Shown here in pieces: positions 1 to 64,000 of a stretch of 64,000 nt of DNA (positions within the stretch are counted from its first letter, which is position 1; the number at the start of each line of letters is the position of its first letter). The translations under genes were made by a program, and so were the position numbers. The notes under the pieces were generated by a model, which saw only the letters and a list, made by a program, of their open reading frames with translations, had not been told where the DNA came from and ran no database searches. Location: NCBI RefSeq assembly GCF_024700885.2, contig NZ_CP117016.1, one strand, 5' to 3'. The DNA comes from Escherichia coli (lineage in GTDB: Bacteria; Pseudomonadota; Gammaproteobacteria; Enterobacterales; Enterobacteriaceae).

Positions 1-69
1 TATCGCCTGCTGGTCATCGAAATAGAATGAGGAGTAGCCAGCGGTGAACAGGGCCTGTTTTATTTTCAT
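1..69 (-). CDS. methylaspartate ammonia-lyase, N-terminal fragment (gene continues beyond window start)
   Basis: Reverse complement of 1-69 translates MKIKQALFTAGYSSFYFDDQQAI, resembling MAL N-terminus; start codon overlaps glmE stop (TAATG); expected partner of glutamate mutase genes. Confidence 0.55.
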   Translation of the reverse strand, partial: MKIKQALFTAGYSSFYFDDQQAI

Positions 70-1514
70 TATGGTCTTCCTATTAATTTACTGTGGGATA
101 CAGCATTGATGTCATCTACAACCATCTGGAATGTCGGTTGGCGTCCTTCAAAGCGTGCGCGTTCCGCAACGTAATCGTGGTGGAGGTCGAGAATATCTTT
201 TGGCAATGGAACGGCTCCGGCTTCCAGTACGCGTATCGCGCCGGTGTTGTCACGGACCGGAAGAATTTTGCCCGCGTTGCAGGCGGCTGGCGCAAACGGC
301 ACATCCAGTACGCCCGCTTCAAATGCCAGCACCGTACCGCGCGCAATATCACCATTACCCAGTTCGAACACTTTATTCAGTACCGCGCGAACCTCGCTCT
401 TAATCAGTTCAATTTCCAGTTCAACCGCAGGGCAAGGCGGGAATTTCTGCTCGTTGACCATGTTGAGCATCTGGCGGGAGGCTTTCAGCCCCTGAATGTT
501 GGCAGCGGCAGTCGGGATGCCCCAGGCTTCGTGCGGACTTTTGGTGATGACTTTGGTGGCACCAGACATCCCCGCGACGGCTGCACCCCAGGAGATAATG
601 GCGAACGCTTTCGATTCGTCTTCCGGAAAGCCGCCCATCCACTGGTGAAACACGGTACTTAATTCATAGTCGGTATAGCCATAGCTCTGAAAGTATTCGT
701 GTGCAAGTTCACGCAGAGACTGGATCGCCGCGACATCCTGCGTCAGGCTGCCGACCTGTCCATAACCAACGGTGATAGATTTCACACCCTGTTCCAGCGC
801 CAGTAATCCTTCGATTATCGCGATAGAGTGCGAGATAAACGGCGGGATCAGCGTACCCGTTAGTGGGCCAAACGGTTCGCGGTTGATGCGGATCCCGTGT
901 TCTTCATACATCCCCATTAAACGATCGCAGTACTGCCAGTCGCGGATCGATTTTTCCAGCGTTACGCGCTTGGCATACGGAATATTGTAGGAAATGCCGC
1001 CGCCTTCATAACTGGTAAAGCCGCTGGCCATCGAGATTTCAGCCAGCAGACGCGCATCTGGCGTGCCGTGGCGGATCTGTAGCGGTTTTTGCAAAGTTTC
1101 GGTGAGGCGACGGCAAGCTGCGACGCCGTGGTTAACTACCGGTAAACCGTTCAGTTTAGAGGTTCCGGCTTCGATGGATTTTTTAATCCCTACAGCCGCT
1201 TCTTCGTACCGATTCAGACGGGTATATGCATCGATGGTGCTCGGCAGCAGATCGCACTCTTCTTGTGGTGTTTTCAGTAGTTCGATGTGTTCGTCCATCA
1301 GCGCCACGCCTGCGCGCGGTTGGCTAAGAGTTTTACCTTCCTTGTCTGCTTTCAGCAGGGCAAGAGAGAAGCGTTTATGCTCAGGAATGGTTTGTTGGTA
1401 TTTAACGCCATCTTCAAAGTTTTCAACATCCTTGCCGGTTTCCCAGGTTTTCAGTACCTGTTGCCGCTCGGTCATGAATTCGTCATGGGTTAATTTCTTA
1501 TTTCGAAGTTCCAT
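69..1514 (-). CDS. glmE: glutamate mutase (methylaspartate mutase) E/epsilon subunit
   Basis: 481-aa ORF; sequence recognised as glutamate mutase E chain; operon context with B12-binding S subunit and L component. Confidence 0.85.
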   Translation of the reverse strand: MELRNKKLTHDEFMTERQQVLKTWETGKDVENFEDGVKYQQTIPEHKRFSLALLKADKEGKTLSQPRAGVALMDEHIELLKTPQEECDLLPSTIDAYTRLNRYEEAAVGIKKSIEAGTSKLNGLPVVNHGVAACRRLTETLQKPLQIRHGTPDARLLAEISMASGFTSYEGGGISYNIPYAKRVTLEKSIRDWQYCDRLMGMYEEHGIRINREPFGPLTGTLIPPFISHSIAIIEGLLALEQGVKSITVGYGQVGSLTQDVAAIQSLRELAHEYFQSYGYTDYELSTVFHQWMGGFPEDESKAFAIISWGAAVAGMSGATKVITKSPHEAWGIPTAAANIQGLKASRQMLNMVNEQKFPPCPAVELEIELIKSEVRAVLNKVFELGNGDIARGTVLAFEAGVLDVPFAPAACNAGKILPVRDNTGAIRVLEAGAVPLPKDILDLHHDYVAERARFEGRQPTFQMVVDDINAVSHSKLIGRP

Positions 1515-1532
1515 TGATTGCAGCCTTAATTG

Positions 1533-1757
1533 TTATAGGGTTAAGCATTGAATACTGGTGCGCGCGGCGGCCAGTGGATCGACTCTGGCGACGTTTGCCA
1601 GCAGTGGTAATAGCCCCCGGGAATCGCGGTAATATTCAAATTCGGTCGGTAAGAGAATGCGTTTACCGTCGTCGTTTAACTCGCGGTATTTCAACCAGTG
1701 ATGCATATCGAACTGACTGGCACGCGAGAGCCATCCGCCGGAACCAACGACTTTACG
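1533..1757 (-). pseudogene. glmL: glutamate mutase component L, C-terminal fragment separated from N-terminal part by IS26
   Basis: Reading frame is continuous with the 2578-3749 fragment once IS26 and one copy of the 8-bp duplication are removed (restored length about 462 aa). Confidence 0.6.
1750..1757. repeat. IS26 target-site duplication, left copy (ACTTTACG)
   Basis: Identical 8 bp directly flank both IS26 ends. Confidence 0.9.
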
Positions 1758-2577
1758 GGCACTGTTGCAAATAGTCGGTGGTGATAAACTTATCATCCCC
1801 TTTTGCTGATGGAGCTGCACATGAACCCATTCAAAGGCCGGCATTTTCAGCGTGACATCATTCTGTGGGCCGTACGCTGGTACTGCAAATACGGCATCAG
1901 TTACCGTGAGCTGCAGGAGATGCTGGCTGAACGCGGAGTGAATGTCGATCACTCCACGATTTACCGCTGGGTTCAGCGTTATGCGCCTGAAATGGAAAAA
2001 CGGCTGCGCTGGTACTGGCGTAACCCTTCCGATCTTTGCCCGTGGCACATGGATGAAACCTACGTGAAGGTCAATGGCCGCTGGGCGTATCTGTACCGGG
2101 CCGTCGACAGCCGGGGCCGCACTGTCGATTTTTATCTCTCCTCCCGTCGTAACAGCAAAGCTGCATACCGGTTTCTGGGTAAAATCCTCAACAACGTGAA
2201 GAAGTGGCAGATCCCGCGATTCATCAACACGGATAAAGCGCCCGCCTATGGTCGCGCGCTTGCTCTGCTCAAACGCGAAGGCCGGTGCCCGTCTGACGTT
2301 GAACACCGACAGATTAAGTACCGGAACAACGTGATTGAATGCGATCATGGCAAACTGAAACGGATAATCGGCGCCACGCTGGGATTTAAATCCATGAAGA
2401 CGGCTTACGCCACCATCAAAGGTATTGAGGTGATGCGTGCACTACGCAAAGGCCAGGCCTCAGCATTTTATTATGGTGATCCCCTGGGCGAAATGCGCCT
2501 GGTAAGCAGAGTTTTTGAAATGTAAGGCCTTTGAATAAGACAAAAGGCTGCCTCATCGCTAACTTTGCAACAGTGCC
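1758..2577 (+). mobile_element. IS26 (IS6 family) insertion sequence, complete 820 bp
   Basis: 14-bp terminal inverted repeats GGCACTGTTGCAAA at 1758-1771 and its complement at 2564-2577; encodes Tnp26. Confidence 0.95.
1821..2525 (+). CDS. tnpA: IS26 transposase Tnp26
   Basis: 234-aa protein starting MNPFKGRHFQRDIILWAVRWYCKYGISYRELQEM, recognised as IS26 transposase. Confidence 0.95.
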   Translation: MNPFKGRHFQRDIILWAVRWYCKYGISYRELQEMLAERGVNVDHSTIYRWVQRYAPEMEKRLRWYWRNPSDLCPWHMDETYVKVNGRWAYLYRAVDSRGRTVDFYLSSRRNSKAAYRFLGKILNNVKKWQIPRFINTDKAPAYGRALALLKREGRCPSDVEHRQIKYRNNVIECDHGKLKRIIGATLGFKSMKTAYATIKGIEVMRALRKGQASAFYYGDPLGEMRLVSRVFEM

Positions 2578-2585
2578 ACTTTACG
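2578..2585. repeat. IS26 target-site duplication, right copy (ACTTTACG)
   Basis: Identical to 1750-1757. Confidence 0.9.
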
Positions 2586-3749
2586 CACGGTTGTCAGGTC
2601 ACGTCCCATCTGTAAATCGACATTGCCGACGCAGGTGCAGACCTCTTTTTTGGTGCCCGCATGTCTTTCGGTGGCATAACCCACACACAGTCCGGCCAGG
2701 ACGGTATCGAAATATTTTTCTTCTGCATTCGCGGGTAAGTAGTCGGGATGAGCGACTAGATGGCGGAGGTAATGATAAAAAGCGTCCAGCTGTGCGGGTT
2801 GCTGAGCAAAATTCACATTGACTAACTCTTTCGCACTTTCACCAACCACCATTGCCGAGACGCGCATTCCCAGATCGCCTTCCACCGTCCGTTTCACGAA
2901 GGGTTCCGGTACGCCGTGTAAAACGGTGTCGGGCGAGAGCGTGTTGGCACAGGCGGAATAGACATCGGTGGTTGCGCCACCCATGTCGATCAGCATGAAC
3001 TCTTTCCAGCTGTGATCGACGTTACTGATTGCCTTAACCAGTTCAAAGACCGTCCATGGTGTCGGCATTGGTTCTTCGCCTGTTTTATCAACAATGACAT
3101 CCAACCCTTTCCCTTTAACGATGCGTTTAAGGAATATGTCGCAGATAGCCTGGCGTGCAGCTAAAGGGTTCGGATGGTCAAGATCGGGCAGAACGTTGTC
3201 GACGATGGTCAGGTCTTTATGCCCGAGGATCTCCTGCACCTCGTCCTGAATATCCCGGTTTCCGGCATAAATAATGGCGCAGTCGAGTTTGGATTCTGCC
3301 AACACACGGGCGTTATTCAGTCCGTAGCTTTCTTCTCCGCCATCGGTGCCGCCGGTGAACAAGAGAATATCGGGCTGCGTTTCTTCCAGTGCCTGGATAT
3401 CACGGCGGTTCAGCTTGTAGGCGTAATATTGCGCAATTTTAGCACCCGCAGAGTGAGCGGTTACTTTCGCGGTTTCCAGGGTGATAGAAGGCACCAATCC
3501 CATTGCGGCAACCGCCAGCCCACCTTTGGCAGAGGAGGAATACTTCAATGCAACCTCACCACTGTTTAACAGGGGGAGGGCATTATCTACGTTTAACACC
3601 TGGTCCAGGCTGGAGAAAAACCCCTTCGCCAGATGATGGGTGGTGGTTGGGGTCAGAACGTGGTTAACCAACGTTAACGCGTCCCCCTCCCGGGTGAAGA
3701 GGGCTGCTTTGGTCCACGTCGAACCAATATCGACAGAGACGATTTGCAT
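2578..3749 (-). pseudogene. glmL: glutamate mutase component L, N-terminal part truncated by IS26
   Basis: ORF 2559-3749 (396 aa) reads 19 nt into IS26 before stopping; start overlaps glmS stop. Confidence 0.65.
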
Positions 3750-4198
3750 CAGATTGCCTCTTCAAGAATGCGAGTATCAACGTCATGACGTTGGTTGATA
3801 TCGTGGGCCATCAGCTGACAAACATCTTCTAAGTCATGACTTGGGGAAAAGACGCGATCAAATCCCATCTCTTTGAACTTGGTTTCCACGTCAGCGAAGT
3901 CATGTTTTCCGACCACCAGGTTACCGCCCACATAGAGCAGGATGTTACCCAGCCCACGCTCGATGCAGCGTTCGCGCATGCCCAGACAATCGATATCGCC
4001 ATGCCCATAGATAGAGGAGACGACAATCGCGTCAGCACCAGTTTCAATGGCAGCATCAATATATTCGTCCTGGCTGACCATTACGCCCAGATTAATAACT
4101 CTGAAGTCATGGTTGCTAAAAACGCGGTCCAGAACTTTATTGCCTACTGCATGGCAGTCCGCGCCAATAACGCCAATCACAAGTGTTGCTTTCTTCAT
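3749..4198 (-). CDS. glmS: glutamate mutase S/sigma subunit, B12-binding
   Basis: Start at [19 protein letters not shown] with an AAGGAT ribosome-binding site upstream; cobalamin-binding-type N-terminus. Confidence 0.8.
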
Positions 4199-4745
4199 GG
4201 GTAATCCTTTGTAAGACAGAGAGTAAAATAAGTTACACACGTCGTATTTATGGCCGCTCATAACGGCACAGGTTTAATATCACAGGAGTGTCTTTATCTG
4301 ACCGTAATGTTGCAATTGATCTATTTTCAAAATGTCTTTCGGGAAATGATTGTTTAAAGTGTGTTTTCAAATTCTCATTTTAATTCAGTGTGTTATGTCA
4401 ACTAATGTCATGAATGTTAAATTTTTAAAATTAACTTGATTTGATGTATTGAGATAATTGTGATCAACTTCTAATTTGCATTTTTGTGACGTGGCTTTAG
4501 CCATGAGTAAATACATTTCATAAAAGTTAAGTCGAATTTCACTGCAATTCATCTCTGCTTAATGTAAAAATAATGTTGAAAATAACAAATAATTAATGAT
4601 TCATGCGAATTATGACCTTTGTTAGCTCTTTTGATTTTTCGTAAAAAAGAAAAGTACATGAAGGTGCTACCAGTACGAGTAACGTTAATCAAAAGTTTTA
4701 TTACGTCTGGCAATAACGCAGGCCATTTTTCGCGACAGGAGGGAT

Positions 4746-5168
4746 TTAATCAGTATAATCCTCATACAATAGGTCAGGATTTACTGAACCGTTAACGGGG
4801 ATTTGGTGTTGAAATTTAGAAATGGCGGAGTCAATTAATGAAGACAATATCGGAAAAATGACAGTGTCAGAATTAATTTCAATTAATCCTTCTCGTTGTT
4901 GACCAAAAAAGATATTTATCTTGATTTCATTTGTACTACGGCAATCAATATGCAGTAATTTTTGATCGCTGAGATTTTCTGTTTCATAAATGTTTTTGGC
5001 GATAGTCGGATGTATTGATGCCAGACATCTGCTCAGATAAGCCAGATCCTTTAGGGAACACCCCGCTGAGTAGAGGATGTCAGAGAATTTTTGTGTGTCA
5101 ACTGTTGTCTCTGAAGCGTATGTTGCATTGACAGGAAGGGTGTTGAAAGAGATTTGAGATGGGATCAT
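4746..5168 (-). CDS. hypothetical protein (140 aa), AT-rich gene
   Basis: ORF in low-GC DNA, same strand and 80 bp downstream of the 314-aa ORF; no recognisable motif. Confidence 0.4.
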   Translation of the reverse strand: MIPSQISFNTLPVNATYASETTVDTQKFSDILYSAGCSLKDLAYLSRCLASIHPTIAKNIYETENLSDQKLLHIDCRSTNEIKINIFFGQQREGLIEINSDTVIFPILSSLIDSAISKFQHQIPVNGSVNPDLLYEDYTD

Positions 5169-5248
5169 TATTTAAATCTTTCCGTGAGTAATAAAAATTA
5201 ATCCCCGGGCATTGTTTAGCAATATTTGCCACAGGGAATATATAAAAA

Positions 5249-6193
5249 TTAAAGTATTTGATTGGCATCGGTTAACTGATCAATAACCAGTGCCAGATTG
5301 GTAAACATTTTGAAAAAGCGATACTGGCTCGGAATATCTCTTTCAAAGACGAAACATTCAATGTCATTGTTTGAAAAATAAAGGACTAGTGTTGCTGATT
5401 CGTCAGGAAAAATATGGAAATATATCTGGTTACCAGAAGGAGGATAGTCCAGATGAAGGGTATCTTTGCCCGTCACATACCTGTTGTGGTCGTGGATGCT
5501 GCGCTCACACTTCATCAGAGGTGTCATGATACTCATGTATTCATCTGATGTTAATATATTAAAATCACCATCCATTTTAAAGAAACGATAAAGTAACAGT
5601 ACATCCTCTTGCGTAACCGGTTCGTTTGTTTTTAGAGGGAAATAAGTGGGAACCAGAAGATGAGGTTCTAATCTATTTTGTTGAGCGCTATAACTAAATT
5701 TGAACATAAATTCCGGATCGCTCATTAATTGAGCGACATAATTATGCCTGGCTTCAAAAATTTTAACTTTTATCAGGTTAAATAAGTCTGTTTCGTTATC
5801 CTGTATTAAAAGACATTGGCCATAGCAGCCAGGCTTTTTTTCATTATAAGCAGAAACGGTTATTCTGTCAGGAGTGTCAACGTTATATCCAAAAGCCAGA
5901 TAGTGACCTTCCTCATCGAGATTTGTTTCCAGGTTATTTAAATTCATCACATGAAGTGTTTGCAATGCTGATTCAATGAGCTGTTGACTCTCTGAGGTAA
6001 ATGTTTCGCGCTGCGTTGTATAAAGTGTATCGATTCCAACGACTATCCGATGTGGGTCAAGGATGGCGGCAATCATCTTTATTACCTGCACAGTCATGGG
6101 TGATGTCATTGATTCTTTATCTGTTTTTAGAGGATCATTAGATGGCCAACCTGAGAAGCGATTGACAGCAGAACTGATATTATCAGGACTCAT
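5249..6193 (-). CDS. hypothetical protein (314 aa) with internal YRFFKM repeat
   Basis: Long ORF in low-GC DNA; motif YRFFKM occurs twice; no recognisable domain. Confidence 0.5.
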   Translation of the reverse strand: MSPDNISSAVNRFSGWPSNDPLKTDKESMTSPMTVQVIKMIAAILDPHRIVVGIDTLYTTQRETFTSESQQLIESALQTLHVMNLNNLETNLDEEGHYLAFGYNVDTPDRITVSAYNEKKPGCYGQCLLIQDNETDLFNLIKVKIFEARHNYVAQLMSDPEFMFKFSYSAQQNRLEPHLLVPTYFPLKTNEPVTQEDVLLLYRFFKMDGDFNILTSDEYMSIMTPLMKCERSIHDHNRYVTGKDTLHLDYPPSGNQIYFHIFPDESATLVLYFSNNDIECFVFERDIPSQYRFFKMFTNLALVIDQLTDANQIL

Positions 6194-6647
6194 AGCAGCA
6201 ACCTCATTGTAATCAAGCGAGGCGCTGAGCGTACTCGGCTATAGAAAAACTAACTTGCAAAAATCGCTCATTTTTCATTTATCAGGCGAAAGTGGTCTCT
6301 GTTCACTCAGAAACAATCACTCCCGCTAAGTCATACCTGTATCATCGATACATTTAAGTGATTATTACTAATGAAACAATAACATAACGGGCTTACGGCC
6401 GGTGCTCATAAACGCAACAATCAATTAACTTTGATAAAAATATGTTATGTAAAATAGCAACAAATTGGCTAATCTAATCAATTGGTATTATAAAAAGTGG
6501 ATAAGGCGGTTCTGTTAAATAAAACACTGGTTTTTTATCTATACCTTTTCATTGTAATAATTGTGTTGCATAAATATTTCACAATAAATTAACAATAAAA
6601 TTACCAATGATCTATGGTTTATACATAATTAACATATTTGGTTGGTT

Positions 6648-6661
6648 TTGATATAAATCAA
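6648..6661. promoter_or_regulatory. FNR-type binding site (TTGAT-N4-ATCAA) in cydA control region
   Basis: Exact match TTGATATAAATCAA in the long AT-rich leader upstream of cydA. Confidence 0.45.
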
Positions 6662-6998
6662 TTTTTAATTCTTGAAAAAAATCTGCAAAACACGATAAAT
6701 TGTCGTAGATCAAATTGGTGAGATCGTGACAATTTCGCTATAAATTGATCACTGTCGAAAAATGCAAATTTGCTCAATAAAAACCTGTTTATTGTAAGGA
6801 TTTTGCGGCGTAATATAATTACGGGATCAATTTGGTTTATTCATTAACATATTTGTAACTTTTTTATCATTGTCTTTTCCTCTTTTGATGAAATGGCAAC
6901 GATAGAGGCGAGCAAATAATTTTGTATTGGGGCATGCGTGTGACCCTTTCTAACGGGGTTCACTCTCGGAGTCTTCATGCGATGAGCAAGGAGTCATG

Positions 6999-8567
6999 AT
7001 GTTAGATATAGTCGAACTGTCGCGCTTACAGTTTGCCTTGACCGCGATGTACCACTTCCTTTTTGTGCCACTGACGCTCGGTATGGCGTTCCTGCTGGCC
7101 ATTATGGAAACGGTCTACGTCCTTTCCGGCAAACAGATTTATAAAGATATGACCAAGTTCTGGGGCAAGTTGTTTGGTATCAACTTCGCTCTGGGTGTGG
7201 CTACCGGTCTGACCATGGAGTTCCAGTTCGGGACTAACTGGTCTTACTATTCCCACTATGTAGGGGATATCTTCGGTGCGCCGCTGGCAATCGAAGGTCT
7301 AATGGCCTTCTTCCTCGAATCCACCTTTGTAGGTCTGTTCTTCTTCGGTTGGGATCGTCTGGGTAAAGTTCAGCATATGTGTGTCACCTGGCTGGTGGCG
7401 CTCGGTTCAAACCTGTCCGCACTGTGGATTCTGGTTGCGAACGGCTGGATGCAAAACCCAATCGCGTCCGATTTCAACTTTGAAACTATGCGTATGGAGA
7501 TGGTGAGCTTCTCCGAGCTGGTGCTTAACCCGGTTGCTCAGGTGAAATTCGTTCACACTGTAGCGTCTGGTTATGTGACTGGCGCGATGTTCATCCTCGG
7601 TATCAGCGCATGGTATATGCTGAAAGGTCGTGACTTCGCCTTCGCTAAACGCTCCTTTGCTATCGCTGCCAGCTTCGGTATGGCTGCCGTTCTGTCTGTT
7701 ATTGTTCTGGGTGATGAATCTGGTTACGAAATGGGCGACGTGCAGAAAACCAAACTGGCTGCTATTGAAGCCGAGTGGGAAACGCAACCTGCGCCTGCTG
7801 CCTTTACTCTGTTCGGCATTCCTGATCAGGAAGAGGAGACGAACAAATTTGCGATCCAGATCCCTTACGCGCTGGGCATCATTGCAACGCGTTCCGTGGA
7901 TACTCCAGTTATCGGCCTGAAAGAACTGATGGTGCAGCATGAAGAACGCATTCGTAACGGGATGAAGGCGTACTCTCTGCTCGAGCAACTGCGTTCTGGT
8001 TCTACCGACCAGGCGGTTCGTGACCAGTTCAATAGCATGAAGAAAGACCTCGGTTACGGTCTGCTGCTGAAACGCTATACGCCAAACGTGGCTGATGCGA
8101 CTGAAGCGCAGATTCAACAGGCAACCAAAGACTCCATTCCGCGTGTAGCGCCGCTGTACTTCGCGTTCCGTATCATGGTGGCGTGTGGCTTCCTGCTGCT
8201 GGCAATCATCGCGCTCTCTTTCTGGAGTGTCATCCGCAACCGCATTGGCGAGAAAAAATGGCTGCTGCGCGCCGCGCTGTACGGTATTCCGCTGCCGTGG
8301 ATTGCTGTAGAAGCGGGCTGGTTTGTGGCTGAATATGGCCGCCAACCGTGGGCTATCGGTGAAGTGCTGCCGACAGCTGTGGCGAACTCGTCACTGACCG
8401 CAGGTGATCTCATCTTCTCAATGGTGCTGATTTGCGGCCTGTATACCCTGTTCCTGGTGGCAGAATTGTTCTTAATGTTTAAATTTGCACGCCTCGGCCC
8501 AAGCAGCCTGAAAACCGGTCGCTATCACTTTGAGCAGTCTTCCACGACTACTCAGCCGGCACGCTAA
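6999..8567 (+). CDS. cydA: cytochrome bd-I ubiquinol oxidase subunit I
   Basis: 522-aa protein [23 protein letters not shown], recognised. Confidence 0.95.
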
Positions 8568-8582
8568 GACAGGAGTCGTCAA

Positions 8583-9722
8583 ATGATCGATTATGAAGTA
8601 TTGCGTTTTATCTGGTGGCTGCTGGTTGGCGTTCTGCTGATTGGTTTTGCAGTCACTGACGGTTTCGACATGGGGGTGGGCATGCTCACCCGTTTCCTCG
8701 GTCGTAACGACACCGAGCGTCGAATTATGATTAACTCCATTGCACCACACTGGGACGGTAACCAGGTTTGGCTGATCACCGCAGGCGGCGCACTCTTTGC
8801 TGCCTGGCCGATGGTCTATGCCGCTGCGTTCTCCGGCTTCTATGTGGCGATGATCCTCGTGCTGGCGTCTTTGTTCTTCCGTCCGGTCGGTTTTGACTAC
8901 CGCTCCAAGATTGAAGAAACCCGCTGGCGTAACATGTGGGACTGGGGCATCTTCATTGGTAGCTTCGTTCCGCCGCTGGTGATTGGTGTAGCGTTCGGTA
9001 ACCTGTTGCAGGGCGTACCGTTCAACGTTGATGAATATCTGCGTCTGTACTACACCGGTAACTTCTTCCAGCTGCTTAACCCGTTCGGCCTGCTGGCAGG
9101 CGTGGTGAGCGTAGGGATGATCATTACTCAGGGCGCAACCTATCTGCAAATGCGTACCGTGGGCGAACTGCACCTGCGTACCCGTGCAACGGCTCAGGTG
9201 GCGGCACTGGTGACACTGGTCTGTTTCGCACTGGCTGGCGTATGGGTGATGTACGGTATCGATGGTTATGTTGTGAAATCAACAATGGATCATTACGCGG
9301 CATCTAACCCACTGAATAAAGAAGTGGTTCGTGAAGCTGGCGCATGGCTGGTTAACTTCAACAACACGCCGATTCTGTGGGCTATTCCGGCACTGGGTGT
9401 GGTTCTGCCGCTGCTGACCATCCTGACTGCACGTATGGATAAAGCCGCGTGGGCGTTTGTGTTCTCCTCCCTGACGCTGGCCTGCATCATCCTGACAGCC
9501 GGTATCGCAATGTTCCCGTTTGTGATGCCGTCCAGCACCATGATGAACGCAAGTCTGACAATGTGGGATGCAACTTCCAGCCAGCTGACACTTAACGTCA
9601 TGACCTGGGTTGCGGTGGTTCTGGTACCGATCATTCTGCTCTACACTGCCTGGTGTTACTGGAAAATGTTCGGTCGTATCACCAAAGAAGATATTGAACG
9701 TAACACCCACTCTCTGTACTAA
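8583..9722 (+). CDS. cydB: cytochrome bd-I ubiquinol oxidase subunit II
   Basis: 379-aa membrane protein, recognised. Confidence 0.95.
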   Translation: MIDYEVLRFIWWLLVGVLLIGFAVTDGFDMGVGMLTRFLGRNDTERRIMINSIAPHWDGNQVWLITAGGALFAAWPMVYAAAFSGFYVAMILVLASLFFRPVGFDYRSKIEETRWRNMWDWGIFIGSFVPPLVIGVAFGNLLQGVPFNVDEYLRLYYTGNFFQLLNPFGLLAGVVSVGMIITQGATYLQMRTVGELHLRTRATAQVAALVTLVCFALAGVWVMYGIDGYVVKSTMDHYAASNPLNKEVVREAGAWLVNFNNTPILWAIPALGVVLPLLTILTARMDKAAWAFVFSSLTLACIILTAGIAMFPFVMPSSTMMNASLTMWDATSSQLTLNVMTWVAVVLVPIILLYTAWCYWKMFGRITKEDIERNTHSLY

Positions 9723-9736
9723 GTAAGGAGCTAAAA

Positions 9737-9850
9737 ATGTGGTATTTCGCATGGATTCTGGGAACGCTTCTTGCCTGTTCGTTTGGGGTAATCACTGCGC
9801 TGGCGCTTGAGCACGTCGAATCAGGCAAAGCCGGTCAAGAAGACATCTGA
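9737..9850 (+). CDS. cydX: cytochrome bd-I small subunit CydX (37 aa)
   Basis: MWYFAWILGTLLACSFGVITALALEHVESGKAGQEDI; below the ORF-track size cutoff. Confidence 0.85.
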   Translation: MWYFAWILGTLLACSFGVITALALEHVESGKAGQEDI

Positions 9851-10143
9851 TGAGTAAGATTATCGCAACCTTGTATGCGGTAATGGACAAGCGCCCCCTG
9901 CGGGCGCTTTCCTTCGTGATGGCGCTTCTGTTAGCAGGATGTATGTTTTGGGACCCATCTCGTTTTGCCGCGAAGACCAGTGAACTGGAAATCTGGCATG
10001 GTTTATTGCTGATGTGGGCCGTCTGTGCTGGTGTGATTCACGGCGTGGGCTTTCGTCCGCAGAAGGTTCTCTGGCAAGGGATTTTTTGCCCATTGCTTGC
10101 CGATATTGTTCTCATTGTCGGGCTGATTTTCTTCTTCTTTTAA
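9850..10143 (+). CDS. ybgE: small inner membrane protein YbgE
   Basis: 97-aa ORF following cydX. Confidence 0.85.
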   Translation: MSKIIATLYAVMDKRPLRALSFVMALLLAGCMFWDPSRFAAKTSELEIWHGLLLMWAVCAGVIHGVGFRPQKVLWQGIFCPLLADIVLIVGLIFFFF

Positions 10144-10292
10144 ATCAGAATTCTCTTTAAAAAATTATGGGCCGCTCCAGGCCCATAAATTTTTACGCTC
10201 CCTTAACTTGCCCTCATTCCCAAACCTCAATCGCGCGCGTATAGTAGCAGCGTTTAAAAGCTCTAACTTTTGTTGCATTACCGGGATGTAAA

Positions 10293-11386
<1,094 letters not shown>

Positions 11387-11389
11387 GCC

Positions 11390-11818
11390 ATGGCCAGAGC
11401 GCGTGGACGAGGTCGTCGCGATCTCAAGTCCGAAATCAACATTGTACCGTTGCTGGACGTACTGCTGGTGCTGTTGCTGATCTTTATGGCGACAGCGCCC
11501 ATTATCACCCAGAGCGTGGAGGTCGATCTGCCAGACGCTACTGAATCACAGGCGGTGAGCAGTAACGATAATCCGCCAGTGATTGTTGAAGTGTCTGGTA
11601 TTGGTCAGTACACCGTGGTGGTTGAGAAAGATCGCCTGGAGCGTTTACCACCAGAGCAGGTGGTGGCGGAAGTGTCCAGCCGTTTCAAGGCCAACCCGAA
11701 AACGGTCTTTCTGATCGGTGGCGCAAAAGATGTGCCTTACGATGAAATAATTAAAGCACTGAACTTGTTACATAGTGCGGGTGTGAAATCGGTTGGTTTA
11801 ATGACGCAGCCTATCTAA
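11390..11818 (+). CDS. tolR: Tol-Pal system protein TolR
   Basis: 142-aa protein, recognised. Confidence 0.95.
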   Translation: MARARGRGRRDLKSEINIVPLLDVLLVLLLIFMATAPIITQSVEVDLPDATESQAVSSNDNPPVIVEVSGIGQYTVVVEKDRLERLPPEQVVAEVSSRFKANPKTVFLIGGAKDVPYDEIIKALNLLHSAGVKSVGLMTQPI

Positions 11819-11882
11819 ACATCTGCGTTTCCCTTGCTTGAAAGAGAGCGGGTAACAGGCGAACAGTTTTTGGAAACCGAGA

Positions 11883-13148
11883 GTGTCAAAGGCAACCGAA
11901 CAAAACGACAAGCTCAAGCGGGCGATAATTATTTCAGCAGTGCTGCATGTCATCTTATTTGCGGCGCTGATCTGGAGTTCGTTCGATGAGAATATAGAAG
12001 CTTCAGCCGGAGGCGGCGGTGGTTCATCCATCGACGCTGTCATGGTTGATTCAGGTGCGGTAGTTGAGCAGTACAAACGCATGCAAAGCCAGGAATCAAG
12101 CGCGAAGCGTTCTGATGAGCAGCGCAAGATGAAGGAACAGCAGGCTGCTGAAGAACTGCGTGAGAAACAAGCGGCTGAACAGGAACGCCTGAAGCAACTT
12201 GAGAAAGAGCGGTTAGCTGCTCAGGAACAGAAAAAGCAGGCTGAAGAAGCCGCAAAACAGGCCGAGTTAAAGCAGAAGCAAGCGGAAGAAGCGGCAGCGA
12301 AAGCGGCGGCAGATGCTAAAGCGAAGGCCGAAGCGGATGCTAAAGCTGCGGAAGAAGCTGCGAAGAAAGCGGCTGCAGACGCGAAGAAAAAAGCAGAAGC
12401 AGAAGCCGCCAAAGCCGCAGCCGAAGCGCAGAAAAAAGCCGAGGCAGCCGCGGCGGCACTGAAGAAGAAAGCGGAAGCGGCAGAAGCAGCTGCAGCTGAA
12501 GCAAGAAAGAAAGCGGCAACTGAAGCTGCTGAAAAAGCCAAGGCAGAAGCTGAGAAGAAAGCGGCTGCTGAAAAGGCTGCAGCTGATAAGAAAGCGGCAG
12601 CAGAGAAAGCTGCAGCCGACAAAAAAGCAGCAGAAAAAGCGGCTGCTGAAAAGGCAGCTGCTGATAAGAAAGCAGCGGCAGAAAAAGCCGCCGCAGACAA
12701 AAAAGCGGCAGCGGCAAAAGCAGCAGCTGAAAAAGCCGCTGCAGCAAAAGCTGCCGCAGAGGCAGATGATATTTTCGGTGAGCTAAGCTCTGGTAAGAAT
12801 GCACCGAAAACGGGGGGAGGGGCGAAAGGGAACAATGCTTCGCCAGCCGGGAGTGGTAATACTAAAAACAATGGCGCATCAGGGGCCGATATCAATAACT
12901 ATGCCGGGCAGATTAAATCTGCTATCGAAAGTAAGTTCTATGACGCATCGTCCTATGCAGGCAAAACCTGTACGCTGCGCATAAAACTGGCACCCGATGG
13001 TATGTTACTGGATATCAAACCTGAAGGTGGCGATCCCGCACTTTGTCAGGCTGCGTTGGCAGCAGCTAAACTTGCGAAGATCCCGAAACCACCAAGCCAG
13101 GCAGTATATGAAGTGTTCAAAAACGCGCCATTGGACTTCAAACCGTAA
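11883..13148 (+). CDS. tolA: Tol-Pal system protein TolA
   Basis: 421-aa protein with Ala/Lys/Glu-rich helical repeat domain. Confidence 0.95.
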   Translation: MSKATEQNDKLKRAIIISAVLHVILFAALIWSSFDENIEASAGGGGGSSIDAVMVDSGAVVEQYKRMQSQESSAKRSDEQRKMKEQQAAEELREKQAAEQERLKQLEKERLAAQEQKKQAEEAAKQAELKQKQAEEAAAKAAADAKAKAEADAKAAEEAAKKAAADAKKKAEAEAAKAAAEAQKKAEAAAAALKKKAEAAEAAAAEARKKAATEAAEKAKAEAEKKAAAEKAAADKKAAAEKAAADKKAAEKAAAEKAAADKKAAAEKAAADKKAAAAKAAAEKAAAAKAAAEADDIFGELSSGKNAPKTGGGAKGNNASPAGSGNTKNNGASGADINNYAGQIKSAIESKFYDASSYAGKTCTLRIKLAPDGMLLDIKPEGGDPALCQAALAAAKLAKIPKPPSQAVYEVFKNAPLDFKP

Positions 13149-13280
13149 TCGCGATGTTGACTTTTCCGACGGTCAACATCAGGCACCGGTTGCCACGGGG
13201 TTCTGGTAGTTTTGTGTATTTTAGTTTGTTAACATTCTGCTAAATTATCGTGGGCCATCGGTCCAGATAAGGGAGATATG

Positions 13281-14573
13281 ATGAAGCAGGCATTACGAGT
13301 AGCATTTGGTTTTCTCATACTGTGGGCATCAGTTCTGCATGCTGAAGTCCGCATTGTGATCGACAGCGGTGTAGATTCCGGTCGTCCTATTGGTGTTGTT
13401 CCTTTCCAGTGGGCGGGTCCTGGTGCGGCACCTGAAGATATTGGCGGCATCGTTGCTGCTGACTTGCGTAACAGCGGTAAATTTAATCCGTTAGATCGCG
13501 CTCGTCTGCCACAGCAGCCGGGTAGTGCGCAGGAAGTACAACCAGCTGCATGGTCCGCACTGGGCATTGACGCTGTAGTTGTCGGTCAGGTCACTCCGAA
13601 TCCGGATGGTTCTTACAATGTTGCTTATCAACTTGTTGACACTGGCGGCGCACCGGGTACTGTACTTGCTCAGAACTCGTACAAAGTGAACAAGCAGTGG
13701 CTGCGTTATGCTGGTCATACCGCCAGTGATGAAGTGTTTGAAAAACTGACCGGCATTAAAGGTGCGTTCCGTACCCGTATTGCCTACGTTGTTCAGACCA
13801 ACGGCGGTCAGTTCCCGTATGAACTGCGCGTATCTGACTATGACGGTTACAACCAGTTTGTCGTTCACCGTTCACCGCAGCCGCTGATGTCTCCGGCGTG
13901 GTCACCAGACGGTTCTAAACTGGCTTATGTGACCTTCGAAAGCGGTCGTTCCGCGCTGGTCATCCAAACGCTGGCAAATGGCGCTGTACGTCAGGTGGCT
14001 TCATTCCCGCGTCACAACGGTGCACCTGCATTCTCGCCAGACGGCAGCAAACTGGCATTCGCCTTGTCGAAAACCGGTAGTCTGAACCTGTACGTAATGG
14101 ATTTGGCTTCTGGTCAGATCCGCCAGGTGACGGATGGTCGCAGTAACAATACCGAACCGACCTGGTTCCCGGACAGCCAGAACTTGGCATTTACTTCTGA
14201 CCAGGCCGGTCGTCCACAGGTTTATAAAGTGAATATCAACGGCGGTGCGGCACAACGTATTACCTGGGAAGGTTCGCAGAACCAGGATGCGGATGTCAGC
14301 AGCGACGGTAAATTTATGGTAATGGTCAGCTCCAATGGTGGGCAGCAGCACATTGCCAAACAAGATCTGGCAACGGGAGGCGTACAAGTTCTGTCGTCCA
14401 CGTTCCTGGATGAAACGCCAAGTCTGGCACCTAACGGCACTATGGTAATCTACAGCTCTTCTCAGGGGATGGGATCCGTGCTGAATTTGGTTTCTACAGA
14501 TGGGCGTTTCAAAGCGCGTCTTCCGGCAACTGATGGACAGGTCAAATTCCCTGCCTGGTCGCCGTATCTGTGA
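13281..14573 (+). CDS. tolB: Tol-Pal periplasmic protein TolB
   Basis: 430-aa beta-propeller protein with signal peptide. Confidence 0.95.
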
Positions 14574-14583
14574 TAATAATTAA

Positions 14584-15129
<546 letters not shown>

Positions 15130-15138
15130 GAGAATTGC

Positions 15139-15930
15139 ATGAGCAGTAACTTCAGACATCAACTATTGAGTCTGTCGTTACTGGTTGGTATAGCGGCCCC
15201 CTGGGCCGCTTTTGCTCAGGCACCAATCAGTAGTGTCGGCTCAGGCTCGGTCGAAGACCGCGTCACTCAACTTGAGCGTATTTCAAATGCTCACAGCCAG
15301 CTTTTAACCCAACTCCAGCAACAACTCTCTGATAATCAATCCGATATTGATTCCCTGCGCGGTCAGATTCAGGAAAATCAGTATCAACTGAATCAGGTCG
15401 TGGAGCGGCAAAAGCAGATCCTGTTGCAGATCGACAGCCTCAGCAGCGGTGGTGCAGCGGCGCAATCAACCAGCGGTGATCAAAGCGGTGCGGCGACATC
15501 AACGACGCCGACAGCTGATGCTGGTACTGCGAATGCTGGCGCGCCGGTGAAAAGCGGCGATGCAAACACGGATTACAATGCAGCAATTGCGCTGGTGCAG
15601 GATAAATCCCGCCAGGATGACGCAATGGTGGCATTTCAGAATTTCATCAAAAATTACCCTGATTCAACTTACCTGCCAAACGCCAATTATTGGCTGGGTC
15701 AGTTAAACTACAACAAGGGTAAAAAAGATGATGCGGCGTATTATTTTGCTTCGGTAGTGAAAAACTATCCGAAGTCACCGAAGGCTGCAGATGCGATGTT
15801 TAAAGTCGGCGTCATCATGCAGGACAAAGGTGACACCGCAAAAGCGAAAGCCGTATACCAGCAGGTTATCAGTAAATACCCTGGTACTGATGGCGCTAAA
15901 CAGGCGCAAAAACGTCTGAACGCGATGTAA
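15139..15930 (+). CDS. cpoB: cell division coordinator CpoB (YbgF), TPR protein
   Basis: 263-aa protein, recognised. Confidence 0.9.
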   Translation: MSSNFRHQLLSLSLLVGIAAPWAAFAQAPISSVGSGSVEDRVTQLERISNAHSQLLTQLQQQLSDNQSDIDSLRGQIQENQYQLNQVVERQKQILLQIDSLSSGGAAAQSTSGDQSGAATSTTPTADAGTANAGAPVKSGDANTDYNAAIALVQDKSRQDDAMVAFQNFIKNYPDSTYLPNANYWLGQLNYNKGKKDDAAYYFASVVKNYPKSPKAADAMFKVGVIMQDKGDTAKAKAVYQQVISKYPGTDGAKQAQKRLNAM

Positions 15931-16094
15931 TGCATAACACACGACCAGAAGTCGCATTATTTCTGGTCGTGTCGTGCGAATCATAAGCAGTTGAGTGATC
16001 TACATCGAAATTTTTGTTGCGCTCAAGTCTGAAATCAGTAATATATGCCGCCGTTGCCACGGGATATCAAACAAACCGAAAGCAACGAAAAAGT

Positions 16095-16170
16095 GGGTCG
16101 TTAGCTCAGTTGGTAGAGCAGTTGACTTTTAATCAATTGGTCGCAGGTTCGAATCCTGCACGACCCACCA
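16095..16170 (+). tRNA. lysT: tRNA-Lys (anticodon UUU)
   Basis: 76-nt cloverleaf GGGTCGTTAGCTCAGTTGGTAGAGC...ACGACCCACCA with CTTTTAA anticodon loop. Confidence 0.95.
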
Positions 16171-16198
16171 ATCGCTAAGGTGGACGCGGTAGTAAAAC

Positions 16199-16270
16199 GT
16201 GAAGGATAACGTTGCGTCAGCAACGGCCCGAAGGGCGAGACGAAGTCGAGTCATCCTGCACGACCCACCA
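16199..16270 (+). repeat. spacer repeat ending in a copy of the tRNA-Lys 3' terminus
   Basis: About 70 bp GTGAAGGATAACGTTGCGTCAGCAACGGCCCG...TCATCCTGCACGACCCACCA; second copy at 16694-16763. Confidence 0.7.
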
Positions 16271-16305
16271 CTAACCTAGTTAGTTGTAGTATCCAGCGTA
16301 GTATC

Positions 16306-16381
16306 GGGTGATTAGCTCAGCTGGGAGAGCACCTCCCTTACAAGGAGGGGGTCGGCGGTTCGATCCCGTCATCACCCACCA
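16306..16381 (+). tRNA. valT: tRNA-Val (anticodon UAC)
   Basis: 76-nt cloverleaf GGGTGATTAGCTCAGCTGGGAGAGC...CATCACCCACCA. Confidence 0.95.
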
Positions 16382-16383
16382 CC

Positions 16384-16459
16384 GGGTCGTTAGCTCAGTT
16401 GGTAGAGCAGTTGACTTTTAATCAATTGGTCGCAGGTTCGAATCCTGCACGACCCACCA
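16384..16459 (+). tRNA. lysW: tRNA-Lys (anticodon UUU)
   Basis: Identical to lysT. Confidence 0.95.
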
Positions 16460-16510
16460 CTAATTACGGTGGGTTCGGTGGAAGTAGTTTGTAGTATCCA
16501 GCGCAGTATC

Positions 16511-16586
16511 GGGTGATTAGCTCAGCTGGGAGAGCACCTCCCTTACAAGGAGGGGGTCGGCGGTTCGATCCCGTCATCACCCACCA
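16511..16586 (+). tRNA. valZ: tRNA-Val (anticodon UAC)
   Basis: Identical to valT. Confidence 0.95.
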
Positions 16587-16589
16587 CTC

Positions 16590-16665
16590 GGGTCGTTAGC
16601 TCAGTTGGTAGAGCAGTTGACTTTTAATCAATTGGTCGCAGGTTCGAATCCTGCACGACCCACCA
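16590..16665 (+). tRNA. lysY: tRNA-Lys (anticodon UUU)
   Basis: Identical to lysT. Confidence 0.95.
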
Positions 16666-16693
16666 ATTTTAACATCAAACTCAGATGTTAAGC

Positions 16694-16763
16694 GTGAAGG
16701 ATAACGTTGCGTCAGCAACGGCCCGTAGGGCGAGCGAAGCGAGTCATCCTGCACGACCCACCA
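16694..16763 (+). repeat. spacer repeat ending in a copy of the tRNA-Lys 3' terminus (second copy)
   Basis: Near-identical to 16199-16270. Confidence 0.7.
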
Positions 16764-16811
16764 ATTTTAAAGATTGGTTCCGAGTAGAAATCTTTCAGGT
16801 AACACCCGTAT

Positions 16812-16887
16812 GGGTCGTTAGCTCAGTTGGTAGAGCAGTTGACTTTTAATCAATTGGTCGCAGGTTCGAATCCTGCACGACCCACCA
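16812..16887 (+). tRNA. lysZ: tRNA-Lys (anticodon UUU)
   Basis: Identical to lysT. Confidence 0.95.
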
Positions 16888-16920
16888 TCCTGAATGATTA
16901 AAGCAGCATAATCCCGCAAG

Positions 16921-16996
16921 GGGTCGTTAGCTCAGTTGGTAGAGCAGTTGACTTTTAATCAATTGGTCGCAGGTTCGAATCCTGCACGACCCACCA
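16921..16996 (+). tRNA. lysQ: tRNA-Lys (anticodon UUU)
   Basis: Identical to lysT. Confidence 0.95.
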
Positions 16997-17000
16997 ATGT

Positions 17001-17030
17001 AAAAAAGCGCCCTAAAGGCGCTTTTTTGCT
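17001..17030 (+). terminator. rho-independent terminator of the tRNA operon
   Basis: GC hairpin AGCGCC-CTAAA-GGCGCT followed by TTTTTT. Confidence 0.8.
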
Positions 17031-17273
17031 ATTCAGGCATCTCTCAATTTCAATTCTTAACCCAGATGACATACTCCGCGTTTGCTGCGTAAACAACTTT
17101 ACGTCGGAGAAATAAGACGCAAAGTGTGGCATTCGGCATCTCATACGTAATTCGAGTGACTTTTCCCCACCATTCGACTATCTTGTTTAGCATATAAAAC
17201 AAATTACACCGATAACAGCGAATATTACGCTCATGTCGGTTTTAACGTTAAGCCTGTAAAACGAGATGGTAAG

Positions 17274-18317
17274 ATGAGCGTGATGTTTGATCCAGACACG
17301 GCGATTTATCCTTTCCCCCCGAAGCCGACGCCGTTAAGCATTGATGAAAAAGCGTATTACCGCGAGAAGATAAAACGTCTGCTAAAAGAACGTAATGCGG
17401 TGATGGTTGCCCATTACTATACCGATCCCGAAATTCAACAACTGGCAGAAGAAACCGGTGGCTGTATTTCTGATTCTCTGGAAATGGCGCGCTTCGGTGC
17501 AAAGCATCCCGCTTCTACGTTGTTAGTCGCTGGGGTGAGATTTATGGGAGAAACCGCCAAAATTCTCAGTCCGGAAAAAACAATTCTGATGCCGACACTT
17601 CAGGCTGAATGTTCACTGGATCTCGGCTGCCCTGTTGAAGAATTTAACGCATTTTGCGATGCCCATCCCGATCGTACTGTCGTCGTCTACGCCAACACTT
17701 CTGCTGCGGTAAAAGCGCGCGCAGATTGGGTGGTAACTTCAAGCATTGCCGTCGAACTTATTGATCATCTGGATAGTTTGGGTGAAAAAATCATCTGGGC
17801 ACCTGACAAACATCTGGGGCGTTACGTGCAAAAACAGACGGACGCAGACATTTTATGCTGGCAGGGTGCCTGCATTGTGCATGATGAGTTTAAGACTCAG
17901 GCGTTAACCCGCTTGCAAGAAGAATACCCGGATGCTGCCATACTGGTGCATCCAGAATCACCGCAAGCTATTGTAGAGATGGCGGATGCGGTCGGTTCCA
18001 CCAGTCAACTGATCGCTGCTGCGAAAACATTGCCACATCAGCGACTTATCGTGGCAACCGATCGGGGTATTTTCTACAAAATGCAGCAGGCGGTGCCAGA
18101 TAAAGAGTTACTGGAAGCACCAACCGCGGGTGAGGGCGCAACCTGCCGCAGCTGCGCGCATTGTCCGTGGATGGCCATGAATGGCCTTCAGGCCATCGCA
18201 GAGGCATTAGAACAGGAAGGAAGCAATCACGAGGTTCATGTTGAGGAAAGGCTGCGAGAGAGGGCGCTGGTGCCGCTCAATCGTATGCTGGATTTTGCGG
18301 CTACACTACGTGGATAA
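17274..18317 (+). CDS. nadA: quinolinate synthase
   Basis: 347-aa protein, recognised. Confidence 0.95.
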
Positions 18318-18354
18318 CGAATAATAAGGCGTAACGTTACGCTTTGGGGGAAAG

Positions 18355-19074
18355 ATGGATTTTTTTAGTGTGCAGAATATCCTGGTACATATACCAATAG
18401 GGGCAGGCGGTTATGATCTCTCATGGATCGAAGCGGTAGGCACGATCGCCGGGTTGCTGTGTATTGGCCTTGCCAGTCTGGAGAAGATCAGCAACTACTT
18501 CTTTGGCCTGATCAACGTCACCTTGTTTGGCATTATTTTCTTTCAGATTCAGCTGTATGCCAGCCTGCTATTACAGGTGTTTTTCTTTGCCGCGAATATT
18601 TACGGTTGGTATGCGTGGTCGCGACAAACCAGTCAGAACGAGGCGGAGTTGAAAATTCGCTGGTTGCCATTGCCGAAGGCGCTAAGCTGGTTGGCGGTTT
18701 GCGTTGTTTCGATTGGTCTGATGACGGTATTTATCAATCCGGTGTTTGCATTTTTGACCCGCGTGGCAGTCATGATCATGCAAGCATTAGGATTACAGGT
18801 TGTGATGCCTGAACTGCAACCGGACGCTTTCCCGTTCTGGGATTCATGCATGATGGTGTTATCTATCGTGGCAATGATTCTGATGACGCGTAAGTATGTG
18901 GAAAACTGGCTGTTGTGGGTGATTATTAACGTGATTAGCGTCGTTATTTTTGCACTTCAGGGCGTTTACGCCATGTCTCTGGAGTACATCATCCTGACCT
19001 TTATTGCCCTCAACGGCAGCCGGATGTGGATCAACAGCGCACGCGAAAGAGGTTCACGCGCGCTGTCCCATTAA
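18355..19074 (+). CDS. pnuC: nicotinamide riboside transporter
   Basis: 239-aa membrane protein, recognised. Confidence 0.9.
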
Positions 19075-20012
19075 TGGTGATGATGTGAATGGCCAGACAC
19101 CCCTTCATTCAGGTGGCAGTCTGGCCCATGACAAGGTTGATATTCCATCTGAATGGTGGCGTGCTCAATCTGATAGTGATCCATCAGGTAGTGTTGGATC
19201 TGATCTAACAAGGCATCGTGATCGTGTGGCGGGATCACCTGCACATGCAGCGTCATCACCGGCTTCTCGCCTACCATCCATACATGTACATGGTGCACAT
19301 TGCGGACTTCCGGGATTTCCCGGCACATACGACGCTTCAGTTCGGCGATATCCAGCGATACCGGTGCACCTTCAAGTAATTCATTCACGCTATCTTTCAA
19401 CAGTCGCCACGCGCTACGCAGAACCAGAAGCGACACCAGTATTGAGAGAATGGGGTCAGCAGGTGTCCAGCCGGTCCAGATAATAATCAACGCGGCAATA
19501 ATAGCCCCAACCGAACCCAGCAGGTCCCCGAGCACATGCAGTGCCGCTGCTCGCACGTTGAGGTTTTTCTCTTCGCTGCCGTGATGAAGTAACCAGAAAG
19601 AAAGTATATTTGCCAGCAGCCCAGCCACGGCAATTGCCATCATCATGCCGCCCTCGACCGGACGCGGAGTGCGGAAGCGTTCTATCGCCTCCCAGACAAT
19701 CAAAATAGTAATCACCACCAGGGCGATGGCATTCACAAACGCCGCGAGCGTGGTCAATCTTAGCCAACCGAAAGTGTGGCGAATGGTGGGAGGACGACGG
19801 GAAAATTGCACTGCGAGTAGGGCGAAAAGCAGGGCGGCAGTATCGGTCAACATATGACCCGCATCGGCCAGCAATGCCAGAGAACCGGAAAGAAAACCAC
19901 CAATGACTTCTACGAGCATAAACCCGGCAGTCACGCCGAAAGCATACAACAAGCGACGAGCATTATTATCTTCTGGCAGGTGTGAGGAAGTGTGTGAGTG
20001 TGAGTGCGCCAT
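19071..20012 (-). CDS. zitB: zinc efflux transporter (cation diffusion facilitator)
   Basis: 313-aa protein with His-rich termini, recognised. Confidence 0.9.
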
Positions 20013-20125
20013 GACGAGTCATCCCTTAATTATTCTCACTTAACTTTATGACATCATACTGCTTTTAGAAGGGAAAAATTAAAAGGGAGAGACTCCGCTC
20101 TCCCATTATTGGCTATTTCGCAGGG

Positions 20126-20506
20126 TTACTGCGTGGTACCGTCGGTTTTGGTATCGACATCATTGTTGATGCCATCACCGGTTTGGACTTTTTTATTGAT
20201 ATCCGGGCAGCGACCATCTTTGCACATGGTGTTCTTGTGCTCTTCATCTTTGGTCATGCCGTCGTTGTTCATTGAAGAACCATCCGGATGCAGCATTGTG
20301 CCTCCAGAACCGGTATTTACCCCGTTATTGTCGACGTTATTTGGCGCGACATTTTCACGGGCGTCAGGGGCTACCTGGCCCGCATCAGCTGCGGCGTTTG
20401 CCTGGCCGTTATTGCTTTGCGCTCCGCTATCGGCTGCCAGTGCGGCACCGCTGGCAAGGCTTAGAGTGGCAGTCAAAAATAGTGTGGCCAGTTTTGTCAT
20501 TTTCAT
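20126..20506 (-). CDS. ybgS: secreted protein YbgS
   Basis: 126-aa protein with signal peptide and low-complexity Asn/Asp/Gly-rich sequence. Confidence 0.8.
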
Positions 20507-20733
20507 AGGATGCTCCTGTTATGGTCGTTATGTCGGATAACCTCTTCCAACAGTGCATTTGCAGGTGAATATAAGGCAATGGTTTAAGATTTCAGCCAGG
20601 CAAAGATACCCAGCAGAGAATCTTGAAATAATTAACAAACAAAGGAGTTACAGTTAGAAATTGTAGGAGAGATCTCGTTTTTCGCGACAATCTGGCGTTT
20701 TTCTTGCTAATTCCAGGATTAATCCGTTCATAG

Positions 20734-20751
20734 TGTAAAACCCCGTTTACA
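20734..20751. promoter_or_regulatory. TyrR box (TGTAAA-N6-TTTACA) upstream of aroG
   Basis: Perfect palindrome TGTAAAACCCCGTTTACA about 70 bp upstream of aroG. Confidence 0.6.
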
Positions 20752-20821
20752 CATTCTGACGGAAGATATAGATTGGAAGTATTGCATTCACTAAGATAAG
20801 TATGGCAACACTGGAACAGAC

Positions 20822-21874
20822 ATGAATTATCAGAACGACGATTTACGCATCAAAGAAATCAAAGAGTTACTTCCTCCTGTCGCATTGCTGGAAAAATTCC
20901 CCGCTACTGAAAATGCCGCGAATACGGTCGCCCATGCCCGAAAAGCGATCCATAAGATCCTGAAAGGTAATGATGATCGCCTGTTGGTTGTGATTGGTCC
21001 GTGCTCAATTCATGATCCTGTCGCGGCTAAAGAGTATGCCACTCGCTTGCTGACGCTGCGTGAAGAGCTGCAAGATGAGCTGGAAATCGTGATGCGCGTC
21101 TATTTTGAAAAGCCGCGTACTACGGTAGGCTGGAAAGGGCTGATTAACGATCCGCATATGGATAACAGCTTCCAGATCAACGACGGTCTGCGTATTGCCC
21201 GAAAATTGCTGCTCGATATTAACGACAGCGGTCTGCCAGCGGCGGGTGAATTCCTGGATATGATCACCCCACAATATCTCGCTGACCTGATGAGCTGGGG
21301 CGCAATTGGCGCACGTACTACGGAATCGCAGGTGCACCGCGAACTGGCGTCTGGTCTTTCTTGCCCGGTAGGCTTCAAAAATGGCACTGATGGTACGATT
21401 AAAGTGGCTATCGATGCCATTAATGCCGCCGGTGCGCCGCACTGCTTCCTGTCCGTAACGAAATGGGGGCATTCGGCGATTGTGAATACCAGCGGTAACG
21501 GCGATTGCCATATCATTCTGCGCGGCGGTAAAGAGCCTAACTACAGCGCGAAGCACGTTGCTGAAGTGAAAGAAGGGCTGAACAAAGCAGGCCTGCCAGC
21601 ACAGGTGATGATCGATTTCAGCCATGCTAATTCGTCCAAACAATTCAAAAAGCAGATGGATGTTTGTGCTGACGTTTGCCAGCAGATTGCCGGTGGCGAA
21701 AAGGCCATTATTGGCGTGATGGTGGAAAGCCATCTGGTGGAAGGCAATCAGAGCCTCGAGAGCGGGGAGCCGCTGGCCTACGGAAAGAGCATCACTGATG
21801 CCTGCATCGGCTGGGAAGATACCGATGCTCTATTACGTCAACTGGCGAATGCAGTAAAAGCGCGTCGCGGGTAA
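20822..21874 (+). CDS. aroG: DAHP synthase, Phe-sensitive
   Basis: 350-aa protein, recognised. Confidence 0.95.
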   Translation: MNYQNDDLRIKEIKELLPPVALLEKFPATENAANTVAHARKAIHKILKGNDDRLLVVIGPCSIHDPVAAKEYATRLLTLREELQDELEIVMRVYFEKPRTTVGWKGLINDPHMDNSFQINDGLRIARKLLLDINDSGLPAAGEFLDMITPQYLADLMSWGAIGARTTESQVHRELASGLSCPVGFKNGTDGTIKVAIDAINAAGAPHCFLSVTKWGHSAIVNTSGNGDCHIILRGGKEPNYSAKHVAEVKEGLNKAGLPAQVMIDFSHANSSKQFKKQMDVCADVCQQIAGGEKAIIGVMVESHLVEGNQSLESGEPLAYGKSITDACIGWEDTDALLRQLANAVKARRG

Positions 21875-21885
21875 GGTTTAATTGT

Positions 21886-21965
21886 CGGATGCGCCGTCAG
21901 AGTGGCGTATCCGATGAATCACCGTAGCCCTGACAAGACGCGTAGCGTCGCATCAGGCAATGTGC
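21886..21965. repeat. REP-type extragenic palindromes between aroG and gpmA
   Basis: GGATGCGCCGTCAGAGTGGCGTATCCG and GACGCGTAGCGTCGCATCAGGC palindromic units. Confidence 0.55.
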
Positions 21966-22039
21966 TCCATTGTTAGCAACGACAAACAAAAAAGCCGGCT
22001 CACTTGCAGTCGGCTTTCTCATTTTTAAGCGAATGACGT

Positions 22040-22792
22040 TTACTTCGCTTTACCCTGGTTCGCAACGGCCGCTGCTTTCGCCGCGATCTCGTCAGCATTA
22101 CCCAGATAATAGCGTTTCAACGGTTTGAAATTCTCGTCGAACTCATACACCAGTGGCACACCAGTCGGGATATTCAGCTCAAGAATCTCTTCTTCGCTCA
22201 TGTTATCGAGATATTTCACCAGCGCACGTAACGAGTTACCGTGTGCGGCGATGATTACGCGCTCACCGCTCTTCATACGCGGCAGAATGGTTTCATTCCA
22301 GTAAGGGATCACGCGGTCAATGGTCAGCGCCAGGCTTTCCGTCAGTGGCAGTTCTTTCTCGCTCAGCTTCGCGTAACGTGGATCGTGACCCGGATAACGC
22401 TCATCATCTTTAGTCAGTTCCGGCGGAGTCACTGCAAAACCACGACGCCACTGTTTTACCTGCTCGTCGCCATACTTTTCAGCAGTTTCTGCTTTGTTCA
22501 GACCCTGCAACGCACCGTAGTGACGTTCGTTCAGTTTCCAGGATTTCTCAACGGGCAGCCATGCCTGATCCAGTTCGTCCAGCACATTCCACAGGGTATG
22601 AATAGCGCGTTTCAGCACAGAGGTGTAAGCAAAGTCAAAGCTGTAACCTTCCTCTTTCAGCAGCTTACCTGCTGCTTTTGCTTCGCTTACGCCTTTCTCA
22701 GACAGATCCACGTCGTACCAACCGGTGAAACGGTTTTCTTTGTTCCACTGACTTTCGCCATGACGAACCAGAACCAGCTTAGTTACAGCCAT
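22040..22792 (-). CDS. gpmA: 2,3-bisphosphoglycerate-dependent phosphoglycerate mutase
   Basis: 250-aa protein starting [17 protein letters not shown], recognised. Confidence 0.95.
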
Positions 22793-22994
22793 ATACTTAC
22801 TCCTCAAATCATCTTTTAATGATAATAATTCTCATTATATTGCCGTGACGAAGCAACAGCAATGCTTACGCATAACCATAGCGAAAATAGTGTCGCAGTG
22901 TAAGGTTGTTGTGAATATTGAGTTGCAAATATGTCGGTGTTTGCTGGTGATTTGAACAATATGAGGATAAAGCCCTCATGACGAGGGCTTAACA

Positions 22995-24035
22995 TTACTG
23001 AGCAATAAACTGATATTCCGTCAGGCTGGAATACTCTTCGCCAGGACGCAGGAAGCAGTCTGGTTGCGGCCATTCAGGGTGGTTCGGGCTGTCCGGCAGA
23101 AATTCGCTTTCCAGAGCCAGCCCTTGCCAGTCGGCGTAAGGTTCGGTTCCCCGCGACGGTGTGCCGCCGAGGAAGTTGCCGGAGTAGAATTGCAGAGCCG
23201 GAGCGGTGGTGTAGACCTTCAGCTGCAATTTTTCATCTGCTGACCAGACATGCGCCGCCACTTTCTTGCCATCGCCTTTGGCCTGTAACAAGAACGCGTG
23301 ATCGTAACCTTTCACTTTGCGCTGATCGTCGTCGGCAAGAAACTCACTGGCGATGATTTTGGCGCTGCGGAAATCAAAAGACGTTCCGGCGACAGATTTC
23401 AGGCCGTCGTGCGGAATGCCGCCTTCATCAACCGGCAGATATTCGTCCGCCAGAATCTGCAACTTGTGATTGCGCACGTCAGACTGCTCGCCGTCAAGAT
23501 TGAAATAGACGTGATTAGTCATATTCACCGGGCAAGGTTTATCAACTGTGGCGCGATAAGTAATGGAGATACGGTTATCGTCGGTCAGACGATATTGCAC
23601 CGTCGCACCGAGATTACCCGGGAAGCCCTGATCGCCATCATCTGAACTCAGGGCAAACAGTACCTGACGATCATTCTGGTTCACAATCTGCCAGCGACGT
23701 TTGTCGAACCCTTCCGGGCCGCCGTGCAGCTGGTTAACGCCCTGACTTGGCGAAAGCGTCACGGTTTCACCGTCAAAGGTATAACGGCTATTGGCGATGC
23801 GGTTGGCATAACGACCAATAGAGGCCCCCAGAAACGCGGCCTGATCCTGATAGCATTCCGGGCTGGCACAGCCGAGCAGCGCCTCGCGGACGCTGCCATC
23901 GGAAAGCGGAATACGGGCTGAAAGTAAAGTCGCACCCCAGTCCATCAGCGTGACTACCATCCCTGCGTTGTTACGCAAAGTTAACAGTCGGTACGGCTGA
24001 CCATCGGGTGCCAGTGCGGGAGTTTCGTTCAGCAC
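22995..24035 (-). CDS. galM: galactose mutarotase (aldose 1-epimerase)
   Basis: 346-aa protein, recognised. Confidence 0.95.
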
Positions 24036-25177
24036 TGTCCTGCTCCTTGTGATGGTTTACAAACGTAAAAAGTCTCTTTAATACCTGTTTTTGCTTCATA
24101 TTGTTCAGCGACAGCTTGCTGTACTGCAGGCACCAGCTCTTCCGGGATCAGCGCGACGATACAGCCGCCAAATCCGCCGCCGGTCATGCGTACGCCACCT
24201 TTGTCGCCAATCACAGCTTTGACGATTTCTACCAGAGTGTCAATTTGCGACACGGTGATTTCGAAATCATCGCGCATAGAGGCATGAGACTCCGCCATCA
24301 ACTCGCCCATACGTTTCAGGTCGCCTTGCTCCAGCGCGTTGGCAGCTTCAACGGTGCGGGCGTTTTCAGTCAGGATATGACGCACGCGTTTCGCCACGAT
24401 TGGGTCCAGTTCATGCGCAACAGCGTTGAACTCTTCAATGGTGACATCGCGCAGGGCTGGCTGCTGGAAGAAACGCGCACCGGTTTCGCACTGTTCACGA
24501 CGGGTGTTGTATTCGCTGCCAACCAGGGTACGTTTGAAGTTACTGTTGATGATGACGACAGCCACACCTTTGGGCATGGAAACTGCTTTGGTCCCCAGTG
24601 AGCGGCAGTCAATCAGCAAGGCATGATCTTTCTTGCCGAGTGCGGAAATTAGCTGATCCATGATCCCGCAGTTACAGCCAACAAACTGGTTTTCTGCTTC
24701 CTGACCGTTAAGCGCGATTTGTGCGCCGTCCAGCGGCAGATGATAAAGCTGCTGCAATACGGTTCCGACCGCGACTTCCAGTGAAGCGGAAGAACTTAAC
24801 CCAGCACCCTGCGGCACATTGCCGCTGATCACCATGTCCACACCGCCGAAGCTGTTGTTACGCAGTTGCAGATGTTTCACCACGCCACGAACGTAGTTCG
24901 CCCATTGATAGTTTTCATGCGCGACAATGGGCGCATCGAGGGAAAACTCGTCGAGCTGATTTTCATAATCGGCTGCCATTACGCGAACTTTACGGTCATC
25001 GCGTGGCGCACAGCTGATCACGGTTTGATAATCAATCGCGCAGGGCAGAACGAAACCGTCGTTGTAGTCGGTGTGTTCACCAATCAAATTCACGCGGCCA
25101 GGCGCCTGAATGGTGTGAGTGGCAGGGTAGCCAAATGCGTTGGCAAACAGAGATTGTGTTTTTTCTTTCAGACTCAT
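24029..25177 (-). CDS. galK: galactokinase
   Basis: 382-aa protein, recognised. Confidence 0.95.
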
Positions 25178-25180
25178 TTC

Positions 25181-26227
25181 TTACACTCCGGATTCGCGAA
25201 AATGGATATCGCTGACTGCGCGCAAACGCTCTGCTGCCTGTTCTGCGGTCAGGTCTCGCTGGGTCTCTGCCAGCATTTCATAACCAACCATAAATTTACG
25301 TACGGTGGCGGAGCGCAACAGAGGCGGATAAAAGTGCGCGTGCAGCTGCCAGTGTTGATTCTCTTCGCCATTAAATGGCGCGCCGTGCCAGCCCATAGAG
25401 TAGGGGAAGGAGCACTGGAAGAGGTTGTCATAACGACTGGTCAGCTTTTTCAACGCCAGCGCCAAATCGCTGCGCTGGGCGTCGGTCAAATCGGTGATCC
25501 GCAAAACGTGGGCTTTGGGCAGCAGTAGCGTTTCGAACGGCCAGGCAGCCCAGTAAGGCACAACGGCTAACCAGTGTTCGGTTTCGACAACGGTACGGCT
25601 ACCGTCTGCCAGCTCGCGCTGAACATAATCCACCAGCATTGGCGATTTCTGCTCGGCAAAATATTCTTTTTGCAGGCGGTCTTCGCGCTCAGCTTCGTTA
25701 GGCAGGAAGCTATTTGCCCAAATCTGTCCGTGCGGATGCGGGTTAGAGCAGCCCATCGCCGCACCTTTGTTTTCAAAGACCTGCACCCATGGGTATGTTT
25801 TCCCCAGTTCTGCGGTTTGCTCCTGCCAGGTTTTGACGATTTCCGTCAATGCCGCAACGCTGAGTTCTGGCAACGTTTTACTGTGATCCGGTGAAAAGCA
25901 GATCACCCGGCTGGTACCGCGCGCGCTCTGGCAACGCATCAGCGGATCGTTGCTTTCTGGCGCATCTGGCGTGTCAGACATCAAGGCCGCAAAGTCATTA
26001 GTGAAAACGTAAGTCCCGGTGTAATCGGGGTTTTTATCGCCTGTCACCCGCACATTACCTGCGCAGAGGAAGCAATCTGGATCGTGCGCAGGTAACACCT
26101 GTTTGGCTGGCGTTTCCTGCGCCCCCTGCCAGGGGCGCTTAGCGCGGTGCGGTGAAACCAGAATCCATTGCCCGGTGAGCGGGTTGTAGCGGCGATGTGG
26201 ATGATCAACGGGATTAAATTGCGTCAT
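25181..26227 (-). CDS. galT: galactose-1-phosphate uridylyltransferase
   Basis: 348-aa protein with HPH motif, recognised. Confidence 0.95.
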
Positions 26228-26236
26228 GGTCGTTCC

Positions 26237-27253
26237 TTAATCGGGATATCCCTGTGGATGGCGTGACTGCCAGTGCCAGGTGTCCTGCGCCATTTCATCG
26301 AGTGTGCGCGTCACGCGCCAGTTCAGTTCACGGTCGGCTTTGCTGGCGTCCGCCCAGTAGGCCGGAAGGTCGCCCTCGCGACGCGGTGCAAAATGATAGT
26401 TAACTGGTTTGCCGCAGGCTTTGCTGAAGGCATTAACCACGTCCAGCACGCTGCTGCCTACGCCAGCGCCGAGGTTGTAGATGTGTACGCCTGGCTTGTT
26501 CGCCAGTTTCTCCATCGCCACGACGTGACCGTCCGCCAGATCCATTACGTGGATGTAATCGCGTACGCCAGTACCGTCTTCGGTCGGATAATCGTTACCA
26601 AAAATCGCCAGCGAGTCGCGACGGCCTACAGCAACCTGGGCGATGTATGGCATCAGGTTATTCGGAATGCCTTGCGGATCTTCGCCCATATCGCCCGACG
26701 GATGTGCGCCAACCGGGTTGAAGTAGCGCAGCAGGGCAATGCTCCAGTCCGGCTGGGCTTTTTGCAGATCGGTGAGGATCTGTTCAACCATCAGTTTGCT
26801 TTTGCCGTAAGGGCTTTGCGGTGTGCCGGTCGGGAAGCTTTCAACGTATGGAATTTTGGGCTGATCGCCATAGACGGTGGCGGAGGAGCTAAAAATAAAG
26901 TTTTTGACGTTCGCGGCGCGCATGGCGCTAATCAGGCGCAGGGTGCCGTTAACATTGTTGTCGTAATATTCCAGCGGTTTTTGTACCGATTCGCCAACGG
27001 CTTTCAGCCCGGCGAAGTGGATCACAGTGTCGATAGCGTGATCGTGCAGGATCTCGGTCATCAACGCTTCGTTACGGATATCGCCTTCAACAAACGTTGG
27101 ATGTTTGCCGCCTAAACGCTCGATAACAGGCAGTACGCTGCGCTTACTGTTACAGAGGTTATCAAGAATGATGACATCATGACCGTTTTGCAGTAATTGC
27201 ACACAGGTATGACTTCCAATGTAACCGCTACCACCGGTAACCAGAACTCTCAT
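26237..27253 (-). CDS. galE: UDP-glucose 4-epimerase
   Basis: 338-aa protein starting MRVLVTGGSGYIGSH, recognised. Confidence 0.95.
   Translation of the reverse strand: MRVLVTGGSGYIGSHTCVQLLQNGHDVIILDNLCNSKRSVLPVIERLGGKHPTFVEGDIRNEALMTEILHDHAIDTVIHFAGLKAVGESVQKPLEYYDNNVNGTLRLISAMRAANVKNFIFSSSATVYGDQPKIPYVESFPTGTPQSPYGKSKLMVEQILTDLQKAQPDWSIALLRYFNPVGAHPSGDMGEDPQGIPNNLMPYIAQVAVGRRDSLAIFGNDYPTEDGTGVRDYIHVMDLADGHVVAMEKLANKPGVHIYNLGAGVGSSVLDVVNAFSKACGKPVNYHFAPRREGDLPAYWADASKADRELNWRVTRTLDEMAQDTWHWQSRHPQGYPD
27230..27245. promoter_or_regulatory. gal internal operator OI (GalR/GalS site)
   Basis: Reverse complement reads GTGGTAGCGGTTACAT inside the galE 5' end. Confidence 0.7.
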
Positions 27254-27331
27254 AATTCGCTCCATTAGGCTTATGGTATGAAATAACCATAGCATAACAA
27301 AGATGCGAAAAGTGTGACATGGAATAAATTA

Positions 27332-27347
27332 GTGGAATCGTTTACAC
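27332..27347. promoter_or_regulatory. gal external operator OE (GalR/GalS site)
   Basis: Reverse complement reads GTGTAAACGATTCCAC upstream of galE. Confidence 0.7.
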
Positions 27348-27513
27348 AAGAATTTAGCCGTTTTTTATGCGCGATTAAGTGATTATAAAACAGAGGGTTT
27401 ATGAATGATTGCGCTTTTTATCTGAAAAAAGTCGCGGTTTCATGCCTGCATGCGTCGAACCGTTGGCCGGAGAGGGCGTTTAGGCCGCCTCCGGTACAGT
27501 CAGCATTACCGAC

Positions 27514-28986
27514 TCAGTTTATTTTTGTCAGCGCATAGCGATAAAAGTCACCGTCCGGCACGAACTCAAGACGATGGGTAATACAGGCAGGCGCATCTTC
27601 AGCGTGGTGCGAAACAAACAACAATTGCGTTTCACCTTCGCTAATCAGCACATCAACAAAACGGCGGATAAGCTGGCGATTGAGTGGATCAAGCCCCTGT
27701 AGTGGTTCATCGAGAATAAGCAACGTCGGATGTTTCACCAGTGCGCGGACAATCAGCGCCAGACGCTGCTGTCCCCAGGAAAGACTATGGAAAGGAGCGT
27801 CAGCCGTGCGTTTATCAATGCCGAGAATATCCAGCCACTGCTGCACCAGCTTTTGCTGGCGATCCGAAACGGCCTGATAAATGCCAATCGAATCAAAATA
27901 ACCAGACAGGATCACATTACGCACGGTAGTGCTGACCCGGTAATCCAGATGCAAACTACTGCTGACGTAACCGATATGCTTTTTGATATCCCAGATGGTT
28001 TCGCCGCTGCCGCGACGTCGTCCGAAAAGCGTTAAATCGTTGCTGTAACCTTGCGGATGATCGCCAGTAATCAGGCTTAATAACGTCGATTTTCCCGCGC
28101 CATTTGGCCCGACAATTTGCCAGTGTTCGCCTGGATTCACCTGCCAGCTAAGGTTATTAAGAATGGGGCGATCGTTATAAGAAACCACGCCATTGTTCAG
28201 CACAATGCGCGGTTCGTTGGCGGGTAAGGCGTGACGTGCTGAAGGTTCATCCGGCTCCGGCAGTTGTACACCTTCAAGCTGTTCGCTATGCGCCAGTTGC
28301 GCAACGAGTGCTTGTTGGAGCAGTTCCTCTTTAGCGCCCGTTTCCGCTAACGTACAATCCGCCAGCACGCCAGCAAACTGGACAAATTCCGGGATCTCAT
28401 CGAAGCGATTGAGCACCAGTACCAGAGTAATACCGGACTGATGTAACGAGGCGAGTAGCTCAGCCAGCTGCTGACGTGAGGCAACATCCAGGCCATCGAA
28501 CGGCTCATCAAGAATCAACAAGTCAGGCTCCGACATCAGCGCCTGACACAGCAGGGTTTTTCGCGTCTCGCCAGTGGAAAGGTATTTAAAGCGTCGGTCG
28601 AGGAGGGCGGTAATACCGAACTGCTGCGCCAGTTGCATACAACGCGGTGCATCCTTTACTTCATCCTGAATGATTTCAGCCGTGGTACGCCCGGTGTCAT
28701 CTTCGCCAGGGCCGAGCATATCGGTGTTATTCCGCTGCCATTCGTCGCTGACGAGCTTTTGCAATTGCTCGAAGGAGAGACGAGTGATGTGGGAAAACTG
28801 GCTTTGCCGCTCACCTTTCAAAAGCGGAAGTTCCCCCGCCAGCGCGCGGGCCAGGGCCGATTTCCCGCTTCCATTCGAACCGACAAACGCCCAACTATCA
28901 CCCGCGTTTAACGTTAGCTGAGGCAATTGCAGCGTTTTTGTGTCGCTAAGACGAAACGTGCCTTGCAAAATTTGCAATGATGACAT
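27514..28986 (-). CDS. modF: ABC-family ATPase ModF
   Basis: 490-aa protein with two ATP-binding cassettes, recognised. Confidence 0.9.
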   Translation of the reverse strand: MSSLQILQGTFRLSDTKTLQLPQLTLNAGDSWAFVGSNGSGKSALARALAGELPLLKGERQSQFSHITRLSFEQLQKLVSDEWQRNNTDMLGPGEDDTGRTTAEIIQDEVKDAPRCMQLAQQFGITALLDRRFKYLSTGETRKTLLCQALMSEPDLLILDEPFDGLDVASRQQLAELLASLHQSGITLVLVLNRFDEIPEFVQFAGVLADCTLAETGAKEELLQQALVAQLAHSEQLEGVQLPEPDEPSARHALPANEPRIVLNNGVVSYNDRPILNNLSWQVNPGEHWQIVGPNGAGKSTLLSLITGDHPQGYSNDLTLFGRRRGSGETIWDIKKHIGYVSSSLHLDYRVSTTVRNVILSGYFDSIGIYQAVSDRQQKLVQQWLDILGIDKRTADAPFHSLSWGQQRLALIVRALVKHPTLLILDEPLQGLDPLNRQLIRRFVDVLISEGETQLLFVSHHAEDAPACITHRLEFVPDGDFYRYALTKIN

Positions 28987-29053
28987 TTTATATCCCATTT
29001 TGTGCAGCGATTACTGACAGGGATACGTGTTTCATAACAAATTGTCAACACGC

Positions 29054-29842
29054 TTAGCACAGCGTGGCGATAATCACGCTGTCGGCATTAAAGTAGGCCG
29101 TGACATTCTGTCCTTGCTGAAGAGAAGTCGCTTCATTTACCGGCACTGTGGCGCACAGTGTTTGCCCGTCGGGTAGCGCCATTAATACTTCGCACTGCTC
29201 TGCGCCGCGCTCAATATGACTAATAATACCCGGTAATTGGTTGTCGGCGTTTTGTGCGACCGCTTCGTCCTGAGTAATGCCTACCCACGGCGCTTTTAGT
29301 AATATCAACACTTCTTTGCCTTCATCCAGCCCCAGACGCGCGCCGCTTTGTGCGGTAATTGCGACTTTCAGGCGTGTTTTTCCGTCAGCCAGTAAGACAT
29401 CAACATGCTGTTGAACGTCATCATGATCGCGGGCGGTGATGGTGCCAAACCATTGGTTACGGGCGCTGGTTTGCAGTGAAAAACGTGAGATCGCGGCCAG
29501 CAGGCTGTTCAGCGGCAGGGCGTCATCGTCACTTAACACATCAAAGGCTTTTTGCTGGATTTGCGCCAGTAAGTCATAGAGCTGAATCAGTCGCTGACCA
29601 TAGCGGGTCAGTACTGCGCCGCCGCCACCTTTACCGCCTGTTGCGCGCTCGACCAGAATATGCTCACTTAACTGATTCATTTCGTTAATGGCATCCCAGG
29701 CGCTTTTATAGCTGATACCGGCATCTTTCGCTCCCTGGCTAATGGAACCGGAAAGCGCAATGTGTTTTAGTAGCGAAATGCGGCGCGGGTCGGCGAATAA
29801 TTTTTGTTGGAGCTTAAGGGTGAGAAGGATTTCGGCCTGCAT
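29054..29842 (-). CDS. modE: molybdate-responsive transcriptional regulator ModE
   Basis: 262-aa protein, recognised. Confidence 0.95.
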   Translation of the reverse strand: MQAEILLTLKLQQKLFADPRRISLLKHIALSGSISQGAKDAGISYKSAWDAINEMNQLSEHILVERATGGKGGGGAVLTRYGQRLIQLYDLLAQIQQKAFDVLSDDDALPLNSLLAAISRFSLQTSARNQWFGTITARDHDDVQQHVDVLLADGKTRLKVAITAQSGARLGLDEGKEVLILLKAPWVGITQDEAVAQNADNQLPGIISHIERGAEQCEVLMALPDGQTLCATVPVNEATSLQQGQNVTAYFNADSVIIATLC

Positions 29843-29952
29843 AACAATATCCTGGCAAAAGTCTTATTGTGACGGAAAACGGACGCCACGCAAAGCTGAC
29901 CGCACAAAAGGGGAGTGCTTTTCTGTGCTTAGCGGTTAGAATAGTCTCATGA

Positions 29953-30120
<168 letters not shown>

Positions 30121-30242
30121 TTCCCTGAATGCCCGCTTAGTCGGGCATTTCTTTTTCTCAACTTCCTGCTTTTCCTGCCGATATTTTTTCTCATCTACCT
30201 CACAAAGGTTAGCAATAACTGCTGGGAAAATTCTGAGTTAGC

Positions 30243-30266
30243 CGTTATATTGTCGCCTACATAACG
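30243..30266. promoter_or_regulatory. ModE operator in the modA promoter
   Basis: Inverted repeat CGTTATAT-N8-ACATAACG about 20 bp upstream of modA. Confidence 0.6.
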
Positions 30267-30285
30267 TTACATTAAGGGGTTACCA

Positions 30286-31059
30286 ATGGCTCGTAAATGG
30301 TTGAACTTGTTTGCCGGGGCGGCACTCTCTTTCGCTGTTGCTGGCAATGCACTGGCAGATGAAGGGAAAATCACGGTGTTCGCCGCCGCATCACTGACTA
30401 ACGCAATGCAGGACATTGCTACGCAGTATAAAAAAGAGAAAGGCGTGGATGTGGTTTCTTCTTTCGCTTCGTCATCTACTCTCGCCCGTCAGATTGAAGC
30501 GGGTGCGCCTGCGGATCTGTTTATTTCTGCCGATCAGAAATGGATGGATTATGCGGTTGATAAAAAAGCGATCGATACAGCTACGCGTCAGACACTGCTC
30601 GGCAATAGCCTGGTCGTTGTAGCACCGAAAGCCAGCGAGCAGAAAGATTTCACCATCGACAGCAAAACCAACTGGACTTCGCTGCTGAATGGCGGTCGTC
30701 TGGCGGTTGGCGATCCGGAACATGTTCCCGCTGGCATTTATGCAAAAGAAGCACTGCAAAAACTGGGCGCATGGGATACGCTCTCCCCGAAACTGGCTCC
30801 GGCGGAAGATGTTCGTGGCGCGCTGGCGTTGGTCGAACGCAATGAAGCGCCGCTGGGCATAGTTTACGGTTCTGACGCAGTTGCCAGCAAAGGGGTAAAA
30901 GTGGTCGCCACCTTCCCGGAAGATTCGCATAAAAAAGTGGAATACCCGGTTGCTGTTGTGGAAGGGCATAACAATGCGACAGTGAAAGCATTTTATGATT
31001 ATTTGAAAGGGCCGCAGGCTGCGGAAATCTTTAAACGTTACGGATTTACAACCAAGTAA
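30286..31059 (+). CDS. modA: molybdate ABC transporter periplasmic binding protein
   Basis: 257-aa protein with signal peptide, recognised. Confidence 0.95.
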   Translation: MARKWLNLFAGAALSFAVAGNALADEGKITVFAAASLTNAMQDIATQYKKEKGVDVVSSFASSSTLARQIEAGAPADLFISADQKWMDYAVDKKAIDTATRQTLLGNSLVVVAPKASEQKDFTIDSKTNWTSLLNGGRLAVGDPEHVPAGIYAKEALQKLGAWDTLSPKLAPAEDVRGALALVERNEAPLGIVYGSDAVASKGVKVVATFPEDSHKKVEYPVAVVEGHNNATVKAFYDYLKGPQAAEIFKRYGFTTK

Positions 31060-31748
31060 TGATACTGACCGATCCAGAATGGCAGGCGGTTTTACTAAGC
31101 CTGAAAGTTTCTTCCCTGGCTGTGCTGTTTAGCCTGCCGTTTGGGATCTTTTTTGCCTGGTTACTGGTGCGTTGCACGTTTCCGGGCAAAGCTCTGCTCG
31201 ACAGCGTACTGCATCTACCGCTGGTGTTACCGCCCGTGGTCGTCGGTTACTTATTATTAGTTTCGATGGGACGGCGCGGATTTATCGGTGAACGTCTGTA
31301 TGACTGGTTTGGCATTACCTTCGCCTTTAGCTGGCGCGGCGCGGTTCTCGCTGCCGCCGTCATGTCGTTTCCGCTGATGGTGCGGGCAATTCGTCTGGCG
31401 CTGGAAGGTGTTGATATCAAACTGGAACAGGCCGCAAGAACACTGGGTGCCGGGCGCTGGCGCGTTTTCTTTACTATCACGTTACCGCTGACCTTACCGG
31501 GCATTATTGTTGGTACGGTACTGGCTTTTGCTCGTTCTCTCGGTGAGTTTGGTGCAACCATCACCTTTGTGTCGAACATTCCTGGTGAAACGCGAACCAT
31601 TCCTTCTGCCATGTATACCCTGATCCAGACCCCCGGCGGGGAAAGTGGCGCGGCGAGACTGTGCATTATTTCTATTGCACTGGCGATGATCTCCCTGTTG
31701 ATTTCAGAATGGCTGGCCAGAATCAGCCGTGAACGGGCGGGGCGCTAA
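31059..31748 (+). CDS. modB: molybdate ABC transporter permease
   Basis: 229-aa membrane protein, recognised. Confidence 0.95.
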
Positions 31749-31750
31749 TC

Positions 31751-32809
31751 ATGCTGGAACTGAATTTTTCCCAGACGTTGGGCAACCATTGCCTGACCAT
31801 TAATGAAACGCTGCCCGCCAATGGCATCACTGCTATCTTTGGCGTCTCCGGTGCCGGAAAAACTTCGCTGATTAACGCCATCAGTGGACTGACGCGCCCG
31901 CAAAAAGGGCGGATTGTCCTCAATGGGCGGGTACTAAATGATGCCGAAAAAGGTATCTGCCTGACGCCAGAAAAGCGTCGCGTTGGCTATGTTTTTCAGG
32001 ATGCGCGGCTGTTCCCGCATTACAAAGTGCGTGGCAATCTGCGCTACGGCATGTCGAAAAGTATGGTCGATCAGTTCGATAAGCTGGTGGCGCTTTTAGG
32101 CATTGAACCGTTGCTTGACCGTTTACCAGGCAGCCTGTCCGGAGGCGAAAAACAGCGCGTGGCGATTGGTCGGGCTTTGCTGACAGCACCGGAATTGCTG
32201 TTGCTGGATGAACCGCTGGCGTCACTGGATATTCCGCGTAAACGCGAACTGTTGCCTTATCTGCAACGGCTGACACGGGAAATCAACATTCCGATGTTGT
32301 ATGTCAGCCATTCGCTGGATGAGATCCTCCATCTGGCAGACAGAGTGATGGTACTGGAAAACGGTCAGGTGAAAGCCTTTGGCGTGCTGGAGGAAGTGTG
32401 GGGCAGTAGCGTGATGAATCCGTGGCTGCCGAAAGAGCAACAAAGTAGCATTCTGAAAGTGACGGTGCTTGAGCATCATCCGCATTACGCGATGACCGCG
32501 CTGGCGCTGGGCGATCAGCATTTGTGGGTCAATAAGCTGGACGAACCGCTGCAAGCTGCGCTACGCATCCGCATTCAGGCTACCGATGTCTCGCTGGTTT
32601 TACAACCGCCGCAGCAAACCAGCATTCGTAACGTATTGCGGGCAAAAGTTGTTAATAGTTATGACGACAACGGCCAGGTGGAAGTGGAGCTGGAAGTCGG
32701 CGGTAAAACGCTGTGGGCGCGTATCAGCCCGTGGGCCAGGGATGAACTGGCGATCAAACCAGGCTTGTGGCTGTACGCGCAAATTAAAAGTGTGTCGATA
32801 ACCGCCTGA
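31751..32809 (+). CDS. modC: molybdate ABC transporter ATPase
   Basis: 352-aa protein with Walker [10 protein letters not shown], recognised. Confidence 0.95.
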
Positions 32810-33628
32810 TTAAATCAGGTGGCTATAAATGAACTGGGCAATGCTGTCGGTGGTGTTATCACCAATCACAATGTTGGCGCGCGCTTTTACCGCGTCATCG
32901 GCGTTGCCCATCGCCACGCCTGTACCAGCGGCTTCCAGCATACTGATATCATTAAAGTTATCGCCGAATGCCACGACGTTTTCCATCGACCAACCTTGTG
33001 CCTCAACCCATTTCGTCAAACGTTTACCTTTGCTGTTGCCGCCGCGTGCAATATCAACCTGATCGTGCCAGGACCATTCACACTCCAGTCCCAGTTCATG
33101 TTCGACATGCTTACCAAAATGCTGCAATTGCGGCAGGTCATCGTGCGTCAGGGCGAACTTCCATACGGCGTTAACTTGTTGCGCCGTTTCAGCCAGAGAA
33201 GCGACTTGTGTGAAAGTCGGACGCTGTTCCGGCGGCAGGGTTTGCGCCCAGTTAGACGTGCGAATGACATGCCCGGTCGGGTGCTCATAGACCATTGCAT
33301 CATCGACATACATCAGACCGTGAATGTGGTGTTCATTCAGCATCTCAATGAGTTGCAGGGCTTTATTAACGGGCATTGGGTCCGCTTCCAGCACTGTTTT
33401 TGCATGATAATCATACAAATAGGTGCCATTACAGCAAATAGCAGGTGTATCCAGCGCCAGCGCCTGATAAAAAGGATGAATAGCGACGTGATGGCGACCT
33501 GTGACGATGATTAATTGATAGCCTGCTTCGCGAGCGCGGGCCAGGGCTTCTATCGATGATGGAAGCAAGGTCTTTTTCGGGGTCAATAAGGTGCCGTCTA
33601 AGTCGAGAGCAATCACGCGTGTGGTCAT
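32810..33628 (-). CDS. ybhA: HAD-family sugar phosphatase YbhA
   Basis: 272-aa protein starting MTTRVIALDLDGTLL. Confidence 0.9.
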   Translation of the reverse strand: MTTRVIALDLDGTLLTPKKTLLPSSIEALARAREAGYQLIIVTGRHHVAIHPFYQALALDTPAICCNGTYLYDYHAKTVLEADPMPVNKALQLIEMLNEHHIHGLMYVDDAMVYEHPTGHVIRTSNWAQTLPPEQRPTFTQVASLAETAQQVNAVWKFALTHDDLPQLQHFGKHVEHELGLECEWSWHDQVDIARGGNSKGKRLTKWVEAQGWSMENVVAFGDNFNDISMLEAAGTGVAMGNADDAVKARANIVIGDNTTDSIAQFIYSHLI

Positions 33629-33746
33629 GGCGTATTCCAGATTAAGGTTAAGAATTTTCTTCTGCGCGAATGGTACACCGATACCACTATCGGACAAAAT
33701 TCTGCGTTTTAATTCAGCATTCACCGCCAAAAGCGACTAATTTTAG

Positions 33747-34778
<1,032 letters not shown>

Positions 34779-34818
34779 CCGCTGATTTACCCGGCGCAGT
34801 CTCTTCTGCGCCGGTGTA

Positions 34819-35772
34819 TTAACCTATCTCCTGTAACGCATGTCTCTGGCGTTCGACGATATTGGTCCACAAATTGTCTTTATCGTCAGTCCACAAATTA
34901 ATCAGCAAGGCAAAAAAGCGTTCAGCTGCCGGAGAAAGCACGGCATCTTTGCGGCGAATAATCCCCAATGTCCGACGTATAACCGGTTCCACCAGCGGGA
35001 TACCAATAATCGAAGAATAGGGTGCATGGGGCATTGCCAGACCAGGAAGCGCCGAAATCCCCAGTCCCGCCTCCACCAGTCCTAATGACGTCGAAAGATG
35101 ACGCACTTCGTAAAACCAGTCCAGCTTCCAGGGCTTGTCGGCCAGCTGTTGTTCTATCAACAGTCGGTTGCCGCTGGAGGAGCGTACGCCAATCATTTTG
35201 TAACCCACTAACTCCTGCCATTCTACAAGCTGCTTTTTGGCCAATGGATGGTCACGCCGACAGGCCAGCACGAACGGCTCGTTGACCAGTGGGGTAAAAT
35301 CAATGGATGAATTTGTGACGTTGTTCATGTTTATGCCAAAGTCTGATTCGTTACACAGCACCGATTCCATGCAATTATTCGTGCCTTGTTCCAGAATCCG
35401 CACTTTAATATTGGGATACAGCTCATTAAATTTACCGATTGCCAGCGGTAAAAAATAAAATACCGCGGTCGGAATACACGCTAACGTCACCATACCACGA
35501 TGATAAGCATTCATATCACGAATATTAAAAAGCGTTTCATCGAATTTCTTTATTAATTCCCGCGCCTCCGGGAGCAACCTTTTTCCTGCTTTTGTTAACG
35601 TAACCTTGCGAGTTGTACGCTCAAATAGTTGAATATGTAAATCTTCCTCCATCTTTTTTATTCTTCGCGTTAATGCAGGTTGCGTAATATTGAGTAATTT
35701 AGCGGCATTGTTAAATGAACTGGACTCTGCCAGTATGACAAATGCCTTCATACTTGATAATTCATGCTTCAT
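34819..35772 (-). CDS. ybhD: LysR-family transcriptional regulator YbhD
   Basis: N-terminal helix-turn-helix; divergent to ybhH. Confidence 0.85.
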   Translation of the reverse strand: MKHELSSMKAFVILAESSSFNNAAKLLNITQPALTRRIKKMEEDLHIQLFERTTRKVTLTKAGKRLLPEARELIKKFDETLFNIRDMNAYHRGMVTLACIPTAVFYFLPLAIGKFNELYPNIKVRILEQGTNNCMESVLCNESDFGINMNNVTNSSIDFTPLVNEPFVLACRRDHPLAKKQLVEWQELVGYKMIGVRSSSGNRLLIEQQLADKPWKLDWFYEVRHLSTSLGLVEAGLGISALPGLAMPHAPYSSIIGIPLVEPVIRRTLGIIRRKDAVLSPAAERFFALLINLWTDDKDNLWTNIVERQRHALQEIG

Positions 35773-35955
35773 TATTACTCCGAAAAATGGAAGCGTCGAT
35801 TTTGGGTGGCTGGCCGTTAAAAATTTTAACTGCATTTAGCCAACTTAAATTAATGAAAAAATGTTATTAATCGTTGAGCTAAAGTCATTAGAGATGCTTT
35901 GCCCTTAATGTAACCATATCGCAATAAGTTATGTTTTTAAATTGAGGGCATTATT

Positions 35956-37008
35956 ATGAAAAAAATACCCTGCGTGATGATGCGAGGTGGAACCTCGAGG
36001 GGCGCGTTCCTGTTAGCGGAACATCTACCCGAAGATCAAACGCAGCGCGATAAAATATTGATGGCAATTATGGGTTCCGGTAACGATCTGGAAATTGACG
36101 GTATTGGCGGCGGTAATCCGCTGACCAGTAAAGTCGCCATTATTAGCCGTTCCAGCGATCCGCGTGCAGATGTCGATTATCTGTTTGCTCAAGTTATCGT
36201 CCATGAGCAACGTGTCGATACCACGCCTAACTGCGGCAATATGCTGTCTGGGGTTGGGGCATTCGCCATTGAAAATGGTTTGATTGCAGCGACTTCGCCA
36301 GTTACCCGCGTACGTATCCGCAACGTCAATACTGGTACGTTCATCGAGGCTGATGTGCAAACGCCAAATGGTGTTGTCGAGTACGAGGGTAGCGCCAGAA
36401 TTGACGGCGTACCGGGTACTGCCGCACCGGTTGCGCTCACTTTCCTGAATGCCGCCGGAACCAAAACCGGAAAAGTCTTCCCGACTGATAATCAGATTGA
36501 TTATTTTGACGATGTCCCGGTGACCTGTATCGATATGGCGATGCCAGTTGTCATTATTCCTGCTGAATATCTGGGAAAAACAGGCTATGAATCACCGGCG
36601 GAGCTGGATGCCGACAAAGCATTATTAGCCCGCATTGAATCTATCCGTCTACAAGCGGGTAAAGCAATGGGCTTAGGCGATGTCAGTAATATGGTTATCC
36701 CTAAACCTGTGCTTATTTCTCCAGCGCAGAAAGGCGGAGCAATTAATGTGCGTTATTTTATGCCGCATTCTTGCCATCGCGCGCTGGCGATAACCGGAGC
36801 TATTGCCATTTCCAGTAGTTGTGCATTGGAAGGCACCGTCACCCGACAAATCGTCCCTTCTGTAGGATACGGCAATATCAATATTGAACACCCCAGTGGT
36901 GCGCTCGACGTTCATTTAAGTAATGAAGGTCAGGATGCCACGACGTTACGCGCATCTGTTATTCGGACAACCAGAAAAATATTTTCCGGTGAAGTTTATC
37001 TTCCCTGA
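35956..37008 (+). CDS. ybhH: PrpF/AcnD-accessory family isomerase YbhH
   Basis: 350-aa protein, recognised. Confidence 0.85.
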   Translation: MKKIPCVMMRGGTSRGAFLLAEHLPEDQTQRDKILMAIMGSGNDLEIDGIGGGNPLTSKVAIISRSSDPRADVDYLFAQVIVHEQRVDTTPNCGNMLSGVGAFAIENGLIAATSPVTRVRIRNVNTGTFIEADVQTPNGVVEYEGSARIDGVPGTAAPVALTFLNAAGTKTGKVFPTDNQIDYFDDVPVTCIDMAMPVVIIPAEYLGKTGYESPAELDADKALLARIESIRLQAGKAMGLGDVSNMVIPKPVLISPAQKGGAINVRYFMPHSCHRALAITGAIAISSSCALEGTVTRQIVPSVGYGNINIEHPSGALDVHLSNEGQDATTLRASVIRTTRKIFSGEVYLP

Positions 37009-37083
37009 AAAAATTCGTTGTCAGGATAAGGACAATCAATAAAGGACTTCTGTATGAGTCATACAGAAAGAACAGGATTTTAA

Positions 37084-38517
37084 ATGAATAAGAAATCGTT
37101 ATGGAAGCTAATTCTGATATTAGCGATCCCATGTATTATTGGCTTTATGCCAGCTCCGGCAGGATTAAGCGAACTGGCGTGGGTGCTTTTTGGTATTTAC
37201 CTGGCGGCCATTGTGGGGCTGGTTATCAAGCCTTTCCCGGAACCTGTCGTACTGTTAATTGCCGTTGCTGCCTCAATGGTGGTGGTCGGTAACTTATCCG
37301 ACGGTGCGTTTAAGACCACCGCCGTATTAAGCGGTTACTCTTCAGGTACCACCTGGCTGGTGTTCTCGGCGTTTACCTTAAGCGCCGCATTTGTGACCAC
37401 CGGCTTAGGTAAACGTATAGCCTATCTGCTGATTGGTAAAATTGGTAGCACTACCCTGGGTCTGGGTTACGTTACGGTATTTCTCGATCTGGTACTGGCT
37501 CCGGCAACACCGTCTAACACCGCGCGTGCGGGCGGTATTGTGTTACCGATCATCAACAGCGTGGCGGTGGCTTTGGGGTCCGAACCGGAAAAAAGTCCGC
37601 GTCGTGTCGGACATTACCTGATGATGTCCATTTACATGGTCACCAAAACCACCAGCTATATGTTCTTTACCGCAATGGCGGGGAATATTCTGGCGCTGAA
37701 AATGATCAACGACATTCTGCACCTGCAAATTAGCTGGGGTGGATGGGCGCTGGCCGCTGGATTGCCGGGTATCATTATGCTGCTGGTCACCCCGCTGGTG
37801 ATTTACACCATGTATCCGCCAGAAATTAAGAAGGTGGATAACAAAACCATCGCCAAAGCGGGCCTTGCCGAACTGGGACCGATGAAAATCCGCGAAAAAA
37901 TGCTGCTCGGTGTCTTCGTGCTGGCGCTGCTGGGCTGGATTTTCAGTAAGTCACTGGGGGTTGATGAATCCACCGTGGCAATCGTTGTTATGGCGACTAT
38001 GCTGCTGCTGGGTATCGTTACCTGGGAAGACGTGGTTAAAAATAAAGGCGGCTGGAATACCTTAATCTGGTACGGCGGTATTATCGGCTTAAGCTCCTTA
38101 TTATCGAAAGTTAAATTCTTCGAATGGTTAGCTGAAGTCTTTAAAAATAACCTGGCATTTGATGGTCACGGTAACGTTGCTTTCTTCGTTATTATTTTCC
38201 TCAGCATTATCGTGCGTTATTTCTTCGCTTCCGGTAGTGCCTATATCGTTGCCATGTTACCAGTATTTGCCATGCTGGCGAACGTCTCCGGCGCGCCGTT
38301 AATGTTAACCGCGCTGGCACTGTTGTTCTCTAACTCCTATGGCGGCATGGTTACTCACTATGGCGGCGCGGCAGGTCCGGTCATCTTTGGCGTGGGTTAC
38401 AACGATATTAAATCCTGGTGGTTGGTCGGTGCGGTACTGACGATATTAACCTTCCTGGTGCATATCACCCTCGGCGTGTGGTGGTGGAATATGCTGATCG
38501 GCTGGAACATGCTGTAA
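37084..38517 (+). CDS. ybhI: anion transporter YbhI
   Basis: 477-aa polytopic membrane protein. Confidence 0.85.
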   Translation: MNKKSLWKLILILAIPCIIGFMPAPAGLSELAWVLFGIYLAAIVGLVIKPFPEPVVLLIAVAASMVVVGNLSDGAFKTTAVLSGYSSGTTWLVFSAFTLSAAFVTTGLGKRIAYLLIGKIGSTTLGLGYVTVFLDLVLAPATPSNTARAGGIVLPIINSVAVALGSEPEKSPRRVGHYLMMSIYMVTKTTSYMFFTAMAGNILALKMINDILHLQISWGGWALAAGLPGIIMLLVTPLVIYTMYPPEIKKVDNKTIAKAGLAELGPMKIREKMLLGVFVLALLGWIFSKSLGVDESTVAIVVMATMLLLGIVTWEDVVKNKGGWNTLIWYGGIIGLSSLLSKVKFFEWLAEVFKNNLAFDGHGNVAFFVIIFLSIIVRYFFASGSAYIVAMLPVFAMLANVSGAPLMLTALALLFSNSYGGMVTHYGGAAGPVIFGVGYNDIKSWWLVGAVLTILTFLVHITLGVWWWNMLIGWNML

Positions 38518-38520
38518 ATA

Positions 38521-38640
38521 TACTCGTCATACTTCAAGTTGCATGTGCTGCGTCTGCGTTCGCTCACCCCAGTCACTTACTTATGTAAGCTCCTGGGGAT
38601 TCACTCGCTTGTCGCCTTCCTGCAACTCGAATTATTTAGA
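38521..38640 (-). repeat. ERIC / IRU intergenic repeat element
   Basis: Reverse complement contains GTGAATCCCCAGGAGCTTACATAAGTAAGTGACTGGGGTGAGCG. Confidence 0.7.
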
Positions 38641-38699
38641 GTATATCCATTTATTATCTTTCTGCGCACTTTCCGGTGCGCAGATATCTGGAGCATTTG

Positions 38700-40961
38700 A
38701 TGATCAAGTTATCTGAAAAAAGCGTGTTTCTCGCCAGTAATAACGAAATAATTGCCGAAGAACATTTCACCGGCGAAATTAAAAAAGAAGAAGCAAAAAA
38801 AGGCACTATTGCCTGGTCTATTCTCTCTTCTCATAATACGTCCGGAAATATGGATAAACTTAAAATTAAGTTTGATTCATTAGCCTCTCACGATATTACC
38901 TTTGTTGGTATTGTACAGACCGCTAAAGCGTCCGGTATGGAACGTTTCCCGCTGCCGTATGTGCTGACCAACTGCCATAACTCACTCTGCGCCGTCGGCG
39001 GCACCATTAACGGTGATGACCATGTTTTTGGTTTATCGGCAGCGCAGCGTTATGGCGGTATTTTTGTGCCTCCGCATATTGCGGTCATCCATCAATATAT
39101 GCGTGAGATGATGGCAGGCGGCGGCAAAATGATCCTCGGGTCAGACAGCCACACCCGTTACGGTGCATTAGGGACAATGGCAGTCGGTGAGGGTGGCGGT
39201 GAGTTGGTAAAACAGCTGCTTAATGACACCTGGGATATCGACTATCCGGGCGTGGTTGCGGTGCATTTGACCGGAAAACCTGCGCCGCATGTGGGGCCAC
39301 AGGATGTGGCGCTGGCTATCATCGGTGCCGTGTTCAAAAACGGCTACGTCAAAAACAAAGTGATGGAATTCGTAGGTCCCGGTGTTGCTGCGCTCTCTAC
39401 CGATTTCCGTAACAGCGTTGACGTTATGACCACTGAAACGACCTGTTTAAGTTCTGTCTGGCAAACCGATGAAGAAGTCCATAACTGGCTGGCGCTGCAC
39501 GGTCGCGGCCAGGATTACTGCCAGCTTAACCCTCAACCGATGGCGTACTACGATGGCTGCATCAGCGTTGATTTAAGCGCCATCAAACCAATGATTGCGC
39601 TGCCGTTCCACCCGAGCAACGTATATGAAATCGACACACTGAACCAGAACCTGACCGACATTCTGCGTGAGATTGAAATTGAGTCCGAGCGCGTGGCGCA
39701 CGGTAAAGCCAAACTCTCGCTGCTGGATAAAGTCGAAAACGGTCGCCTGAAAGTGCAGCAGGGGATTATCGCGGGCTGTTCTGGCGGTAACTACGAAAAC
39801 GTCATCGCGGCGGCGAATGCACTGCGCGGTCAATCCTGTGGCAATGACACCTTCTCGCTGGCGGTTTATCCGTCATCACAGCCGGTGTTTATGGATCTCG
39901 CCAAAAAAGGTGTGGTAGCAGATTTGATTGGCGCAGGCGCAATCATCAGAACCGCGTTCTGCGGCCCATGCTTTGGCGCGGGCGATACGCCAATCAACAA
40001 CGGTTTGAGCATTCGCCACACCACGCGTAACTTCCCGAACCGCGAAGGCTCTAAGCCAGCCAATGGGCAGATGTCAGCGGTGGCGTTGATGGACGCTCGT
40101 TCTATCGCTGCGACTGCGGCAAACGGTGGCTATTTAACTTCTGCCAGCGAACTCGATTGCTGGGACAACGTGCCGGAGTACGCCTTCGATGTAACGCCGT
40201 ATAAAAACCGTGTTTATCAGGGCTTTGTGAAAGGGGCAACTCAGCAACCGCTGATTTACGGACCGAACATTAAAGACTGGCCGGAATTAGGTGCGCTGAC
40301 TGACAATATCGTCCTCAAAGTGTGCTCGAAGATCCTCGACGAAGTGACCACCACCGACGAACTGATCCCTTCCGGTGAAACCTCTTCTTATCGTTCAAAT
40401 CCGATTGGTCTGGCGGAGTTTACCCTGTCACGCCGCGATCCAGGTTATGTTGGCAGAAGTAAAGCGACTGCTGAGCTGGAAAATCAGCGTCTGGCGGGGA
40501 ATGTCAGCGAGCTGACAGAGGTGTTTGCGCGCATTAAGCAGATTGCTGGTCAGGAGCATATTGATCCGCTGCAAACTGAAATTGGCAGCATGGTCTATGC
40601 GGTGAAACCAGGCGATGGTTCTGCGCGTGAGCAGGCGGCGAGCTGCCAGCGTGTGATTGGCGGTCTGGCGAATATTGCCGAGGAGTACGCGACTAAACGC
40701 TACCGTTCTAACGTCATCAACTGGGGGATGTTACCGCTGCAAATGGCGGAAGCACCGAACTTTGACGTAGGTGATTACATTTACATCCCAGGCATTAAAG
40801 CGGCGCTGGATAATCCGGGTACGACGTTTAAAGGTTATGTGATCCATGAAGATGCGCCAGTAACAGAGATTACGCTCTATATGGAAAGTCTGACTGCTGA
40901 AGAGCGCGAGATTATCAAGGCGGGTAGTTTGATTAACTTCAATAAAAACCGTCAGATGTAA
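38700..40961 (+). CDS. ybhJ: aconitase-family protein YbhJ
   Basis: 753-aa protein starting [11 protein letters not shown]. Confidence 0.85.
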
Positions 40962-40987
40962 AAAAAGGCGCTATGAAATATAGCGCC
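40961..40987 (-). terminator. rho-independent terminator for ybhC
   Basis: A-run followed by hairpin GGCGCTAT-GAAA-TATAGCGCC on the + strand. Confidence 0.6.
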
Positions 40988-40999
40988 CAGTTTCATTAA

Positions 41000-41031
41000 C
41001 CCGATGGTTCAGACTATCGGGTTTTCTTTTT
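41000..41031 (+). terminator. rho-independent terminator for ybhJ
   Basis: Hairpin CCCGAT...ATCGGG followed by TTTTCTTTTTT. Confidence 0.6.
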
Positions 41032-42314
41032 TACTTCTTCGCCTCTGCAACCACTTTGCTACCCACGCCGCGGTTATTGTATTCCCACATGCGGTTGTAG
41101 TTAGTGTCATTCAGATTGCGTTGTATTTCGTCGCTATCGTCAACGCTGCCGGTGTTACCTGCGAATGGACGATTGGAAATCACCGCATCGGCCCACGGTT
41201 TCGCCGTGTTAAAACCTTCGTTGATGGCGCTATCACGGATCACCACCTGACCGTTGGTATTGGCATCAACATCCAGCGAGCGGCCCAGTTGCGCCACGCC
41301 ATCACCGGAAGCATTGAAACGGCTGTTTACGGCGAGGAAACCGTAATAGATGTTAGACAGCGTAGCCGGTGCAAACACATACGCTTCTTGCTGAGTACGT
41401 GAGTTCACCACGCGGAATTCGGTATTATCGAACACCACTGCGCCGCGACCAGAAACGATATCCACATCCCCTTCAATATAGCTGTTGGTCACCAGAGTAC
41501 GCGGCTGACGGTTGGTTTCCAGACGGTTTTGCACACCACTGTTGGTGACAAAGAAGGTATTCTGACGACCGAGAATGTTGACGTTATTGATCTGCACTTT
41601 GTCGCCATCAGTACGCAGTGCCACCGCCGGATGGTTACCCGCATCTACGCTATCGCCCAGCGTGTTTTCGATGGTCAGGTTTTGCAGTTGCAGGCCATTG
41701 TTTTGTGACCAGAAGACCGCAGAGCAGAGAACGCCGATACTGTCGCTGCGTTTGCTCTGGCAGCTATCGTACATATACCACGCTGGTTTACCTGGCATAT
41801 ATTTGCCGCGCGGGTTGACGTCATGACGCCAGTCGGCAGGGCTCATGCCCCCATCAAGGGAAAGCCCAATCTTCACATCAATCGGTTTTTCACCTGTACC
41901 GTACAGAGTAATTCCACCCGGAGCGGCAGGGACATATACCGTTCCCTGATACTCACCAGGCATCACGGCAATATACTGGCGCTTGTTGGTGCGCTTGATA
42001 ATTGCCGCATCTACCGCCGCCTGAATCGTGGTATGCGTTACACCTTGAGTACCCGCCGGGCCGACAACAAAGTCAGGTTGCGCAGGCAGGGTAATCGGGG
42101 AAGGATTCCACGCTGCCGCACCTGGTGTCAGGGATGCAAAATAGTGTTGAGCATCGAAATTCTGCGCTTCTTTTGCCGACAGAATCGGGCGAGAAGAGGT
42201 ACCAGGCGCGGTTTGATCAGAAGGACGTTGATCGGGCGGTGTTGAGCTACAGGCGGTCAGCGTCACGCCAAAAGCCAATGCCAGCGCCAGACGGGAAACT
42301 GAAAATGTGTTCAC
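41031..42314 (-). CDS. ybhC: outer-membrane lipoprotein YbhC, pectinesterase-like
   Basis: 427-aa protein with lipobox (LTAC), recognised. Confidence 0.9.
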   Translation of the reverse strand: MNTFSVSRLALALAFGVTLTACSSTPPDQRPSDQTAPGTSSRPILSAKEAQNFDAQHYFASLTPGAAAWNPSPITLPAQPDFVVGPAGTQGVTHTTIQAAVDAAIIKRTNKRQYIAVMPGEYQGTVYVPAAPGGITLYGTGEKPIDVKIGLSLDGGMSPADWRHDVNPRGKYMPGKPAWYMYDSCQSKRSDSIGVLCSAVFWSQNNGLQLQNLTIENTLGDSVDAGNHPAVALRTDGDKVQINNVNILGRQNTFFVTNSGVQNRLETNRQPRTLVTNSYIEGDVDIVSGRGAVVFDNTEFRVVNSRTQQEAYVFAPATLSNIYYGFLAVNSRFNASGDGVAQLGRSLDVDANTNGQVVIRDSAINEGFNTAKPWADAVISNRPFAGNTGSVDDSDEIQRNLNDTNYNRMWEYNNRGVGSKVVAEAKK

Positions 42315-42360
42315 AGGTTGCTCCGGGCTATGAAATAGAAAAATGAATCCGTTGAAGCCT

Positions 42361-42375
42361 GCTTTTTTATACTAA
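42361..42375. other. attL: prophage attL core (lambda att core GCTTTTTTATACTAA) followed by P' arm
   Basis: Exact lambda core next to ybhC, followed by lambda P' arm sequence GTTGGCATTATAAAAAAGCATTGCTTATCAATTTGTTGCAACGAACAGGTCACTATCAGTCAAAATAAAATCATTATTTG. Confidence 0.9.
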
Positions 42376-42448
42376 GTTGGCATTATAAAAAAGCATTGCT
42401 TATCAATTTGTTGCAACGAACAGGTCACTATCAGTCAAAATAAAATCA

Positions 42449-43519
42449 TTATTTGATTTCAATTTTGTCCCACTCCCTGCCTCTGTCATCACGATACTGT
42501 GATGCCATGGTGTCCGACTTATGCCCGAGAAGATGTTGAGCAAACTTATCGCTTATCTGCTTCTCATAGAGTCTTGCAGACAAACTGCGCAACTCGTGAA
42601 AGGTTGGCGGATCCCCTTCGAAGGAAAGACCTGATGCTTTTCGTGCGCGCATAAAATACCTTGATACTGTGCCGGATGAAAGCGGTTCACGACGAGTAGA
42701 TGCAATTATGGTTTCTCCGCCAAGAATCTCTTTGCATTTACCAAGTGTTTCCTTCATTGATATCCCGAGAGCATCAACATGCAATGTTGTAGGGATGGCA
42801 ATTTTTACGCCTGTTTTGCTTTGCTCGACATAAAGATATCCATCTACGATATCAGACCACTTCATTTCGCATAAATCACCAACTCGCTGCCCGGTAACAA
42901 CAGCCAGTTCCATTGCAAGTCTGAGCCAACATGGTGATGATTCTGCTGCTTGATAAATTTTCAGGTATTCGTCAGCCGTAAGTCTTGATCTCCTTACCTC
43001 TGATTTTGCTGCGCGAGTGGCAGCGACCGGGTTTGTTGTTATATGGCCTTCAGCTATTGCCTCTCGGAATGCATCGCTCAGTGTTGATCTGATTAACTTG
43101 GCTGACGCCGCCTTGCCCTCGTCTATGTATCCATTGAGCATTGCCGCAATTTCTTTTGTGGTGATGTCTTCAAGTGAAACATCAGGCAGACCCCTCCTTA
43201 TTGCTTTAATTTTGCTCATGTAATTTATGAGTGTCTTCTGCTTGATTCCTCTGCTGGCGAGGATTTTTTCGTAGCGATCAAGCCATGAATGTAACGTAAC
43301 AGAATTATCACTGTTGATTCTCGCTGTCAGAGGCTTGTGTTTGTGTCCTGAAAATAACTCAATATTGGCCTGTATTGCTTCAGTAATTGCTATCCTCCTG
43401 TCTCTGCCTAATCCGAACTCTTTACCCGTCCTTGGGTCCCTGTAGCAGTAATATCCATTGTTTCTTATATAAAGGTTAGGGGGTAAATCCCGGCGCTCAT
43501 GACTTCGCCTTCTTCCCAT
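42449..43519 (-). CDS. int: lambda-type integrase (tyrosine recombinase)
   Basis: 356-aa protein MGRRRSHERRDLPPNLYIRNNGYYCYRDPRTGKEFGLG, recognised as lambda Int. Confidence 0.95.
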   Translation of the reverse strand: MGRRRSHERRDLPPNLYIRNNGYYCYRDPRTGKEFGLGRDRRIAITEAIQANIELFSGHKHKPLTARINSDNSVTLHSWLDRYEKILASRGIKQKTLINYMSKIKAIRRGLPDVSLEDITTKEIAAMLNGYIDEGKAASAKLIRSTLSDAFREAIAEGHITTNPVAATRAAKSEVRRSRLTADEYLKIYQAAESSPCWLRLAMELAVVTGQRVGDLCEMKWSDIVDGYLYVEQSKTGVKIAIPTTLHVDALGISMKETLGKCKEILGGETIIASTRREPLSSGTVSRYFMRARKASGLSFEGDPPTFHELRSLSARLYEKQISDKFAQHLLGHKSDTMASQYRDDRGREWDKIEIK

Positions 43520-43715
43520 TTCTGATCCTCTTCAAAAGGCTACCTGTTACTGGTCGATTTAAGTCAACCTTTACCGCTGATTCGTGGAACAGATACTCTC
43601 TTCCATCCTTAACCGGAGGAGGGAATATCCTGCATTCGCGCACCCATCGACGAACTGTTTCAAGGCTTCTTGGGCGTCGCTGGCGTGCGTTCCACTCCTG
43701 AAGTGTCAAGTACAT
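43497..43715 (-). CDS. xis: lambda-type excisionase
   Basis: 72-aa protein MYLTLQEWNARQRRPRSLETVRRWVRECRIFPPP, recognised as lambda Xis; overlaps int. Confidence 0.9.
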   Translation of the reverse strand: MYLTLQEWNARQRRPRSLETVRRWVRECRIFPPPVKDGREYLFHESAVKVDLNRPVTGSLLKRIRNGKKAKS

Positions 43716-43754
43716 CGCAAAGTCTCCGCAATTACACGCAAGAAAAAGCCGCCA

Positions 43755-43922
43755 TCAGGCGGATTGGTGTTCTTTCAGTTCTTCAATTCGAATATTGGTT
43801 ACGTCTGCATGCGCTATCTGCGCCCATATCATCCAGTGGTTATAGCAGTCGTTGATGTCCTCTGCTTCGATAACCCTGTCGAATGGCTCTCCATTCCATT
43901 CACCTGTGACTCGGAAGTGCAT
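43755..43922 (-). CDS. small hypothetical protein (55 aa), xis-proximal
   Basis: ORF with GGAG ribosome-binding site; MHFRVTGEWNGEPFDRVIEAEDINDCYNHWMIWAQIAHADVTNIRIEELKEHQSA. Confidence 0.4.
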   Translation of the reverse strand: MHFRVTGEWNGEPFDRVIEAEDINDCYNHWMIWAQIAHADVTNIRIEELKEHQSA

Positions 43923-44040
43923 TTATCATCTCCATAAAACAAAACTCGCCGTAGCGAGTTCAGATAAAAGAAATCCCCGCGAGTTCGAGGATTGTTATTC
44001 ATTGCCGATATTCACCTTTATCGCGAACACCTTTACCGGT

Positions 44041-44283
44041 TTATCTCCTTTGCATAGCACGTAATTTTTTCAGATGGTTCTCCTGTTCTGTTTCAGCCAG
44101 GATCTGGTGATATTCTCTGTGATCAATGTGTTCGAATAAATTATTGAATTTTCTGATGCACACTCTTCCAGGATAGCCATCCATCCTCTTGAAGAATACT
44201 GAGTGATCAGTACTACGAATGATTTTTACTGGATAGCCAGCGCTATCGGTGTATATCTGACCACGTTGAATCAGAGAGAACAT
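44041..44283 (-). CDS. hypothetical phage protein (80 aa)
   Basis: ORF in early-left operon orientation. Confidence 0.45.
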   Translation of the reverse strand: MFSLIQRGQIYTDSAGYPVKIIRSTDHSVFFKRMDGYPGRVCIRKFNNLFEHIDHREYHQILAETEQENHLKKLRAMQRR

Positions 44284-44349
44284 TCGTTTATCCCCAGATA
44301 AAAATATAGCAATACCAATTACATAAAATACTTCAGGCCAAGCATCATT

Positions 44350-45006
44350 TCACCCCTGGGGCGGTTCTGGTAGCGGCATCCAGTGGGTTACCTCCATGCG
44401 GCACCCATCATCCGACGTAAACCACGAACGATCGTCCGCACTGAACCAGCCAATCCGGATATAACCCCACACATCGAAGAAAAGTACGTCGTGATTATTA
44501 TCCGGCATTCGATCACTACAGCTTATCCAACCATCAGGAGTTACCGGAGAGTTGCCACCGGGAATATTTTCCGGAATATTTTGTTGTGCGTTTTGTGGTT
44601 GTTCGGATTTACCCTGAAGCATGGCGGCGCGGCAGGCGTTCCAGCCAGCTGTTCGCCCAAGCGCGTAAACTTCAGATGGCTCAAGATAATCAATGTCATG
44701 CCCATCCTCATCGTCGTTCTCAGGTAATGCAGCAGGTACTACCGGTACTGGCGGAGCGGCGTAGACTTCAATAATCCCATTATCAATAGGCCATTCCCCA
44801 TCCTTGATGTAGTCACTTGTGCCGTCAACTTGCTGTTCTGCAATGTGGAATGCGCCAATAGGCTCTGCTTCCAGCGATGCCAGTGCAATACGCAGGGCAG
44901 CCAGGATATTCCCCTGGTAATCATCAAGCCCGAAAGGAAGCTCATCACGAATGCTTTCATAATCGTTGATAGCCTGCTGCAGCCATTCTCTTGTGATAGT
45001 GCTCAT
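44350..45006 (-). CDS. DUF551-like phage protein
   Basis: 218 aa; C-terminal WFSADDRSWFTSDDGCRMEVTHWMPLPEPP resembles the DUF551 family common in lambdoid early regions. Confidence 0.5.
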   Translation of the reverse strand: MSTITREWLQQAINDYESIRDELPFGLDDYQGNILAALRIALASLEAEPIGAFHIAEQQVDGTSDYIKDGEWPIDNGIIEVYAAPPVPVVPAALPENDDEDGHDIDYLEPSEVYALGRTAGWNACRAAMLQGKSEQPQNAQQNIPENIPGGNSPVTPDGWISCSDRMPDNNHDVLFFDVWGYIRIGWFSADDRSWFTSDDGCRMEVTHWMPLPEPPQG

Positions 45007-45671
45007 GATGCCTCTCCTTTACATGCTTCGGTGACGTTTATTCCAGCGTTGTGCAGTGCCTCAAGAACCTGATGCTGCCTGTAAACCATTTCAGTGTGGT
45101 AAGGCTCGTCAAAATCGACGCGATGCAACATGCTATAGCATTGCGGAAGCACAACCTCCCGCAACTCCAGCTCAGCAATGCGCTTCTCTGCGGCTTCCAG
45201 CTTCTCGCGCATATCGTCAACGTACTCGACCAGAGATCCGCCAGCAGGAATTTCGCACTCCTCGACCAGTTGGAAGTAGATATCAGCTGCGGCCCGTGTG
45301 TTGCTATGCCTAGCGTCGCCCATCTCACCTTCACGAAGAGCACCGCGTTCGGCGGTAAGATTGGCTATTTTGCTGTCTTTGCCTTCAAGCTCAACGCGCA
45401 GCTTCCCTACCGTTAGCGCAATATCCTCGTTCTCCTGGTCACGGCGTTTGATGTATTGCTGGTTTCTTTCCCGTTCATCCAGTAGTGCCAGCACGGTTTC
45501 TGGTCCGGCCAGAAATTTGAAGGCGTTGAGCGCATCAATATCCACACCGTAATCTTTAAGTTCCTGTTCACTTAACAAATCATCATCAGCTGGCAACATT
45601 AACAGGCGTTCCATTGCTGGAATTGCACGTTTCGCCGCCTCACGCAGTGCCTGATAGTCAATCTTGCTCAC
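45003..45671 (-). CDS. coiled-coil phage protein, paralog A
   Basis: 222 aa; shares N-terminal IDYQALREAA motif with next gene; start overlaps upstream stop. Confidence 0.5.
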   Translation of the reverse strand: MSKIDYQALREAAKRAIPAMERLLMLPADDDLLSEQELKDYGVDIDALNAFKFLAGPETVLALLDERERNQQYIKRRDQENEDIALTVGKLRVELEGKDSKIANLTAERGALREGEMGDARHSNTRAAADIYFQLVEECEIPAGGSLVEYVDDMREKLEAAEKRIAELELREVVLPQCYSMLHRVDFDEPYHTEMVYRQHQVLEALHNAGINVTEACKGEAS

Positions 45672-46264
45672 TGGTTGCCTCCTTTTCGAAGCTGGGCGGC
45701 GATATCTTCGAGAACGCCATCAGAGAATGAGCGGTCAAAATCGCCTTCCGGCGCATTAGCCATAAACTCAGTAGAGGTAAGAATCATCCGGGCAATATCC
45801 GCGGCGTTCTTCGCAGTATCATCAATAAAACCAGCTTCCCAGGCAGCCAGCATTCTGTTCGCCACAAAATAAGCGCCTTCCTTGCGTGCTTCAGTCTTCA
45901 CTTCAGCTAGAAAAGCATCGGTAGCTGGAGTTTCGCTGTGGTGCAGGGCATCGTTGATAATCATTGCAGCAACTCCGGCCTGCCCTGCATCCGTGACCGA
46001 CACATGCTCAAGAGTTACGGCCATTGCGTGTTTCAGCCCGGCGTTCTCTGCCACCAGCGCCGCGAGATTAGTCTCAAGCTCTGCAATACGGCACATAGCA
46101 TCAATATTTGTGTCTTCCAGCCGCTTAATTTCATCCAGTAGAGCCAGTGCCACCGATGGCGTGAACGCCATACGAAACGCCACAAAATTTTGATGCATAG
46201 GTTCTGTTTCTACTGCAACTGCCGCATCTCGCAGTGCCTGATAGTCAATTGTCATTCTCGCCAT
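45668..46264 (-). CDS. coiled-coil phage protein, paralog B
   Basis: 198 aa; N-terminal [14 protein letters not shown]. Confidence 0.5.
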   Translation of the reverse strand: MARMTIDYQALRDAAVAVETEPMHQNFVAFRMAFTPSVALALLDEIKRLEDTNIDAMCRIAELETNLAALVAENAGLKHAMAVTLEHVSVTDAGQAGVAAMIINDALHHSETPATDAFLAEVKTEARKEGAYFVANRMLAAWEAGFIDDTAKNAADIARMILTSTEFMANAPEGDFDRSFSDGVLEDIAAQLRKGGNQ

Positions 46265-46917
46265 CCTTCACAGTTGTAATCACGACAGCCTTCAAAATCA
46301 TATGGGCTGTACTGCCAGGTAATTTTTCCGCAATGCGGACAATTCCAACGCACCTTCCCGCTTCGCGACTTCTTTCTTCTGTTCTGCTTTTTCAACCAGT
46401 CAGGCATGACCAAACCTGCGCCCTGAACCATTGTTCTGCGGTTAAAGTTATTGATATTGAACGTCCGGCGCTTTGCTGAATCAGCAATGGAAAATGGCAA
46501 CCAAACTATTCCTGGTTCGTTTTTGTTGGCGACGCTAAAGATGGTCGCTTTACTGAAGTCATCTGTTGGCAATCCACCGTGTTGAAGCCAGTAAACATCG
46601 TTGCCGTTCCAGCTACCTTTTTTGTAGGCCACATACGCAGTGCAATCTGACTCAATCAGGCTTTCTGTAGGGATGTACTGGCAATCAACGTGCCACACTG
46701 CCATTGCATCCACGCTATCCGCGCAAACAGGCTGATCGATATCTCGCCCACAATTCCAGGCTTTTTGGGCTTCTTCCAGCGTGTAAACATGAGCGCGATC
46801 GATATCAGAACTGTAACCATTGCCGTTATGGCAATGGAATGAAGCGTTATTGCCCACAGTTTCACGCGAGCACATCATGTAAAAACGGTTAGTCACTGGC
46901 TGCCTCCTTTGCGCCAC
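46252..46917 (-). CDS. hypothetical phage protein with C-terminal Cys-rich zinc-ribbon-like motif
   Basis: 221-aa ORF (GTG start; ATG alternatives at 46878/46875); CPHCG...C...C at C-terminus. Confidence 0.5.
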
Positions 46918-47076
46918 ATCGCATTCAGATATTTGTTTTCATTCACTGATGGAAAAGAATTTCTCTTAAGTAATTCCTCTCTCGATGGCATTGGCTTTAC
47001 GCGTTGGCGAATAATCATTTCTGCCGGAAGAATGCCGGGATTGTATGCAAGTCCTCTCATGGTAAATTACTCTTTG

Positions 47077-47391
47077 TTAATTTATTTGTATGCCTGCTCT
47101 TTCTTCATCGAGTTTTTTTAGCTTGTATCGCATAGCTCTTACTGAATAAATTGAGCGGCAGGTTGCAATTGCTATTTCTTCTGCGGAGAACTTACCGAAA
47201 AGTGATACTTCGGCTCTTGTCCATCGTCTTCCACGAAGTCGGCTAACAATGTCAGCGCCAATCCTTGTTGCTTTCGCCATTACTGCTTTTTCAGTCCTTT
47301 CCAGTTTTTCAGCGATAACTTCAACTGGCATTGTCGCCGCCACTTCGCGCAAGAAATCGACTTCCCATTTCTCCCATGGAGTCTTTTTCAT
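47077..47391 (-). CDS. hypothetical phage protein (104 aa)
   Basis: Basic protein in early-left operon. Confidence 0.45.
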   Translation of the reverse strand: MKKTPWEKWEVDFLREVAATMPVEVIAEKLERTEKAVMAKATRIGADIVSRLRGRRWTRAEVSLFGKFSAEEIAIATCRSIYSVRAMRYKLKKLDEERAGIQIN

Positions 47392-47402
47392 AGGCGATAC
47401 CG

Positions 47403-47891
47403 TTATTTGATAAGAAGTGAAGGTTTCCCAACTTTGAGTTGAGCACCGGGGATATTTATTCCTGCTTTTAGTTGGTGTTTGATTGCCAGTTTGTCGGCTT
47501 TAATTGTCGTTTCAAACTCAACGTATTCAGGAGGAAGGGTGCTTGAGTCGATGATTTCTACAGTTTCTGACGGTTTGCGGATTGTTACCTGGTGAATACC
47601 TGCTCGAATCTTTTTCTTGCCAACCATTTCAAGCGATGACGCTATATACGCCATAATGCTGTCAATCTTATTTTGAATTACTGCGGCTCGCTCATTTAGT
47701 GACTTTGCCTCGTCCTTGAGGCGTTCAGCATAACCAGATTCATTTTTAATAATGGCAAGAAGTTGCTCTATTTTATCGGTAAATTCTCCTTCCATGCCTT
47801 CTATTGTGTCAGCAATCATCTCTGGCTCTAAATCTGAATCCATCAATTTTGCGTATTCATTGGCTATTTCATATAGTTTGCTCACTGGCAA
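47403..47891 (-). CDS. Gp157-like recombination accessory protein
   Basis: 162-aa coiled-coil protein immediately downstream of and overlapping recT; assignment to the Gp157 family is from memory. Confidence 0.45.
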   Translation of the reverse strand: MPVSKLYEIANEYAKLMDSDLEPEMIADTIEGMEGEFTDKIEQLLAIIKNESGYAERLKDEAKSLNERAAVIQNKIDSIMAYIASSLEMVGKKKIRAGIHQVTIRKPSETVEIIDSSTLPPEYVEFETTIKADKLAIKHQLKAGINIPGAQLKVGKPSLLIK

Positions 47892-48771
47892 CCTCCAGTT
47901 TCGCTTTGCATTCTATGTAAATGGCTTGTACGTTCTGCTGCAATTTCATTCCAGATGTCAGGCGATATGCTTCTGCAAAATATCGCTTCAAATCATCCAT
48001 GTTTTCTGCCTGAGCCATTTCATCACAAAGAAGTTGTGCTTTTTCCATAATTTCCTGCTGGCGTTTCCGTTCATCTTCGCGGATATATTCCTCTGATTTG
48101 TGCGGCATAACTGGTTCAGTCCACACACCTTCTTCTTCGTTTAGTACGTGAATAGCACTATCAAGACGTGATGCCTTAGGCCAATACTTGCTTGCACGCT
48201 TTACGACCGTCTTTCGCGCCATCTCTTCCCAGAATGTTTTCCACGGTCCATTCTTTGCCTTGCTCGTTGCTTCCACAGCTTTAATTTCTGCCAGACTCAT
48301 TTCTTCAGTCAGGTAGTCACCATCTGCTGTTTTAACCGTGCAATAACCACCAACAATAGAGCCTCGCTCACCAAATGCGTTGTATTTGTGGGTTGGTGCT
48401 GAATCAAGACCGTTTGATTCATAGGTGTCGTTTGAGTACACCAGTTTGCATTGCCCCCACTTAATTGATCCTGTCGACTGTGCAAGGTGAAGTAATCCCA
48501 TGTAACTGATATCAAGGCACACCATGCCGTCGCGAGGAACCAGATAAGCCAGTTTGCTGGCCGGGTTTAAGGTGATGCCGATCGCCGCAACGTTGATGAT
48601 AGCGTTCTGTGCGCTGGTCGGATTTGCCAGTGCCGTTTTAGCCAGGTAATCATTTTTCTGGAAATACTGAATTGCAAACTGGCTTTCCTTAGCCCATGTC
48701 ACCGTCTGTTCAGTCAATGCTCCGCAGAATAACTGCTCCTGCTGTTTAACGAATTCAACGATATTGCTCAT
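47869..48771 (-). CDS. recT: RecT-family single-strand annealing recombinase
   Basis: 300-aa protein, recognised as RecT-like; occupies the position of lambda bet. Confidence 0.7.
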   Translation of the reverse strand: MSNIVEFVKQQEQLFCGALTEQTVTWAKESQFAIQYFQKNDYLAKTALANPTSAQNAIINVAAIGITLNPASKLAYLVPRDGMVCLDISYMGLLHLAQSTGSIKWGQCKLVYSNDTYESNGLDSAPTHKYNAFGERGSIVGGYCTVKTADGDYLTEEMSLAEIKAVEATSKAKNGPWKTFWEEMARKTVVKRASKYWPKASRLDSAIHVLNEEEGVWTEPVMPHKSEEYIREDERKRQQEIMEKAQLLCDEMAQAENMDDLKRYFAEAYRLTSGMKLQQNVQAIYIECKAKLEVASEQTI

Positions 48772-49079
48772 GCTGCTTCTCCATAAATGTGTCTGCGTTT
48801 GAATATTGCGAAGGCATATTCAGCCTTAACTCTTTCGGTTATTGCATCCCAGAACCATTCAGCGGCTTTTTCCTGATAGTTACAGTCATCATCTTCCAGC
48901 CAGTCGATAGCGTCCTTAGTGTGTTCATCTGGTTTATATGAGCGAAGCATTTCGCTTATTGGGTCGCAACGTTTGCAGAGGCGATCAACTTCACTGTTGA
49001 TTCGTTCGTAATCTTCATCAGTAAAACTTGCGATTATTTGCGATATTTCACGCTTATCATTCAGAGTCAGAATCATCAT
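48768..49079 (-). CDS. hypothetical phage protein (103 aa)
   Basis: ORF overlapping recT start. Confidence 0.45.
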   Translation of the reverse strand: MMILTLNDKREISQIIASFTDEDYERINSEVDRLCKRCDPISEMLRSYKPDEHTKDAIDWLEDDDCNYQEKAAEWFWDAITERVKAEYAFAIFKRRHIYGEAA

Positions 49080-49160
49080 CTTTCTCCTGTTCTTTGTGCT
49101 GATTGAGCATTTTGTTCATCTGACGAATGAATTCTTCGTCTGACCAGTTATCTGTAAAAC

Positions 49161-49313
49161 TCATTTCCTGCGATACCACGGAAGGTTGATAGCTGATTTC
49201 ATCTCTTTATTTGCTTCAAGCCACATTTTGGAATCACCAATAAATCTGGCTATTACTGCTTTGTTTTGTGCCGCACGAAGCATCTGGTGATTGATGGCTA
49301 TTTCATTGCGCAT
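49161..49313 (-). CDS. kil: Kil-like host division inhibitor (50 aa)
   Basis: MRNEIAINHQMLRAAQNKAVIARFIGDSKMWLEANKEMKSAINLPWYRRK; resemblance to lambda Kil is from memory; adjacent to cIII as in lambda. Confidence 0.45.
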   Translation of the reverse strand: MRNEIAINHQMLRAAQNKAVIARFIGDSKMWLEANKEMKSAINLPWYRRK

Positions 49314-49432
49314 AACGCCTCCAGTTGTTTCTTTGCTGCTCTGATTAATTGTTTAACTCGGCGTGATAATTCAGATTCGTGCGGGTAGAAAGCGGACATG
49401 ACGCCGCTACCCGCGAGCTGAAAGTGCATCAT
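49298..49432 (-). CDS. cIII: CIII-like protein (FtsH inhibitor)
   Basis: MMHFQLAGSGVMSAFYPHESELSRRVKQLIRAAKKQLEAL resembles lambda CIII; AAGGAG ribosome-binding site. Confidence 0.5.
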   Translation of the reverse strand: MMHFQLAGSGVMSAFYPHESELSRRVKQLIRAAKKQLEALCAMK

Positions 49433-49615
49433 GGGTAACTCCTTATATTTGATTGCATAACGAAAACGCCTCGAGTGAAGCGTTATTGGTATGCATATAA
49501 AAAGGCCCTCACACTGGAGGGCAAAGAAGAGTTCCAATAATCAGAACAAGTCGGCTCCTGTTTAGTTACGAGCGACATTGCTCACATAGCAGACTCGTAA
49601 ATCTGCTATAGGCGC

Positions 49616-49777
49616 TTATTCGCATCGCATGACAACATCAAATTTTTCGAGATTACTTTGTCGCAACAATCCTTCTTCTACGCGGTCAGCTTTTCTATAA
49701 TTATCAAATTCGAAATGTTTAATTACTTCTTTTGTTTCTCGCTCTATAACTTCAACAATGTATTTCTTATTCATCAT
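49616..49777 (-). CDS. small hypothetical protein (53 aa)
   Basis: ATGA start/stop overlap with upstream ORF. Confidence 0.35.
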   Translation of the reverse strand: MMNKKYIVEVIERETKEVIKHFEFDNYRKADRVEEGLLRQSNLEKFDVVMRCE

Positions 49778-50070
49778 TCTTCCCCAAGAGCTTTTCTGAT
49801 TGCTGCAAGACCTTTATTAACAGCTCCATACCATTCTGGATATGTTGTCGTTGTTCTATTTTTGGTTTGCTTAAGTAATAACTGAAGTGCTTCGAGAAGG
49901 TCAGGTGCTGCCGCTATTAGATTGGCATCTTCAATGCATTGAACTTCCTCACAGATTGCAATATACGAACGCCAGCCTGCGCCATTTTCAAGTGAGTCTG
50001 CCTGGATGATTTTAATCTCATCGCCATCCATCATTATTTCCCACTTACCTTCAGTACCTTTAAATTCCAT
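49774..50070 (-). CDS. hypothetical phage protein (98 aa)
   Basis: ORF in N operon. Confidence 0.45.
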   Translation of the reverse strand: MEFKGTEGKWEIMMDGDEIKIIQADSLENGAGWRSYIAICEEVQCIEDANLIAAAPDLLEALQLLLKQTKNRTTTTYPEWYGAVNKGLAAIRKALGEE

Positions 50071-50109
50071 GTTAGCCTCTGTTGTTTATGCCAAAAATGA
50101 AGGCCACCA

Positions 50110-50361
50110 TCAGGCAGCCTTGTTGTAAATGTTGCAGGTATCAAGTAAGTAATTAGATGGAGCGCCATAAATTATGAATTCATCGTTTGTCGGGTCCATC
50201 TCCATCTCTTGGCCTATTGCCATTCTTGCGTCAGTGTCATCAGCGGCGAAACATAAAACAGCCCACGCACCCATTGTTTTAAAAAGAACTGCAATTGGCT
50301 GTGGTTTTACTGAATTTGCGTTAGCGCGAAAATCACAAATCGCACTTTCATGAAATTCCAT
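50110..50361 (-). CDS. hypothetical phage protein (83 aa)
   Basis: ORF directly downstream of N. Confidence 0.45.
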   Translation of the reverse strand: MEFHESAICDFRANANSVKPQPIAVLFKTMGAWAVLCFAADDTDARMAIGQEMEMDPTNDEFIIYGAPSNYLLDTCNIYNKAA

Positions 50362-50369
50362 ATCTCACC

Positions 50370-50696
50370 TCAAATAAGTGGTTTGCTGCCTAATTTCATT
50401 TTCTGGCGACCAACACAAGTCACGCCCATTTCACTGCGTGGCTTGCTGTACCATGTGCGCTGATTCTTGCGCTCAATACGTTGCAGGTTGCTTTCAATCT
50501 GTTCGTGGTATTCAGCCAGCGCCGTAAGGTCTATCGGATTCAGTGCGCTTTCTACTCGTGATTTCGGTTTGCGATTCAGCGAGAGAATAGGGCGGCTAAC
50601 TGGTTTTGCGCTTACCCCAACCAACAGGGGATTTGCTGCTTTCCATTGAGCCTGTTTCTCTGCGCGACGTTCGCGGCGGCGTGTTTGTGCATCCAT
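50370..50696 (-). CDS. N: antitermination protein N
   Basis: Starts MDAQTRRRERRAEKQAQWKAAN, the arginine-rich boxB-binding motif of lambda N. Confidence 0.85.
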   Translation of the reverse strand: MDAQTRRRERRAEKQAQWKAANPLLVGVSAKPVSRPILSLNRKPKSRVESALNPIDLTALAEYHEQIESNLQRIERKNQRTWYSKPRSEMGVTCVGRQKMKLGSKPLI

Positions 50697-50868
50697 CTGG
50701 ATTCTCCTGTCAGTTAGCTTTGGTGGTGTGGTAGGTGGGAGACCCATTTCGACCTGCTTCGGCCGACTTCAATTCGGCAATAGTTCCGCAGGCCTCGCCG
50801 CTTTACGTGCGACATATTCCCATCCATGAACCCTTCACCACACCCCAAAGCCTTCTGCTTTGAATGCT

Positions 50869-50902
50869 GCCCTTCTTCAGGGCTAAATTTTTAAGAGCCT
50901 CA
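50869..50902 (-). promoter_or_regulatory. nutL site (boxB hairpin GCCCTGAAGAAGGGC plus adjacent boxA-like sequence)
   Basis: boxB palindrome at 50869-50883 between pL and N. Confidence 0.7.
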
Positions 50903-50944
50903 CCTTCAATGGTGGTTAGTGCGTCCTGCTGATGGCTTAAAATT

Positions 50945-51012
50945 ACAAGAAAGATTGTATGTTGTAAACAAGAAATATTGTAAAAATGGGCGTGAAAAAC
51001 AAACTCCATTGT
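50945..51012. promoter_or_regulatory. oL/pL region with three 434-type operators (ACAA-N6-TTGT)
   Basis: ACAAGAAAGATTGT, ACAAGAAATATTGT, ACAAACTCCATTGT. Confidence 0.7.
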
Positions 51013-51062
51013 TTTTAAACGGAAAATAGTTTGTTTTTTGGTTGTCGAAATTGAGGTGAGGA

Positions 51063-52415
<1,353 letters not shown>

Positions 52416-52423
52416 GACATTCC

Positions 52424-52455
52424 CGCTCTTACACATCCCAGCCCTGAAAAAGGGC
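52424..52455 (+). promoter_or_regulatory. nutR site (boxA CGCTCTTA and boxB GCCCTGAAAAAGGGC)
   Basis: Canonical boxA and boxB hairpin between cro and cII. Confidence 0.8.
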
Positions 52456-52534
52456 ATCAAATTAAACCACACCTATGGTGTATGCATTTATTTGCATACA
52501 TTCAATCAATTGTTATCTAAGGAAATACTTACAT

Positions 52535-52813
52535 ATGCAACTTACAAGTACTCGCAAGAAAGCGAATGCAATTACAAGCAACATCCTGAATCGAATTGCT
52601 GTACGTGGTCAGCGAAAGGTTGCCGACGCGTTAGGGGTTAATGAATCGCAAATTTCGCGATGGAAAGACAGCTTCATCCCCAAAATGGGAATGCTTCTGG
52701 CTGTTCTTGAATGGGGTGTTGAAGACGAGGAGTTGGCGGAACTGGCTAAGAAAGTAGCCAGAATGCTGACAAAAGAAAAAGCCCCGAAGAACGGCGAATT
52801 CTTCGAGGCCTAA
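52535..52813 (+). CDS. cII: CII-like transcriptional activator
   Basis: 92 aa; ...VNESQISRWKDSFIPKMGMLLAVLEWGVEDEE matches CII helix-turn-helix region; AAGGAAA ribosome-binding site. Confidence 0.75.
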   Translation: MQLTSTRKKANAITSNILNRIAVRGQRKVADALGVNESQISRWKDSFIPKMGMLLAVLEWGVEDEELAELAKKVARMLTKEKAPKNGEFFEA

Positions 52814-52847
52814 TGTAGAAAGACTGGATCAATCCACGGGAGTAATT

Positions 52848-53009
52848 ATGACAAAACGTCGTAAGAAATACCAGGAAAAAGAAGAGATTCGACACCCTGA
52901 TTCACCTGAGGGATTAGTGGTAGCCGCAGCAAATAACAGGGCGTTCGCAGAGCGCCTTGTTGGTGTTTACAGACTAGCCAAAGCAGGAGTGAAACATGGG
53001 CGTCGTTAA
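52848..53009 (+). CDS. small hypothetical basic protein (53 aa)
   Basis: ORF with GGGAG ribosome-binding site between cII and the replication gene. Confidence 0.3.
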   Translation: MTKRRKKYQEKEEIRHPDSPEGLVVAAANNRAFAERLVGVYRLAKAGVKHGRR

Positions 53010-53058
53010 GTTAGCTGATTACAGGCATAACCCTGTACAACATCAGGAGGCATCCAGT

Positions 53059-53886
53059 ATGGGGTATGTCTCTATACACCGCCAGTTTATGGACAGCAGG
53101 CTCTATAAGGACTCTCAGGCAGTACATCTTTGGCTTCACTTAATCCTCAAGGCTAATCACGAATCTACTGTCGTCAATACGGTTATCGGGCCGATAACTG
53201 TTGATCGCGGTCAGATGATAACTGGACGCCCGTCGCTGGTCAGAGAAACATTCATCCCCGACAACAAAGTTAGGAGCTTATTGCGGACTTTTGAGTCGAA
53301 AGGGATGCTTAATATTTGCTCGATGGGGAAGAAATTTAGCCTGTTTACAATCGTTAAATATGACGATTTTCAGGCAAAAAATTGTCCAACGGTTGTCCAA
53401 CGGTTGTCCAACGCAAACACCAGTAATGGCGCGGCTCTCAGCGGAGATTGTCCAACGGTTGTCCAACGGTTGTCCATAAACAATAATATAAATAATATCT
53501 CTAATACTGACGTATTAGAGAGTACCGCAGCAGACAAAAAGTCTGACAAGAAAAAACCTTCCGTCAGCTGTCAGGATGTTGTCGATGCTTACCACGAAAT
53601 CCTTCCTGAAGCGCCAAGAATCCGCGCACTGAATGACAAGCGTAAAAACCAGATCCGAACGTTCTGGCGCAAAGCCGGAGTGATAACCCGACAGCTTGAC
53701 GGGCATGGGTTCACGATGCAGGACTGGAGAAATTATTTGAGCTACGTAGGCGAAAATTGCCGATGGATGTTCGAAGAACGCCCAAACCATCAACGCGGAA
53801 CCGTCTGGCACAAAAAGGGATTTGATTTCCTGCTTAACGACAATACCTACCTGAAAGTTCGTGAGGGTGAACATGATGACCGATAA
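53059..53886 (+). CDS. replication initiator (O-like) containing the iteron origin
   Basis: Strong AGGAGG ribosome-binding site; iterons embedded in coding sequence; followed by helicase gene. Confidence 0.7.
   Translation: MGYVSIHRQFMDSRLYKDSQAVHLWLHLILKANHESTVVNTVIGPITVDRGQMITGRPSLVRETFIPDNKVRSLLRTFESKGMLNICSMGKKFSLFTIVKYDDFQAKNCPTVVQRLSNANTSNGAALSGDCPTVVQRLSINNNINNISNTDVLESTAADKKSDKKKPSVSCQDVVDAYHEILPEAPRIRALNDKRKNQIRTFWRKAGVITRQLDGHGFTMQDWRNYLSYVGENCRWMFEERPNHQRGTVWHKKGFDFLLNDNTYLKVREGEHDDR
53382..53477. repeat. origin iterons: two clusters of three TTGTCCAACGG repeats
   Basis: Direct 11-bp repeats at 53382-53414 and 53448-53477, followed by AT-rich stretch. Confidence 0.8.
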
Positions 53887-55312
53887 TTTTTATGCGCCGC
53901 CCCATAGCATCGAGGCAGAGCAGGCGGTGATTGGTGGATTGCTTCTGGATGATGACAGCAGTGAGCGCGTCCAGAAAGTTCTGGCGATGCTGAAGCCCGA
54001 TTCATTTTACAGCCGACCACACAAAATCCTTTTCGAAGAAATAACCAGAATGCACCGGGAGCAAAAGCCAGTAGATGGCCTGACGCTTTTCGATGAACTG
54101 GAGCGTAAATCGTTAACGGTGTCTGTTGGCGGTTTTGCTTATATCGCTGAGATCGCAAAGAACACGCCAAGCGCAGCAAACATCGTTGCCTATGCAATGC
54201 AGGTTCGTGAAACCGCAATGGAACGCTACGCCATCAACCGCATGACTGAAGCGACGGAATTGCTCTATTCCCGCAACGGAATGACTGCAACGCAGAAGTA
54301 CGAAGCTATTCAGGCGATTTTCACGCAACTGACAGACCATGCAAAAACCGGATCGCGTCGCGGCCTTCGCTCATTTGGTGAGGTCATGGAAGACTGGGTT
54401 AGCGACCTTGAGAAGCGATCTGACCCGTCAGGCGAACAACGAGGAATGAGCACAGGGATCCCATCTCTGGACAGGATGCTGTCACCGAAAGGTCTGGTGA
54501 AAGGCTCTCTGTTCGTCATTGGCGCTCGCCCTAAGATGGGGAAAACGACGCTATACAGCCAGATGGCAATCAACTGCGCAGTGCATGAGAAAAAGCCAGC
54601 TCTGATGTTCAGCCTTGAAATGCCAGGTGACCAGATACTGGAAAAACTGGTAGGGCAGAAGTCTGGTGTTAACCCGAATATTTTTTACCTTCCGGCGACA
54701 AATGACGCTGATGACGGCTATCAGGGTGATTACGATGGTGACTTCAACAGGGCGATCGAAACAGCAAATCGCTTGAGTGAAATCGACCTGCTTTACATCG
54801 ACGACACGCCGGGATTATCTCTGGCTCAAATCGTCAGCGAAAGCCGTCGAATCAAGCGAGAAAAAGGATGTGTTGGCATGATTCTGGTCGATTACCTGAC
54901 ACTAATGACCGCTGAAAAGGCCGATCGCAACGACCTTGCTTACGGCATGATCACCAAAGGACTGAAGAACCTTGCCAAAGAGCTTGATTGCGTTGTTGTG
55001 CTTCTGACACAGCTTAACCGCGCACTGGAAAGCCGAACCAATAAACGCCCATTACCAAGTGACTCACGAGATACAGGGCAGATTGAACAGGATTGCGATT
55101 ATTGGGTGGGGATCCATCGTGAAGGTGCTTTTGATGACAGCGTTCCTCCTGGTGAAACCGAACTAATCCTTCGTCTCAATCGTCATGGCAATACCGGCAC
55201 GGTGTATTGCATTCAGGTAAATGGCGCTATTTATGACACAGACCAACAGTCTGCTGAAATGCGCCGACGTGAACGCGAGGAACCGCAGTCCAAGAAGAAA
55301 GGAGGATTCTGA
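53873..55312 (+). CDS. DnaB-family replicative helicase
   Basis: 479 aa; N-terminal IEAEQAVIGG and Walker A GARPKMGKTT. Confidence 0.85.
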   Translation: MMTDNFYAPPHSIEAEQAVIGGLLLDDDSSERVQKVLAMLKPDSFYSRPHKILFEEITRMHREQKPVDGLTLFDELERKSLTVSVGGFAYIAEIAKNTPSAANIVAYAMQVRETAMERYAINRMTEATELLYSRNGMTATQKYEAIQAIFTQLTDHAKTGSRRGLRSFGEVMEDWVSDLEKRSDPSGEQRGMSTGIPSLDRMLSPKGLVKGSLFVIGARPKMGKTTLYSQMAINCAVHEKKPALMFSLEMPGDQILEKLVGQKSGVNPNIFYLPATNDADDGYQGDYDGDFNRAIETANRLSEIDLLYIDDTPGLSLAQIVSESRRIKREKGCVGMILVDYLTLMTAEKADRNDLAYGMITKGLKNLAKELDCVVVLLTQLNRALESRTNKRPLPSDSRDTGQIEQDCDYWVGIHREGAFDDSVPPGETELILRLNRHGNTGTVYCIQVNGAIYDTDQQSAEMRRREREEPQSKKKGGF

Positions 55313-55387
55313 TGACCATCTACATCACTGAGCTAATAACAGGCCTGCTGGTAATCGCAGGCCTTTTTATTTGGGGGAGAGGGAGTC

Positions 55388-55828
55388 ATGAAAAAACTAA
55401 CCTTTGAAATTCGATCTCCAGCACATCAGCAAAACGCTATTCACGCAGTACAGCAAATTCTTCCAGACCCAACCAAACCAATCGTAGTAACCATTCAGGA
55501 ACGCAACCGCAGCTTAGACCAAAACCGAAAGCTTTGGGCCTGCTTAGGTGACGTCTCTCGTCAGGTTGAATGGCATGGTCGCTGGCTGGATGCAGAAAGC
55601 TGGAAGTGTGTGTTTACCGCAGCATTAAAGCAGCAGGATGTTGTTCCTAACCTTGCCGGGAATGGCTTTGTGGTAATAGGCCAGTCAACCAGCAGGATGC
55701 GTGTAAGCGAATTTGCGGAGCTATTAGAGCTTATACAGGCATTCGGTACAGAGCGTGGCGTTAAGTGGTCAGACGAAGCGCGACTGGCTCTCGAATGGAA
55801 AGCGCGATGGGGAGACAGGGCGGCATGA
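55388..55828 (+). CDS. ninB: NinB (Orf-family recombination protein)
   Basis: 146-aa protein, recognised. Confidence 0.75.
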
Positions 55829-56001
55829 GACGACAGCGACGAAGTATCACCGACATAATCTGCGAAAACTGCAAATACCTTCCAACGAAACGCTCCAGAA
55901 ATAAACGCAAGCCAATCCCAAAAGAATCTGACGTAAAAACCTTCAATTACACAGCTCACCTGTGGGATATCCGGTGGCTAAGAAATCGTGCGAGGAAATG
56001 A
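55825..56001 (+). CDS. ninD: NinD-like small Cys-containing protein
   Basis: [36 protein letters not shown]...; ATGA overlap with ninB stop. Confidence 0.5.
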
Positions 56002-56381
56002 CAATGGATTATTCACAGTTAAGTGATTTTGAAATTAACAAGCGAGTGGCAATCGCAAATGGACTTTTGGTTCAGGGCATTGATGATAGTAAAGCCACTG
56101 GAATGACTAGCAAATATCACGAACTCCGGCCGCACACTGTTTGGGTGAGTGATGGTAAAAACCCATGGGTGCAATATGCACCAACTCTTTGCTGGGAGGA
56201 TGCTGGACCTGTCATCTTGAAGAATCGCATCAGTCTTGTTTGGGATTGCGCTGAAGATGGCAGTTCTGAATGGTGGAATTCTGTTGATCAGTTCGATTCT
56301 TGCCGAGTTCAGTACCAGTCTAATCCCCTCCGCGCCGCCATGATTGTATTTCTCATGATGCAGGACGCCAATAATGCTTAG
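55998..56381 (+). CDS. hypothetical nin-region protein (127 aa)
   Basis: ATGA overlap with upstream stop. Confidence 0.5.
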
Positions 56382-56559
56382 CCCATCCCAATCCCTTCAA
56401 TACCAGAAAGAAAGCGTCGAGCGGGCTTTAACGTGCGCTAACTGCGGTCAGAAGCTGCATGTGCTGGAAGTTCACGTGTGTGAGCGTTGTATATATGAAT
56501 GCTTAAATATGGTGGAACATAATGAGAAATATAAGCAACATAGACGAATTAAGAAATAA
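56374..56559 (+). pseudogene. ninF: ninF disrupted by insertion; chimeric 61-aa ORF keeps the CxxC...CxxC motif
   Basis: [37 protein letters not shown] then divergence at 56486; in-frame NinF-like C-terminus resumes at 57028-57089. Confidence 0.6.
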
Positions 56560-57027
56560 ATTATCATATGATGATGTTTTAGGTGTGCTTAGATGGAAAG
56601 TGTCTCCTTCTAATAATGTTAAGGTTGGCAGTGTTGCTGGTTACATTAGGAGTGATGGTTATAGGATGTTAACTATCGATGGTGTAATTACTTATGCTCA
56701 CCACGTTATATGGATGATAAATAATGGTGAGATTCCATTAGGGTATAAAATTGATCATATAAATGGAGTAAGGTCAGATAATAGGCTATCTAATCTTCGA
56801 TTGGTTACACACCAACAGAATGCACAGAACCAAAAGAGAAAAATAACCAATTCGTCAGGAGTGACTGGAGTATATTTCAATAAAGAGAGATGTAAGTGGA
56901 TTGCGAATATATGCGTAGATGGGCGCACCAAATATCTTGGAATATTTGCAAGCATCATTGACGCTATTGCAGAAAGGAAGAGGGCAGAAAAAGAACTGGG
57001 TTTTCATGAAAACCATGGCAGACCATA
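56486..57027 (+). mobile_element. 542-bp AT-rich insertion carrying an HNH homing endonuclease gene, inside ninF
   Basis: Deleting 56486-57027 restores a contiguous ninF frame (...VHVCEHCAELMSDPNSSMYEEEDDE); abrupt GC drop. Confidence 0.6.
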
Positions 57028-57028
57028 A
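56522..57028 (+). CDS. HNH homing endonuclease with AP2-like DNA-binding domain
   Basis: 168 aa; YKIDHINGVRSDNRLSNLRLVTHQQNAQN (HNH) followed by SGVTGVYFNKERCKWIANI (AP2-like). Confidence 0.75.
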   Translation: MRNISNIDELRNKLSYDDVLGVLRWKVSPSNNVKVGSVAGYIRSDGYRMLTIDGVITYAHHVIWMINNGEIPLGYKIDHINGVRSDNRLSNLRLVTHQQNAQNQKRKITNSSGVTGVYFNKERCKWIANICVDGRTKYLGIFASIIDAIAERKRAEKELGFHENHGRP

Positions 57029-57029
57029 C

Positions 57030-57089
57030 TGCGCAGAACTGATGAGCGATCCGAATAGCTCAATGTACGAGGAAGAAGACGATGAGTGA
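57030..57089 (+). pseudogene. ninF: ninF 3' remnant
   Basis: In-frame CAELMSDPNSSMYEEEDDE-stop immediately after the insertion. Confidence 0.5.
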
Positions 57090-57351
57090 TTTCTCTGAGC
57101 TTATTTCCTTCAAAAAAGACAGAGAAGAAATGCGGACTGAATCTGTCTATTACGTTCAACACCGGAATAAACGCTCTGTGCTTGATCAGGAGCTGGTTAT
57201 TACCGGAGACCTGGCATTCAGAACATATAAGGCCAGCATGGAAATGAAGGATTTCCCTAAATGTGGTTCTGAAAGAGAAGCCGCGTTAAAGCTGGCAGAG
57301 TGGATGCAGAGAATGGCTGCTGCAATTGAGAATTACTGGAGCGAACCATAA
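57082..57351 (+). CDS. hypothetical nin-region protein (89 aa)
   Basis: ORF; start lies 5 nt before ninF-remnant stop. Confidence 0.5.
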   Translation: MSDFSELISFKKDREEMRTESVYYVQHRNKRSVLDQELVITGDLAFRTYKASMEMKDFPKCGSEREAALKLAEWMQRMAAAIENYWSEP

Positions 57352-57641
57352 TGGCTAACCTACGCAAAGAAGCACGCGGCAGAGAATGCCAGGTACGTAT
57401 TTACGGCGTATGCAATGGCAATCCTGAAACTACAGTTCTGGCACATTACCGGATGGCTGGAATTTGCGGAACGGGAATGAAACCTGACGACCTGATCGGT
57501 GCATGGGCTTGTAGCGCGTGTCACGATGAAATCGACCGACGTACCCATAACCTCGACAACAAAGACGCCAGACTTTACCACCTCGAAGGCGTGATCAGGA
57601 CGCAGGCGATACTGCTGAGGGAGGGGAAGATTAAGCCATGA
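57351..57641 (+). CDS. YbcO-like (DUF1364) putative nuclease
   Basis: 96 aa; Cys/His pattern CQVRIYGVCNG...HYRMAGICGTGMKPDD...CSACHDEIDRRTH. Confidence 0.55.
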   Translation: MANLRKEARGRECQVRIYGVCNGNPETTVLAHYRMAGICGTGMKPDDLIGAWACSACHDEIDRRTHNLDNKDARLYHLEGVIRTQAILLREGKIKP

Positions 57642-58000
57642 ACGAATATCAGTTTGTGCTTCCATACCCGCCGTCGGTGAATACCTACTGGCGAAGACGG
57701 GGAAGCCAATACTACATCAGCGATAAAGGCCAGAAATACCGAAAAGATGTACAGCAAATAATCCGCCAACTCAAGTTAGACATTTTCACCAAATCACGAC
57801 TCCGCATCAAAGTCATCGCAGACGTTCCAGACTCCCGCCGCCGCGACCTCGATAACATCCTGAAAGGTTTACTCGATTCCCTTATCCACGCCGGATTTGC
57901 GGAAGACGACGAGCAATTCGATGACATTCGCGTAATTCGTGGTGTGAAAGTACCAGGCGGACGGCTTGGAATAAAAATCACCGAACTGGAGAACGCATGA
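57638..58000 (+). CDS. rusA: RusA Holliday junction resolvase
   Basis: 120-aa protein MNEYQFVLPYPPSVNTYWRRRG with conserved acidic residues, recognised. Confidence 0.8.
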   Translation: MNEYQFVLPYPPSVNTYWRRRGSQYYISDKGQKYRKDVQQIIRQLKLDIFTKSRLRIKVIADVPDSRRRDLDNILKGLLDSLIHAGFAEDDEQFDDIRVIRGVKVPGGRLGIKITELENA

Positions 58001-58185
58001 ACGCCACAATTCAAACGATACCAGAGCTTCTTATTCAGACACGAGGCAATCAGACCGAAGTGGCGAGGATGCTTTCCTGCGCAAGAGGAACAGTGCTCAA
58101 GTACAACCGAGACAGCAAAGGCGAGCGTCACGTAATAGTTAACGGCGTCCTGATGGTCAAACAGGGCAAGAGGGGTAGACCATGA
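57997..58185 (+). CDS. small putative DNA-binding protein (62 aa)
   Basis: Helix-turn-helix-like segment TRGNQTEVARMLSCARGTVLKY; overlapping start/stop with rusA and Q. Confidence 0.45.
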   Translation: MNATIQTIPELLIQTRGNQTEVARMLSCARGTVLKYNRDSKGERHVIVNGVLMVKQGKRGRP

Positions 58186-58805
58186 GACTCGAAAGTGTAG
58201 CTAAATTTCATTCGCCAAAAAGCCCGATGATGAGCGACTCACCACGGGCCACGGCTTCTGACTCTCTTTCCGGTACTGATGTGATGGCTGCTATGGGGAT
58301 GGCGCAATCACAAGCCGGATTCGGAATGGCTGCATTCTGCGGTAAGCATGAACTCAGCCAGAACGACAAACAAAAGGCTATCAACTATCTGATGCAATTT
58401 GCACACAAGGTATCGGGGAAATACCGTGGCGTGGCAAAACTCGAAGGAAATACTAAGGCAAAGGTACTGCAAGTGCTCGCAACATTCGCTTATGCGGATT
58501 ATTGCCGTAGTGCCGCGACGCCGGGCGCAAGATGCAGAGATTGCCACGGTACAGGCCGTGCGGTTGATATAGCAAAAACAGAGCAGTGGGGGAGAGTTGT
58601 CGAGAAAGAGTGCGGAAGATGCAAAGGCGTCGGCTATTCAAGGATGCCAGCAAGCGCAGCATATCGCGCTGTGACGATGCTAATCCCAAACCTTACCCAA
58701 CCCACCTGGTCACGCACCGTTAAGCCGCTGTATGACGCTCTGGTGGTGCAATGCCACAAAGAAGAGTCAATCGCAGATAACATTTTGAATGCGGTCACAC
58801 GTTAG
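58182..58805 (+). CDS. Q: late-gene antiterminator Q (lambda type)
   Basis: 207 aa with zinc-finger CRDCHGTGR...CGRCKGVGY; recognised as lambda Q. Confidence 0.85.
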   Translation: MRLESVAKFHSPKSPMMSDSPRATASDSLSGTDVMAAMGMAQSQAGFGMAAFCGKHELSQNDKQKAINYLMQFAHKVSGKYRGVAKLEGNTKAKVLQVLATFAYADYCRSAATPGARCRDCHGTGRAVDIAKTEQWGRVVEKECGRCKGVGYSRMPASAAYRAVTMLIPNLTQPTWSRTVKPLYDALVVQCHKEESIADNILNAVTR

Positions 58806-59017
58806 CGGCATGATTGCCACGGATGGCAACATCTTTACGGCATGATATTGACTTTTTGAATAAAGTTGGGTAAATTTGACCCAACGATGGGTTAATTCGC
58901 TCGTTGTGGTAGTGAGATGAAAAGAGGCGGCGCTTACTACCGATTCCGCCTAGTTGGTCACTTCGACGTATCGTCTGGAACTCCAACCATCGCAGGCTGA
59001 GAGGTCTGTAAAATGCA

Positions 59018-59076
59018 ATCCCGAAACAGTTCGCAGGTAATAGTTAGATCCTGCATAACGGTTTCGGGATTTTTTA
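59018..59076 (+). terminator. tR'-like terminator downstream of Q
   Basis: Long hairpin ATCCCGAAAC...GTTTCGGGAT followed by TTTTTTATTT. Confidence 0.7.
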
Positions 59077-59079
59077 TTT

Positions 59080-59154
59080 GGGTCAGTCGTATAAAGGTCA
59101 TTACGGAAGGCTGTTAACCTTCTTATCGTGGTTCGAGTCCACGCTGTCCCGCCA
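59080..59154 (+). tRNA. phage-encoded tRNA, anticodon GUU (Asn-type), slightly non-canonical
   Basis: Manual fold: acceptor GGGTCAG/CTGTCCC (one mismatch), D-loop with GG, anticodon arm GAAGG-CTGTTAA-CCTTC, T-arm CGTGG-TTCGAGT-CCACG, discriminator G, CCA. Confidence 0.55.
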
Positions 59155-59159
59155 AATAT

Positions 59160-59235
59160 GCTGGTTTAGCTCCAATGGTAGAGCAGTCGCCTTGTAAACG
59201 AATGGGTAGCGGTTCAAGTCCGTTAACCAGCACCA
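59160..59235 (+). tRNA. phage-encoded tRNA, anticodon UGU (Thr-type), weak anticodon stem
   Basis: Manual fold: acceptor GCTGGTT/AACCAGC perfect, D-arm GCTC-CAATGGTA-GAGC, T-loop TTCAAGT, CCA; anticodon stem has two mismatches. Confidence 0.5.
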
Positions 59236-59477
59236 TAACTGAGCCGTAGCCACTGACTATCCTGAATTCATCAGTGATAGTTACGCTGCGGCCTTCTACA
59301 CATGATATTCGTGAAAGCGGGTGGCAGGAGGTTGCGCTAACAACCTCATGCCGTTTTGCCCGTGCATATCGGTCACGAACAAATCTGATTACTAAACACA
59401 GTAGCCTGGATTTGTTCTATCAGTAATCGACCTTATTCCTAATTAAATAGAGCAAATCCCCTTATTGGGGGTAAGAC

Positions 59478-59801
59478 ATGAAGATGCCAGAAAAACATGA
59501 CCTGTTAGCCGCCATTCTCGCGGCAAAGGAACAAGGCATCGGGGCAATCCTTGCGTTTGCAATGGCGTACCTTCGCGGCAGATATAATGGCGGTGCGTTT
59601 ACAAAAACAGTAATCGACGCAACGATGTGCGCCATTATCGCCTGGTTCATTCGTGACCTTCTCGACTTCGCCGGACTAAGTAGCAACCTCGCTTATATAA
59701 CGAGCGTGTTCATCGGCTATATCGGTACTGACTCGATTGGTTCGCTTATCAAACGCTTCGCTGCTAAAAAAGCCGGAGTAGAAGATGGTGGAAATCAATA
59801 A
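59478..59801 (+). CDS. S: holin S (lambda S107/S105 dual start)
   Basis: [41 protein letters not shown], recognised as lambda S. Confidence 0.95.
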
Positions 59802-60261
59802 TCAACGTAAGGCGTTCCTCGATATGCTGGCGTGGTCAGAGGGGACTGATAACGGACGTCAGAAAACCAGAAATCATGGTTATGACGTCATTGTAGGCGG
59901 AGAGCTATTCACTGATTACTCCGATCACCCTCGCAAACTTGTCACGCTAAACCCCAAACTCAAATCAACAGCCGCCGGACGCTACCAGCTTCTTTCCCGT
60001 TGGTGGGATGCCTATCGTAAGCAGCTTGGCCTGAAAGACTTCTCTCCGAAAAGCCAGGACGCTGTGGCACTGCAACAGATTAAAGAGCGTGGCGCTTTAC
60101 CGATGATTGATCGCGGTGATATCCGTCAGGCAATCGACCGTTGCAGCAATATCTGGGCTTCACTGCCGGGGGCTGGTTATGGTCAGTTCGAGCATAAGGC
60201 TGACAGCCTGATTGCAAAATTCAAAGAAGCTGGCGGAACGGTCAGAGAGATTGAGGTATGA
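59785..60261 (+). CDS. R: endolysin R (lytic transglycosylase)
   Basis: 158-aa protein [34 protein letters not shown], recognised as lambda R. Confidence 0.95.
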
Positions 60262-60725
60262 GCAGAGTAACCGCGATTATCTCCGCTCTGGTTATCTGCA
60301 TCATCGCCTGTCTGTCATGGGCGGTTAATCATTACCGTGATAACGCCATCGCCTACAAAGAACAGCGAGATAAAAAAGTCAGTGAGCTGAAGCAGGCGAC
60401 CGCCACCATTACTGACATGCAGCAGCGCCAGCGTGCTGCTGATGCACTCGATGCTAAATACACGAAGGAGTTAGCTGATGCGAAAGCTGAAAATGATGCT
60501 CTTCGGCGCAAGCTTGATAATGGTGGTCGGGTGTTCGTCAAAGGAAAATGCCCTATGCCATCCTCAGCCGAAACCTCCAGCGCCTCCGGCATGGGCAATG
60601 ATGCCACCGTCGAACTCTCTCCAGTTGCTGGACGAAACGTTCTCGGTATCCGGGACGGAATCATCAGCGACCAAACAGCACTGAGAACGCTTCAGGAATA
60701 CATCAGGACGCAATGCCTTCGATGA
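60258..60725 (+). CDS. Rz: spanin inner-membrane subunit Rz (divergent C-terminal half)
   Basis: N-terminal [16 protein letters not shown]...[17 protein letters not shown] lambda-like; C-terminal part differs. Confidence 0.8.
60478..60684 (+). CDS. Rz1: spanin outer-membrane lipoprotein Rz1, embedded in Rz in +1 frame
   Basis: [21 protein letters not shown] lipobox followed by Pro-rich [11 protein letters not shown]. Confidence 0.65.
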
Positions 60726-60901
60726 TAGCGATAATTTTACTCATCATCCTTCACATCTGGCTCTGTAGACAGGGTGGTGATCACTTCTGGAGTGAATCCA
60801 GATTAAACATCTCATTGCTGATGCTTGATATTGAGCATCTTGCGCGCGGTAAGGGGCTGCGTTGAGATAAGAGCCAGTTCATTACAAATACCAGGATTTA
60901 G

Positions 60902-60924
60902 CCTCGCATTCGCGGGGTTTTTTA
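60902..60924 (+). terminator. rho-independent terminator after lysis cassette
   Basis: Hairpin CCTCGC-ATTC-GCGGGG followed by TTTTTTATT. Confidence 0.7.
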
Positions 60925-60947
60925 TTCCCAACTCCATAGGTAATTTT

Positions 60948-61427
60948 ATGACCCAGCATATTGGCGTAAAACTGATTAACGCCTTTCCGATGACGAGACA
61001 GGCATATAACGATTTTCGTGGCTGGCAGCTTCCTGCCGGAGAAAACGGCGAGGACGAAGGCTATCTGGTTGAATATCTGGATGGCGGAAAACCTAACACC
61101 GATCGCTTTGATGGCTACGTTAGCTGGAGTCCAAAAGAAGTATTCGAAAAGGCTTATCGTCCGGTATCAGGACTAAGTTTCGGCCTTGCCATGGAAGCGT
61201 TAAAACAGGGCAAAAGTTTGCAGCGGGCAGGATGGAATGGGAAAGACCAGTTTGTTTATCTCGTGAAAGGGGAAAAATTAGCGTCTGCGTTGGGTTATGG
61301 CTTTGGCGAATATGTTGGCGAGCCAACTTTCAATGACACGCTTGTATTGAAAAACTCACAGAACCGCCTTGCTACATGGGTTCCATCCATTGGCGACCTG
61401 ATGGCTGAAGACTGGCAAATCATTTAA
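60948..61427 (+). CDS. DUF2829-like (possible Tad2-like) protein, 159 aa
   Basis: Start at MTQHIGVKL after the terminator; motif FGLAMEALKQGKSLQRAGWNGKDQFVYL and C-terminal DLMAEDWQI fit my recollection of the DUF2829 signature. Confidence 0.5.
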   Translation: MTQHIGVKLINAFPMTRQAYNDFRGWQLPAGENGEDEGYLVEYLDGGKPNTDRFDGYVSWSPKEVFEKAYRPVSGLSFGLAMEALKQGKSLQRAGWNGKDQFVYLVKGEKLASALGYGFGEYVGEPTFNDTLVLKNSQNRLATWVPSIGDLMAEDWQII

Positions 61428-61660
61428 CCATGTAGGCATTACAAAGCCTATCTACGGGTGGGCTTGATAATGAAACCGGAATTTATTCTGGGCAACCAGT
61501 TACGGCAGTACAGCGAAGCAACCCAAGCCAGAAAGTGGGGAAATAACACTGGCAGCCACTGAAAGATGAACCTCCTGCCTTATGGCAAAAAAGATTCTTT
61601 GTGGTGGCGGACTGATGGAAAGACATCCTAATCAAGCAACCACTCCACAGGGTCATAATT

Positions 61661-62032
61661 ATGAACGACCAGCAAATCGAAAAAGAAATCGTTGAGAAAG
61701 GCAAAACGGCACCGCGCGTTACGCCAGACCATATCGAAGGAATTATTGCTCAGGAGGCATATTTCACAGCAGAGGATGGTGCCTTTGGCAAAGCCATAAA
61801 AGATAAACATACTGGCGGAGAGGTAAACTACCAGCCGCACGAATCACTTTCTCTGCTGACGTTCTGCGTCCTGGTGCTGCGCAACGGCTTCACCGTCACC
61901 GGAGAGAGTGCCTGTGCAAGTCCGGAAAATTTTGATGCAGAAATTGGTCGGAAGATTGCCCGGCAGAATGCTGTAAACAAAATCTGGATGCTCGAAGGTT
62001 ACTTGCTGAAGCAGAAGCTAAGCGAACAGTAG
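61661..62032 (+). CDS. hypothetical phage protein (123 aa)
   Basis: ORF between lysis and packaging modules. Confidence 0.5.
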   Translation: MNDQQIEKEIVEKGKTAPRVTPDHIEGIIAQEAYFTAEDGAFGKAIKDKHTGGEVNYQPHESLSLLTFCVLVLRNGFTVTGESACASPENFDAEIGRKIARQNAVNKIWMLEGYLLKQKLSEQ

Positions 62033-62135
62033 TTATTACAAAAGCCATTCCCTACAGAGTGGCTTTGATAATGGCTTATACCCTACACGGGATAACTTAA
62101 CTGATATCCCTTTTAACGGATAAACGGAGCCAACA

Positions 62136-62378
62136 ATGGCAGAGATTATTCCCATGACTGAAGAACAGAAATTCCAGTTAGAGATTTACAAACTGGTCAT
62201 GAACCAGAACGCAGCCGCAGAAGAAGCATTTCAATTCATTGGCACTGACGAACTGAAGCTTGAGCTATTCAAAATTCACTTCCAGTCAGGCGGCGCTAAT
62301 TCGGATATCACGACCCGCACTATCGAAGCGGTGCGTAAATCGAAGGAAGCGTTAGACCTGTTCACTACCGGAGCATGA
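62136..62378 (+). CDS. hypothetical phage protein (80 aa)
   Basis: ORF with GGAG ribosome-binding site. Confidence 0.45.
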   Translation: MAEIIPMTEEQKFQLEIYKLVMNQNAAAEEAFQFIGTDELKLELFKIHFQSGGANSDITTRTIEAVRKSKEALDLFTTGA

Positions 62379-62407
62379 TGCTCAACCTGAAATAACAAAT
62401 AAGTGAG

Positions 62408-62902
62408 ATGAATATGGCAGCACCAAAGGGCAACCGATTTTGGGAGGCCCGCAGTAGTCATGGGCGAAATCCTAAATTCGAATCGCCCGAGGCGCTGTGG
62501 GCTGCTTGTTGTGAATACTTCGAGTGGGCTGATGATAACCCGCTATGGGAGGGTAAGGTATTTTCATATCAGGGAGAAATAATTAAGGCTAACGTTCCTA
62601 AGATGCGAGCCATGACTATTTCAGGATTGTGTACCTTCCTTGATATCACCAGGCAAACATGGGGAACCTTCCGGTCAATGGAAGGTTTTTCTGACGTCAC
62701 ATCACGAGCGGAAGACATCATCTACGACCAGAAATTCTCTGGCGCAGCCGCTGACCTTCTCAACGCTAACATCATCGCCCGTGATTTGGGCCTCAAAGAG
62801 CAGTCGCAAGTTGAAGACGTGACACCTGATAAGGGAGATCGCGATAAGCGGCGCTCTCGTATCAAGGAGCTATTCAACCGTGGAACTGGACGCGATTCTT
62901 GA
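62408..62902 (+). CDS. terminase small subunit (P22 gp3-like)
   Basis: 164-aa protein [40 protein letters not shown] immediately upstream of large terminase. Confidence 0.65.
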
Positions 62903-64000
62903 TAACCTGAGCGACGAAGAGCAAATCGAATTGCTCGAGCTACTTGAAGAAGAAGAGAACTACCGTAACACACACCTGCTATATGAATTTACGCCATACA
63001 GCAAACAGCGTGAGTTCATCGACGCCGGACATGACTATCCAGAGCGATGTTTTATGGCTGGTAACCAGCTTGGTAAGTCATTTACTGGTGCTGCTGAAGT
63101 CGCGTTTCACCTTACAGGGCGTTATCCGGGCACAAAAGGCTATCCTGCTGATGGTAAATATGGCGGTGAGTGGAAAGGTAAGCGTTTCTATGAGCCTGTT
63201 GTCTTCTGGATTGGCGGCGAGACAAACGAGACGGTAACCAAAACGACTCAACGCATCCTGTGCGGTCGTATCGAAGAGAATGACGAGCCAGGCTACGGTT
63301 CCATACCTAAAGAAGACATCATTAGCTGGAAGAAGTCTCCTTTCTTTCCGAACCTTGTTGATCATCTTCTGGTTAAGCATCACACGGCTGATGGCGTTGA
63401 AGATGGCATTTCAATCTGCTACTTCAAGCCATACTCGCAAGGCCGTGCTCGCTGGCAGGGTGACACAATCCACGGCGTGTGGTTTGACGAAGAGCCACCA
63501 TACAGCATTTATGGCGAAGGTCTTACCCGTACCAACAAATACGGGCAATTCTCAATTCTGACGTTTACCCCGCTGATGGGGATGTCTGACGTTGTTACCA
63601 AGTTCCTGAAGAATCCCAGCAAGTCGCAGAAAGTGGTCAACATGACCATCTATGACGCTGAGCACTACACAGACGAACAGAAAGAGCAAATCATCGCATC
63701 CTATCCCGAACATGAGAGAGAGGCGCGTGCTCGCGGTATTCCTACGATGGGTAGCGGTCGAATCTTCCAGATACCGGAAGAGACGATTAAGTGTCAGCCG
63801 TTCGAGTGTCCTGATCACTTCTACGTCATCAACGCAATGGACTTCGGATGGGATCACCCACAGGCACATATCCAGCTTTGGTGGGATAAAGACGAGGACG
63901 TGATTTATCTTTCTCGCGTCTGGAAGGCCAAACAGAAGAAGGCGACAGAGGCATGGAGTGCTGTTAAAGCATGGAGCAAAAACACCCCTACGGCTTGGCC
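62880..64000 (+). CDS. terminase large subunit, N-terminal part (open to window end)
   Basis: Not in the ORF track because it lacks a stop in-window; GTG start with AAGGAG ribosome-binding site; Walker A AGNQLGKS. Confidence 0.75.

Follow-up and report, generated by a model that had tools for sequence, protein, structure and literature searches.

An apparently nuclease-free RecT-Gp157 recombination module in a P22-like lambdoid prophage of Escherichia coli

The recT-gp157 locus

We analyzed a 64,000-nucleotide stretch of Escherichia coli DNA (contig NZ_CP117016.1, RefSeq assembly GCF_024700885.2), referred to below as the window. From ~42.4 kb to its end, the window is occupied by a prophage that adjoins ybhC at attB-lambda. 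The early-left operon of this prophage lies on the minus strand and runs from N through small ORFs, cIII, kil, a 103-aa ORF, recT, gp157, and a 104-aa ORF, and then onward to xis and int. The features considered here are as follows (window coordinates).

50370-50747, minus strand: N, followed by small ORFs
49298-49537, minus strand: cIII, identified by Pfam
49161-49313, minus strand: kil, from RefSeq annotation
48768-49079, minus strand: 103-aa ORF of PHROG 3486, function unassigned, with a 4-nt overlap with the recT start
47869-48771, minus strand: recT (Pfam RecT, PHROG 148, PDB 7UB2)
47872-48126, minus strand: Tail A, the C-terminal ~85 aa of RecT, a predicted partner-interaction domain
47869-47900, minus strand: recT/gp157 junction, in which the closing codons of recT, for K-L-E (CTGGAGG), serve as the Shine-Dalgarno sequence of the gp157 GTG start
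47403-47885, minus strand: gp157 (Pfam Sipho_Gp157), 160 aa
47077-47391, minus strand: 104-aa tandem-HTH ORF of PHROG 323, 11 nt 3' of gp157
46893-47060, minus strand: DUF2737 gene
46252-46896, minus strand: 214-aa ORF of PHROG 2457
Beyond the 214-aa ORF, minus strand, same operon: two Ead/Ea22 genes, DUF551, DUF4222, xis, and int
42449-43519: lambda-type integrase, which starts the prophage at attB-lambda

The pair formed by recT and gp157 thus occupies the gam-bet-exo slot of lambda, 3' of cIII and kil, and the position assigned to it in a preliminary description of this DNA, the site of bet and exo in lambda, is borne out. In E. coli MLI114 (NZ_CP117013), sequence identity over the recT-gp157 pair is 100%; there, ybhC and ybhB bound the element, whose terminase, portal, scaffold, capsid, needle, and tailspike genes are of the P22 type. 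By these genes, the host element of the module is a P22-like lambdoid prophage, and we infer that it packages its DNA by the headful mode. One Chi site was found, compared with ~0.6 expected, in 21.6 kb of prophage, a sequence too short to test the Bobay or Smith prediction.

The 300-aa product of recT matches Pfam RecT (PF03837) over residues 31 to 208 (E 3.8e-34; 118.4 bits against a cutoff of 24), PHROG 148 (E 1.8e-92), and the solved RecT structures PDB 7UB2/7UBB over residues 34 to 200 (E 6.9e-5). These matches uphold the earlier assignment to the RecT family, and by homology the gene at 47869-48771 on the minus strand is taken to encode a RecT-family annealase. The protein consists of a core, approximately residues 1 to 212, and a C-terminal tail, approximately residues 213 to 300, which we call Tail A.

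The downstream ORF (47403-47891, minus strand) matches Pfam Sipho_Gp157 (PF05565) across the entire profile, positions 1 to 162 of 162 (E 1.6e-36; 126 bits against a cutoff of 28.6), as well as PHROG 253 (E 7.6e-53). The most likely start of gp157 is the GTG at 47885, because a GGAGG lies 6 nt upstream and because the homologues of this protein, which are 94 to 97% identical to it, are uniformly 160 aa long; the overlap between recT and gp157 would therefore be 17 nt rather than 23 nt. The spacing of the 37-nt junction is fixed across ~190 related loci. A Shine-Dalgarno sequence inside the end of recT, the 17-nt overlap, and the fixed spacing together indicate that the two genes are probably translationally coupled. 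The AlphaFold2 model of Gp157 (pLDDT 95.7) has a single helix at residues 21 to 88, followed by a small C-terminal region. Both elements of the previous view of gp157, as an overlapping downstream coiled-coil gene, are consistent with these data: the overlap is real, and the single long helix fits the coiled-coil label. An in-frame RecT-Gp157 fusion at one related locus was considered as a Rosetta-stone fusion and was dropped; its junction is 1 nt shorter than in the ~190 loci with fixed spacing, and the fusion probably reflects an indel or a sequencing error.

Scans for an exonuclease

The preliminary description had recognized no exonuclease gene near recT, had proposed that the enzyme either is encoded by one of the unassigned ORFs or is replaced by host nucleases, and had suggested domain searches of the neighboring ORFs for exonuclease folds. 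Pfam and PHROG scans of all ORFs in the early-left operon turned up no nuclease domain, and no canonical exonuclease gene adjoins recT. A YqaJ/lambda Exo or RecE/DUF3799 domain is absent from all ORFs between 43.7 and 58.8 kb. The nin region encodes NinB, NinX, an HNH endonuclease, YbcO, RusA, and Q, with no exonuclease of the YqaJ/lambda-Exo, RecE/DUF3799, or DnaQ type among them, and the RefSeq annotation of the complete MLI114 prophage lists no exonuclease. Neither Abc2 (PF11043) nor lambda Gam was found in the window module. The initial observation is thereby confirmed, and the accompanying choice between a concealed enzyme and reliance on the host is supported. As judged from these scans, recT and gp157 make up a nuclease-free form of the Rec module, one that apparently lacks an SSB gene as well. 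The module falls outside the lambda Red/RecET two-component class, having neither a cognate 5'-3' exonuclease gene nor a Beta-type annealase tail.

The module as a known type

A nuclease-free RecT-plus-Gp157 module is already known and is of a common type, since phages with closely similar modules exist, the genes are annotated in RefSeq, and a 2025 survey lists HK140. The module has ~94% nucleotide identity with those of HK140, mEpX1, Gally, Kapi1, and other phages. Of 5426 complete E. coli genomes, 300 carry it, and in these the pair is annotated "RecT family recombinase" and "siphovirus Gp157 family protein." In HK140, the RefSeq labels are "RecT-like ssDNA annealing protein" and "Mu Gam-like end protection." The authors of the Gally study named the genes recT-gam-abc1 and called them a "recombination module" (PMC9928086). 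The 2025 survey, which covered 325 lambdoid phages, named HK140 as "SAP-4 + MuGam," with no nuclease or SSB; a nuclease was missing from 84 of the 246 Rec modules surveyed, those of P22 and HK620 among them, and a Rec module was present in nearly all headful-packaging lambdoid phages (PMC12315714). On the presence of a SAP and the absence of both nuclease and SSB, the window module fits the "P22 functional type" of that survey.

HK140, mEpX1, Gally, and Kapi1 share with the window both the genes and their order (103-aa ORF, recT, gp157, 104-aa ORF), with no nuclease and no SSB, and their 104-aa proteins are 98 to 100% identical to that of the window. Within this region, the window departs from them only in allelic differences and in different flanking morons, and the prophage as a whole also differs from the HK140 group in its immunity region and in its integrase, which is of the lambda type and sits at attB-lambda.

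The flanking genes allow the module to be compared with more distant phages. The 104-aa ORF belongs to PHROG 323 (E 2.2e-20), as do P22 Abc1 (1.3e-23) and Mu gp9 (5.2e-29), the latter encoded directly upstream of Mu gam. BLASTP gave no match between the 104-aa ORF and P22 Abc1 and a weak match to Mu gp9 (5e-5); the "abc1" label that the 104-aa ORF bears in phage Gally has no BLASTP support and holds at the level of the PHROG profile only. Salmonella phage SEN22 keeps both flanks (103-aa ORF, 96% identical; 104-aa ORF, 90% identical), and the slot between them holds a DUF3799 PD-(D/E)XK exonuclease and a 189-aa protein. Because the same flanks enclose a different cassette in SEN22, the recombination slot appears to behave as an exchangeable cassette. 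The window module also resembles arf-erf-abc1-abc2 of P22: both go with P22-like virion genes and headful packaging, both have an annealase without a phage exonuclease, and in both an Abc1-family gene follows the annealase region at the same place of the early-left operon. They differ in the annealase core, which is ERF in P22 and RecT in the window, and in the accessory gene, since P22 has Abc2 (PF11043) where the window has gp157. PMC12315714 describes Abc2 as a RecC-binding protein that blocks activation at Chi.

The Gp157 family and its relation to Mu Gam

The Gp157 family is large, with 7098 representative clusters (50% identity) at an E value of ≤1e-3 and 582 matching phage records, and with 50 to 63% Gp157 identity it reaches hosts as distant as Aeromonas, Pantoea, and Pseudomonas. 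Across phages, Gp157 adjoins annealases of four kinds, RecT, ERF, Rad52-like, and Sak4, mostly without a nuclease. The same holds for phages of Firmicutes, in which Gp157 lies beside an annealase, usually without a nuclease (PMC8093625). In this Sfi21 orf157 type, Gp157 is 27 to 35% identical to that of the window; the arrangement differs in that gp157 is upstream of the annealase gene, a phage SSB gene is usually next, and the cores are ERF, Sak, or Sak4.

Members of the family are elsewhere annotated as Mu Gam-like end-protection proteins, and for the window protein an anti-RecBCD role is putative. Its close homologue in HK140 is the product that the 2025 survey calls MuGam (PMC12315714). 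The Phage_Mu_Gam profile (PF07352) matched window Gp157 below threshold (16.3 bits against a cutoff of 28.3; E 0.01), collinearly over profile positions 30 to 147 of 149. Among 119 diverse members of the Gp157 family, 21 matched PF07352, with a best E value of 5.3e-6. An hhalign comparison of Gp157 with a shallow Mu Gam alignment gave an E value of 1.6e-3 and a probability of 16% over 111 columns, and it paired K132 and G147 of Gp157 with the invariant K138 and G153 of Mu Gam. A fold search with the Gp157 model did not recover 2P2U, the solved structure of the Gam family. The link between Gp157 and Mu Gam is thus a weak one, suggested by faint sequence signals that the fold searches did not confirm. 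Gross architecture and gene context are similar: the Mu Gam/Ku-like protein (PF07352, PDB 2P2U) has 174 aa and Gp157 has 160 aa, each built of a long helix at the N terminus and a small region at the C terminus, and an Abc1/gp9-like gene adjoins gam in Mu as the 104-aa ORF adjoins gp157, with weak collinear sequence similarity. Unlike Gp157, Mu Gam lacks a companion annealase.

Co-variation of the annealase tail with the downstream gene

A tblastn search with Tail A alone identified 24 phage records, from Escherichia, Pantoea, Klebsiella, Aeromonas, and Pseudomonas, and in every one of these records that was inspected, the next gene encodes a 160-aa Gp157. All 240 Tail-A loci in IMG/VR (three overlapping retrievals, not de-duplicated, the first two made up mostly of near-identical relatives) carry Gp157, which is immediately downstream in 237; of the other three loci, two are truncated and one has the two ORFs fused. 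The association extends to a different annealase core. The annealase of Pantoea phage PdC23 has an ERF core, 81% identical to P22 Erf over residues 1 to 129, and ends in Tail A: its tail matches Tail A with E values of 1.8e-13 to 5.9e-20, has the last ~50 aa in common, and is 63 to 65% identical to the PA-1 RecT tail (E 5.9e-20). In PdC23, an HNH gene is inserted between the Tail-A annealase gene and the Gp157 gene. The tail of P22 Erf is a different one, and P22 has no Gp157.

RecT cores 54 to 82% identical to that of the window are found in Stx phages (P8983 type), Yersinia phage PY100, Vibrio phages 2E1 and 1.231.O, and Aeromonas phage vB_AsaM-56, and all five carry a C-terminal tail of the lambda Beta type. 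The P8983 tail is 52.6% identical to that of Beta (E 3e-26), and the PY100 tail, which matches that of Beta with an E value of 3e-7, in turn connects with the tails of the Vibrio and Aeromonas phages. Next to each Beta-type tail is a homologue of lambda Exo (38 to 88% identical), directly in all cases except PY100, where an HNH gene intervenes; no Gp157 was found within 2.5 kb of the recT genes with Beta-type tails. In the curated set, segregation is perfect, with Gp157 accompanying Tail A in seven of seven cases and an Exo homologue accompanying the Beta-type tail in five of five. Tail A shows no similarity to the Beta C-terminal domain by BLAST, HMM, or hhalign. A likeness by eye of Tail A to the C termini of P22 Erf and of the SEN22 189-aa protein was not supported by the Tail-A HMM.

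The class of the tail is not predicted by the core: the window core is 82% identical to that of Vibrio phage 2E1, which has an Exo-type tail, and 72% identical to that of HK639, which has Tail A. Lambda Red (gam-bet-exo) and the GamL-RecT-Exo modules of phi80 and Stx phages occupy the same operon slot as the window module. The Stx-phage RecT core is 72 to 73% identical to that of the window, and in both the annealase consists of a core and a C-terminal partner tail; in the Stx type, the gene after the Beta-type C-terminal domain encodes a homologue of lambda Exo (87.6% identical), whereas in the window Tail A is followed by Gp157, with no exonuclease. The gene order in HK639 and KO-TP1 is GamL, RecT with Tail A, and Gp157; in Stx phages it is GamL (54 to 68% identical), RecT with a Beta-type tail, and Exo. 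HK639 has been listed as having both GamL and MuGam (PMC12315714). The C-terminal domain of Beta binds lambda Exo, a contact for which PMC9512822 cites PDB 6M9K.

Staphylococcus phages, with the order gp157-erf-ssb, provide both a counterexample and a consistent case. Phage EW keeps the Erf tail of phage 92 (75% identity, residues 1 to 205) and has no Gp157. Lacachita has an Erf core that is 77% identical with a different tail, and its Gp157 is only 35% identical, as a rule connecting tail and Gp157 would have it. The tails of this lineage appear to go with the downstream SSB and not with Gp157. Taken together, these comparisons of sequences support a general rule in which the annealase tail co-varies with the immediately downstream gene. 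A parsimonious reading is that the tail and the partner encoded downstream interact and are swapped together, with Tail A contacting Gp157. We tentatively go a step further, at somewhat less than an even chance, and propose that Gp157 is a dedicated annealase partner standing in the place of the exonuclease: the last ~50 to 85 residues of RecT would bind Gp157, an end-bound Gp157 dimer would recruit RecT, and the host would carry out resection.

Because the tail codons adjoin the downstream gene, the tail/partner pattern could also be explained by linkage alone. Gp157 would then be a generic anti-RecBCD or end-protection factor that makes no contact with RecT, and the pattern would reflect mosaic breakpoints in the flexible linker between core and tail. 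Several observations fit such a factor: Gp157 accompanies four unrelated annealase families, phage EW retains its tail without Gp157, and the HK140 protein of the Gp157 type has been classed simply as anti-RecBCD (PMC12315714). However, HK639 and KO-TP1 already have a GamL-type inhibitor upstream of recT and yet carry Gp157 in the position of Exo, and in PdC23 Tail A remains associated with Gp157 even though the annealase core is another one and an HNH gene has been inserted in between. The regular pairing of each tail with its own partner, in the IMG/VR loci and in the curated set, and the failure of core identity to predict tail class likewise argue against a generic factor, which we regard as a serious contender that is nonetheless rather doubtful.

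Other readings of the module

A cognate exonuclease might be hidden in the 214-aa PHROG 2457 protein, in the 103-aa ORF, or in Gp157 itself, given that several early-left ORFs are without an assigned function. The 214-aa protein, product of the largest unassigned ORF, has conserved residues D71, Q73, N99, and D100 and a C-terminal four-Cys motif. Its structure was modeled with confidence and has no known nuclease fold, and a fold search matched nothing known, because of which a novel enzyme is conceivable there. PDB sequence and profile searches with Gp157 and the 214-aa protein returned coiled-coil or zinc-ribbon noise only. We consider a hidden exonuclease quite improbable.

That the module is a decaying, nonfunctional remnant of a RecET/Red-type system that has lost its exonuclease could be argued from its location in a prophage and from the finding that Gally deleted for recT-gam-abc1 still gives lysogenizing virions (PMC9928086). 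This explanation is hardly credible: both ORFs are intact and of full length relative to the family profiles, the coupled junction is conserved in the ~190 loci, the module occurs in plaque-forming phages, in the 300 E. coli genomes, and in phages of the distant hosts Aeromonas, Pantoea, and Pseudomonas, and recT is upregulated 3.6-fold with its neighbors in macrophages (PMC9928086).

Equally far-fetched is a role for Gp157 in phage resistance (exclusion), unrelated to recombination, which would follow the PF05565 family description, according to which carriers show increased phage resistance, and the "resistance protein" label in some records. Against this role, hundreds of phages consistently have Gp157 embedded in the annealase/SSB modules of their lytic-cycle early operons, and gp157 is predicted here to be translationally coupled to recT.

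A model for the nuclease-free module

P22 Abc2 redirects RecBCD; a protein of the Mu Gam type would instead block DNA ends. We think it fairly probable that the window pair is a nuclease-free Rec module in which RecT anneals, Gp157 guards ends, and the host supplies single-stranded DNA. By annealing complementary single strands, RecT would circularize the injected, terminally redundant genome, as Erf does in P22, and during late replication it would give rise to recombination-dependent concatemers. A Gp157 dimer, built on the long helix, may, like Mu Gam, bind double-strand ends or shield them from RecBCD, and such protection would limit RecBCD attack on rolling-circle tails. The single-stranded substrate would come from host helicase-nuclease activities or from replication rather than from a phage exonuclease. 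More speculatively, the C-terminal tail of RecT may dock on Gp157 as the C-terminal domain of Beta docks on lambda Exo, and end-bound Gp157 would serve as a platform that places RecT at DNA ends. The individual steps follow the established biology of P22, lambda, and Mu, together with PMC12315714 and PMC3784561.

Implications

The finding as such is ordinary, in that the module is annotated in RefSeq and treated in the 2025 survey (PMC12315714), and nuclease-free Rec modules make up about one-third of enterobacterial lambdoid modules. What is new here is the co-variation of tail and partner, a modest, testable addition. From sequence, the tail/partner rule would predict which accessory protein an annealase needs, and it bears on the porting of recombineering systems, because the partners required seem to differ even between RecT cores with as much as ~82% identity. 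The function of Gp157 across a very large phage family becomes a testable hypothesis. If Gp157 is indeed a partner of the annealase, the pair would represent a second class of two-component phage recombinase, composed of an end binder and an annealase, and the shuffling of annealase cores and tails as separate units would be explained.

The slot of recT and gp157

In Salmonella phage SEN22, recT and gp157 are replaced by a different cassette, which lies between the same 103-aa and 104-aa ORFs as those that flank the pair in the window:

L004 (SEN22, locus coordinates) 2611-4001, cassette in place of recT and gp157

It contains a DUF3799 PD-(D/E)XK exonuclease and a 189-aa protein; the latter belongs to PHROG 11517, and a Pfam search with it gave no match. 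The SEN22 module is typed as SSB+, nuclease+, w/o SAP in Table 1 of a survey of lambdoid phage Rec modules (PMC12315714).

The two genes themselves are joined in one IMG/VR relative (IMGVR_UViG_2713896732_000004):

L134 (locus coordinates) 2296-3633, in-frame recT-gp157 fusion of 446 aa

The junction here is 1 nt below the 37 nt kept in about 190 other loci. An indel or a sequencing error probably accounts for the fused frame, but RecT and Gp157 could be naturally fused in this relative.

Other features of the prophage

Elsewhere in the window, ninF (56374-57089, + strand) appears to carry an inserted HNH gene, which looks like a homing-endonuclease insertion. Two tRNA genes and a single Chi site were also noted:

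56374-56559, +, intact NinF ORF
56522-57028, +, HNH endonuclease gene (Pfam HNH_3, 1.2e-19)
about 56982-57089, +, second, partial NinF fragment (RefSeq annotation)
about 59080-59235, +, genes for tRNA-Asn and tRNA-Thr, with the Q antiterminator and holin genes on either side (RefSeq annotation)
46051-46058, -, Chi site GCTGGTGG

This Chi site is the only one in the 21.6 kb of prophage within the window, compared with five in the 42 kb of host DNA; the prophage sequence is too short to judge whether Chi is avoided with this type of Rec module.

Neighbors of annealase and Gam-like genes

Proteins of 93-94 aa encoded 5' of recT in KO-TP1, HK639 and Stx phages have been named GamL (PMC12315714):

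L022 2044-2325, L020 2698-2982 and L019 2703-2984 (locus coordinates), GamL upstream of recT

They show weak BLAST similarity to residues 41-108 of lambda Gam (E values of 4.5e-6 to 1e-3), and none matched Pfam Gam. With GamL upstream, recT in HK639 and KO-TP1 is flanked by two putative anti-RecBCD genes.

PHROG 323 is common to three further small proteins:

Window 47077-47391, -, 104-aa tandem-HTH ORF after gp157
L003 (P22) 26970-27254, abc1
L005 (Mu) 1483-1782, gp9

In Mu, the gene directly upstream of gam is gp9. Three unrelated types of phage thus have a small, Abc1-like DNA-binding protein encoded beside Gam-like or annealase genes.

Follow-up and report, generated by a model that had tools for sequence, protein, structure and literature searches.

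Free-standing homing endonuclease genes (HEGs) that split a coding sequence in the absence of an intron have, to our knowledge, been described in very few cases, each in a virulent phage, and we are aware of hardly any study of homing in the temperate lambdoid prophages of Escherichia coli. I-HmuI of Bacillus phage SPO1 is an intron-encoded HNH nicking homing endonuclease. Gene-splitting free-standing HNH HEGs, which leave 'genes in pieces', are exemplified by mobE in nrdA of Aeromonas phage Aeh1 and mobA in the T4 topoisomerase gene 39/60 (Friedrich et al. 2007, via PMC2988022), and in FelixO1-like phages a HEG splits nrdD (PMC4837284). Free-standing endonucleases of HNH/HNN-AP2 architecture have been described in the Xanthomonas phages Xp10, OP1 and Xop411 (PMC2248197) and, as 'IPA-HNH' HEGs, in Vibrio phage ICP1 (PMC10448857), while gene 31 of the P22-like phage epsilon34 carries an eaE-like N-terminus fused in frame to a putative HNH homing endonuclease (PMC2629481).

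Here, we analysed a 64-kb stretch of DNA (the window) that is a lambdoid prophage of E. coli MLI114, with 100% identity to that genome's prophage, and in which ninF is interrupted by an AT-rich element. Altogether, the results argue for a model in which this element is a free-standing HEG of the HNH(N)-AP2 family that invaded the dispensable lambdoid ninF gene between the codons of Cys38 and Cys39, a reading to which we assign a probability of about 0.75. No account of this insertion turned up in literature searches that paired ninF with HNH, endonuclease or homing.

The interrupted ninF gene

The interrupted gene spans positions 56374-57089 of the window, within the order ninB-ninE-ninX-ninF'-HNH-'ninF-hyp-ybcO-rusA-ninH-Q, and all features described here lie on the + strand. 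From its start at 56374, ninF reads ...VHVCE before AT-rich DNA follows, and after the insert its frame picks up again as CAELMSDPNSSMYEEEDDE, with the stop codon ending at 57089. The interruption by AT-rich DNA holding a 168-aa open reading frame (ORF) had been described in an earlier note on this DNA, and these features are present at the positions given there. All 114 uninterrupted alleles used for comparison are 177 nt long (58 codons and a stop) and read ...GAG CAC TGC TGC GCA..., and the window reads ...GAG CGT TG/T ATATAT...CCATAA/C TGC GCA... (slashes mark the junctions). The inserted element is thus 539 bp long (56490-57028), separates the codons of the adjacent Cys38 and Cys39, and has the stop codon of the endonuclease gene as its exact 3' end. 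Removing 56490-57028 or, equivalently after a 1-nt slide, 56491-57029 yields a 177-nt ninF that differs from the consensus of empty alleles at 5 of 177 nt, including the two-base change underlying His37Arg.

The junction was set by anchored comparison, a pairwise MAFFT alignment having misplaced the gap. In this comparison the insert boundary is ambiguous by 1 nt, or by as much as 5 nt with the CGT change included, so that the element can be parsed either as 539 bp with two substitutions or as 542 bp with a 3-bp deletion. The earlier note had given a 542-bp insert (56486-57027) and had proposed that uninterrupted alleles be aligned to define the junction. That alignment recovered one junction and abundant empty sites; removal of the insert restores the frame, as claimed, but the net insert is 539 bp. 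Taken as a net insertion, the 542-bp boundary predicts a 174-nt ninF without one of the adjacent Cys codons, a form found in 0 of 114 natural alleles.

The insert has a GC content of 35%, compared with 49% and 50% in the 2-kb flanks. No terminal repeats or target-site duplication were found at its ends, and an 8-nt repeat, TAACTGCG (at 56439 and 57026), was rejected as a signature of the insert ends as it occurs at chance level. An insertion sequence or transposon was also rejected, with no terminal inverted repeats, no target duplication and an HNH endonuclease as the only ORF. A terminator-like hairpin at 56470-56485, together with the T-rich start of the insert, is probably due to chance (5 found versus 2.3 expected).

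Both parts of the split gene are collinear with uninterrupted alleles. The 5' part (56374-56489) runs from the start codon to the second base of the Cys38 codon, includes both CxxC pairs (C21/C24 and C35/C38) and matches Pfam NinF (PF05810) and PHROG 672 over residues 1-44 (E=2.8e-24 for PHROG 672, a profile of 58 positions); PF05810 is recorded on truncated NinF products. By translation from the ORF list, the truncated ORF (56374-56559; 'protein NinF', WP_032192604.1, in RefSeq) encodes 61 aa, of which 38 are native residues with the His37Arg change and 23 form a tail derived from the insert, IYECLNMVEHNEKYKQHRRIKK; it overlaps the start of the endonuclease gene by 38 nt. Because the insertion lies just 3' of the codon for the last ligand, the zinc ribbon is kept, in agreement with the earlier proposal that the 61-aa product retains CxxC...CxxC. 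It had further been proposed that the insert supplies Arg-Cys. Of the two codons, only the Arg codon CGT is tied to the insert. Cys38 aligns with a codon of ninF; TGT is found at this codon in 3 of 118 empty alleles, and the codon is more simply read as ninF's own.

The 3' part (57029-57089) starts at the third base of the Cys38 codon, continues through Cys39 and the acidic tail AELMSDPNSSMYEEEDDE to the stop codon, and is labeled a partial NinF pseudogene in RefSeq. Two in-frame ATGs within the end of the insert, at 57006 and 57015, open a possible restart ORF for this C-terminal piece (57006-57089), the predicted product of which is (MKT)MADHN followed by CAELMSDPNSSMYEEEDDE, 27 or 24 aa in length. 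Gene callers have annotated the 24- or 27-aa products in some genomes, no convincing Shine-Dalgarno sequence was seen for this ORF, and it may be a chance feature of the sequence; possibly, split NinF works as two peptides, the zinc ribbon and a separately restarted acidic tail. The next gene encodes a hypothetical protein of 89 aa (57069-57351 including its Shine-Dalgarno sequence, with the ATG at 57082; WP_001279421.1 in RefSeq). Its GAGGA Shine-Dalgarno sequence (57069-57073) is located within the ninF 3' part, so the gene need not depend on translation of ninF. In lambda, ninF and the entire nin region are non-essential (PMC10695390). Across lambdoid phages ninF is nearly invariant in nucleotide sequence, and it is flanked by highly mosaic modules. 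The nin regions of related prophages are crowded with paralogous HNH genes, and within the 64-kb window tblastn detected no further copies.

The endonuclease gene and its product

The endonuclease gene (56522-57028) encodes 168 aa, identical to RefSeq WP_001244575.1, in a frame different from that of ninF. A Shine-Dalgarno-like GGTGGA (56510-56515), read from the sequence, lies 6 nt before its ATG and inside the insert, and no promoter-like site was found on the + strand within the insert. The ORF accounts for 507 of the 539 nt, in line with the earlier statement that it fills nearly the whole insert. Its classification as an HNH/AP2-type endonuclease is supported by profile, fold and homologue analyses. 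The protein matches HNH_3 (PF13392) over residues 58-102 (E=1.9e-19, Pfam) and PHROG 99 'HNH endonuclease' (E=3.4e-70), and no NCBIfam family was found for it or for the ninF product. The nuclease domain is of the H-N-N type, comprises approximately residues 58-102 and includes D78/H79; among 57 homologues, D78, N91 and N103 are invariant while H79, N87 and N100 are at least 90% conserved. The motif aligns with the DH..N..N motif of I-HmuI, which is the best PDB match by sequence alone. I-HmuI (1u3e) is also the best match among solved structures to the AlphaFold model (pLDDT 90.2) in a Foldseek search of the PDB (E=3.8e-4, probability 1.00, 167 aligned columns), with a global TM-score of only 0.46 and an rmsd of 12.7, which we attribute to a different domain arrangement. 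The search against homing endonucleases that the earlier note had recommended thus points to I-HmuI both by fold and by sequence.

An AP2-fold DNA-binding domain is predicted at approximately residues 113-160. The Pfam AP2 match of the endonuclease is weak by itself (E=0.083), and a precomputed match to PF00847 (AP2) is present in 17 of 98 homologues. In the model, the C-terminus consists of three strands (117-120, 125-132 and 135-142) and a helix (145-159), and with Foldseek this domain matches the AP2 domains of AtERF1 and TEM1 (probability 1.00, rmsd 3.4 Å). The closest relatives in phages, at ~50% aa identity, are intergenic HNH genes of virulent Drexlerviridae.

Variation among copies of the element is limited. 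The 44 copies of the insert comprise 20 haplotypes (pi = 0.005), and the ORF has 15 synonymous and 14 non-synonymous variable sites (dN/dS ~0.25), with all common variants being synonymous. Of the 43 full-length copies, 31 encode the identical protein; a frameshift and H79Y were each seen in a single copy. Judged from this pattern of substitutions, the endonuclease ORF is under purifying selection.

Distribution and spread of the interrupted allele

The filled form occurs in 33 of 1,694 ninF-matching complete E. coli genomes (~2%), always at the same nucleotide position, and the two halves of ninF are contiguous in roughly 1,660 of the 1,694. They are contiguous as well in the 225 phage records matching the ninF region, none of which is interrupted (none covers at least 80% of the interrupted query). 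The exact endonuclease protein is indexed in 3,440 assembly blocks, lying within ninF in 10 of 10 places inspected, and IMG/VR contains 28 contigs with the filled form. A sister element with 80% nucleotide and 85% aa identity has the same left junction (TGT/ATATATG) in a diverged ninF (IHVCEKC; lineage L167), found in SRR25288770. Among 100,044 representative genomes, neither a peptide-pattern scan for relatives in other species nor a degenerate junction pattern gave a match, and in metagenomes the latter retrieved only four copies of the E. coli type.

One common junction is shared by the sampled alleles (44-47 filled and 114 empty), and in this sample the filled alleles are distributed over 27 different pairings of 1-kb upstream and downstream flanks; 15 of these pairings are also present with empty alleles. 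Filled/empty pairs are collinear over more than 1 kb on each side, and the contexts of filled alleles are as varied as those of empty ones. Differences between flanks begin at the very borders of ninF; therefore, both the target and the homology used for repair must be inside ninF.

A 7-nt patch beside the junction (56481-56487; the third base of the Cys35 codon and codons 36-37) is linked to the presence of the insert. Filled alleles read T GAG CGT, and in uninterrupted alleles the patch is hypervariable (GAGCAC, TCCGAT, TCAGAT, GAGTAC, GCCGAT, GAAGCG and GATCAC). Codons 36-37, at a distance of 3-9 nt from the insertion point, occur there as at least seven haplotypes, whereas the rest of the gene is almost invariant. 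The CGT codon, which changes His or Asp to Arg at position 37, is present in 43 of 44 filled alleles and in 0 of 118 sampled empty alleles, and an exact-match search identified no E. coli genome with an uninterrupted ninF carrying CGT. Outside the patch, ninF polymorphisms occur in both filled and empty alleles, with a few differing in frequency. At +10 nt, diversity is reduced in filled alleles (0/47 versus 12/114 in empty alleles). The strict linkage of the patch and the reduced diversity at +10 nt may be indirect signs, and are the only ones, of greater-than-Mendelian, endonuclease-dependent inheritance with co-conversion.

In our model of how the element spreads, four points are inferred: that the enzyme is active, where it recognises and cuts DNA, when it is expressed, and that homing is the route. 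Having no promoter of its own, the HEG would rely on the delayed-early pR/nin operon for transcription and on its own Shine-Dalgarno sequence for translation, and the enzyme would thus be made upon prophage induction or phage infection. The AP2-fold domain would recognise the GC-rich, highly conserved segment encoding the second CxxCC in an uninterrupted ninF carried by another lambdoid genome, co-resident or co-infecting, and the HNH domain would nick or cut nearby. The interrupted allele would then be the template for recombinational repair, in which the sole shared homology would be the ninF arms of 116-117 nt and 60-61 nt, which should be sufficient for phage recombinases of the Red/RecT/Erf type, and repair would transfer the 539-bp element and a few adjoining bases, among them the CGT codon, to the recipient. 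The carrier allele would be protected because the insertion disrupts the site, and the cost would be low because ninF is non-essential, all four zinc ligands remain in the truncated product and the next gene is served by a separate ribosome-binding site. The model assumes that the recognition site is at the insertion point; free-standing HEGs frequently cleave at a considerable distance from where they are encoded. Aggressive homing might also be expected to raise the frequency of the element above ~2% of genomes and 0 of 225 phage records.

We speculate, with considerable doubt, that ninF and the HEG are engaged in a live arms race in which the endonuclease recognises the CxxCC segment, the patch haplotypes are cleavage-resistant escape alleles and GAG-CAC, the lambda-type sequence, is the sensitive target. 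If so, the homing, resistance and decay of a HEG in temperate phages could be measured in a tractable natural setting at ninF, for which sequenced alleles, filled and empty, number in the thousands and lambda genetics can be used.

Lambdoid phages recombine very freely at conserved 'linker' genes such as ninF, and a near-invariant ninF between mosaic modules could serve as a crossover point. The HNH gene could on this basis have been inserted only once, by illegitimate recombination or a single homing-like event, and now be inactive at the locus or cut elsewhere while ordinary lambdoid recombination at ninF spreads it. Empty alleles are indeed equally diverse in context, the insert is rare and absent from the matching phage records, and the H79Y and frameshifted copies are damaged. 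Passive spread of this kind nevertheless seems unlikely to us: transfer to another pair of flanks depends on crossovers confined to 116 nt on one side of the insert and to 61 nt on the opposite side, and has occurred at least 27 times at an insert divergence of only 0.5%, purifying selection on the ORF is unexpected for a dead passenger, and the association persists in the 20%-diverged lineage with the ORF still open.

Purifying selection is also what a domesticated weapon would show, that is, an endonuclease that benefits its carrier by cutting the ninF region of insert-free superinfecting or co-resident lambdoid phages (partial or marker exclusion). Its main part would then be in competition between phages and not that of a purely selfish gene, a role compatible with homing. 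The hypervariable patch adjoining the insertion point could then represent escape variants, paralogous HNH genes crowd the nin regions of related prophages, and marker exclusion by T4 HEGs is established (PMC2988022). We consider this role improbable, even more so than passive spread, since no promoter is active in the lysogen, which would leave the repressed prophage without the enzyme, and its low frequency speaks against a strong benefit.

Two further explanations are extremely improbable. In favor of a self-splicing group I or II intron, or of an intein, that carries the homing endonuclease and still allows intact NinF to be made, there is only the exactness with which a coding sequence is interrupted at a conserved motif, as is usual for introns and inteins. 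Group I introns end in G, and group II introns have the boundaries GUGYG...AY; the insert ends in ...CATAA(C) and starts with TATATATG (or ATATATG). Moreover, cmscan of 56000-57500 matched no Rfam family, group I and II introns included, at E<=10 apart from a chance match to tfoR outside the insert, RNA folding of 56470-57050 is not unusual (z=-1.26), and the non-coding sequence amounts to only 32 nt 5' of the ORF and 0-1 nt 3' of it, while an intein is contradicted by the ORF lying in another frame and by the stop of the ninF frame at 56557-56559. The lack of an intron model and of splice-site bases, together with the gene's own Shine-Dalgarno sequence, agrees with the earlier view that this is a free-standing gene rather than an intron. 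That the split ninF is original and the 177-nt form derived from it by precise deletion would accord with the likewise interrupted gene in the diverged L167 lineage, but ~98% of alleles are uninterrupted, lambda-type and P22-type phages included, the insert has a foreign base composition, it is related to mobile, free-standing HNH genes carried by unrelated virulent phages, and the NinF family profile (length 58) crosses the junction as one domain. The earlier note had named an ancestral arrangement with no empty site as one finding that would overturn its reading; there are many empty sites, and filled ones share a single nucleotide position across many backgrounds, so that the reading is not overturned.

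Comparison with known systems

A HEG in ninF adds a gene-splitting case in temperate lambdoid prophages, with the advantages of a large population sample (~3,400 assembly blocks and ~1,700 ninF-bearing complete genomes) and a short, well-defined target. Lambda genetics can be applied directly, because lambda-type ninF alleles carry the putatively sensitive sequence. The insertion also accounts for the 'partial NinF' pseudogenes and the orphan HNH gene in annotations such as that of EPEC E2348/69, and the nin region is a preferred landing zone for HEG-type elements.

Like mobE, mobA and the nrdD HEG, the ninF element is a free-standing ORF of the HNH family with its own translation signals within a coding sequence at critical conserved residues, and it leaves two separate host ORF fragments with no intron or intein. 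It is placed inside a coding sequence and not between genes, the rarer arrangement. In contrast to these HEGs, the hosts of which are virulent T4-like or FelixO1-like phages, its host is a temperate lambdoid prophage; ninF is tiny (58 codons) and dispensable, so its fragments need not reassemble; and the predicted nuclease carries an AP2-fold DNA-binding domain. With I-HmuI, the protein shares an H-N-N motif without zinc-binding cysteines and a similar length (168 versus 174 aa), whereas identity is only 22%, and I-HmuI is encoded in a group I intron and ends in a helix-turn-helix while the intron-less ninF protein ends in an AP2-fold domain.

The endonucleases of Xp10, OP1 and Xop411 and of ICP1 have the same layout of an N-terminal HNH(N) and a C-terminal AP2 domain, with the boxes DNR, NLR and xN, and they likewise come as several paralogues per genome region, show signs of gain and decay and lie at the borders of genetic exchange. 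Their published location is intergenic, whereas the ninF HEG interrupts a coding sequence in temperate E. coli prophages and its filled/empty polymorphism is very well sampled. Gene 31 of epsilon34 offers another HNH homing-endonuclease gene within an accessory early gene, again in a temperate phage of the lambdoid/P22-like group. There the endonuclease is akin to those of Gram-positive phages and is fused in frame within the early-left operon, while the ninF ORF belongs to the nin region, is read in a different frame from ninF and has a ribosome-binding site to itself. Thus the insert is a further example of an already known type of mobile gene rather than a new kind of system.

Anatomy of the split ninF and its junction

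The lambdoid prophage nin region occupies 55.3-58.8 kb of the window, which is 100% identical to E. coli MLI114 (NZ_CP117013.1), and the ORFs and GC content read directly from the DNA agree with the earlier note that ninF is split here by AT-rich, endonuclease-coding DNA. On the plus strand, ninF starts at 56374, reads ...CANCGQKLHVLEVHVCERC, enters the insert (35% GC, the 2 kb to either side having 49% and 50%) and terminates at 56559 to yield 61 aa; the endonuclease ORF (56522-57028, plus strand, 168 codons) lies in a different frame with GGTGGA 6 nt upstream, and the ninF frame resumes on the same strand at 57030 to read CAELMSDPNSSMYEEEDDE up to the stop at 57089. RefSeq gives the gene order as ninB, ninE, ninX, 'protein NinF' (61 aa), the HNH gene ('HNH endonuclease signature motif containing protein', WP_001244575.1), a partial NinF pseudogene, a hypothetical gene, DUF1364/ybcO, rusA, ninH and Q. 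Just 3' of Q, tRNA-Asn and tRNA-Thr genes are present at 59080-59235; tRNA genes in this position are common in Stx-type and other lambdoid prophages. Seven host tRNA-Lys/Val genes form an array at 16095-16996.

We compared 114 uninterrupted (empty) with 44-47 interrupted (filled) alleles from E. coli genomes, a phage collection, IMG/VR, metagenomes and assembly look-ups. In the 225 phage records matching this region, the two halves of ninF are contiguous, and comparison with uninterrupted alleles defined the junction. Because all 114 empty alleles are 177 nt long, the commonest reading GTG TGT GAG CAC TGC TGC GCA GAA around the site, and the window reads GTG TGT GAG CGT TG/T ATATATG...CCATAA/C TGC GCA GAA (slashes mark the junctions), the net insertion is 539 bp (56490-57028, or 56491-57029 by a 1-nt slide) and terminates at the endonuclease stop codon TAA. 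Its removal leaves a 177-nt ninF encoding ...VHVCERCCAELM.... The 542-bp excision (56486-57027) proposed earlier is likewise in frame but yields a 57-aa protein without one of the two adjacent cysteines, a form absent among natural alleles. Nor does the insert appear to supply the Cys of an Arg-Cys pair, as had been suggested: on the simplest reading of the alleles, the Cys38 codon would be ninF's own, TGT occurring there in 3 of 118 empty alleles. Insertion goes with a two-base change in codon 37 (CAC to CGT, His to Arg); CGT is found in 43 of 44 filled alleles, with CAT in the remaining one, and in 0 of 118 sampled empty alleles. An alternative account of the junction is a 542-bp insert that brought in GTTG, accompanied by a 3-bp deletion. 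When 5,426 complete E. coli genomes were searched for a healed junction, all full-length perfect matches were interrupted sites.

The 61-aa NinF retains both CxxC pairs with their four cysteines, the zinc-ribbon motif noted earlier, as the codon of the last ligand directly precedes the insertion; Cys39 and the acidic tail are lost. Right at its 3' end the insert contains in-frame ATGs (57006 and 57015) that could in principle restart translation to give a C-terminal peptide of 27 or 24 aa that some gene callers annotate; neither has a good Shine-Dalgarno sequence, and the restart may therefore be due to chance. For the downstream gene (ATG at 57082), a separate GAGGA within the ninF tail makes polarity on its translation unlikely. 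No promoter-like site was found on the plus strand of the insert, and endonuclease expression presumably depends on the pR/nin transcript. One site scored as terminator-like, at 56470-56495, arises at the junction: its hairpin (GTTCAC-GTGT-GTGAGC) belongs to ninF and its T-rich stretch to the start of the insert. It is probably due to chance (5 such sites found in 3 kb vs 2.3 expected).

The endonuclease and its diversity

The encoded protein matches Pfam HNH_3 (E=1.9e-19), AP2 below threshold (E=0.083) and PHROG 99 'HNH endonuclease' (E=3.4e-70). When it is aligned to 56 homologues, D78, N91 and N103 show no variation, and H79, N87 and N100 are at least 90% conserved. The best PDB match of an AlphaFold model built from the homologue alignment (mean pLDDT 90) is the homing endonuclease I-HmuI (1u3e; E=3.8e-4, prob 1.00), which is also the best by sequence; the C-terminal sheet-plus-helix of the model (residues ~113-160) matches plant AP2/ERF DNA-binding domains (prob 1.00). 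Its architecture is therefore that of the previously described HNH(N)-AP2 class of free-standing endonucleases of phages (PMC2248197; PMC10448857). Its closest relatives in sequenced phages are only ~50% identical and are intergenic HNH genes of virulent Drexlerviridae of Klebsiella and E. coli; between 99% and ~53% identity, the protein database holds one intermediate (P0002, 85%). We regard this family assignment and the anatomy as practically certain.

Diversity of the insert is low (pi = 0.005; 20 haplotypes among 44 copies), and 31 of 43 full-length copies encode an identical protein. Its variable sites comprise 15 synonymous and 14 non-synonymous ones (ratio ~0.25), all variants in more than three copies being synonymous; judged from these substitutions, the ORF is under purifying selection. 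Two damaged copies, one with H79Y in the catalytic dyad and one with a frameshift, fit the decay expected in the life cycle of a homing endonuclease gene. In several genomes, EPEC E2348/69 among them (L014 1759-1908; further prophage loci L011 1793-1942, L007 1703-1996 and L012 1649-1894), RefSeq/PGAP labels the gene an incomplete pseudogene and calls an overlapping 50-aa 'NinF' ORF. The 168-codon ORF is actually uninterrupted in these genomes, and the labels look like an annotation artefact; of the copies so labelled, true inactivation seems to apply to L007 (H79Y) alone.

A sister element with 80% nucleotide and 85% amino acid identity is found on a 909-nt contig (L167, Logan SRR25288770; positions 1-600). 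Its left junction is identical in place (...ATT CAT GTT TGT GAG AAA TGT/ATATATG), and the diverged ninF there encodes IHVCEKC. The right junction lacks 27 nt, and the 176-aa endonuclease ORF continues through the tail of the diverged gene (DPNGQMLEKDDG in frame with ninF) and directly adjoins ybcO. The shared left junction makes the association with ninF older than the ~20% sequence divergence. No further copy turned up when one representative genome per species was scanned.

Distribution among ninF alleles

The interrupted form is present in 33 of 1,694 complete E. coli genomes with a ninF match and in 28 IMG/VR contigs; index entries for the exact endonuclease protein cover 3,440 assembly blocks, and 10 of 10 places inspected lay inside ninF. 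It was not found in any of the 225 records of the phage collection matching window 56300-57150, an absence that is only weakly suggestive of under-representation among isolated phages, ~2-4 being expected at a frequency of 2%. Clustering of 1-kb flanks, at thresholds we set, distinguished 27 upstream/downstream combinations around filled alleles, 15 of them also seen around empty alleles. In some filled/empty pairs collinearity extends beyond 1 kb in both directions; the prophage loci L010 and L054, for example, show 20 mismatches over 1,150 nt of one flank and 9 over 1,550 nt of the other. Flanks diverge right at the ninF borders, in some backgrounds within its first 35 nt. As only ninF (116-117 nt plus 60-61 nt) is common to these contexts, any recognition site and the repair homology must be inside it; homology arms this long are enough for phage recombinases of the Red/RecT/Erf type, as established in recombineering.

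Only a 7-nt patch (window 56481-56487; 1661-1667 in comparison locus L001), which comprises the third base of the Cys35 codon and codons 36-37 and ends 3 nt from the insertion point, is in absolute linkage with the insert. A polymorphism at +10 nt is seen in 0 of 47 filled vs 12 of 114 empty alleles, and markers from ~35 nt outward vary in both classes with some frequency differences; these samples are not independent and p-values are descriptive only. The patch is hypervariable, with at least seven haplotypes at codons 36-37 among the 114 empty alleles, the rest of ninF being almost invariant. The consensus sequences of the two major empty alleles, ...C-E-H-C-C... and ...C-S-D-C-C..., differ over 177 nt at six positions in nt 108-114 and one in the last codon. 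The patch could represent two unconstrained residues between zinc ligands, or cleavage-resistant target variants driven by the endonuclease.

Probable homing into ninF, alternatives and precedents

Altogether, we favor a model, with a probability of roughly three in four, of active homing with its target in ninF, whereby a free-standing HNH-AP2 homing endonuclease gene would target the CxxCC-coding segment and the element would spread via endonuclease-stimulated gene conversion. The main alternative, a passive passenger scattered by the notoriously frequent recombination among lambdoid phages, would agree with its low frequency (~2%) and its absence from the 225 matching phage records but accounts poorly for the purifying selection and for repeated transfer across very short arms, and we consider it unlikely. 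A competitive 'weapon' role is possible and compatible with homing. We rejected a split ninF as the ancestral state, a transposable element (no terminal inverted repeats or target duplication), an intein (the endonuclease ORF is out of the ninF frame, which runs into a stop) and, in line with the earlier view of a free-standing gene, an intron (no match at E<=10 to Rfam families including group I and II introns, unremarkable RNA stability with z=-1.26, only 32 nt non-coding and ends without intron boundary bases).

HNH genes of this kind seem to find a landing zone in the nin region. Paralogous free-standing HNH_3 genes, some with AP2 or NUMOD4 and 27-41% identical to the ninF-borne endonuclease, occupy at least five other positions in related E. 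coli prophages, every one intergenic, including 5' of ninB, the ninB-ninE gap, directly 3' of ninF and the ybcO-rusA gap (L013 197-808; L022 1768-2253; L021 2081-2683; L006 1670-2179; L011 2209-2775; L008 2751-3275, the last also in L020 and at L021 4053-4577). In the window's own prophage no HNH copy other than that in ninF was found. One prophage with interrupted ninF (L019) carries just 3' of ninF a minus-strand gene (3741-4523) with IstB_IS21 and weak Bac_DnaA Pfam matches, which may be a further, IS21-type mobile-element insertion.

Our literature search found no publication on the ninF insertion; RefSeq annotates its parts. The closest precedents are mobE, which splits nrdA in phage Aeh1, and mobA, which splits the T4 topoisomerase gene 39/60 (PMC2988022), the homing endonuclease gene in nrdD of FelixO1-like phages (PMC4837284) and the HNH gene fused into an ea gene of the P22-like phage epsilon34 (PMC2629481). 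Unlike these, the ninF case combines a temperate, lambdoid host and an AP2-type DNA-binding domain with a tiny dispensable target gene, ninF and the entire nin region being dispensable for lambda plaque formation (PMC10695390).

Follow-up and report, generated by a model that had tools for sequence, protein, structure and literature searches.

Background

The cassette of adjacent tRNA-Asn and tRNA-Thr genes analyzed here, within a 64-kb stretch of Escherichia coli DNA (hereafter, the window), is already known: it has been described since the sequences of phages 21 and Sf6 became available and is annotated in the source genome. The copies in Sf6, SfI, BTP1, SPN9CC, Kapi1 and mEp506 agree with it in gene order, in the 5-nt spacer and in their placement after Q and ahead of the lysis genes (for example, PMC3636060, PMC2629481). 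The published genome descriptions of the cassette suggest codon supplementation only (PMC3636060, PMC8022706, PMC2629481). In the SfI genome paper, an ACA share of 17.3% in the phage is set against 7.1% in the host, with no argument offered for Asn (PMC3636060). The paper on phage L takes up the late-operon tRNA genes and suggests AAC codons in the coat gene as a reason for their presence (PMC8022706), and related prophages with these tRNA genes are mentioned in the paper on epsilon34 (PMC2629481).

Papers from 2025 and 2026 put tRNA-Thr(UGU) at the centre of P2-lambda interference, and the cassette tRNA-Thr is one base away from a tRNA with demonstrated resistance. The Old protein of P2, the effector of this classic interference, kills chiefly via cleavage of the host tRNA-Thr(UGU) and aborts lambda-type infection by excising the anticodon arm of this single host tRNA, and phage tRNA-Thr(UGU) genes rescue the Old-hit cells (Govande et al. 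2025; PMC12445682). Resistance to Old requires both an altered CNG motif (positions 28-30 and 40-42) and a shortened anticodon stem; the tRNA-Thr of phage 21, which carries the C28U/G42A changes and has a shorter stem, protects cells and escapes cleavage at site 1 almost completely (PMC12445682). Experiments with a related phage tRNA-Thr showed that the UGU anticodon is required for rescue. With the tRNA-Thr(UGU) of HK446, the OLD-sensitive phages HK97, HK542 and Bas34 form plaques again, whereas E. coli thrU gives no such effect (bioRxiv 10.64898/2026.07.10.737580). According to the same preprint, the viral tRNA-Thr(UGU) alone brings no relief from OLD defence against lambda or from OLD toxicity in recB cells, and HK446 also encodes a protein inhibitor, Oad2; its authors doubt that the tRNA is a defence adaptation and propose that it compensates for a tRNA gene disrupted by integration (10.64898/2026.07.10.737580). 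All these rescue experiments employed plasmid-expressed tRNA (PMC12445682; 10.64898/2026.07.10.737580).

[quoted passage not shown] 2025; PMC12409363). A U39A change in tRNA-Lys abolishes AriB cleavage, and escape from the B185 PARIS requires tRNA-Lys(UUU) (PMC12409363). Phage T5 encodes PARIS-neutralizing Lys(UUU), Thr(UGU) and Asn(GUU) tRNAs, so that two of its three anticodons match those of the cassette (PMC11464382, PMC12409363). Asn(GUU) is a secondary target of AriB and, among the comparison tRNAs, one that is cut more slowly by OLD.

The unrelated coliphages P7 and N4, whose tRNA genes are few, also have Asn(GUU) and Thr(UGU) genes close together. In the P1/P7 pair, which belongs to the C1-controlled ban operon, Asn(GUU) is located upstream of Thr(UGU), the two being adjacent in P7, and the order is the same in the tRNA cluster of N4, with a tRNA-Ser(UGA) gene in between. 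The P7 and N4 Thr genes are 76-82% identical to that in the window, with G39 and a fully paired 27:43 position; their Asn genes belong to another lineage (56-59% identity), and both the context and the timing differ from those of the cassette. Stx phages, such as 933W, carry ileZ-argN-argO between Q and stx, in a Q-dependent late leader, as is the case with the window cassette; unlike the cassette tRNAs, these are Ile and Arg tRNAs for rare codons, the classical view being codon supplementation for toxin and late genes.

Genomic context of the cassette

Over 22 kb, the window shows no difference from E. coli MLI114 (NZ_CP117013.1), and both tRNA genes are already present in the PGAP annotation of that record. 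They belong to a prophage of about 40.7 kb that resembles P22 and Sf6, has a coat protein of the P22 family, a portal and a tailspike, and is integrated at att-lambda between ybhC and ybhB/bioA (att core GCTTTTTTATACTAA at position 42361). The int and Q genes, pR', the 6S-type leader, tR' and the S-R-Rz genes of this prophage are of the lambda type. The cassette is located inside the late operon, about 17 kb away from int and the att site.

All features of the late region are on the plus strand. The lambda-type late antiterminator Q is an open reading frame of 207 aa (58182-58805; 'antitermination protein', WP_001235461.1, in the PGAP annotation) and is followed by a pR'-like late promoter (58848-58876), which aligns to lambda pR' and consists of TTGACT and TAAATT separated by a 17-nt spacer; no other sigma-70-like sites were found on either strand between 58400 and 59800. 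The late leader, the equivalent of lambda 6S RNA (58884-59079), is near-identical to lambda positions 44588-44782; at its end, the tR' hairpin (59017-59071) is followed by a U-run. This hairpin is lambda tR' with two substitutions. Its computed folding energy is -26.4 kcal/mol (z = -4.5), a stability attained by none of 200 shuffled sequences. When positions 58800-59500 were searched for other Rfam families at a relaxed threshold, nothing emerged beyond an miRNA match, to the terminator hairpin, at the level expected by chance.

Pairwise alignment with lambda reveals an exchanged module: the 159-bp tRNA cassette (59079-59237) takes the position of an unrelated lambda segment of about 163 bp, with near-identical flanks on both sides; the borders of the exchange in the alignment are '...TTTTTTAT' (also given as '...GGGATTTTTTAT') and 'AACTGAGCCGTAGCC'. 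Downstream lies S (59478-59801), the first protein-coding gene of the late operon, which encodes a holin (an open reading frame annotated by PGAP as 'phage holin, lambda family'). The cassette is thus placed directly behind the Q-dependent terminator and ahead of the lysis genes. An earlier note on this DNA, made from the sequence alone, had placed two cloverleaves in the late leader, after Q and before S, just past a tR'-like hairpin and with lambda-like flanks, and had taken them for a tRNA cassette carried in the leader; the open reading frames, the predicted fold and the lambda alignment bear out this entire arrangement. ARAGORN finds no tRNA genes in lambda and the aligned lambda segment looks unrelated, so the possibility that this segment is a decayed tRNA pair was rejected.

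tRNA gene calls and conservation

ARAGORN predicts nine tRNA genes in the whole window, seven of which comprise the host lysT-valT cluster (16095-16996). The remaining two are tRNA-Asn(GUU) (59080-59154, plus strand) and tRNA-Thr(UGU) (59160-59235, plus strand), with the 5-nt spacer AATAT (59155-59159) in between; these are the coordinates and the anticodons (read by ARAGORN as GTT and TGT) that had been proposed from folding by hand. A covariance-model call, set beforehand as one test of this proposal, was obtained for both genes: the RF00005 scores are 55.3 bits for Asn and 55.9 bits for Thr, compared with the curated gathering score of 29, and the E-values over the whole 64-kb window are 3e-9 and 2e-9, respectively. 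The host tRNAs outscore the cassette pair, with 66-79 bits for those in the window, 73.8 for thrU and 72.6 for asnT.

Both cassette genes encode the CCA end and contain the T-loops TTCGAGT (Asn) and TTCAAGT (Thr) given in the earlier note. In the Asn gene, for which a slightly unusual D-region had been noticed, the covariance alignment marks U13:U22 in the D stem and U4:U69 in the acceptor stem as non-standard pairs; the two mismatches reported for the anticodon stem of the Thr gene (GUCGC/ACGAA) are G27:A43 and C31:A39. AsnRS recognizes G34-U35-U36 together with G73, and ThrRS recognizes G1:C72, C2:G71, G35 and U36. By these rules, all identity positions are present in the cassette genes (G73 in Asn; G1:C72 and C2:G71, along with A73, in Thr) and are conserved in the variant alignments. 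The cloverleaves are therefore confirmed as genuine tRNA genes, and all the descriptive claims of the earlier note hold, in an agreement that is far beyond chance.

The imperfect stems had also raised the alternatives of decayed pseudo-tRNAs and of tRNA-like regulatory RNAs. We addressed these at the level of the family, with a compensatory-change test that bears on the stems other than the D stems, the Asn D arm having been fixed by the search pattern. Among 36 Asn variants, 92.3% of the cells in the alignment are paired and both-sided changes occur in 15 of the 21 pairs; none of 500 shuffles reaches the observed value, and slid controls attain at most 52%. The 20 Thr variants, which include those of N4 and P7, have 95.2% of cells paired and both-sided changes in 8 of 21 pairs, again matched by none of 500 shuffles. 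The anticodon loops are invariant across both alignments, with GUU, UGU, U33, A37 and the discriminator bases all conserved. Because of these compensatory changes and invariant anticodon loops, we consider the family to be under selection as tRNA rather than decayed. A pseudo-tRNA would be recognized by a loss of model score, by damage to the acceptor stem or the anticodon loop and by a lack of constraint in relatives. These signs do not characterize the cassette family, and at this level the pseudo-tRNA alternative is unsupported. The regulatory alternative fares no better for the family, given that a Thr allele differing by one base acts as a tRNA in the published rescue experiments.

With the exception of C31:A39, the odd pairs are, judging from the alignments, features of lineages and not random damage. 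U4:U69 is a trait of the main lineage of the Asn genes, U13:U22 is present in 36 of 36 Asn variants, although the search pattern fixed that arm, and G27:A43 is found in 18 of the 20 Thr variants.

Distribution and variants of the cassette

Copies with 97-99% identity over 156-201 bp are present in Sf6, phage 21, SfI, BTP1, SPN9CC, HK446, mEp506, Kapi1 and many Salmonella phages, where the genes are usually annotated as tRNA-Asn and tRNA-Thr. Near-identity, the order of Asn and then Thr, and the 5-nt spacer all mark the window copy as a member of this known group; the same spacing is found in phage 21, JLK-2012 and phage L, and the Asn gene is identical in these three phages and the window. Among complete E. 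coli genomes, 368 of 5426 (~7%) contain the cassette.

A broader sample comprised 120 IMG/VR loci that were collected with a sequence pattern for the Asn D arm. In 78 of these, the genes form the Asn-Thr pair, in some cases with an additional tRNA gene after it; elsewhere, the Asn gene stands by itself or precedes other tRNA genes, for example those for Ile, Phe, Arg(UCU), Met, His or Tyr. The upstream terminator is of the phage 21 type in 57 of the 120 loci and of the lambda tR' type in 6; in the window, the cassette follows Q, pR' and tR' of the lambda type, whereas the phage-21-type terminator is the commoner partner. In the window, phage 21 and phage L, the terminator U-run immediately precedes tRNA-Asn despite three different Q types. 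The invariable start of tRNA-Asn directly behind a terminator U-run, with differing terminators and Q types, indicates that the module moves between Q systems.

The second gene does decay in some lineages. In phage L, it scores 42.1 bits and is not called by ARAGORN, and in JLK-2012 the 'Thr' gene is a chimera, in which the 5' part of the cassette gene (~25 nt) is joined to a 3' part close to host thrU, with a score of 49.0 bits.

A rare allele of tRNA-Thr

The Thr genes of phage 21 (sequence taken from the GenBank record) and HK446 differ from the window gene at a single position, 59198 on the plus strand, with 75 of 76 bases identical. At this position, which corresponds to position 39 of the tRNA, phage 21 and HK446 have G, and the window has A, which adds the C31:A39 mismatch. 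Among the IMG/VR Thr variants, which number 19 and represent 83 gene copies, A39 is absent. A 40-nt probe centred on the site located it in just 2 of the 5426 E. coli genomes, those of MLI114 (Mali) and JNE21-009 (Japan). These two unrelated strains have the same Q-tRNA-lysis segment around the allele, and the presence of A39 in both, on an intact segment, implies that it is not a sequencing error and has been transmitted. A39 hence appears to be a real, transmitted, rare variant, although its fitness is uncertain. C31:A39 was rejected as a family trait tied to nuclease escape: all other copies have G39, and A is found in 2 of the 5426 genomes only.

The substitution lowers the RF00005 score from 61.5 to 55.9 bits. 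In a folding model that treats the RNA as unmodified and takes no account of tertiary contacts, it destabilizes the cloverleaf by 3.7 kcal/mol and reduces the pair probabilities of the anticodon stem from approximately 0.8 to 0.01, and the isolated A39 anticodon arm fails to fold. With the predicted loss of most of the anticodon-stem stability, the window Thr copy may work poorly, so that partial loss of function in this allele may have occurred. As to decoding, the 31:39 pair is lost and the stem of the unmodified RNA is predicted to collapse, yet the allele persists in two strains. G39A may accordingly represent either a weaker tRNA-Thr or a further hardening against cleavage. The T5 tRNA-Lys change that does away with AriB cleavage likewise has an A at position 39.

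Relation to tRNA-targeting nucleases

The anticodon of the cassette tRNA-Thr, UGU, is that of the host tRNA preferred by the nuclease, and its sequence follows the rule for Old resistance: the CNG positions are UCG/CGA, compared with CUG/CAG in host thrU, and G27:A43 is located at the top of the stem. The Thr genes of phage 21 ('tRNA-Thr21'; PMC12445682) and HK446 represent the same gene in the same place behind the terminator and share U28:A42, the altered CNG motif and G27:A43 with the window. The Asn gene conforms to the Old rule in part: it has AAG/CUU where host asnT has CGG/CCG (CNG on both strands), but its 5-bp stem is intact, and C28:G42 is kept in 6 of the 36 Asn variants.

The AriB site UAAUC is lost in both genes, the corresponding sequences being UAAACG in Thr (UAAGCG in the family) and UAACCU in Asn. 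In this respect, the cassette tRNAs resemble the T5 variants, with changes at the AriB site, a replaced U39 and, in our numbering, a different D-loop around position 16. Unlike the T5 genes, to which they are only ~57-60% identical, the cassette genes are not accompanied by tRNA-Lys and belong to a temperate phage, in which they would be expressed late, whereas T5 is a virulent phage with a tRNA region. The lack of tRNA-Lys(UUU) sets the cassette apart from what escape from the B185 PARIS requires. Colicin E5 recognizes the anticodon loop, and because the cassette Asn shares its loop, CUGUUAA, with the host tRNA, it would not evade this toxin.

Proposed function of the cassette

We favor as the best explanation, and consider it probable, that this is a mobile late tRNA cassette that supplies nuclease-resistant replacement tRNAs timed with the late genes and also aids ACA decoding. 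Because pR' is the only promoter-like site between 58400 and 59800, the source of the tRNAs would be pR' transcripts that pass tR', after Q acts or through terminator leakage. Q-antiterminated transcripts would traverse the cassette and continue to the lysis and virion genes, and host RNase P and 3' processing enzymes would release the tRNAs, the supply of which would rise as late protein synthesis starts. The phage tRNA-Thr, with its altered CNG motifs (UCG/CGA) and a stem shortened by G27:A43 as the likely resistance features, would withstand P2 Old and restore ACA decoding, as extrapolated from the phage 21/HK446 allele. The tRNA-Asn, which lacks the AriB UAAUC site and has AAG/CUU, could play the same part against Old- and PARIS-type nucleases, and the extra tRNA-Thr(UGU) would also serve the ACA-rich late operon. 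On our analysis, the supply of nuclease-resistant tRNAs appears to be the best-supported function, given the activity from plasmids of the G39 Thr allele, from which we infer it for the native context, the Asn gene and A39. The occurrence of Asn(GUU) close to Thr(UGU) in P7 and N4 also speaks for a counter-defence role. It weighs against this explanation that Q-dependent expression may come too late if the nuclease fires early, as do the failure of viral tRNA-Thr(UGU) alone to relieve OLD defence against lambda, the presence of Oad2 in HK446, the missing tRNA-Lys(UUU), the unshortened Asn anticodon stem, the decay of the second gene in some lineages and the predicted instability of the A39 stem.

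Codon supplementation only, whereby the cassette tops up the scarce product of single-copy thrU, the sole reader of ACA, for an ACA-rich late operon and has no defence role, is a reading that we regard as rather unlikely, even though the codon counts point in its direction: the ACA share of Thr codons is 27.9% (16.9 per 1000) in the late operon compared with 12.3% (6.7 per 1000) in 32 host ORFs in the window, a 2.3-fold enrichment, and the share reaches 43.5% in the tailspike gene. The corresponding share is 29.9% in the virion genes of Sf6, which has the cassette, and 13.9% in the lambda late genes, but the P22 virion genes, which are similar and come without a tRNA at this position, have 21.4%, and this is a comparison of two phages against two; codon usage was therefore discarded as a test between the hypotheses. 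The Asn codons are unbiased (46.6 vs 42.3 per 1000, with an AAT/AAC ratio near that of the host), and the host has several Asn tRNA genes. Furthermore, codon supply, as advocated for ACA in the SfI paper (PMC3636060) and, similarly, for AAC in the phage L paper (PMC8022706), leaves unexplained both the altered anticodon stems and the rescue by phage alleles but not by host thrU. Codon supply nevertheless appears to make a real contribution that is compatible with the supply of resistant tRNAs and does not exclude it. On a more far-reaching reading, the cassette could be a counter-defence module with two targets, in which Asn, too, is a replacement resistant to Toprim tRNases, the site behind the terminator is a delivery device and G39A is a further step of escape. 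The reason to entertain this for Asn is that host Asn(GUU) is a substrate of PARIS AriB as well as of P2 Old; we see this extended reading as possible but tentative.

The remaining explanations deny the cassette a role as a source of functional tRNAs or tie it to another process. Scores some 17 bits below those of host thrU and asnT, the drop to 55.9 bits, the 3.7 kcal/mol and the unfolded isolated arm of an allele found in 2 of 5426 genomes, and the second-gene decay seen in phage L and the JLK-2012 chimera are what one would expect if the imperfect stems belonged to pseudo-tRNAs on the way out or, at least, if the window Thr were a broken allele. We hold this to be improbable in view of the covariation and invariant anticodon loops in the family, which amount to continuing selection, the conservation of U13:U22 and G27:A43, the experimental activity of the G39 allele and the otherwise intact Q-tRNA-lysis segment on which A39 resides in two unrelated strains. 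A tRNA-like element that provides RNase P and 3'-processing sites, detaching the leader from the late mRNA or tuning its stability, would fit the position of the cassette in the late leader and the unrelated segment of near-equal length at the same place in lambda; moreover, because the cassette has no promoter of its own, processing presumably must cut the late transcript. However, the anticodons, U33, A37, the discriminators and the ThrRS and AsnRS identity pairs, as commonly given, are all conserved, so a purely regulatory or processing role is unlikely, and with the UGU anticodon needed for rescue by the related phage tRNA-Thr and with lambda, P22 and many other relatives managing without the element, we assign it a very low probability. 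Least credible of all is a link to integration, either as part of an attachment site or, along the lines of the compensation proposed for HK446, as a substitute for a disrupted host tRNA gene: tRNA genes are the integration sites of many lambdoid phages (PMC2629481), but this prophage occupies att-lambda (core at 42361), where no tRNA gene is disrupted, and the cassette is ~17 kb from int and att, so this role was rejected.

Being common, with a presence in ~7% of the complete E. coli genomes, and mobile among Q types, the cassette is probably a widespread factor in the growth of temperate phages on hosts with Old or PARIS. Little is new here beyond the private G39A allele, the Asn gene as a candidate partner in resistance, and the decayed and chimeric variants that occur in nature, all of which now lend themselves to experiments.

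Altered tRNA-Thr and tRNA-Thr-like genes in related phages

The annotated tRNA-Thr of phage JLK-2012 (positions 1281-1356 of locus L007) is a chimeric gene in which the 5' part, about 25 nt, is that of the cassette Thr gene and the 3' part is very similar to host thrU; only 3 pairs are left in its anticodon stem, and it scores 49.0 bits with the Rfam tRNA model and is not called by ARAGORN. The next gene in JLK-2012 encodes tRNA-Gly(UCC), and the targets of the P2 Old tRNase (OLD) reported in a 2026 preprint include tRNA-Gly(UCC) (bioRxiv 10.64898/2026.07.10.737580). In phage L (ST64T type), the second gene (positions 1281-1352 of locus L008), annotated as tRNA-Leu(TAA), can be aligned to the Thr gene, with 4 nt and the UGU anticodon missing; it scores 42.1 bits and likewise lacks an ARAGORN call. 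The annotated tRNA-Leu(TAA) of phage L is probably a Thr gene that has decayed or has been repurposed.

The lambdoid tRNA-Thr lineage is also distinguished by position 14 (59173 in the window), which is occupied by C and, rarely, by G or U; A14 is nearly universal in tRNAs and is retained in the Thr genes of phages N4 and P7. The D-loop has been proposed as a contact for the second subunit of AriB, the tRNase of PARIS (PMC12409363).

Asn-Thr pairs and the Asn D-arm family

Phage P7 encodes tRNA-Asn(GUU) followed directly by tRNA-Thr(UGU) (positions 1425-1578 of locus L011), in the C1-controlled region of the ban operon and upstream of terB/tciA and tciB; tciA and tciB are also found behind the cassette of JLK-2012. 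The tRNA genes of N4 are those for Asn, Ser, Thr and Pro (positions 1337-1586 of locus L010). The Thr genes of P7 and N4 are 76-82% identical to that in the window, whereas their Asn genes belong to a lineage other than that of the window gene.

The D arm of the Asn gene is unusual (UCGUAUAAAGGUNAUUACGG, including a U13:U22 apposition) and is common to a broad family of tRNA-Asn genes in phages, represented by 120 IMG/VR loci (L012-L131), which were retrieved by this D-arm pattern, so that the D arm itself is fixed by the search; the acceptor, anticodon and T stems differ considerably within the family. Its members include contigs of 199-357 kb, and variable tRNA arrays among these loci begin with the Asn gene.

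Other features of the host region and the prophage

The host region of the window contains the cpoB/ybgF RNA thermometer (15030-15168; 142 bits) and the lysT-valT cluster (16095-16996), where five genes encode tRNA-Lys(UUU) and two encode tRNA-Val(UAC), and where two RtT elements are also present. The main target of PARIS, tRNA-Lys(UUU), is present in this host cluster and has no replacement in the cassette.

Within the prophage, several ead/Ea22-like and DUF551 genes lie on the minus strand of the early-left region (44350-46264); the 2026 preprint describes the OLD inhibitor Oad2 as a relative of P22 EaE that in some cases forms a fusion with EaD/Ea22 proteins (bioRxiv 10.64898/2026.07.10.737580). 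Past the window end, the immI (arc/antirepressor) region encompasses genes for a PIN-domain protein and an adjacent 239-aa hypothetical protein (positions 8309-9567 of locus L132, the continuation of the prophage, corresponding to window coordinates of about 76.8-78.1 kb), which may constitute a toxin or defence pair.

In the nin region of MLI114, a plus-strand ORF for a 168-aa HNH endonuclease (56522-57028) adjoins a truncated ninF pseudogene (about 56982-57089). In JNE21-009, where the segment otherwise matches that of MLI114, ninF is intact and the HNH gene is absent; the arrangement in MLI114 looks like a homing-endonuclease insertion.

Follow-up and report, generated by a model that had tools for sequence, protein, structure and literature searches.

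The spanin pair of phage lambda (reference, NC_001416; Rz, 45966-46427; Rz1, 46186-46368) is among the closest known systems to the genes considered here. Lambda Rz was described by Cahill et al. 2017 as consisting of a transmembrane domain (TMD; residues 1-24), a first coiled coil (CC1; residues 27-87), a linker, a second coiled coil (CC2; residues 121-150), and a short C-terminal domain (PMC5295617). In lambda, the complex is still formed by most of the missense mutants that are defective in lysis, and truncation of Rz1 to residue 55 is tolerated without loss of function (PMC5295617). A salt-bridge pair is formed by Rz1 R59 and Rz E150 (PMC6139136), and a single intermolecular disulfide was found in published work to be enough in lambda. 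Spanins were grouped into families by Kongari et al. 2018 when 40% or more of the periplasmic sequence could be aligned at an identity of 40% or higher (PMC6139136). In their tables, the 'HK620' o-spanin family has 14 members, including HK620, ST104, SE1, mEp460, SPN9CC, vB_SosS_Oslo, and Gifsy-1, and the matching i-spanins fall into the 83-member 'Lambda' i-spanin family, which is also paired with the 'Lambda' and 'HK97' o-spanin families (PMC6139136).

We analysed a 64,000-nucleotide stretch of Escherichia coli DNA (hereafter, the window), in which Rz and Rz1 are the last genes of the late lysis cassette of a P22-like/lambdoid prophage (Q, a pR'-like promoter, two tRNA genes, S, R, and Rz/Rz1, in this order; Table 1). 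The S and R genes were 98.5% and 96.4% identical to those of lambda (NC_001416) at the nucleotide level. We consider, with a probability of roughly 90%, that Rz and Rz1 form a functional embedded two-component spanin that belongs to a common HK620-type allele and that was assembled as a patchwork by recombination among lambdoid phages.

Table 1. Features of the lysis cassette, of the segments of Rz/Rz1, and of the DNA that follows them (positions in the window)
Feature	Position	Strand	Evidence or remark
Q	58182-58805		
pR'-like promoter	58848-58876		TTGACT-17-TAAATT
tRNA-Asn(GTT) and tRNA-Thr(TGT) genes	59080-59235		between Q/pR' and the holin gene
Holin S	59478-59801	+	PF05106 match; lambda-like
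Endolysin R	59785-60261	+	lambda-like; RefSeq annotation of the identical stretch
Rz, i-spanin, 155 aa	60258-60725	+	ORF; PF03245 and phrog_13 matches
Rz1, o-spanin, 68 aa, nested in Rz	60478-60684	+	ORF; PF06085 and phrog_3198 matches
Segment A, Rz aa 1-29 (TMD and juxtamembrane motif NHYRDNAI)	60258-60344	+	near-identical to lambda and Sf101
Segment B, Rz aa 30-62 (moderately diverged patch in CC1, type B1)	60345-60443	+	lambda identity; typing
Conserved 47-nt island, Rz nt 199-245, within aa 67-82	60456-60502	+	no diagnostic differences between lambda-type and HK620-type
HK620-type allele-specific core, Rz aa 84-144 and Rz1 codons 10-68	~60504-60691	+	identity profiles
Segment E, last 11 Rz codons (10 residues and stop), 3' of the Rz1 stop	60692-60725	+	Sf101/mEp213 identity
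50-aa ORF, overlapping the last 13 nt of Rz	60713-60865	+	hydrophobic N-terminus; phrog_11822 (E = 3.9e-38), function unknown
Terminator-like hairpin AGCCTCGCATTCGCGGGGTT, then TTTTATT	60900-60929	+	3' of the 50-aa ORF
159-aa ORF directly 3' of the lysis cassette	60948-61427	+	PF11195 'Thoeris anti-defense 2-like' (E = 6.4e-22, residues 77-159)

Rz1 lies wholly within Rz in the +1 frame (offset, 220 nt) and carries a lipobox and a proline-rich segment, as the preliminary description had stated. Rz matched the Pfam profile PF03245 ('Bacteriophage Rz lysis protein'; E = 2.6e-29, residues 29-153, 102.4 bits with a cut-off of 25.4) and phrog_13 (E = 3.6e-74), and Rz1 matched PF06085 ('Lipoprotein Rz1 precursor'; E = 3.8e-21, residues 19-61, that is, the whole profile, 75.0 bits with a cut-off of 27.9) and phrog_3198 (E = 9.1e-27). 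The secondary structure of the Rz monomer was predicted with AlphaFold2 from a shallow alignment of 14 sequences, and the model (mean pLDDT, 74.5; pTM, 0.30) was used for secondary structure only; it consists of a helix (residues 3-87), a low-confidence coil (88-121, with low confidence at 96-120), and a second helix (122-153). The most hydrophobic 19-residue stretch of Rz is residues 4-22 (mean Kyte-Doolittle value, 2.5), and this hydrophobicity together with the modelled helix predicts an N-terminal transmembrane helix. The linker at residues 88-121 is predicted to be disordered, and the predicted domain plan of Rz is the same as that of lambda Rz. Rz1 has a signal peptide with the lipobox VVGC, in which Cys19 is next to SS (Ser at +2, no Asp); Cys19 is the predicted lipid-modified residue, and Rz1 is a predicted outer-membrane lipoprotein. 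Rz1 also has a second cysteine (Cys27) and the proline-rich motif KPPAPPAW. Cys98 and Cys153 of Rz were invariant in the 14-sequence alignment, and the counterparts of lambda Rz C99 and C152 and of Rz1 C29 are retained in the pair. Thus, the sequence and model features by which an embedded two-component spanin of the lambda kind was recognized are present: the predicted N-terminal transmembrane stretch, the predicted helix-linker-helix order, the +1 nesting, the lipoprotein signal, the Pfam scores above the cut-offs, and the position in the cassette.

The lysis role, complex formation, and fusion mechanism would be those of the lambda spanin (PMC6139136, PMC5295617), by analogy. Rz would be anchored in the inner membrane by its N-terminal helix, and Rz1 would reach the outer membrane after export and lipid modification at Cys19. 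Binding between the periplasmic ends of the two proteins would give a complex that spans the periplasm. Once holin S and endolysin R have acted, this complex would destroy the outer membrane, probably by fusion with the inner membrane.

The pair shares with lambda the embedded +1 architecture, the position of the Rz1 start codon, the domain plan, the cysteines, and the Pfam and PHROG families. The alignment with lambda that was proposed in the preliminary description was performed, and full-length identity to lambda Rz was not found. There, the first 85 or so residues of Rz had been described as matching lambda; this is correct in outline (84%, 70 of the 83 residues at positions 1-83), but the match is not uniform. 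Residues 1-29 and 63-83 are almost or completely identical (28/29, 97%, with 95.4% nucleotide identity, and 21/21, 100%, respectively), whereas residues 30-62 have diverged (21/33, 64%, with 78.8% nucleotide identity). The rest of Rz indeed differs, with 24 identical residues in 73 aligned columns from residue 84 to the end (33%; 57% at the nucleotide level), and the core within it was 57% identical in nucleotides and 29-33% in amino acids. Mature Rz1 was 33% identical to that of lambda (17/51). Rz is 2 residues longer than in lambda, and Rz1, the tail of which has a different sequence as described, is 8 residues longer (68 vs. 60 residues); the longer tail is unlikely to matter, by analogy, since lambda Rz1 tolerates the truncation to residue 55. 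The alignment scores of the C-terminal part of Rz and of mature Rz1 were far above those of shuffled controls (z, about 9 and 7, respectively), and the Pfam Rz and Rz1 profiles were matched at full length; the divergent back part is thus a diverged homolog of the lambda sequence and not an unrelated replacement. In addition, the 33% identity of mature Rz1 lies below the 40% over the periplasmic sequence that defines the 'Lambda' o-spanin family, which agrees with the separate family in the table of Kongari et al. 2018 (PMC6139136).

The pair is not new; it is a common and already catalogued Rz/Rz1 allele of the HK620/ST104/mEp460/SPN9CC type. The Rz/Rz1 DNA was 93.8% identical to that of HK620, and Rz1 differs from ST104 Rz1 by one residue (K5R), which places it in the 'HK620' o-spanin family; ST104 has Rz and Rz1 of the same lengths as those in the window (155 and 68 residues). 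The 468-nt gene matched 67 phage records at a coverage of at least 80% (whole-gene nucleotide identity: Ayreon, 98.3%; SPN9CC, 96.3%; mEp460, 95.9%), and the divergent 219-nt back part with the core matched 81 phage records. These core matches include phage JEP4 (100% identical), Salmonella P22-like phages (ST104 and SE1), Klebsiella phages (81-87%), and, as partial matches with lower identity, Gifsy-1 and Erwinia PEp14. The HK620 record notes a similarity to Rz of Salmonella phage PS119 (related, PS119 gene 15). Compared with the HK620-type relatives, only point differences were found (for example, Rz F93, M100, and S138), and the type of the front segment varies within the family: the B type of ST104 is a different one, and lambda B is found in some relatives. 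A copy at a gene coverage of at least 80% is present in 1,782 (about a third) of 5,426 complete E. coli genomes; these copies are of the HK620-type allele, since the match of a lambda-type gene can extend no further than the first 53% or so of the gene. Rz1 is unannotated both in the PGAP/RefSeq record of the identical stretch (E. coli 266917_2) and in the HK620 record, and it is annotated in the ST104 record (orf44). The missing annotation is a gap and not evidence of absence, and the gap looks systematic, extending over about a third of the complete E. coli genomes. The Rz1 call for this allele is based on the present analysis and on the ST104 record.

For the analysis of selection, 76 distinct sequences of the family, all equal in length, were compared. 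In the 5' part that encodes Rz only, the variable sites were concentrated at codon position 3 (52, compared with 36 at position 1 and 33 at position 2), and the same was found in the Rz-only 3' part (11, compared with 3 and 3). In the overlap, 20 variable sites were at Rz position 3, 24 at position 1, which is the wobble position of Rz1, and 8 at position 2. For 57 changes in the core, the synonymous fraction was 44% in the Rz frame, 40% in the Rz1 frame, and 12% in the unused frame, with an expectation of 23-27% from all possible changes; four of the observed changes would create stops in the unused frame. The synonymous excess in both frames and the concentration at the wobble positions show purifying selection on both Rz and Rz1. 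The variant L042 (Rz, 158 aa; Rz1, 71 aa) has a 9-bp duplication by which the proline stretch of Rz1 gains PPA and the Rz linker gains GAS, and both frames remain intact. Another natural variant has Rz1 Cys27 replaced (…SVKYQPQ…). Note that a 103-aa ORF also lies on the opposite strand of the Rz/Rz1 overlap (60353-60664, minus strand); this ORF is presumably a side effect of the double coding constraint rather than a gene.

If the +1 frame were open by chance, or if the pair were the remnant of a decaying prophage, the lack of an Rz1 call by PGAP in the identical RefSeq stretch would be explained. This is extremely unlikely given the E value of the PF06085 match, the retention of the Rz1 ORF, its start, and its lipobox in 226 of the 227 related loci typed, the enrichment of synonymous changes in the Rz1 frame over the control frame, the duplication that is in frame for both proteins, and the presence of the same pair in the free-living phages HK620, mEp460, Ayreon, and SPN9CC.

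For the analysis of the mosaic structure, 235 IMG/VR loci were gathered by searching with whole Rz, with the front half of the lambda gene, and with the back half of the window gene, and the segments were typed by motif anchoring in 116 distinct sequences. Relatives often begin with MNR..., use a GTG start, or carry other TMDs. An apparent class of 102-aa Rz was rejected as an artefact of the ORF finder, which required an ATG and an MSR/MSK N-terminus, and does not represent truncation. Core type and Rz1 type were perfectly linked in the 116 sequences, and the front patch B, for which three types were distinguished, assorted separately from the core: lambda B was found with the lambda core (36 sequences) and with the window core (16), window-type B with the window core (about 60), and the third B type with the window core (2). 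No sequence with the B1 front and the lambda core was present among the 116, but the sampling was biased by the queries and this absence carries little weight. Four TMD types precede the same core, and several differing crossover points were seen inside segment B.

The left junction of the core could be placed closely. At Rz codon 83/84 (at about 60505), the identity to lambda falls sharply, from 92-100% to 57% of the nucleotides within a few bases. In the recombinants with the lambda front and the HK620-type core, the switch always occurs between Rz nt 198 and 246; the stretch in between, AAATACACGAAGGAGTTAGCTGATGCGAAAGCTGAAAATGATGCTCT, is the island of Table 1, in which the lambda-type and HK620-type consensus sequences have no diagnostic differences. 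It holds the Shine-Dalgarno sequence of Rz1 (AAGGAG), the ATG of Rz1, and the first 8 Rz1 codons, and it encodes Rz residues Y68-A73, which were invariant in the 14-sequence alignment. The conservation of the island is likely due to this double duty, that is, to the invariant Rz residues and the Rz1 translation start. Judging from these switches, the island is the left recombination junction of the core, where crossovers can occur. CC1 extends four residues beyond position 83/84; the core thus comprises the linker and most of CC2, together with the last residues of CC1, and, on the side of Rz1, the rest of the signal peptide and the entire mature lipoprotein.

The right junction was found by comparison with Sf101 at 60692, 8 nt 3' of the Rz1 stop, where about 99% identity resumes and runs through the last 11 Rz codons, the 50-aa ORF, and the hairpin. 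Sf101 and mEp213 are of the HK97 type (the 'HK97' o-spanin family of Kongari et al. 2018, PMC6139136) and have an Rz of 145 residues; the annotated Rz1 of Sf101 has 61 residues. In Sf101, S, R, and the first 39 Rz residues, together with the last 11 Rz codons and some 210 nt on their 3' side, are 97-100% identical to the window, whereas the middle 320 nt or so (about 60374-60691) differ, and the identity is only 24% in the Rz core and 30% in mature Rz1. At the tail, matches of 36 nt at 94-97% were found with Sf101, mEp213, HF4s, and E212. A variant with the lambda core and the window-type tail (...QEYIRTQC) exists, and segment E assorts independently of the core. Compared with lambda, there is no right boundary within the gene: in most loci, the window core continues into downstream DNA of the window type, and DNA from the bor side comes after the lambda core.

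The C-terminal difference might also have arisen without exchange, by gradual divergence in place from a lambda-like ancestor that was accelerated by the constraints of overlapping frames; the homology of the core to that of lambda in both frames and the retained cysteines and PPxPPAW motif would fit such a history. We regard it as very improbable. The identity profile changes in steps, falling at 60504 and returning, against Sf101, at 60692; the same core stands behind lambda-type, B1, and B2 fronts and behind the four TMD types, and lambda cores occur with the tail of the window allele. In addition, the within-family diversity in the overlap is low and not high, and smooth intermediates between lambda and HK620 were absent from the 116 distinct sequences. 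The patchwork is rather explained by homologous recombination among lambdoid phages, which brought together a lambda-like TMD segment and island, the diverged patch B, a core that represents one of three or more old alleles (lambda, HK620, and HK97), and last 11 codons with downstream DNA that are common to HK97-type phages. The core moves as one block since Rz1 is nested in it, and crossovers can occur only in the conserved flanks.

In the preliminary description, Rz and Rz1 were said to co-vary, and the locus was proposed as a case of coupled spanin mosaicism. The mosaicism is borne out by the abrupt identity step at codon 83/84 and by the natural recombinants. The coupling, in contrast, does not follow from the co-variation, which is automatic from nesting: Rz1 is wholly inside Rz, and any exchange of DNA swaps both; furthermore, the allele is a common one. 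Residue co-variation within the family, for example of Rz S138R and Rz1 S62L, was considered as a test and rejected, since these two changes are only a few nucleotides apart and their linkage is inseparable from co-evolution.

A stronger form of coupling would be that the junctions were placed by selection for partner compatibility, with the core as a specificity module and the island as a maintained recombination linker. The position of the left junction in the signal peptide of Rz1 and of the right junction just past its stop is suggestive but weak in this respect. No chimeric core was found in the 116 distinct sequences, and the three core alleles share only 24-39% identity with one another (24-37% in Rz and 30-39% in mature Rz1). 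In pairwise alignments, the lambda pair Rz1 R59/Rz E150 is replaced on both sides here, which is also a weak indication. However, the nesting and the 57% nucleotide identity of the cores would by themselves give the same pattern. The perfect linkage of core and Rz1 cannot be read as partner selection, because of the nesting and because the cores are too diverged for an internal crossover; for the same reason, the lack of lambda/HK620 hybrids within residues 84-144 among the 116 sequences is not evidence of selection. Moreover, the last 11 Rz codons, including the position equivalent to E150, reassort freely, and the tolerance of lambda to missense mutations and to Rz1 truncation argues against a narrow lock-and-key interface. 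Selected placement of the junctions is thus possible, but we think it unlikely. We are more doubtful still about the full proposal that the lambda, HK620, and HK97 cores are mutually incompatible specificity modules with selected junctions, in which the linker and CC2 move with their own Rz1; if it were true, these alleles would be a natural source of matching and non-matching partners with which to map the Rz-Rz1 interface, which is still unsolved.

Several observations were made in the DNA around the pair. The prophage of E. coli 266917_2 is 99.7% identical to the window from 59308 on and has no match across 58905-59308; its gap between Q and S has no annotated feature, and the tRNA insert is absent. 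This prophage adjoins torS, and its integrase region is only 78% identical to that of the window. In phage L, tRNA genes, including that for an Asn tRNA with the GUU anticodon, are located just 5' of the lysis genes (PMC8022706). On the 3' side of Rz, lambda has bor, whereas the window has the 50-aa ORF and the Tad2-like gene. The 50-aa ORF is 99% identical to Sf101 gp62 despite the different Rz/Rz1 core of Sf101, and it accompanies the window-type core in most IMG/VR loci; the high identity to Sf101 stops shortly beyond the hairpin. The 159-aa ORF, which occupies the place of lambda bor and is a DUF2829 protein in RefSeq, is a candidate anti-defence gene in the tail of the late operon, as judged from its profile match. 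In the window, seven tRNA-Lys/Val genes are clustered at 16095-16996, and the integrase end of the prophage begins near 42.4 kb. On the K-12 map, this spacing would presumably fit integration near the lambda attB region.

In the literature that was searched, neither an experiment on this allele nor a paper mapping the intragenic junctions or the dual-frame selection was found; the original description of the HK620 genome (Clark et al. 2001) was outside the search and may have priority. The map of the junctions and the signal of selection on both frames add a little to a known allele, which is common and already grouped in the spanin literature, and the identity of the pair has little significance beyond bookkeeping. 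As for annotation, the standard procedure overlooks the nested Rz1, which leaves an unannotated lysis gene in about a third of E. coli genomes. The natural recombinants define four swappable blocks, namely, the TMD, patch B, the core with Rz1, and the 11-residue tail, and these blocks would give a cheap design for chimeric-spanin tests of the site at which Rz and Rz1 recognize each other.

Follow-up and report, generated by a model that had tools for sequence, protein, structure and literature searches.

A P22-like prophage in the E. coli chromosome has a hotspot of accessory genes between its lysis and packaging modules, and two copies of a conserved two-helix hairpin lie at gene boundaries there. 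The window analysed here is a 64-kb stretch (64,000 nucleotides) of that chromosome. The hairpin is a discrete element whose sense-strand fold is under selection; its position matches the mosaic joints of cargo exchange, and it is not an intrinsic terminator. The element is apparently undescribed.

The hotspot contains two hypervariable cargo slots, occupied here by a Tad2-like gene (slot A) and by a gene of the Acb4 family (slot B). Its left neighbour, on the lysis side, is Rz (60258-60725), and its right neighbour, on the packaging side, is the gp3-type small terminase gene (62408-62902). All features mapped between these neighbours are on the + strand. A half-site, CATTACAAA (60880-60888), has the same letters as the 5' arm of hairpin H1 and marks the left edge of slot A; a terminator-like hairpin, GCCTCGCATTCGCGGGG, followed by a T-run (60900-60927, stem 60900-60919), lies 5' of the Tad2-like gene. 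The slot A cargo is a DUF2829/Tad2-like gene of 159 aa (60948-61427; PF11195 Tad2-like, E 6e-22), with no Pfam domain, Sequestin family PF21825 included, in the N-terminal 75 aa of its product. Hairpin H1 (61437-61472) forms the 3' boundary of slot A and is followed by a conserved non-coding spacer of 188 nt (61473-61660), the slot B gene (123 aa; 61661-62032) and hairpin H2 (62034-62073), the 3' boundary of slot B. The conserved leader that comes next (62074-62135; flank class D1) contains a CCCTACA repeat and a small second hairpin, and leads into the DUF2560 gene (80 aa; 62136-62378). The 123-aa and 80-aa reading frames that an earlier note on this DNA had placed between Rz and the small terminase gene were confirmed at these coordinates.

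The half-site represents a third, partial copy of the hairpin motif, with the 5' arm only, after which comes a genuine terminator-like hairpin; a terminator scan gave the latter 8 pairs, 5 of them G-C, and the tail TTTTTTATT. This terminator-like hairpin is kept ahead of differing cargos in HK620, HK97 and Stx2 phage 1717. In Sf6, the same upstream sequence (gagccagttCATTACAAA) leads directly into a full H1 hairpin, without cargo; in the window and in HK620, the half-site upstream sequence continues into TACCAGG..., the terminator and then cargo. A larger hairpin formed by pairing of the half-site with the start region of the Tad2-like gene was considered and rejected, as it is not conserved in HK620.

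The slot B gene had been left unassigned in the earlier note, but its product matches PF13876 ("N4 Gp49 / Sf6 gene 66") along the whole profile (positions 1-82 of 82) with E 8.4e-35, scoring 119.6 bits where the cut-off is 27. Published work identifies PF13876 as the Acb4 family of anti-CBASS sponges, in which all eight homologues assayed bound 3'3'-cGAMP (bioRxiv 10.1101/2024.12.30.630793). There was also a match to the SPO1 Acb4 structure (PDB: 9e4w; E 0.006), a short alignment over residues 67-108. Of the SPO1 ligand contacts, 3-4 of the 8 mapped are kept: F48, F62 and I66 are retained and N63 is replaced by D; the changed contacts are E49 (to T), V56 (to C), Y57 (to A) and T70 (to I). Judged by its sequence, the 123-aa protein is most likely a tetramer that acts as a sponge for the cyclic-dinucleotide signals of CBASS. 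It differs from SPO1 Acb4 by an N-terminal extension of ~60 aa with a variable middle segment, and its N-terminal 65 aa contain no Pfam domain. The gene adjoins the Tad2-like gene, as expected from the published report of frequent Tad2-Acb4 fusions.

The 80-aa gene, likewise called unassigned before, belongs to a named domain-of-unknown-function family, DUF2560 (PF10834; 147.7 bits against a cut-off of 25, E 1e-43). Its counterparts are P22 orf80, HK620 hkbM and Sf6 gene 67, and in most P22-like phages examined it lies just 5' of the small terminase gene. The structure model has four helices (pLDDT 90.8), with a best PDB fold match at E about 1 and nothing in PHROG annotation, NCBIfam or PADLOC. 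DUF2560 is a fixed small helical gene beside the terminase genes.

H1 reads CAUUA-CA-AAGCCUAUC-[UACG]-GGGUGGGCUU-GA-UAAUG and H2 reads UAUUA-CA-AAAGCCAUUC-[CCUACA]-GAGUGGCUUU-GA-UAAUG. The composite pattern ATTACAAA...TGATAATG has exactly two matches in the 64 kb (61438-61472 and 62035-62073) and none in 100 shuffles, which bears out the earlier observation of a motif shared by the sequences after the first two genes. The first copy extends as then described, from 61437 to 61472, but the second ends at 62073 and not at 62081. The AAGCC/GGCTT hairpin proposed for both copies is real but is larger than those letters, being a two-helix structure of about 36-40 nt; it is found behind the DUF2829/Tad2-like and 123-aa genes, not behind the 80-aa gene as had also been suggested. 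It consists of an outer stem of 5-6 bp (yAUUA/UAAUG), a near-invariant 2x2 internal loop (CA/GA), a covarying inner stem of 7-10 bp and a loop of 3-7 nt. Folding gave -18.3 kcal/mol for H1 (z -3.5) and -20.6 kcal/mol for H2 (z -5.1, 8+10 bp); the foot of H2 lies 1 nt past the TAG of the Acb4-family gene, and its helix can be extended to 62031-62076. The helices of H2 and of the H3 type span 8+2+10, about 20 bp-equivalents, and those of H1 and the distant types about 14-18.

Comparison of variants indicates that this fold has been maintained by selection. Among 38 distinct variants, collected via a flanking anchor and unbiased for structure, 97.0% of pair cells are paired and 7 pairs show double changes, compared with 34-49% pairing in slid controls. 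A wider set, in which the rows retrieved by a structure-aware model, or by pattern matching plus a pairing filter, are biased towards the fold, gave 96.8-97.2% pairing, compensatory changes at 9-10 of 15-16 pairs and a covariation score of 0.50-0.59, versus 0.23-0.24 when shuffled. RNAalifold predicted the identical two-helix fold from an unfitted alignment.

The selection acts on the sense strand, a point that goes beyond the earlier note's reading. Wobbles read on the + strand comprise 75 G.T versus 8 A.C (37 versus 1 in the wide set), and folding energies are -18 to -24 kcal/mol on the + strand and -10 to -14 on the - strand. Two covariance models recovered only these two copies in the 64-kb window, at 50-57 bits on the + strand (H1, 54.7 and 52.6 bits; H2, 57 and 49.7 bits) and 22-26 bits on the - strand, a difference of ~27 bits in favour of the + strand. 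Conservation is higher in the 3' arm, which usually ends in AUG (entropy 0.59, versus 0.80 in the 5' arm), and primary sequence is strongly conserved at the base (AUUACA/GAUAAU) and at the apex (CAUYY/RRGUG). This conserved basal and apical sequence points to a putative sequence-specific partner. A perfect Chi-like GCTGGTGG in the 3' arm of H1 occurs in one variant only and was treated as coincidence. An Rfam covariance scan of positions 58700-62500 (E up to 1) returned only two tRNAs and chance-level matches, none of them at the hairpins or the spacer.

The earlier note had proposed comparing the motif across lambdoid phages, and it proved to be present in P22, Sf6, HK620, HK97, Oslo and Stx2 phages, among them phage 1717; it also occurs in loci of distant DUF2560 homologues with 35-44% protein identity. 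Among complete E. coli genomes, at least 13% carry it (705/5426), with 1-3 copies per genome, and each phage locus has 1-2 copies, all at one junction. The K-12 cryptic prophages DLP12 and Qin were searched, and the hairpin is absent from both, which makes RNA datasets from K-12 uninformative here. In the stretches examined of the Sf6, HK620, HK97 and P22 records the hairpin sites carry no annotation. Literature searches with the motif strings matched only unrelated primers, and the papers retrieved on boundary sequences, hotspots, epsilon34 and accessory genes do not mention the element. An unanchored CATTACA-N18-28-GATAATG scan of viral contigs yielded mostly chance matches; in 116 newly fetched loci, 10 matches passed the pairing filter and 8 of these formed a full stem with at least 10 inner pairs. 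A weak model match in mEpX1 (L013 5084-5111, minus strand) is antisense inside a DnaC-like ORF and was attributed to chance. A hairpin-like match 3' of an HNH endonuclease gene (L117 6300-6335) is a single instance and anecdotal.

The hairpins coincide with mosaic joints of cargo exchange. About 70 architectures were counted among 124 loci, and the cargo seen at the lysis-to-packaging junction includes Tad2, Acb4, KilA-N, T5orf172, DUF551 and a trypsin-like peptidase. Flanks around 194 hairpins fall into 18 classes upstream versus 5 downstream, and a single class, D1, lies downstream of 118 of the 194 instances. H1 is joined directly to the downstream flank of H2 in 11 loci, one hairpin is an H1/H2 chimera, and in Oslo the hairpin flanks are unrelated on both sides. 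Hairpin type tracks the backbone flank and not the cargo: H3 always follows an empty spacer, and the H2 sub-variants follow the upstream class. The foot of the hairpin lies 0-2 nt past the stop codon of at least eight unrelated ORFs; in seven contexts, the distance from the end of the hairpin to the next gene is 3-15 nt when measured to the Shine-Dalgarno sequence, or 16-26 nt when measured to the ATG. Homology breaks exactly at the hairpins, and with the flank classes and the chimeric and fused forms this upholds the earlier suggestion of a recombination linker at cargo boundaries; a role for the hairpin as a recombination joint is supported.

The spacer between H1 and slot B is also conserved. 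Its 3' ~100 nt are nearly invariant across 62 distinct variants, and slot B cargo is always joined directly after the spacer end, ...GGAAAGACATC. A coding role for the 188 nt was rejected on the grounds that its single ATG is missing from several loci, 1-nt indels occur and there is no Shine-Dalgarno sequence; searches of 61473-61660 for Rfam families and promoters gave no match.

We tentatively favour, at somewhat less than even probability, a reading in which the hairpin is a sense-strand intercistronic RNA stem-loop and at the same time a right-hand homology patch for cargo exchange. The element is laid out as stop codon, yAUUA, CA, a variable 7-10 bp stem and loop, GA and UAAUG. It would act in the late polycistronic mRNA, where the stem-loop may be a barrier or a processing signal, blocking 3' exonucleases or inviting RNase III-type cleavage, and the upstream cargo message could then have its stability and expression set independently of the downstream packaging genes. 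We infer this RNA-level role from strand asymmetry, sense orientation and position alone. Since both the hairpin and the flank downstream of it are conserved between phages, the two together would also provide the right-hand homology patch through which cargo is swapped or deleted by recombination.

Known intercistronic structures include the RNase III hairpins of phage T7 and the mRNA-stabilising REP/BIME stem-loops, and like these the present element is a stem-loop between cistrons with two helical segments around an internal loop. REP/BIME elements occur in many dispersed copies per genome; the hairpin has two copies in 64 kb and is not dispersed. The likeness is qualified by the shorter distant variants and by unusually conserved basal and apical sequences. 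RNase III accommodates ~22 bp (PMC6212723), and the span of about 20 bp-equivalents in H2 and H3 is close to this; the distant variants, at about 14-16 bp-equivalents, are short for a classical RNase III site. Conservation of the basal and apical sequence exceeds the need of a simple exonuclease barrier, which counts against the RNA-barrier reading. G.T pairs stabilise single-stranded DNA hairpins too, and a single-stranded DNA role is possible.

The conserved 3' arm and terminal AUG would fit masking of a ribosome-binding site about as well. As a translational device, the 3' arm would hide a weak ribosome-binding region (purine-rich GRGUGG, 7-8 nt, AUG) that opens only when a ribosome terminates at the abutting stop codon, so that translation is coupled or insulated across the cargo boundary. 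The stop codons 0-2 nt from the foot are consistent with this, as is the bias of the arms, since every wobble places its G on the more conserved 3' arm. All members of the P22-like set have the terminal AUG, with favourable second codons (AAA, GCU), and at one locus, L136, it is in frame with the small-terminase ORF. However, the AUG is missing in L130 (AAUA) and in L139-141 (AAUU), the ORFs that start from it have 3, 9, 12 or 30 codons and are not conserved, and GAGUGG and GGGUGG, compared by eye, match the anti-Shine-Dalgarno sequence poorly. Downstream genes also carry good Shine-Dalgarno sequences of their own, and some hairpins sit behind terminators rather than ORFs. We consider a translational device unlikely.

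A DNA-level cassette site is a poorer prospect. Here the + strand would fold as single-stranded DNA and be read by a host or phage nuclease or recombinase in the manner of attC or HUH/REP elements, making "ORF + hairpin" a mobile cassette. The hairpin resembles integron attC sites in several respects: each is an imperfect hairpin whose base is conserved and whose centre varies, with one fixed unpaired position and a fold specific to one strand, and each starts at the stop codon of a cargo ORF that lacks a promoter. In addition, CATTACAAA forms a 9-bp direct repeat on both sides of the slot A cargo, cargo varies upstream of a fixed hairpin, and GTAG often precedes the foot even when it does not serve as the stop codon, the Tad2-like gene being an example. 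Yet the attC R''/R' core (RYYYAAC ... GTTRRRY) is unmatched by the hairpin arms (yATTACA ... GAyAATG), so the sequence is outside the R-box consensus, and no integron integrase is known to be associated with the hairpins. Integrons hold cassette arrays, whereas the hairpin loci have at most two slots, with only 1-2 copies per phage at one junction and a hairpin type that goes with the backbone flank, not with the cargo. The host phages differ in packaging type and lineage, so that a common phage-encoded enzyme is not evident, and ordinary short-homology recombination accounts for the fusions and deletions. The stronger proposal, that a dedicated host or phage factor recognises the folded single strand and that the cassettes form an integron-like but integrase-independent system trading anti-defence genes (Tad2, Acb4) among lambdoid phages, strikes us as very improbable.

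We give a similarly low probability to a passive linker, in which the hairpin would have no present function and would be a relic, for example a decayed terminator, kept within the homology arms through which modules are exchanged, as with the lambdoid-phage "boundary sequences". The position at mosaic joints agrees with this, the half-site and terminator resemble the 5' part of the hairpin, and the Sf6 record does annotate boundary sequences. The HK620 paper reportedly proposed boundary sequences, seven of them, confined to the metabolic domain. Like the hairpin, they are short, conserved and placed at module boundaries at which homology between phages begins or ends, and they too have been put forward as recombination foci; the hairpin is conserved exactly where flanking homology breaks. 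The only one annotated in the Sf6 stretch examined, bsq7, is inside Rz and not at the hairpins, and the hairpin additionally has a covarying, strand-specific secondary structure. A relic does not readily explain compensatory double changes that hold ~97% pairing across lineages whose flanks can no longer be aligned, and a strong + strand wobble bias is unexpected for a sequence that exists only as duplex.

Last, Rho-independent termination after each cargo gene, the other role raised in the earlier note, can be dismissed as extremely improbable in spite of a stable stem-loop right behind ORFs and short A/U-rich stretches flanking H1 and H2: the U-tract is absent (the tails are GAUAAUG or GACAAUG), the terminator scan flagged 60900-60919 and neither H1 nor H2, H3 and H4 carry G-C pairs in place of the flanking A-U pairs, several loci have a T-run terminator directly 5' of H2, and the hairpins are inside the Q-antiterminated late operon, upstream of essential packaging genes. 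The PeSL elements of T4-type phages combine an early promoter with a stem-loop terminator and occur in many copies (PMC2839356, PMC4122927). They too are repeated, conserved regulatory motifs with a stem-loop, placed on either side of variable ORFs in hyperplastic regions, where they bring about modular shuffling. The hairpins differ from them in having no predicted sigma-70-like promoter, in not being terminators, in their 1-2 copies and in their late-operon location.

Accessory and anti-defence genes are actively exchanged at the junction between the lysis and packaging modules in P22-like and other lambdoid phages. The hairpin is a precise landmark for locating new anti-defence cargo in prophages and provides a concrete sequence for the study of cassette swapping in mosaic phage genomes. 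It is also a candidate regulatory RNA element in the model phages P22, Sf6, HK620 and HK97, where it is directly testable.

Two copies of a conserved hairpin lie between the lysis and packaging modules of a P22-like (Lederbergvirus-type) prophage in the E. coli chromosome, whose late region forms the right end of the window; the prophage segment is 100% identical in strains MLI114 and O166:H15 JNE21-009. Gene order is Q (58182–58805), tRNA-Asn and tRNA-Thr (59080–59235), holin, endolysin and then Rz (60258–60725), a 50-aa "gene 65"-like ORF, a DUF2829/Tad2-like gene (60948–61427), a 123-aa ORF (61661–62032), an 80-aa ORF (62136–62378), the gp3-type small terminase gene (62408–62902), and the large terminase gene. 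The heading of the earlier note had a hairpin motif behind both the 123-aa and the 80-aa ORF; copies follow the Tad2-like gene (H1, 61437–61472) and the 123-aa gene (H2, 62034–62073), and none follows the 80-aa gene. The composite motif ATTACAAA...TGATAATG has exactly two matches in the 64 kb (61438–61472 and 62035–62073) and none in 100 shuffles, and two covariance models recovered only the same two copies in the window, so the repeated motif is real, with small coordinate corrections.

On the + strand, H1 and H2 share a two-helix fold with a 5-bp outer stem (yAUUA/UAAUG, or 6–8 bp if the flanks are included), a 2 × 2 internal loop with CA opposite GA, an inner stem of 9–10 bp, and an apical loop of 4–6 nt. 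Folding energies were −18.3 kcal/mol for H1 (z −3.5) and −20.6 kcal/mol for H2 (z −5.1), and the reverse strands reached only −10.4 and −14.3 kcal/mol. HK620 has no Acb4-type gene, and its hairpin at the corresponding position is the variant UAUUG-CA-GAGGCCAUUC-AAU-GAGUGGUCUC-GA-CAAUG, in which three A-U pairs have become G-C pairs and the CA/GA loop is retained. The AUG closing H2 also starts a 9-codon mini-ORF (MAYTLHGIT-stop, 62071–62100). This mini-ORF overlaps another small hairpin (UUAU-A-CCC/GGG-AUAA) as well as a repeated copy of CCCTACA, the H2 loop sequence (62049–62055 and 62081–62087).

We collected 124 related loci by an anchor in the DUF2560 leader, which made sampling independent of the hairpin; their hairpins comprise 38 distinct sequences, which fall into four types (H1–H4). 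In a MAFFT alignment of the 38 variants, standard pairs occupied 97.0% of pair cells, with double changes at 7 of 15 pairs, compared with 34–49% pairing when the partner was slid by 1–3 columns. A covariance model built from these variants (R1) recovered the architecture again at loci that encode distant DUF2560 homologues and have non-alignable flanks and new inner stems (e.g., GAGCAUC/GGUGCUC, AAGCGUC/GGCGCUU, and GCAGCCAUUC/GAGUGGCUGC), and an unanchored pattern scan gave further types, such as GCAGCCCUUC/GAGGGGCUGC and GCAGGCAUUC/GAGUGCCUGC. RNAalifold predicted the same two-helix fold from a structure-blind alignment of 18 distinct types. In this set, 97.2% of cells were paired, compensatory changes occurred at 9 of 16 pairs, and the covariation score was 0.59 (0.24 shuffled, at most 0.13 in slid controls), although rows from the model, or from the pattern plus a pairing filter, are biased towards the fold, whereas the anchor-sampled set is unbiased. 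Non-Watson-Crick pairs were almost all G·U on the sense strand (75 versus 8 A·C; 37 versus 1 in a wide set). No such bias is expected for a palindrome that functions only as a duplex, which indicates that selection acts on the single-stranded fold of the sense strand. Variation is nearly absent from the internal loop (C, A / G, A), from the basal AUUA/UAAU, and from the apical CAUYY...RRGUG, which has a fixed U·G pair; the marked conservation of the basal and apical sequences points to a specific partner. Of the two arms, the 3′ one is the more conserved. A hairpin with the same outer design (CATTA-CA-GGATGCA...TGCATCC-AT-TAATG) occurs as a single instance in one locus (L117 6300–6335; 21.9 bits, E 0.009–0.05), after an HNH homing-endonuclease-like gene and just 5′ of holin.

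The comparison with other lambdoid phages that the earlier note had proposed located the motif in Sf6, HK620, HK97, P22, Stx2 phage 1717, and Oslo. The siphovirus HK97 has H1, spacer, and H3, 5′ of a truncated DUF2560 gene and an HNH gene; H1 is found in Stx2 phage 1717 and, with both flanks unrelated, in Salmonella phage Oslo; and P22 has an H3 variant (NC_002371 40311–40347). The records of these four phages have no annotation at the hairpin positions. Between the P22 hairpin and orf80 there is an insertion (L127 1945–2208; NC_002371 about 40444–40707) that breaks the conserved DUF2560 leader directly after GCTTATACC and contains what looks like a minus-strand ORF that has a terminator-like hairpin of its own, where RefSeq annotates no gene. 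Near-identical H1 sequences occur in 705 of 5426 complete E. coli genomes (1–3 copies each), and a model search of approximately 1.15 Mb of related loci found the hairpin at this junction only, at 1–2 copies per locus. More distant phages carry it directly 3′ of DUF2560, between a spanin-region gene and the small terminase gene, or on both sides of DUF2560. A stop codon lies 0–2 nt from the hairpin foot in at least eight unrelated upstream genes, and the next Shine-Dalgarno sequence follows within 3–15 nt in seven contexts; the hairpin is therefore an intercistronic unit able to fill the whole intergenic gap.

The interval from Rz to DUF2560 had about 70 different gene arrangements among the 124 loci, all following one scheme: Rz, (gene 65), slot A, H1, a conserved spacer, slot B, H2 or H3, DUF2560 leader, and DUF2560. 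Some loci have an empty slot A; in the others it carries genes for Tad2-like, KilA-N (hkbK, alone or together with hkbL), T5orf172/MUG113, or trypsin-like peptidase proteins, or unknown genes. H3 is invariably found when slot B is empty, and H2 when it is filled, by Acb4-type, DUF551, KilA-N, or unknown genes. Across 194 hairpin instances, upstream flanks fell into 18 classes versus 5 downstream, which makes the hairpin the constant right-hand edge of a slot with changing content. In Sf6, ...gagccagttCATTACAAA continues without a break into H1. The window and HK620 share these 9 bases, with a terminator and cargo after them and a second copy of CATTACAAA where H1 starts; an event between 9-bp direct repeats thus separates the Sf6-type arrangement from the cargo-bearing one. 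In 11 loci, H1 is joined directly to the usual H2 downstream flank, with spacer and slot B deleted, and one locus has an H1/H2 chimera. These events show that the hairpins participate in rearrangements, in agreement with the earlier suggestion of a recombination linker at cargo boundaries. The spacer after H1 (61473–61660, ~188 nt; ~170 or ~225 nt across loci) is non-coding, with its ATG missing in some relatives and 1-nt indels; it includes a CCUCC (anti-SD-like) run and had no Rfam or promoter match. Across 62 distinct variants its 3′ ~100 nt hardly change, and HK97 and P22 have them too; the junction with slot B cargo always lies exactly behind GGAAAGACATC. The H1 variant CATTACAAAGCTCATCTGCTGGTGGGCTTGATAATG of mEpX1 (L013, 634 nt 5′ of the anchor) contains a perfect Chi site, GCTGGTGG, and other H1 variants are 1–2 mismatches from Chi; this is probably a coincidence, albeit one relevant to a recombination joint.

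Both ORFs described earlier as unassigned belong to known families. The 123-aa protein matches PF13876 (Phage_gp49_66; 119.6 bits, cut-off 27), so the suggested check for defence or anti-defence families identified an anti-CBASS sponge family, Acb4. This family has ~1,300 members; its founder, from SPO1, sequesters CBASS cyclic dinucleotides as a tetrameric sponge, and 3′3′-cGAMP was bound by 8 of 8 homologues tested (10.1101/2024.12.30.630793). Alignment with the solved Acb4 chain 9e4w was weak (E 0.006, residues 67–108). Among adenine-pocket equivalents, F62 and I66 are kept and N63 is changed to D; F48 is also kept, E49, Y57, and T70 of Acb4 are not, and there are ~60 extra amino acids at the N terminus. 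Tad2 and Acb4 domains are frequently fused (10.1101/2025.07.12.664507), consistent with the adjoining Tad2-like gene. PHROG 9467 matches two regions: with profile positions 1–65 the N-terminal domain of the Tad2-like protein (~75 aa, window 60948–61172), which had no Pfam match, Sequestin family PF21825 included, and with profile positions 98–149 the Acb4 core at the C terminus of the 123-aa protein. Proteins joining the two thus exist, which suggests domain shuffling among sponge proteins. Compared with Sf6 gene 66 (L002 1963–2343), the 123-aa gene is a mosaic, near-identical over the first ~19 and last ~60 residues, with an unrelated segment at residues ~20–65. The deposited annotation of Escherichia phage Huey (PQ850609) calls both its Tad2-like and Acb4-family genes "anti-CRISPR protein"; this looks like automated transfer, and our family assignments give it no support.

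The 80-aa protein is DUF2560 (147.7 bits), the counterpart of P22 orf80, HK620 hkbM, and Sf6 gene 67, in a small family of 42 representative clusters among 1.8 billion proteins. Its structure model has four helices (confident, pLDDT 90.8) and found no match in a PDB fold search, and there was none in PHROG annotation, NCBIfam, or PADLOC. Homologues with 35–44% identity lie between lysis genes and small terminase in most loci examined; DUF2560 therefore behaves as a semi-fixed gene of the lysis-packaging junction, not as cargo. Nearby, the 50-aa hydrophobic homologue of Sf6 "gene 65" (60713–60865) overlaps the Rz end and occurs in about half of the related loci, being absent from HK97, Stx2 phage 1717, and P22. 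The tRNA-Asn(GTT) and tRNA-Thr(TGT) genes lie between Q and holin, and the Sf6 record has tRNA-Thr at the corresponding place. A seven-tRNA array (Lys-Val-Lys-Val-Lys-Lys-Lys, 16095–16996) resembles the lysT-valT operon and is presumably host chromosome.

Because the hairpin is always in sense orientation, has sense-strand wobbles, and sits between a stop codon and the next RBS, the simplest reading of these sequences is an RNA stem-loop in the late polycistronic transcript. A hairpin that masks the RBS or couples translation would suit the purine-rich 3′ arm with its AUG end and the abutting stop codon, yet it is unlikely given that some variants are without the AUG and the mini-ORFs are not conserved. 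Integron attC sites are alike in form, but a single-stranded-DNA cassette site of the attC or HUH kind is quite improbable, as copy number is small and hairpin type goes with the backbone. We give equally little credence to a passive linker, against which covariation and strand bias both argue. The intrinsic terminator proposed earlier was rejected: there is no U-tract or terminator-scan flag, A/U flanks become G-C pairs in H3 and H4, real T-run terminators lie directly 5′ of H2 in several loci, and the hairpin is inside a Q-antiterminated late operon, 5′ of essential packaging genes.

We infer that the RNA stem-loop acts as a processing or stability signal, by blocking 3′ exonucleases or through RNase III-type cleavage. 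For comparison, RNase III accommodates a helix of ~22 bp (PMC6212723), and H2 and H3 come near this with ~20 bp-equivalents. With such a signal, the cargo message would have a fate independent of that of the packaging genes, and the hairpin, as a conserved patch, would also supply homology for cassette exchange. Of the known systems, lambdoid "boundary sequences" are the most similar, but the Sf6 and HK620 records mark none of them where the hairpins lie. PeSL cassettes of T4-type phages (PMC2839356, PMC4122927) are alike too, but the hairpin is without their promoter and terminator parts, and T7 intercistronic RNase III sites are alike in form. There was no Rfam match, a literature search with the hairpin sequence strings returned nothing relevant, and the hairpin seems undescribed. 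A linker at a mosaic joint would probably not surprise a specialist; a covarying hairpin in P22, Sf6, HK620, and HK97 that marks anti-defence cargo slots is directly testable.
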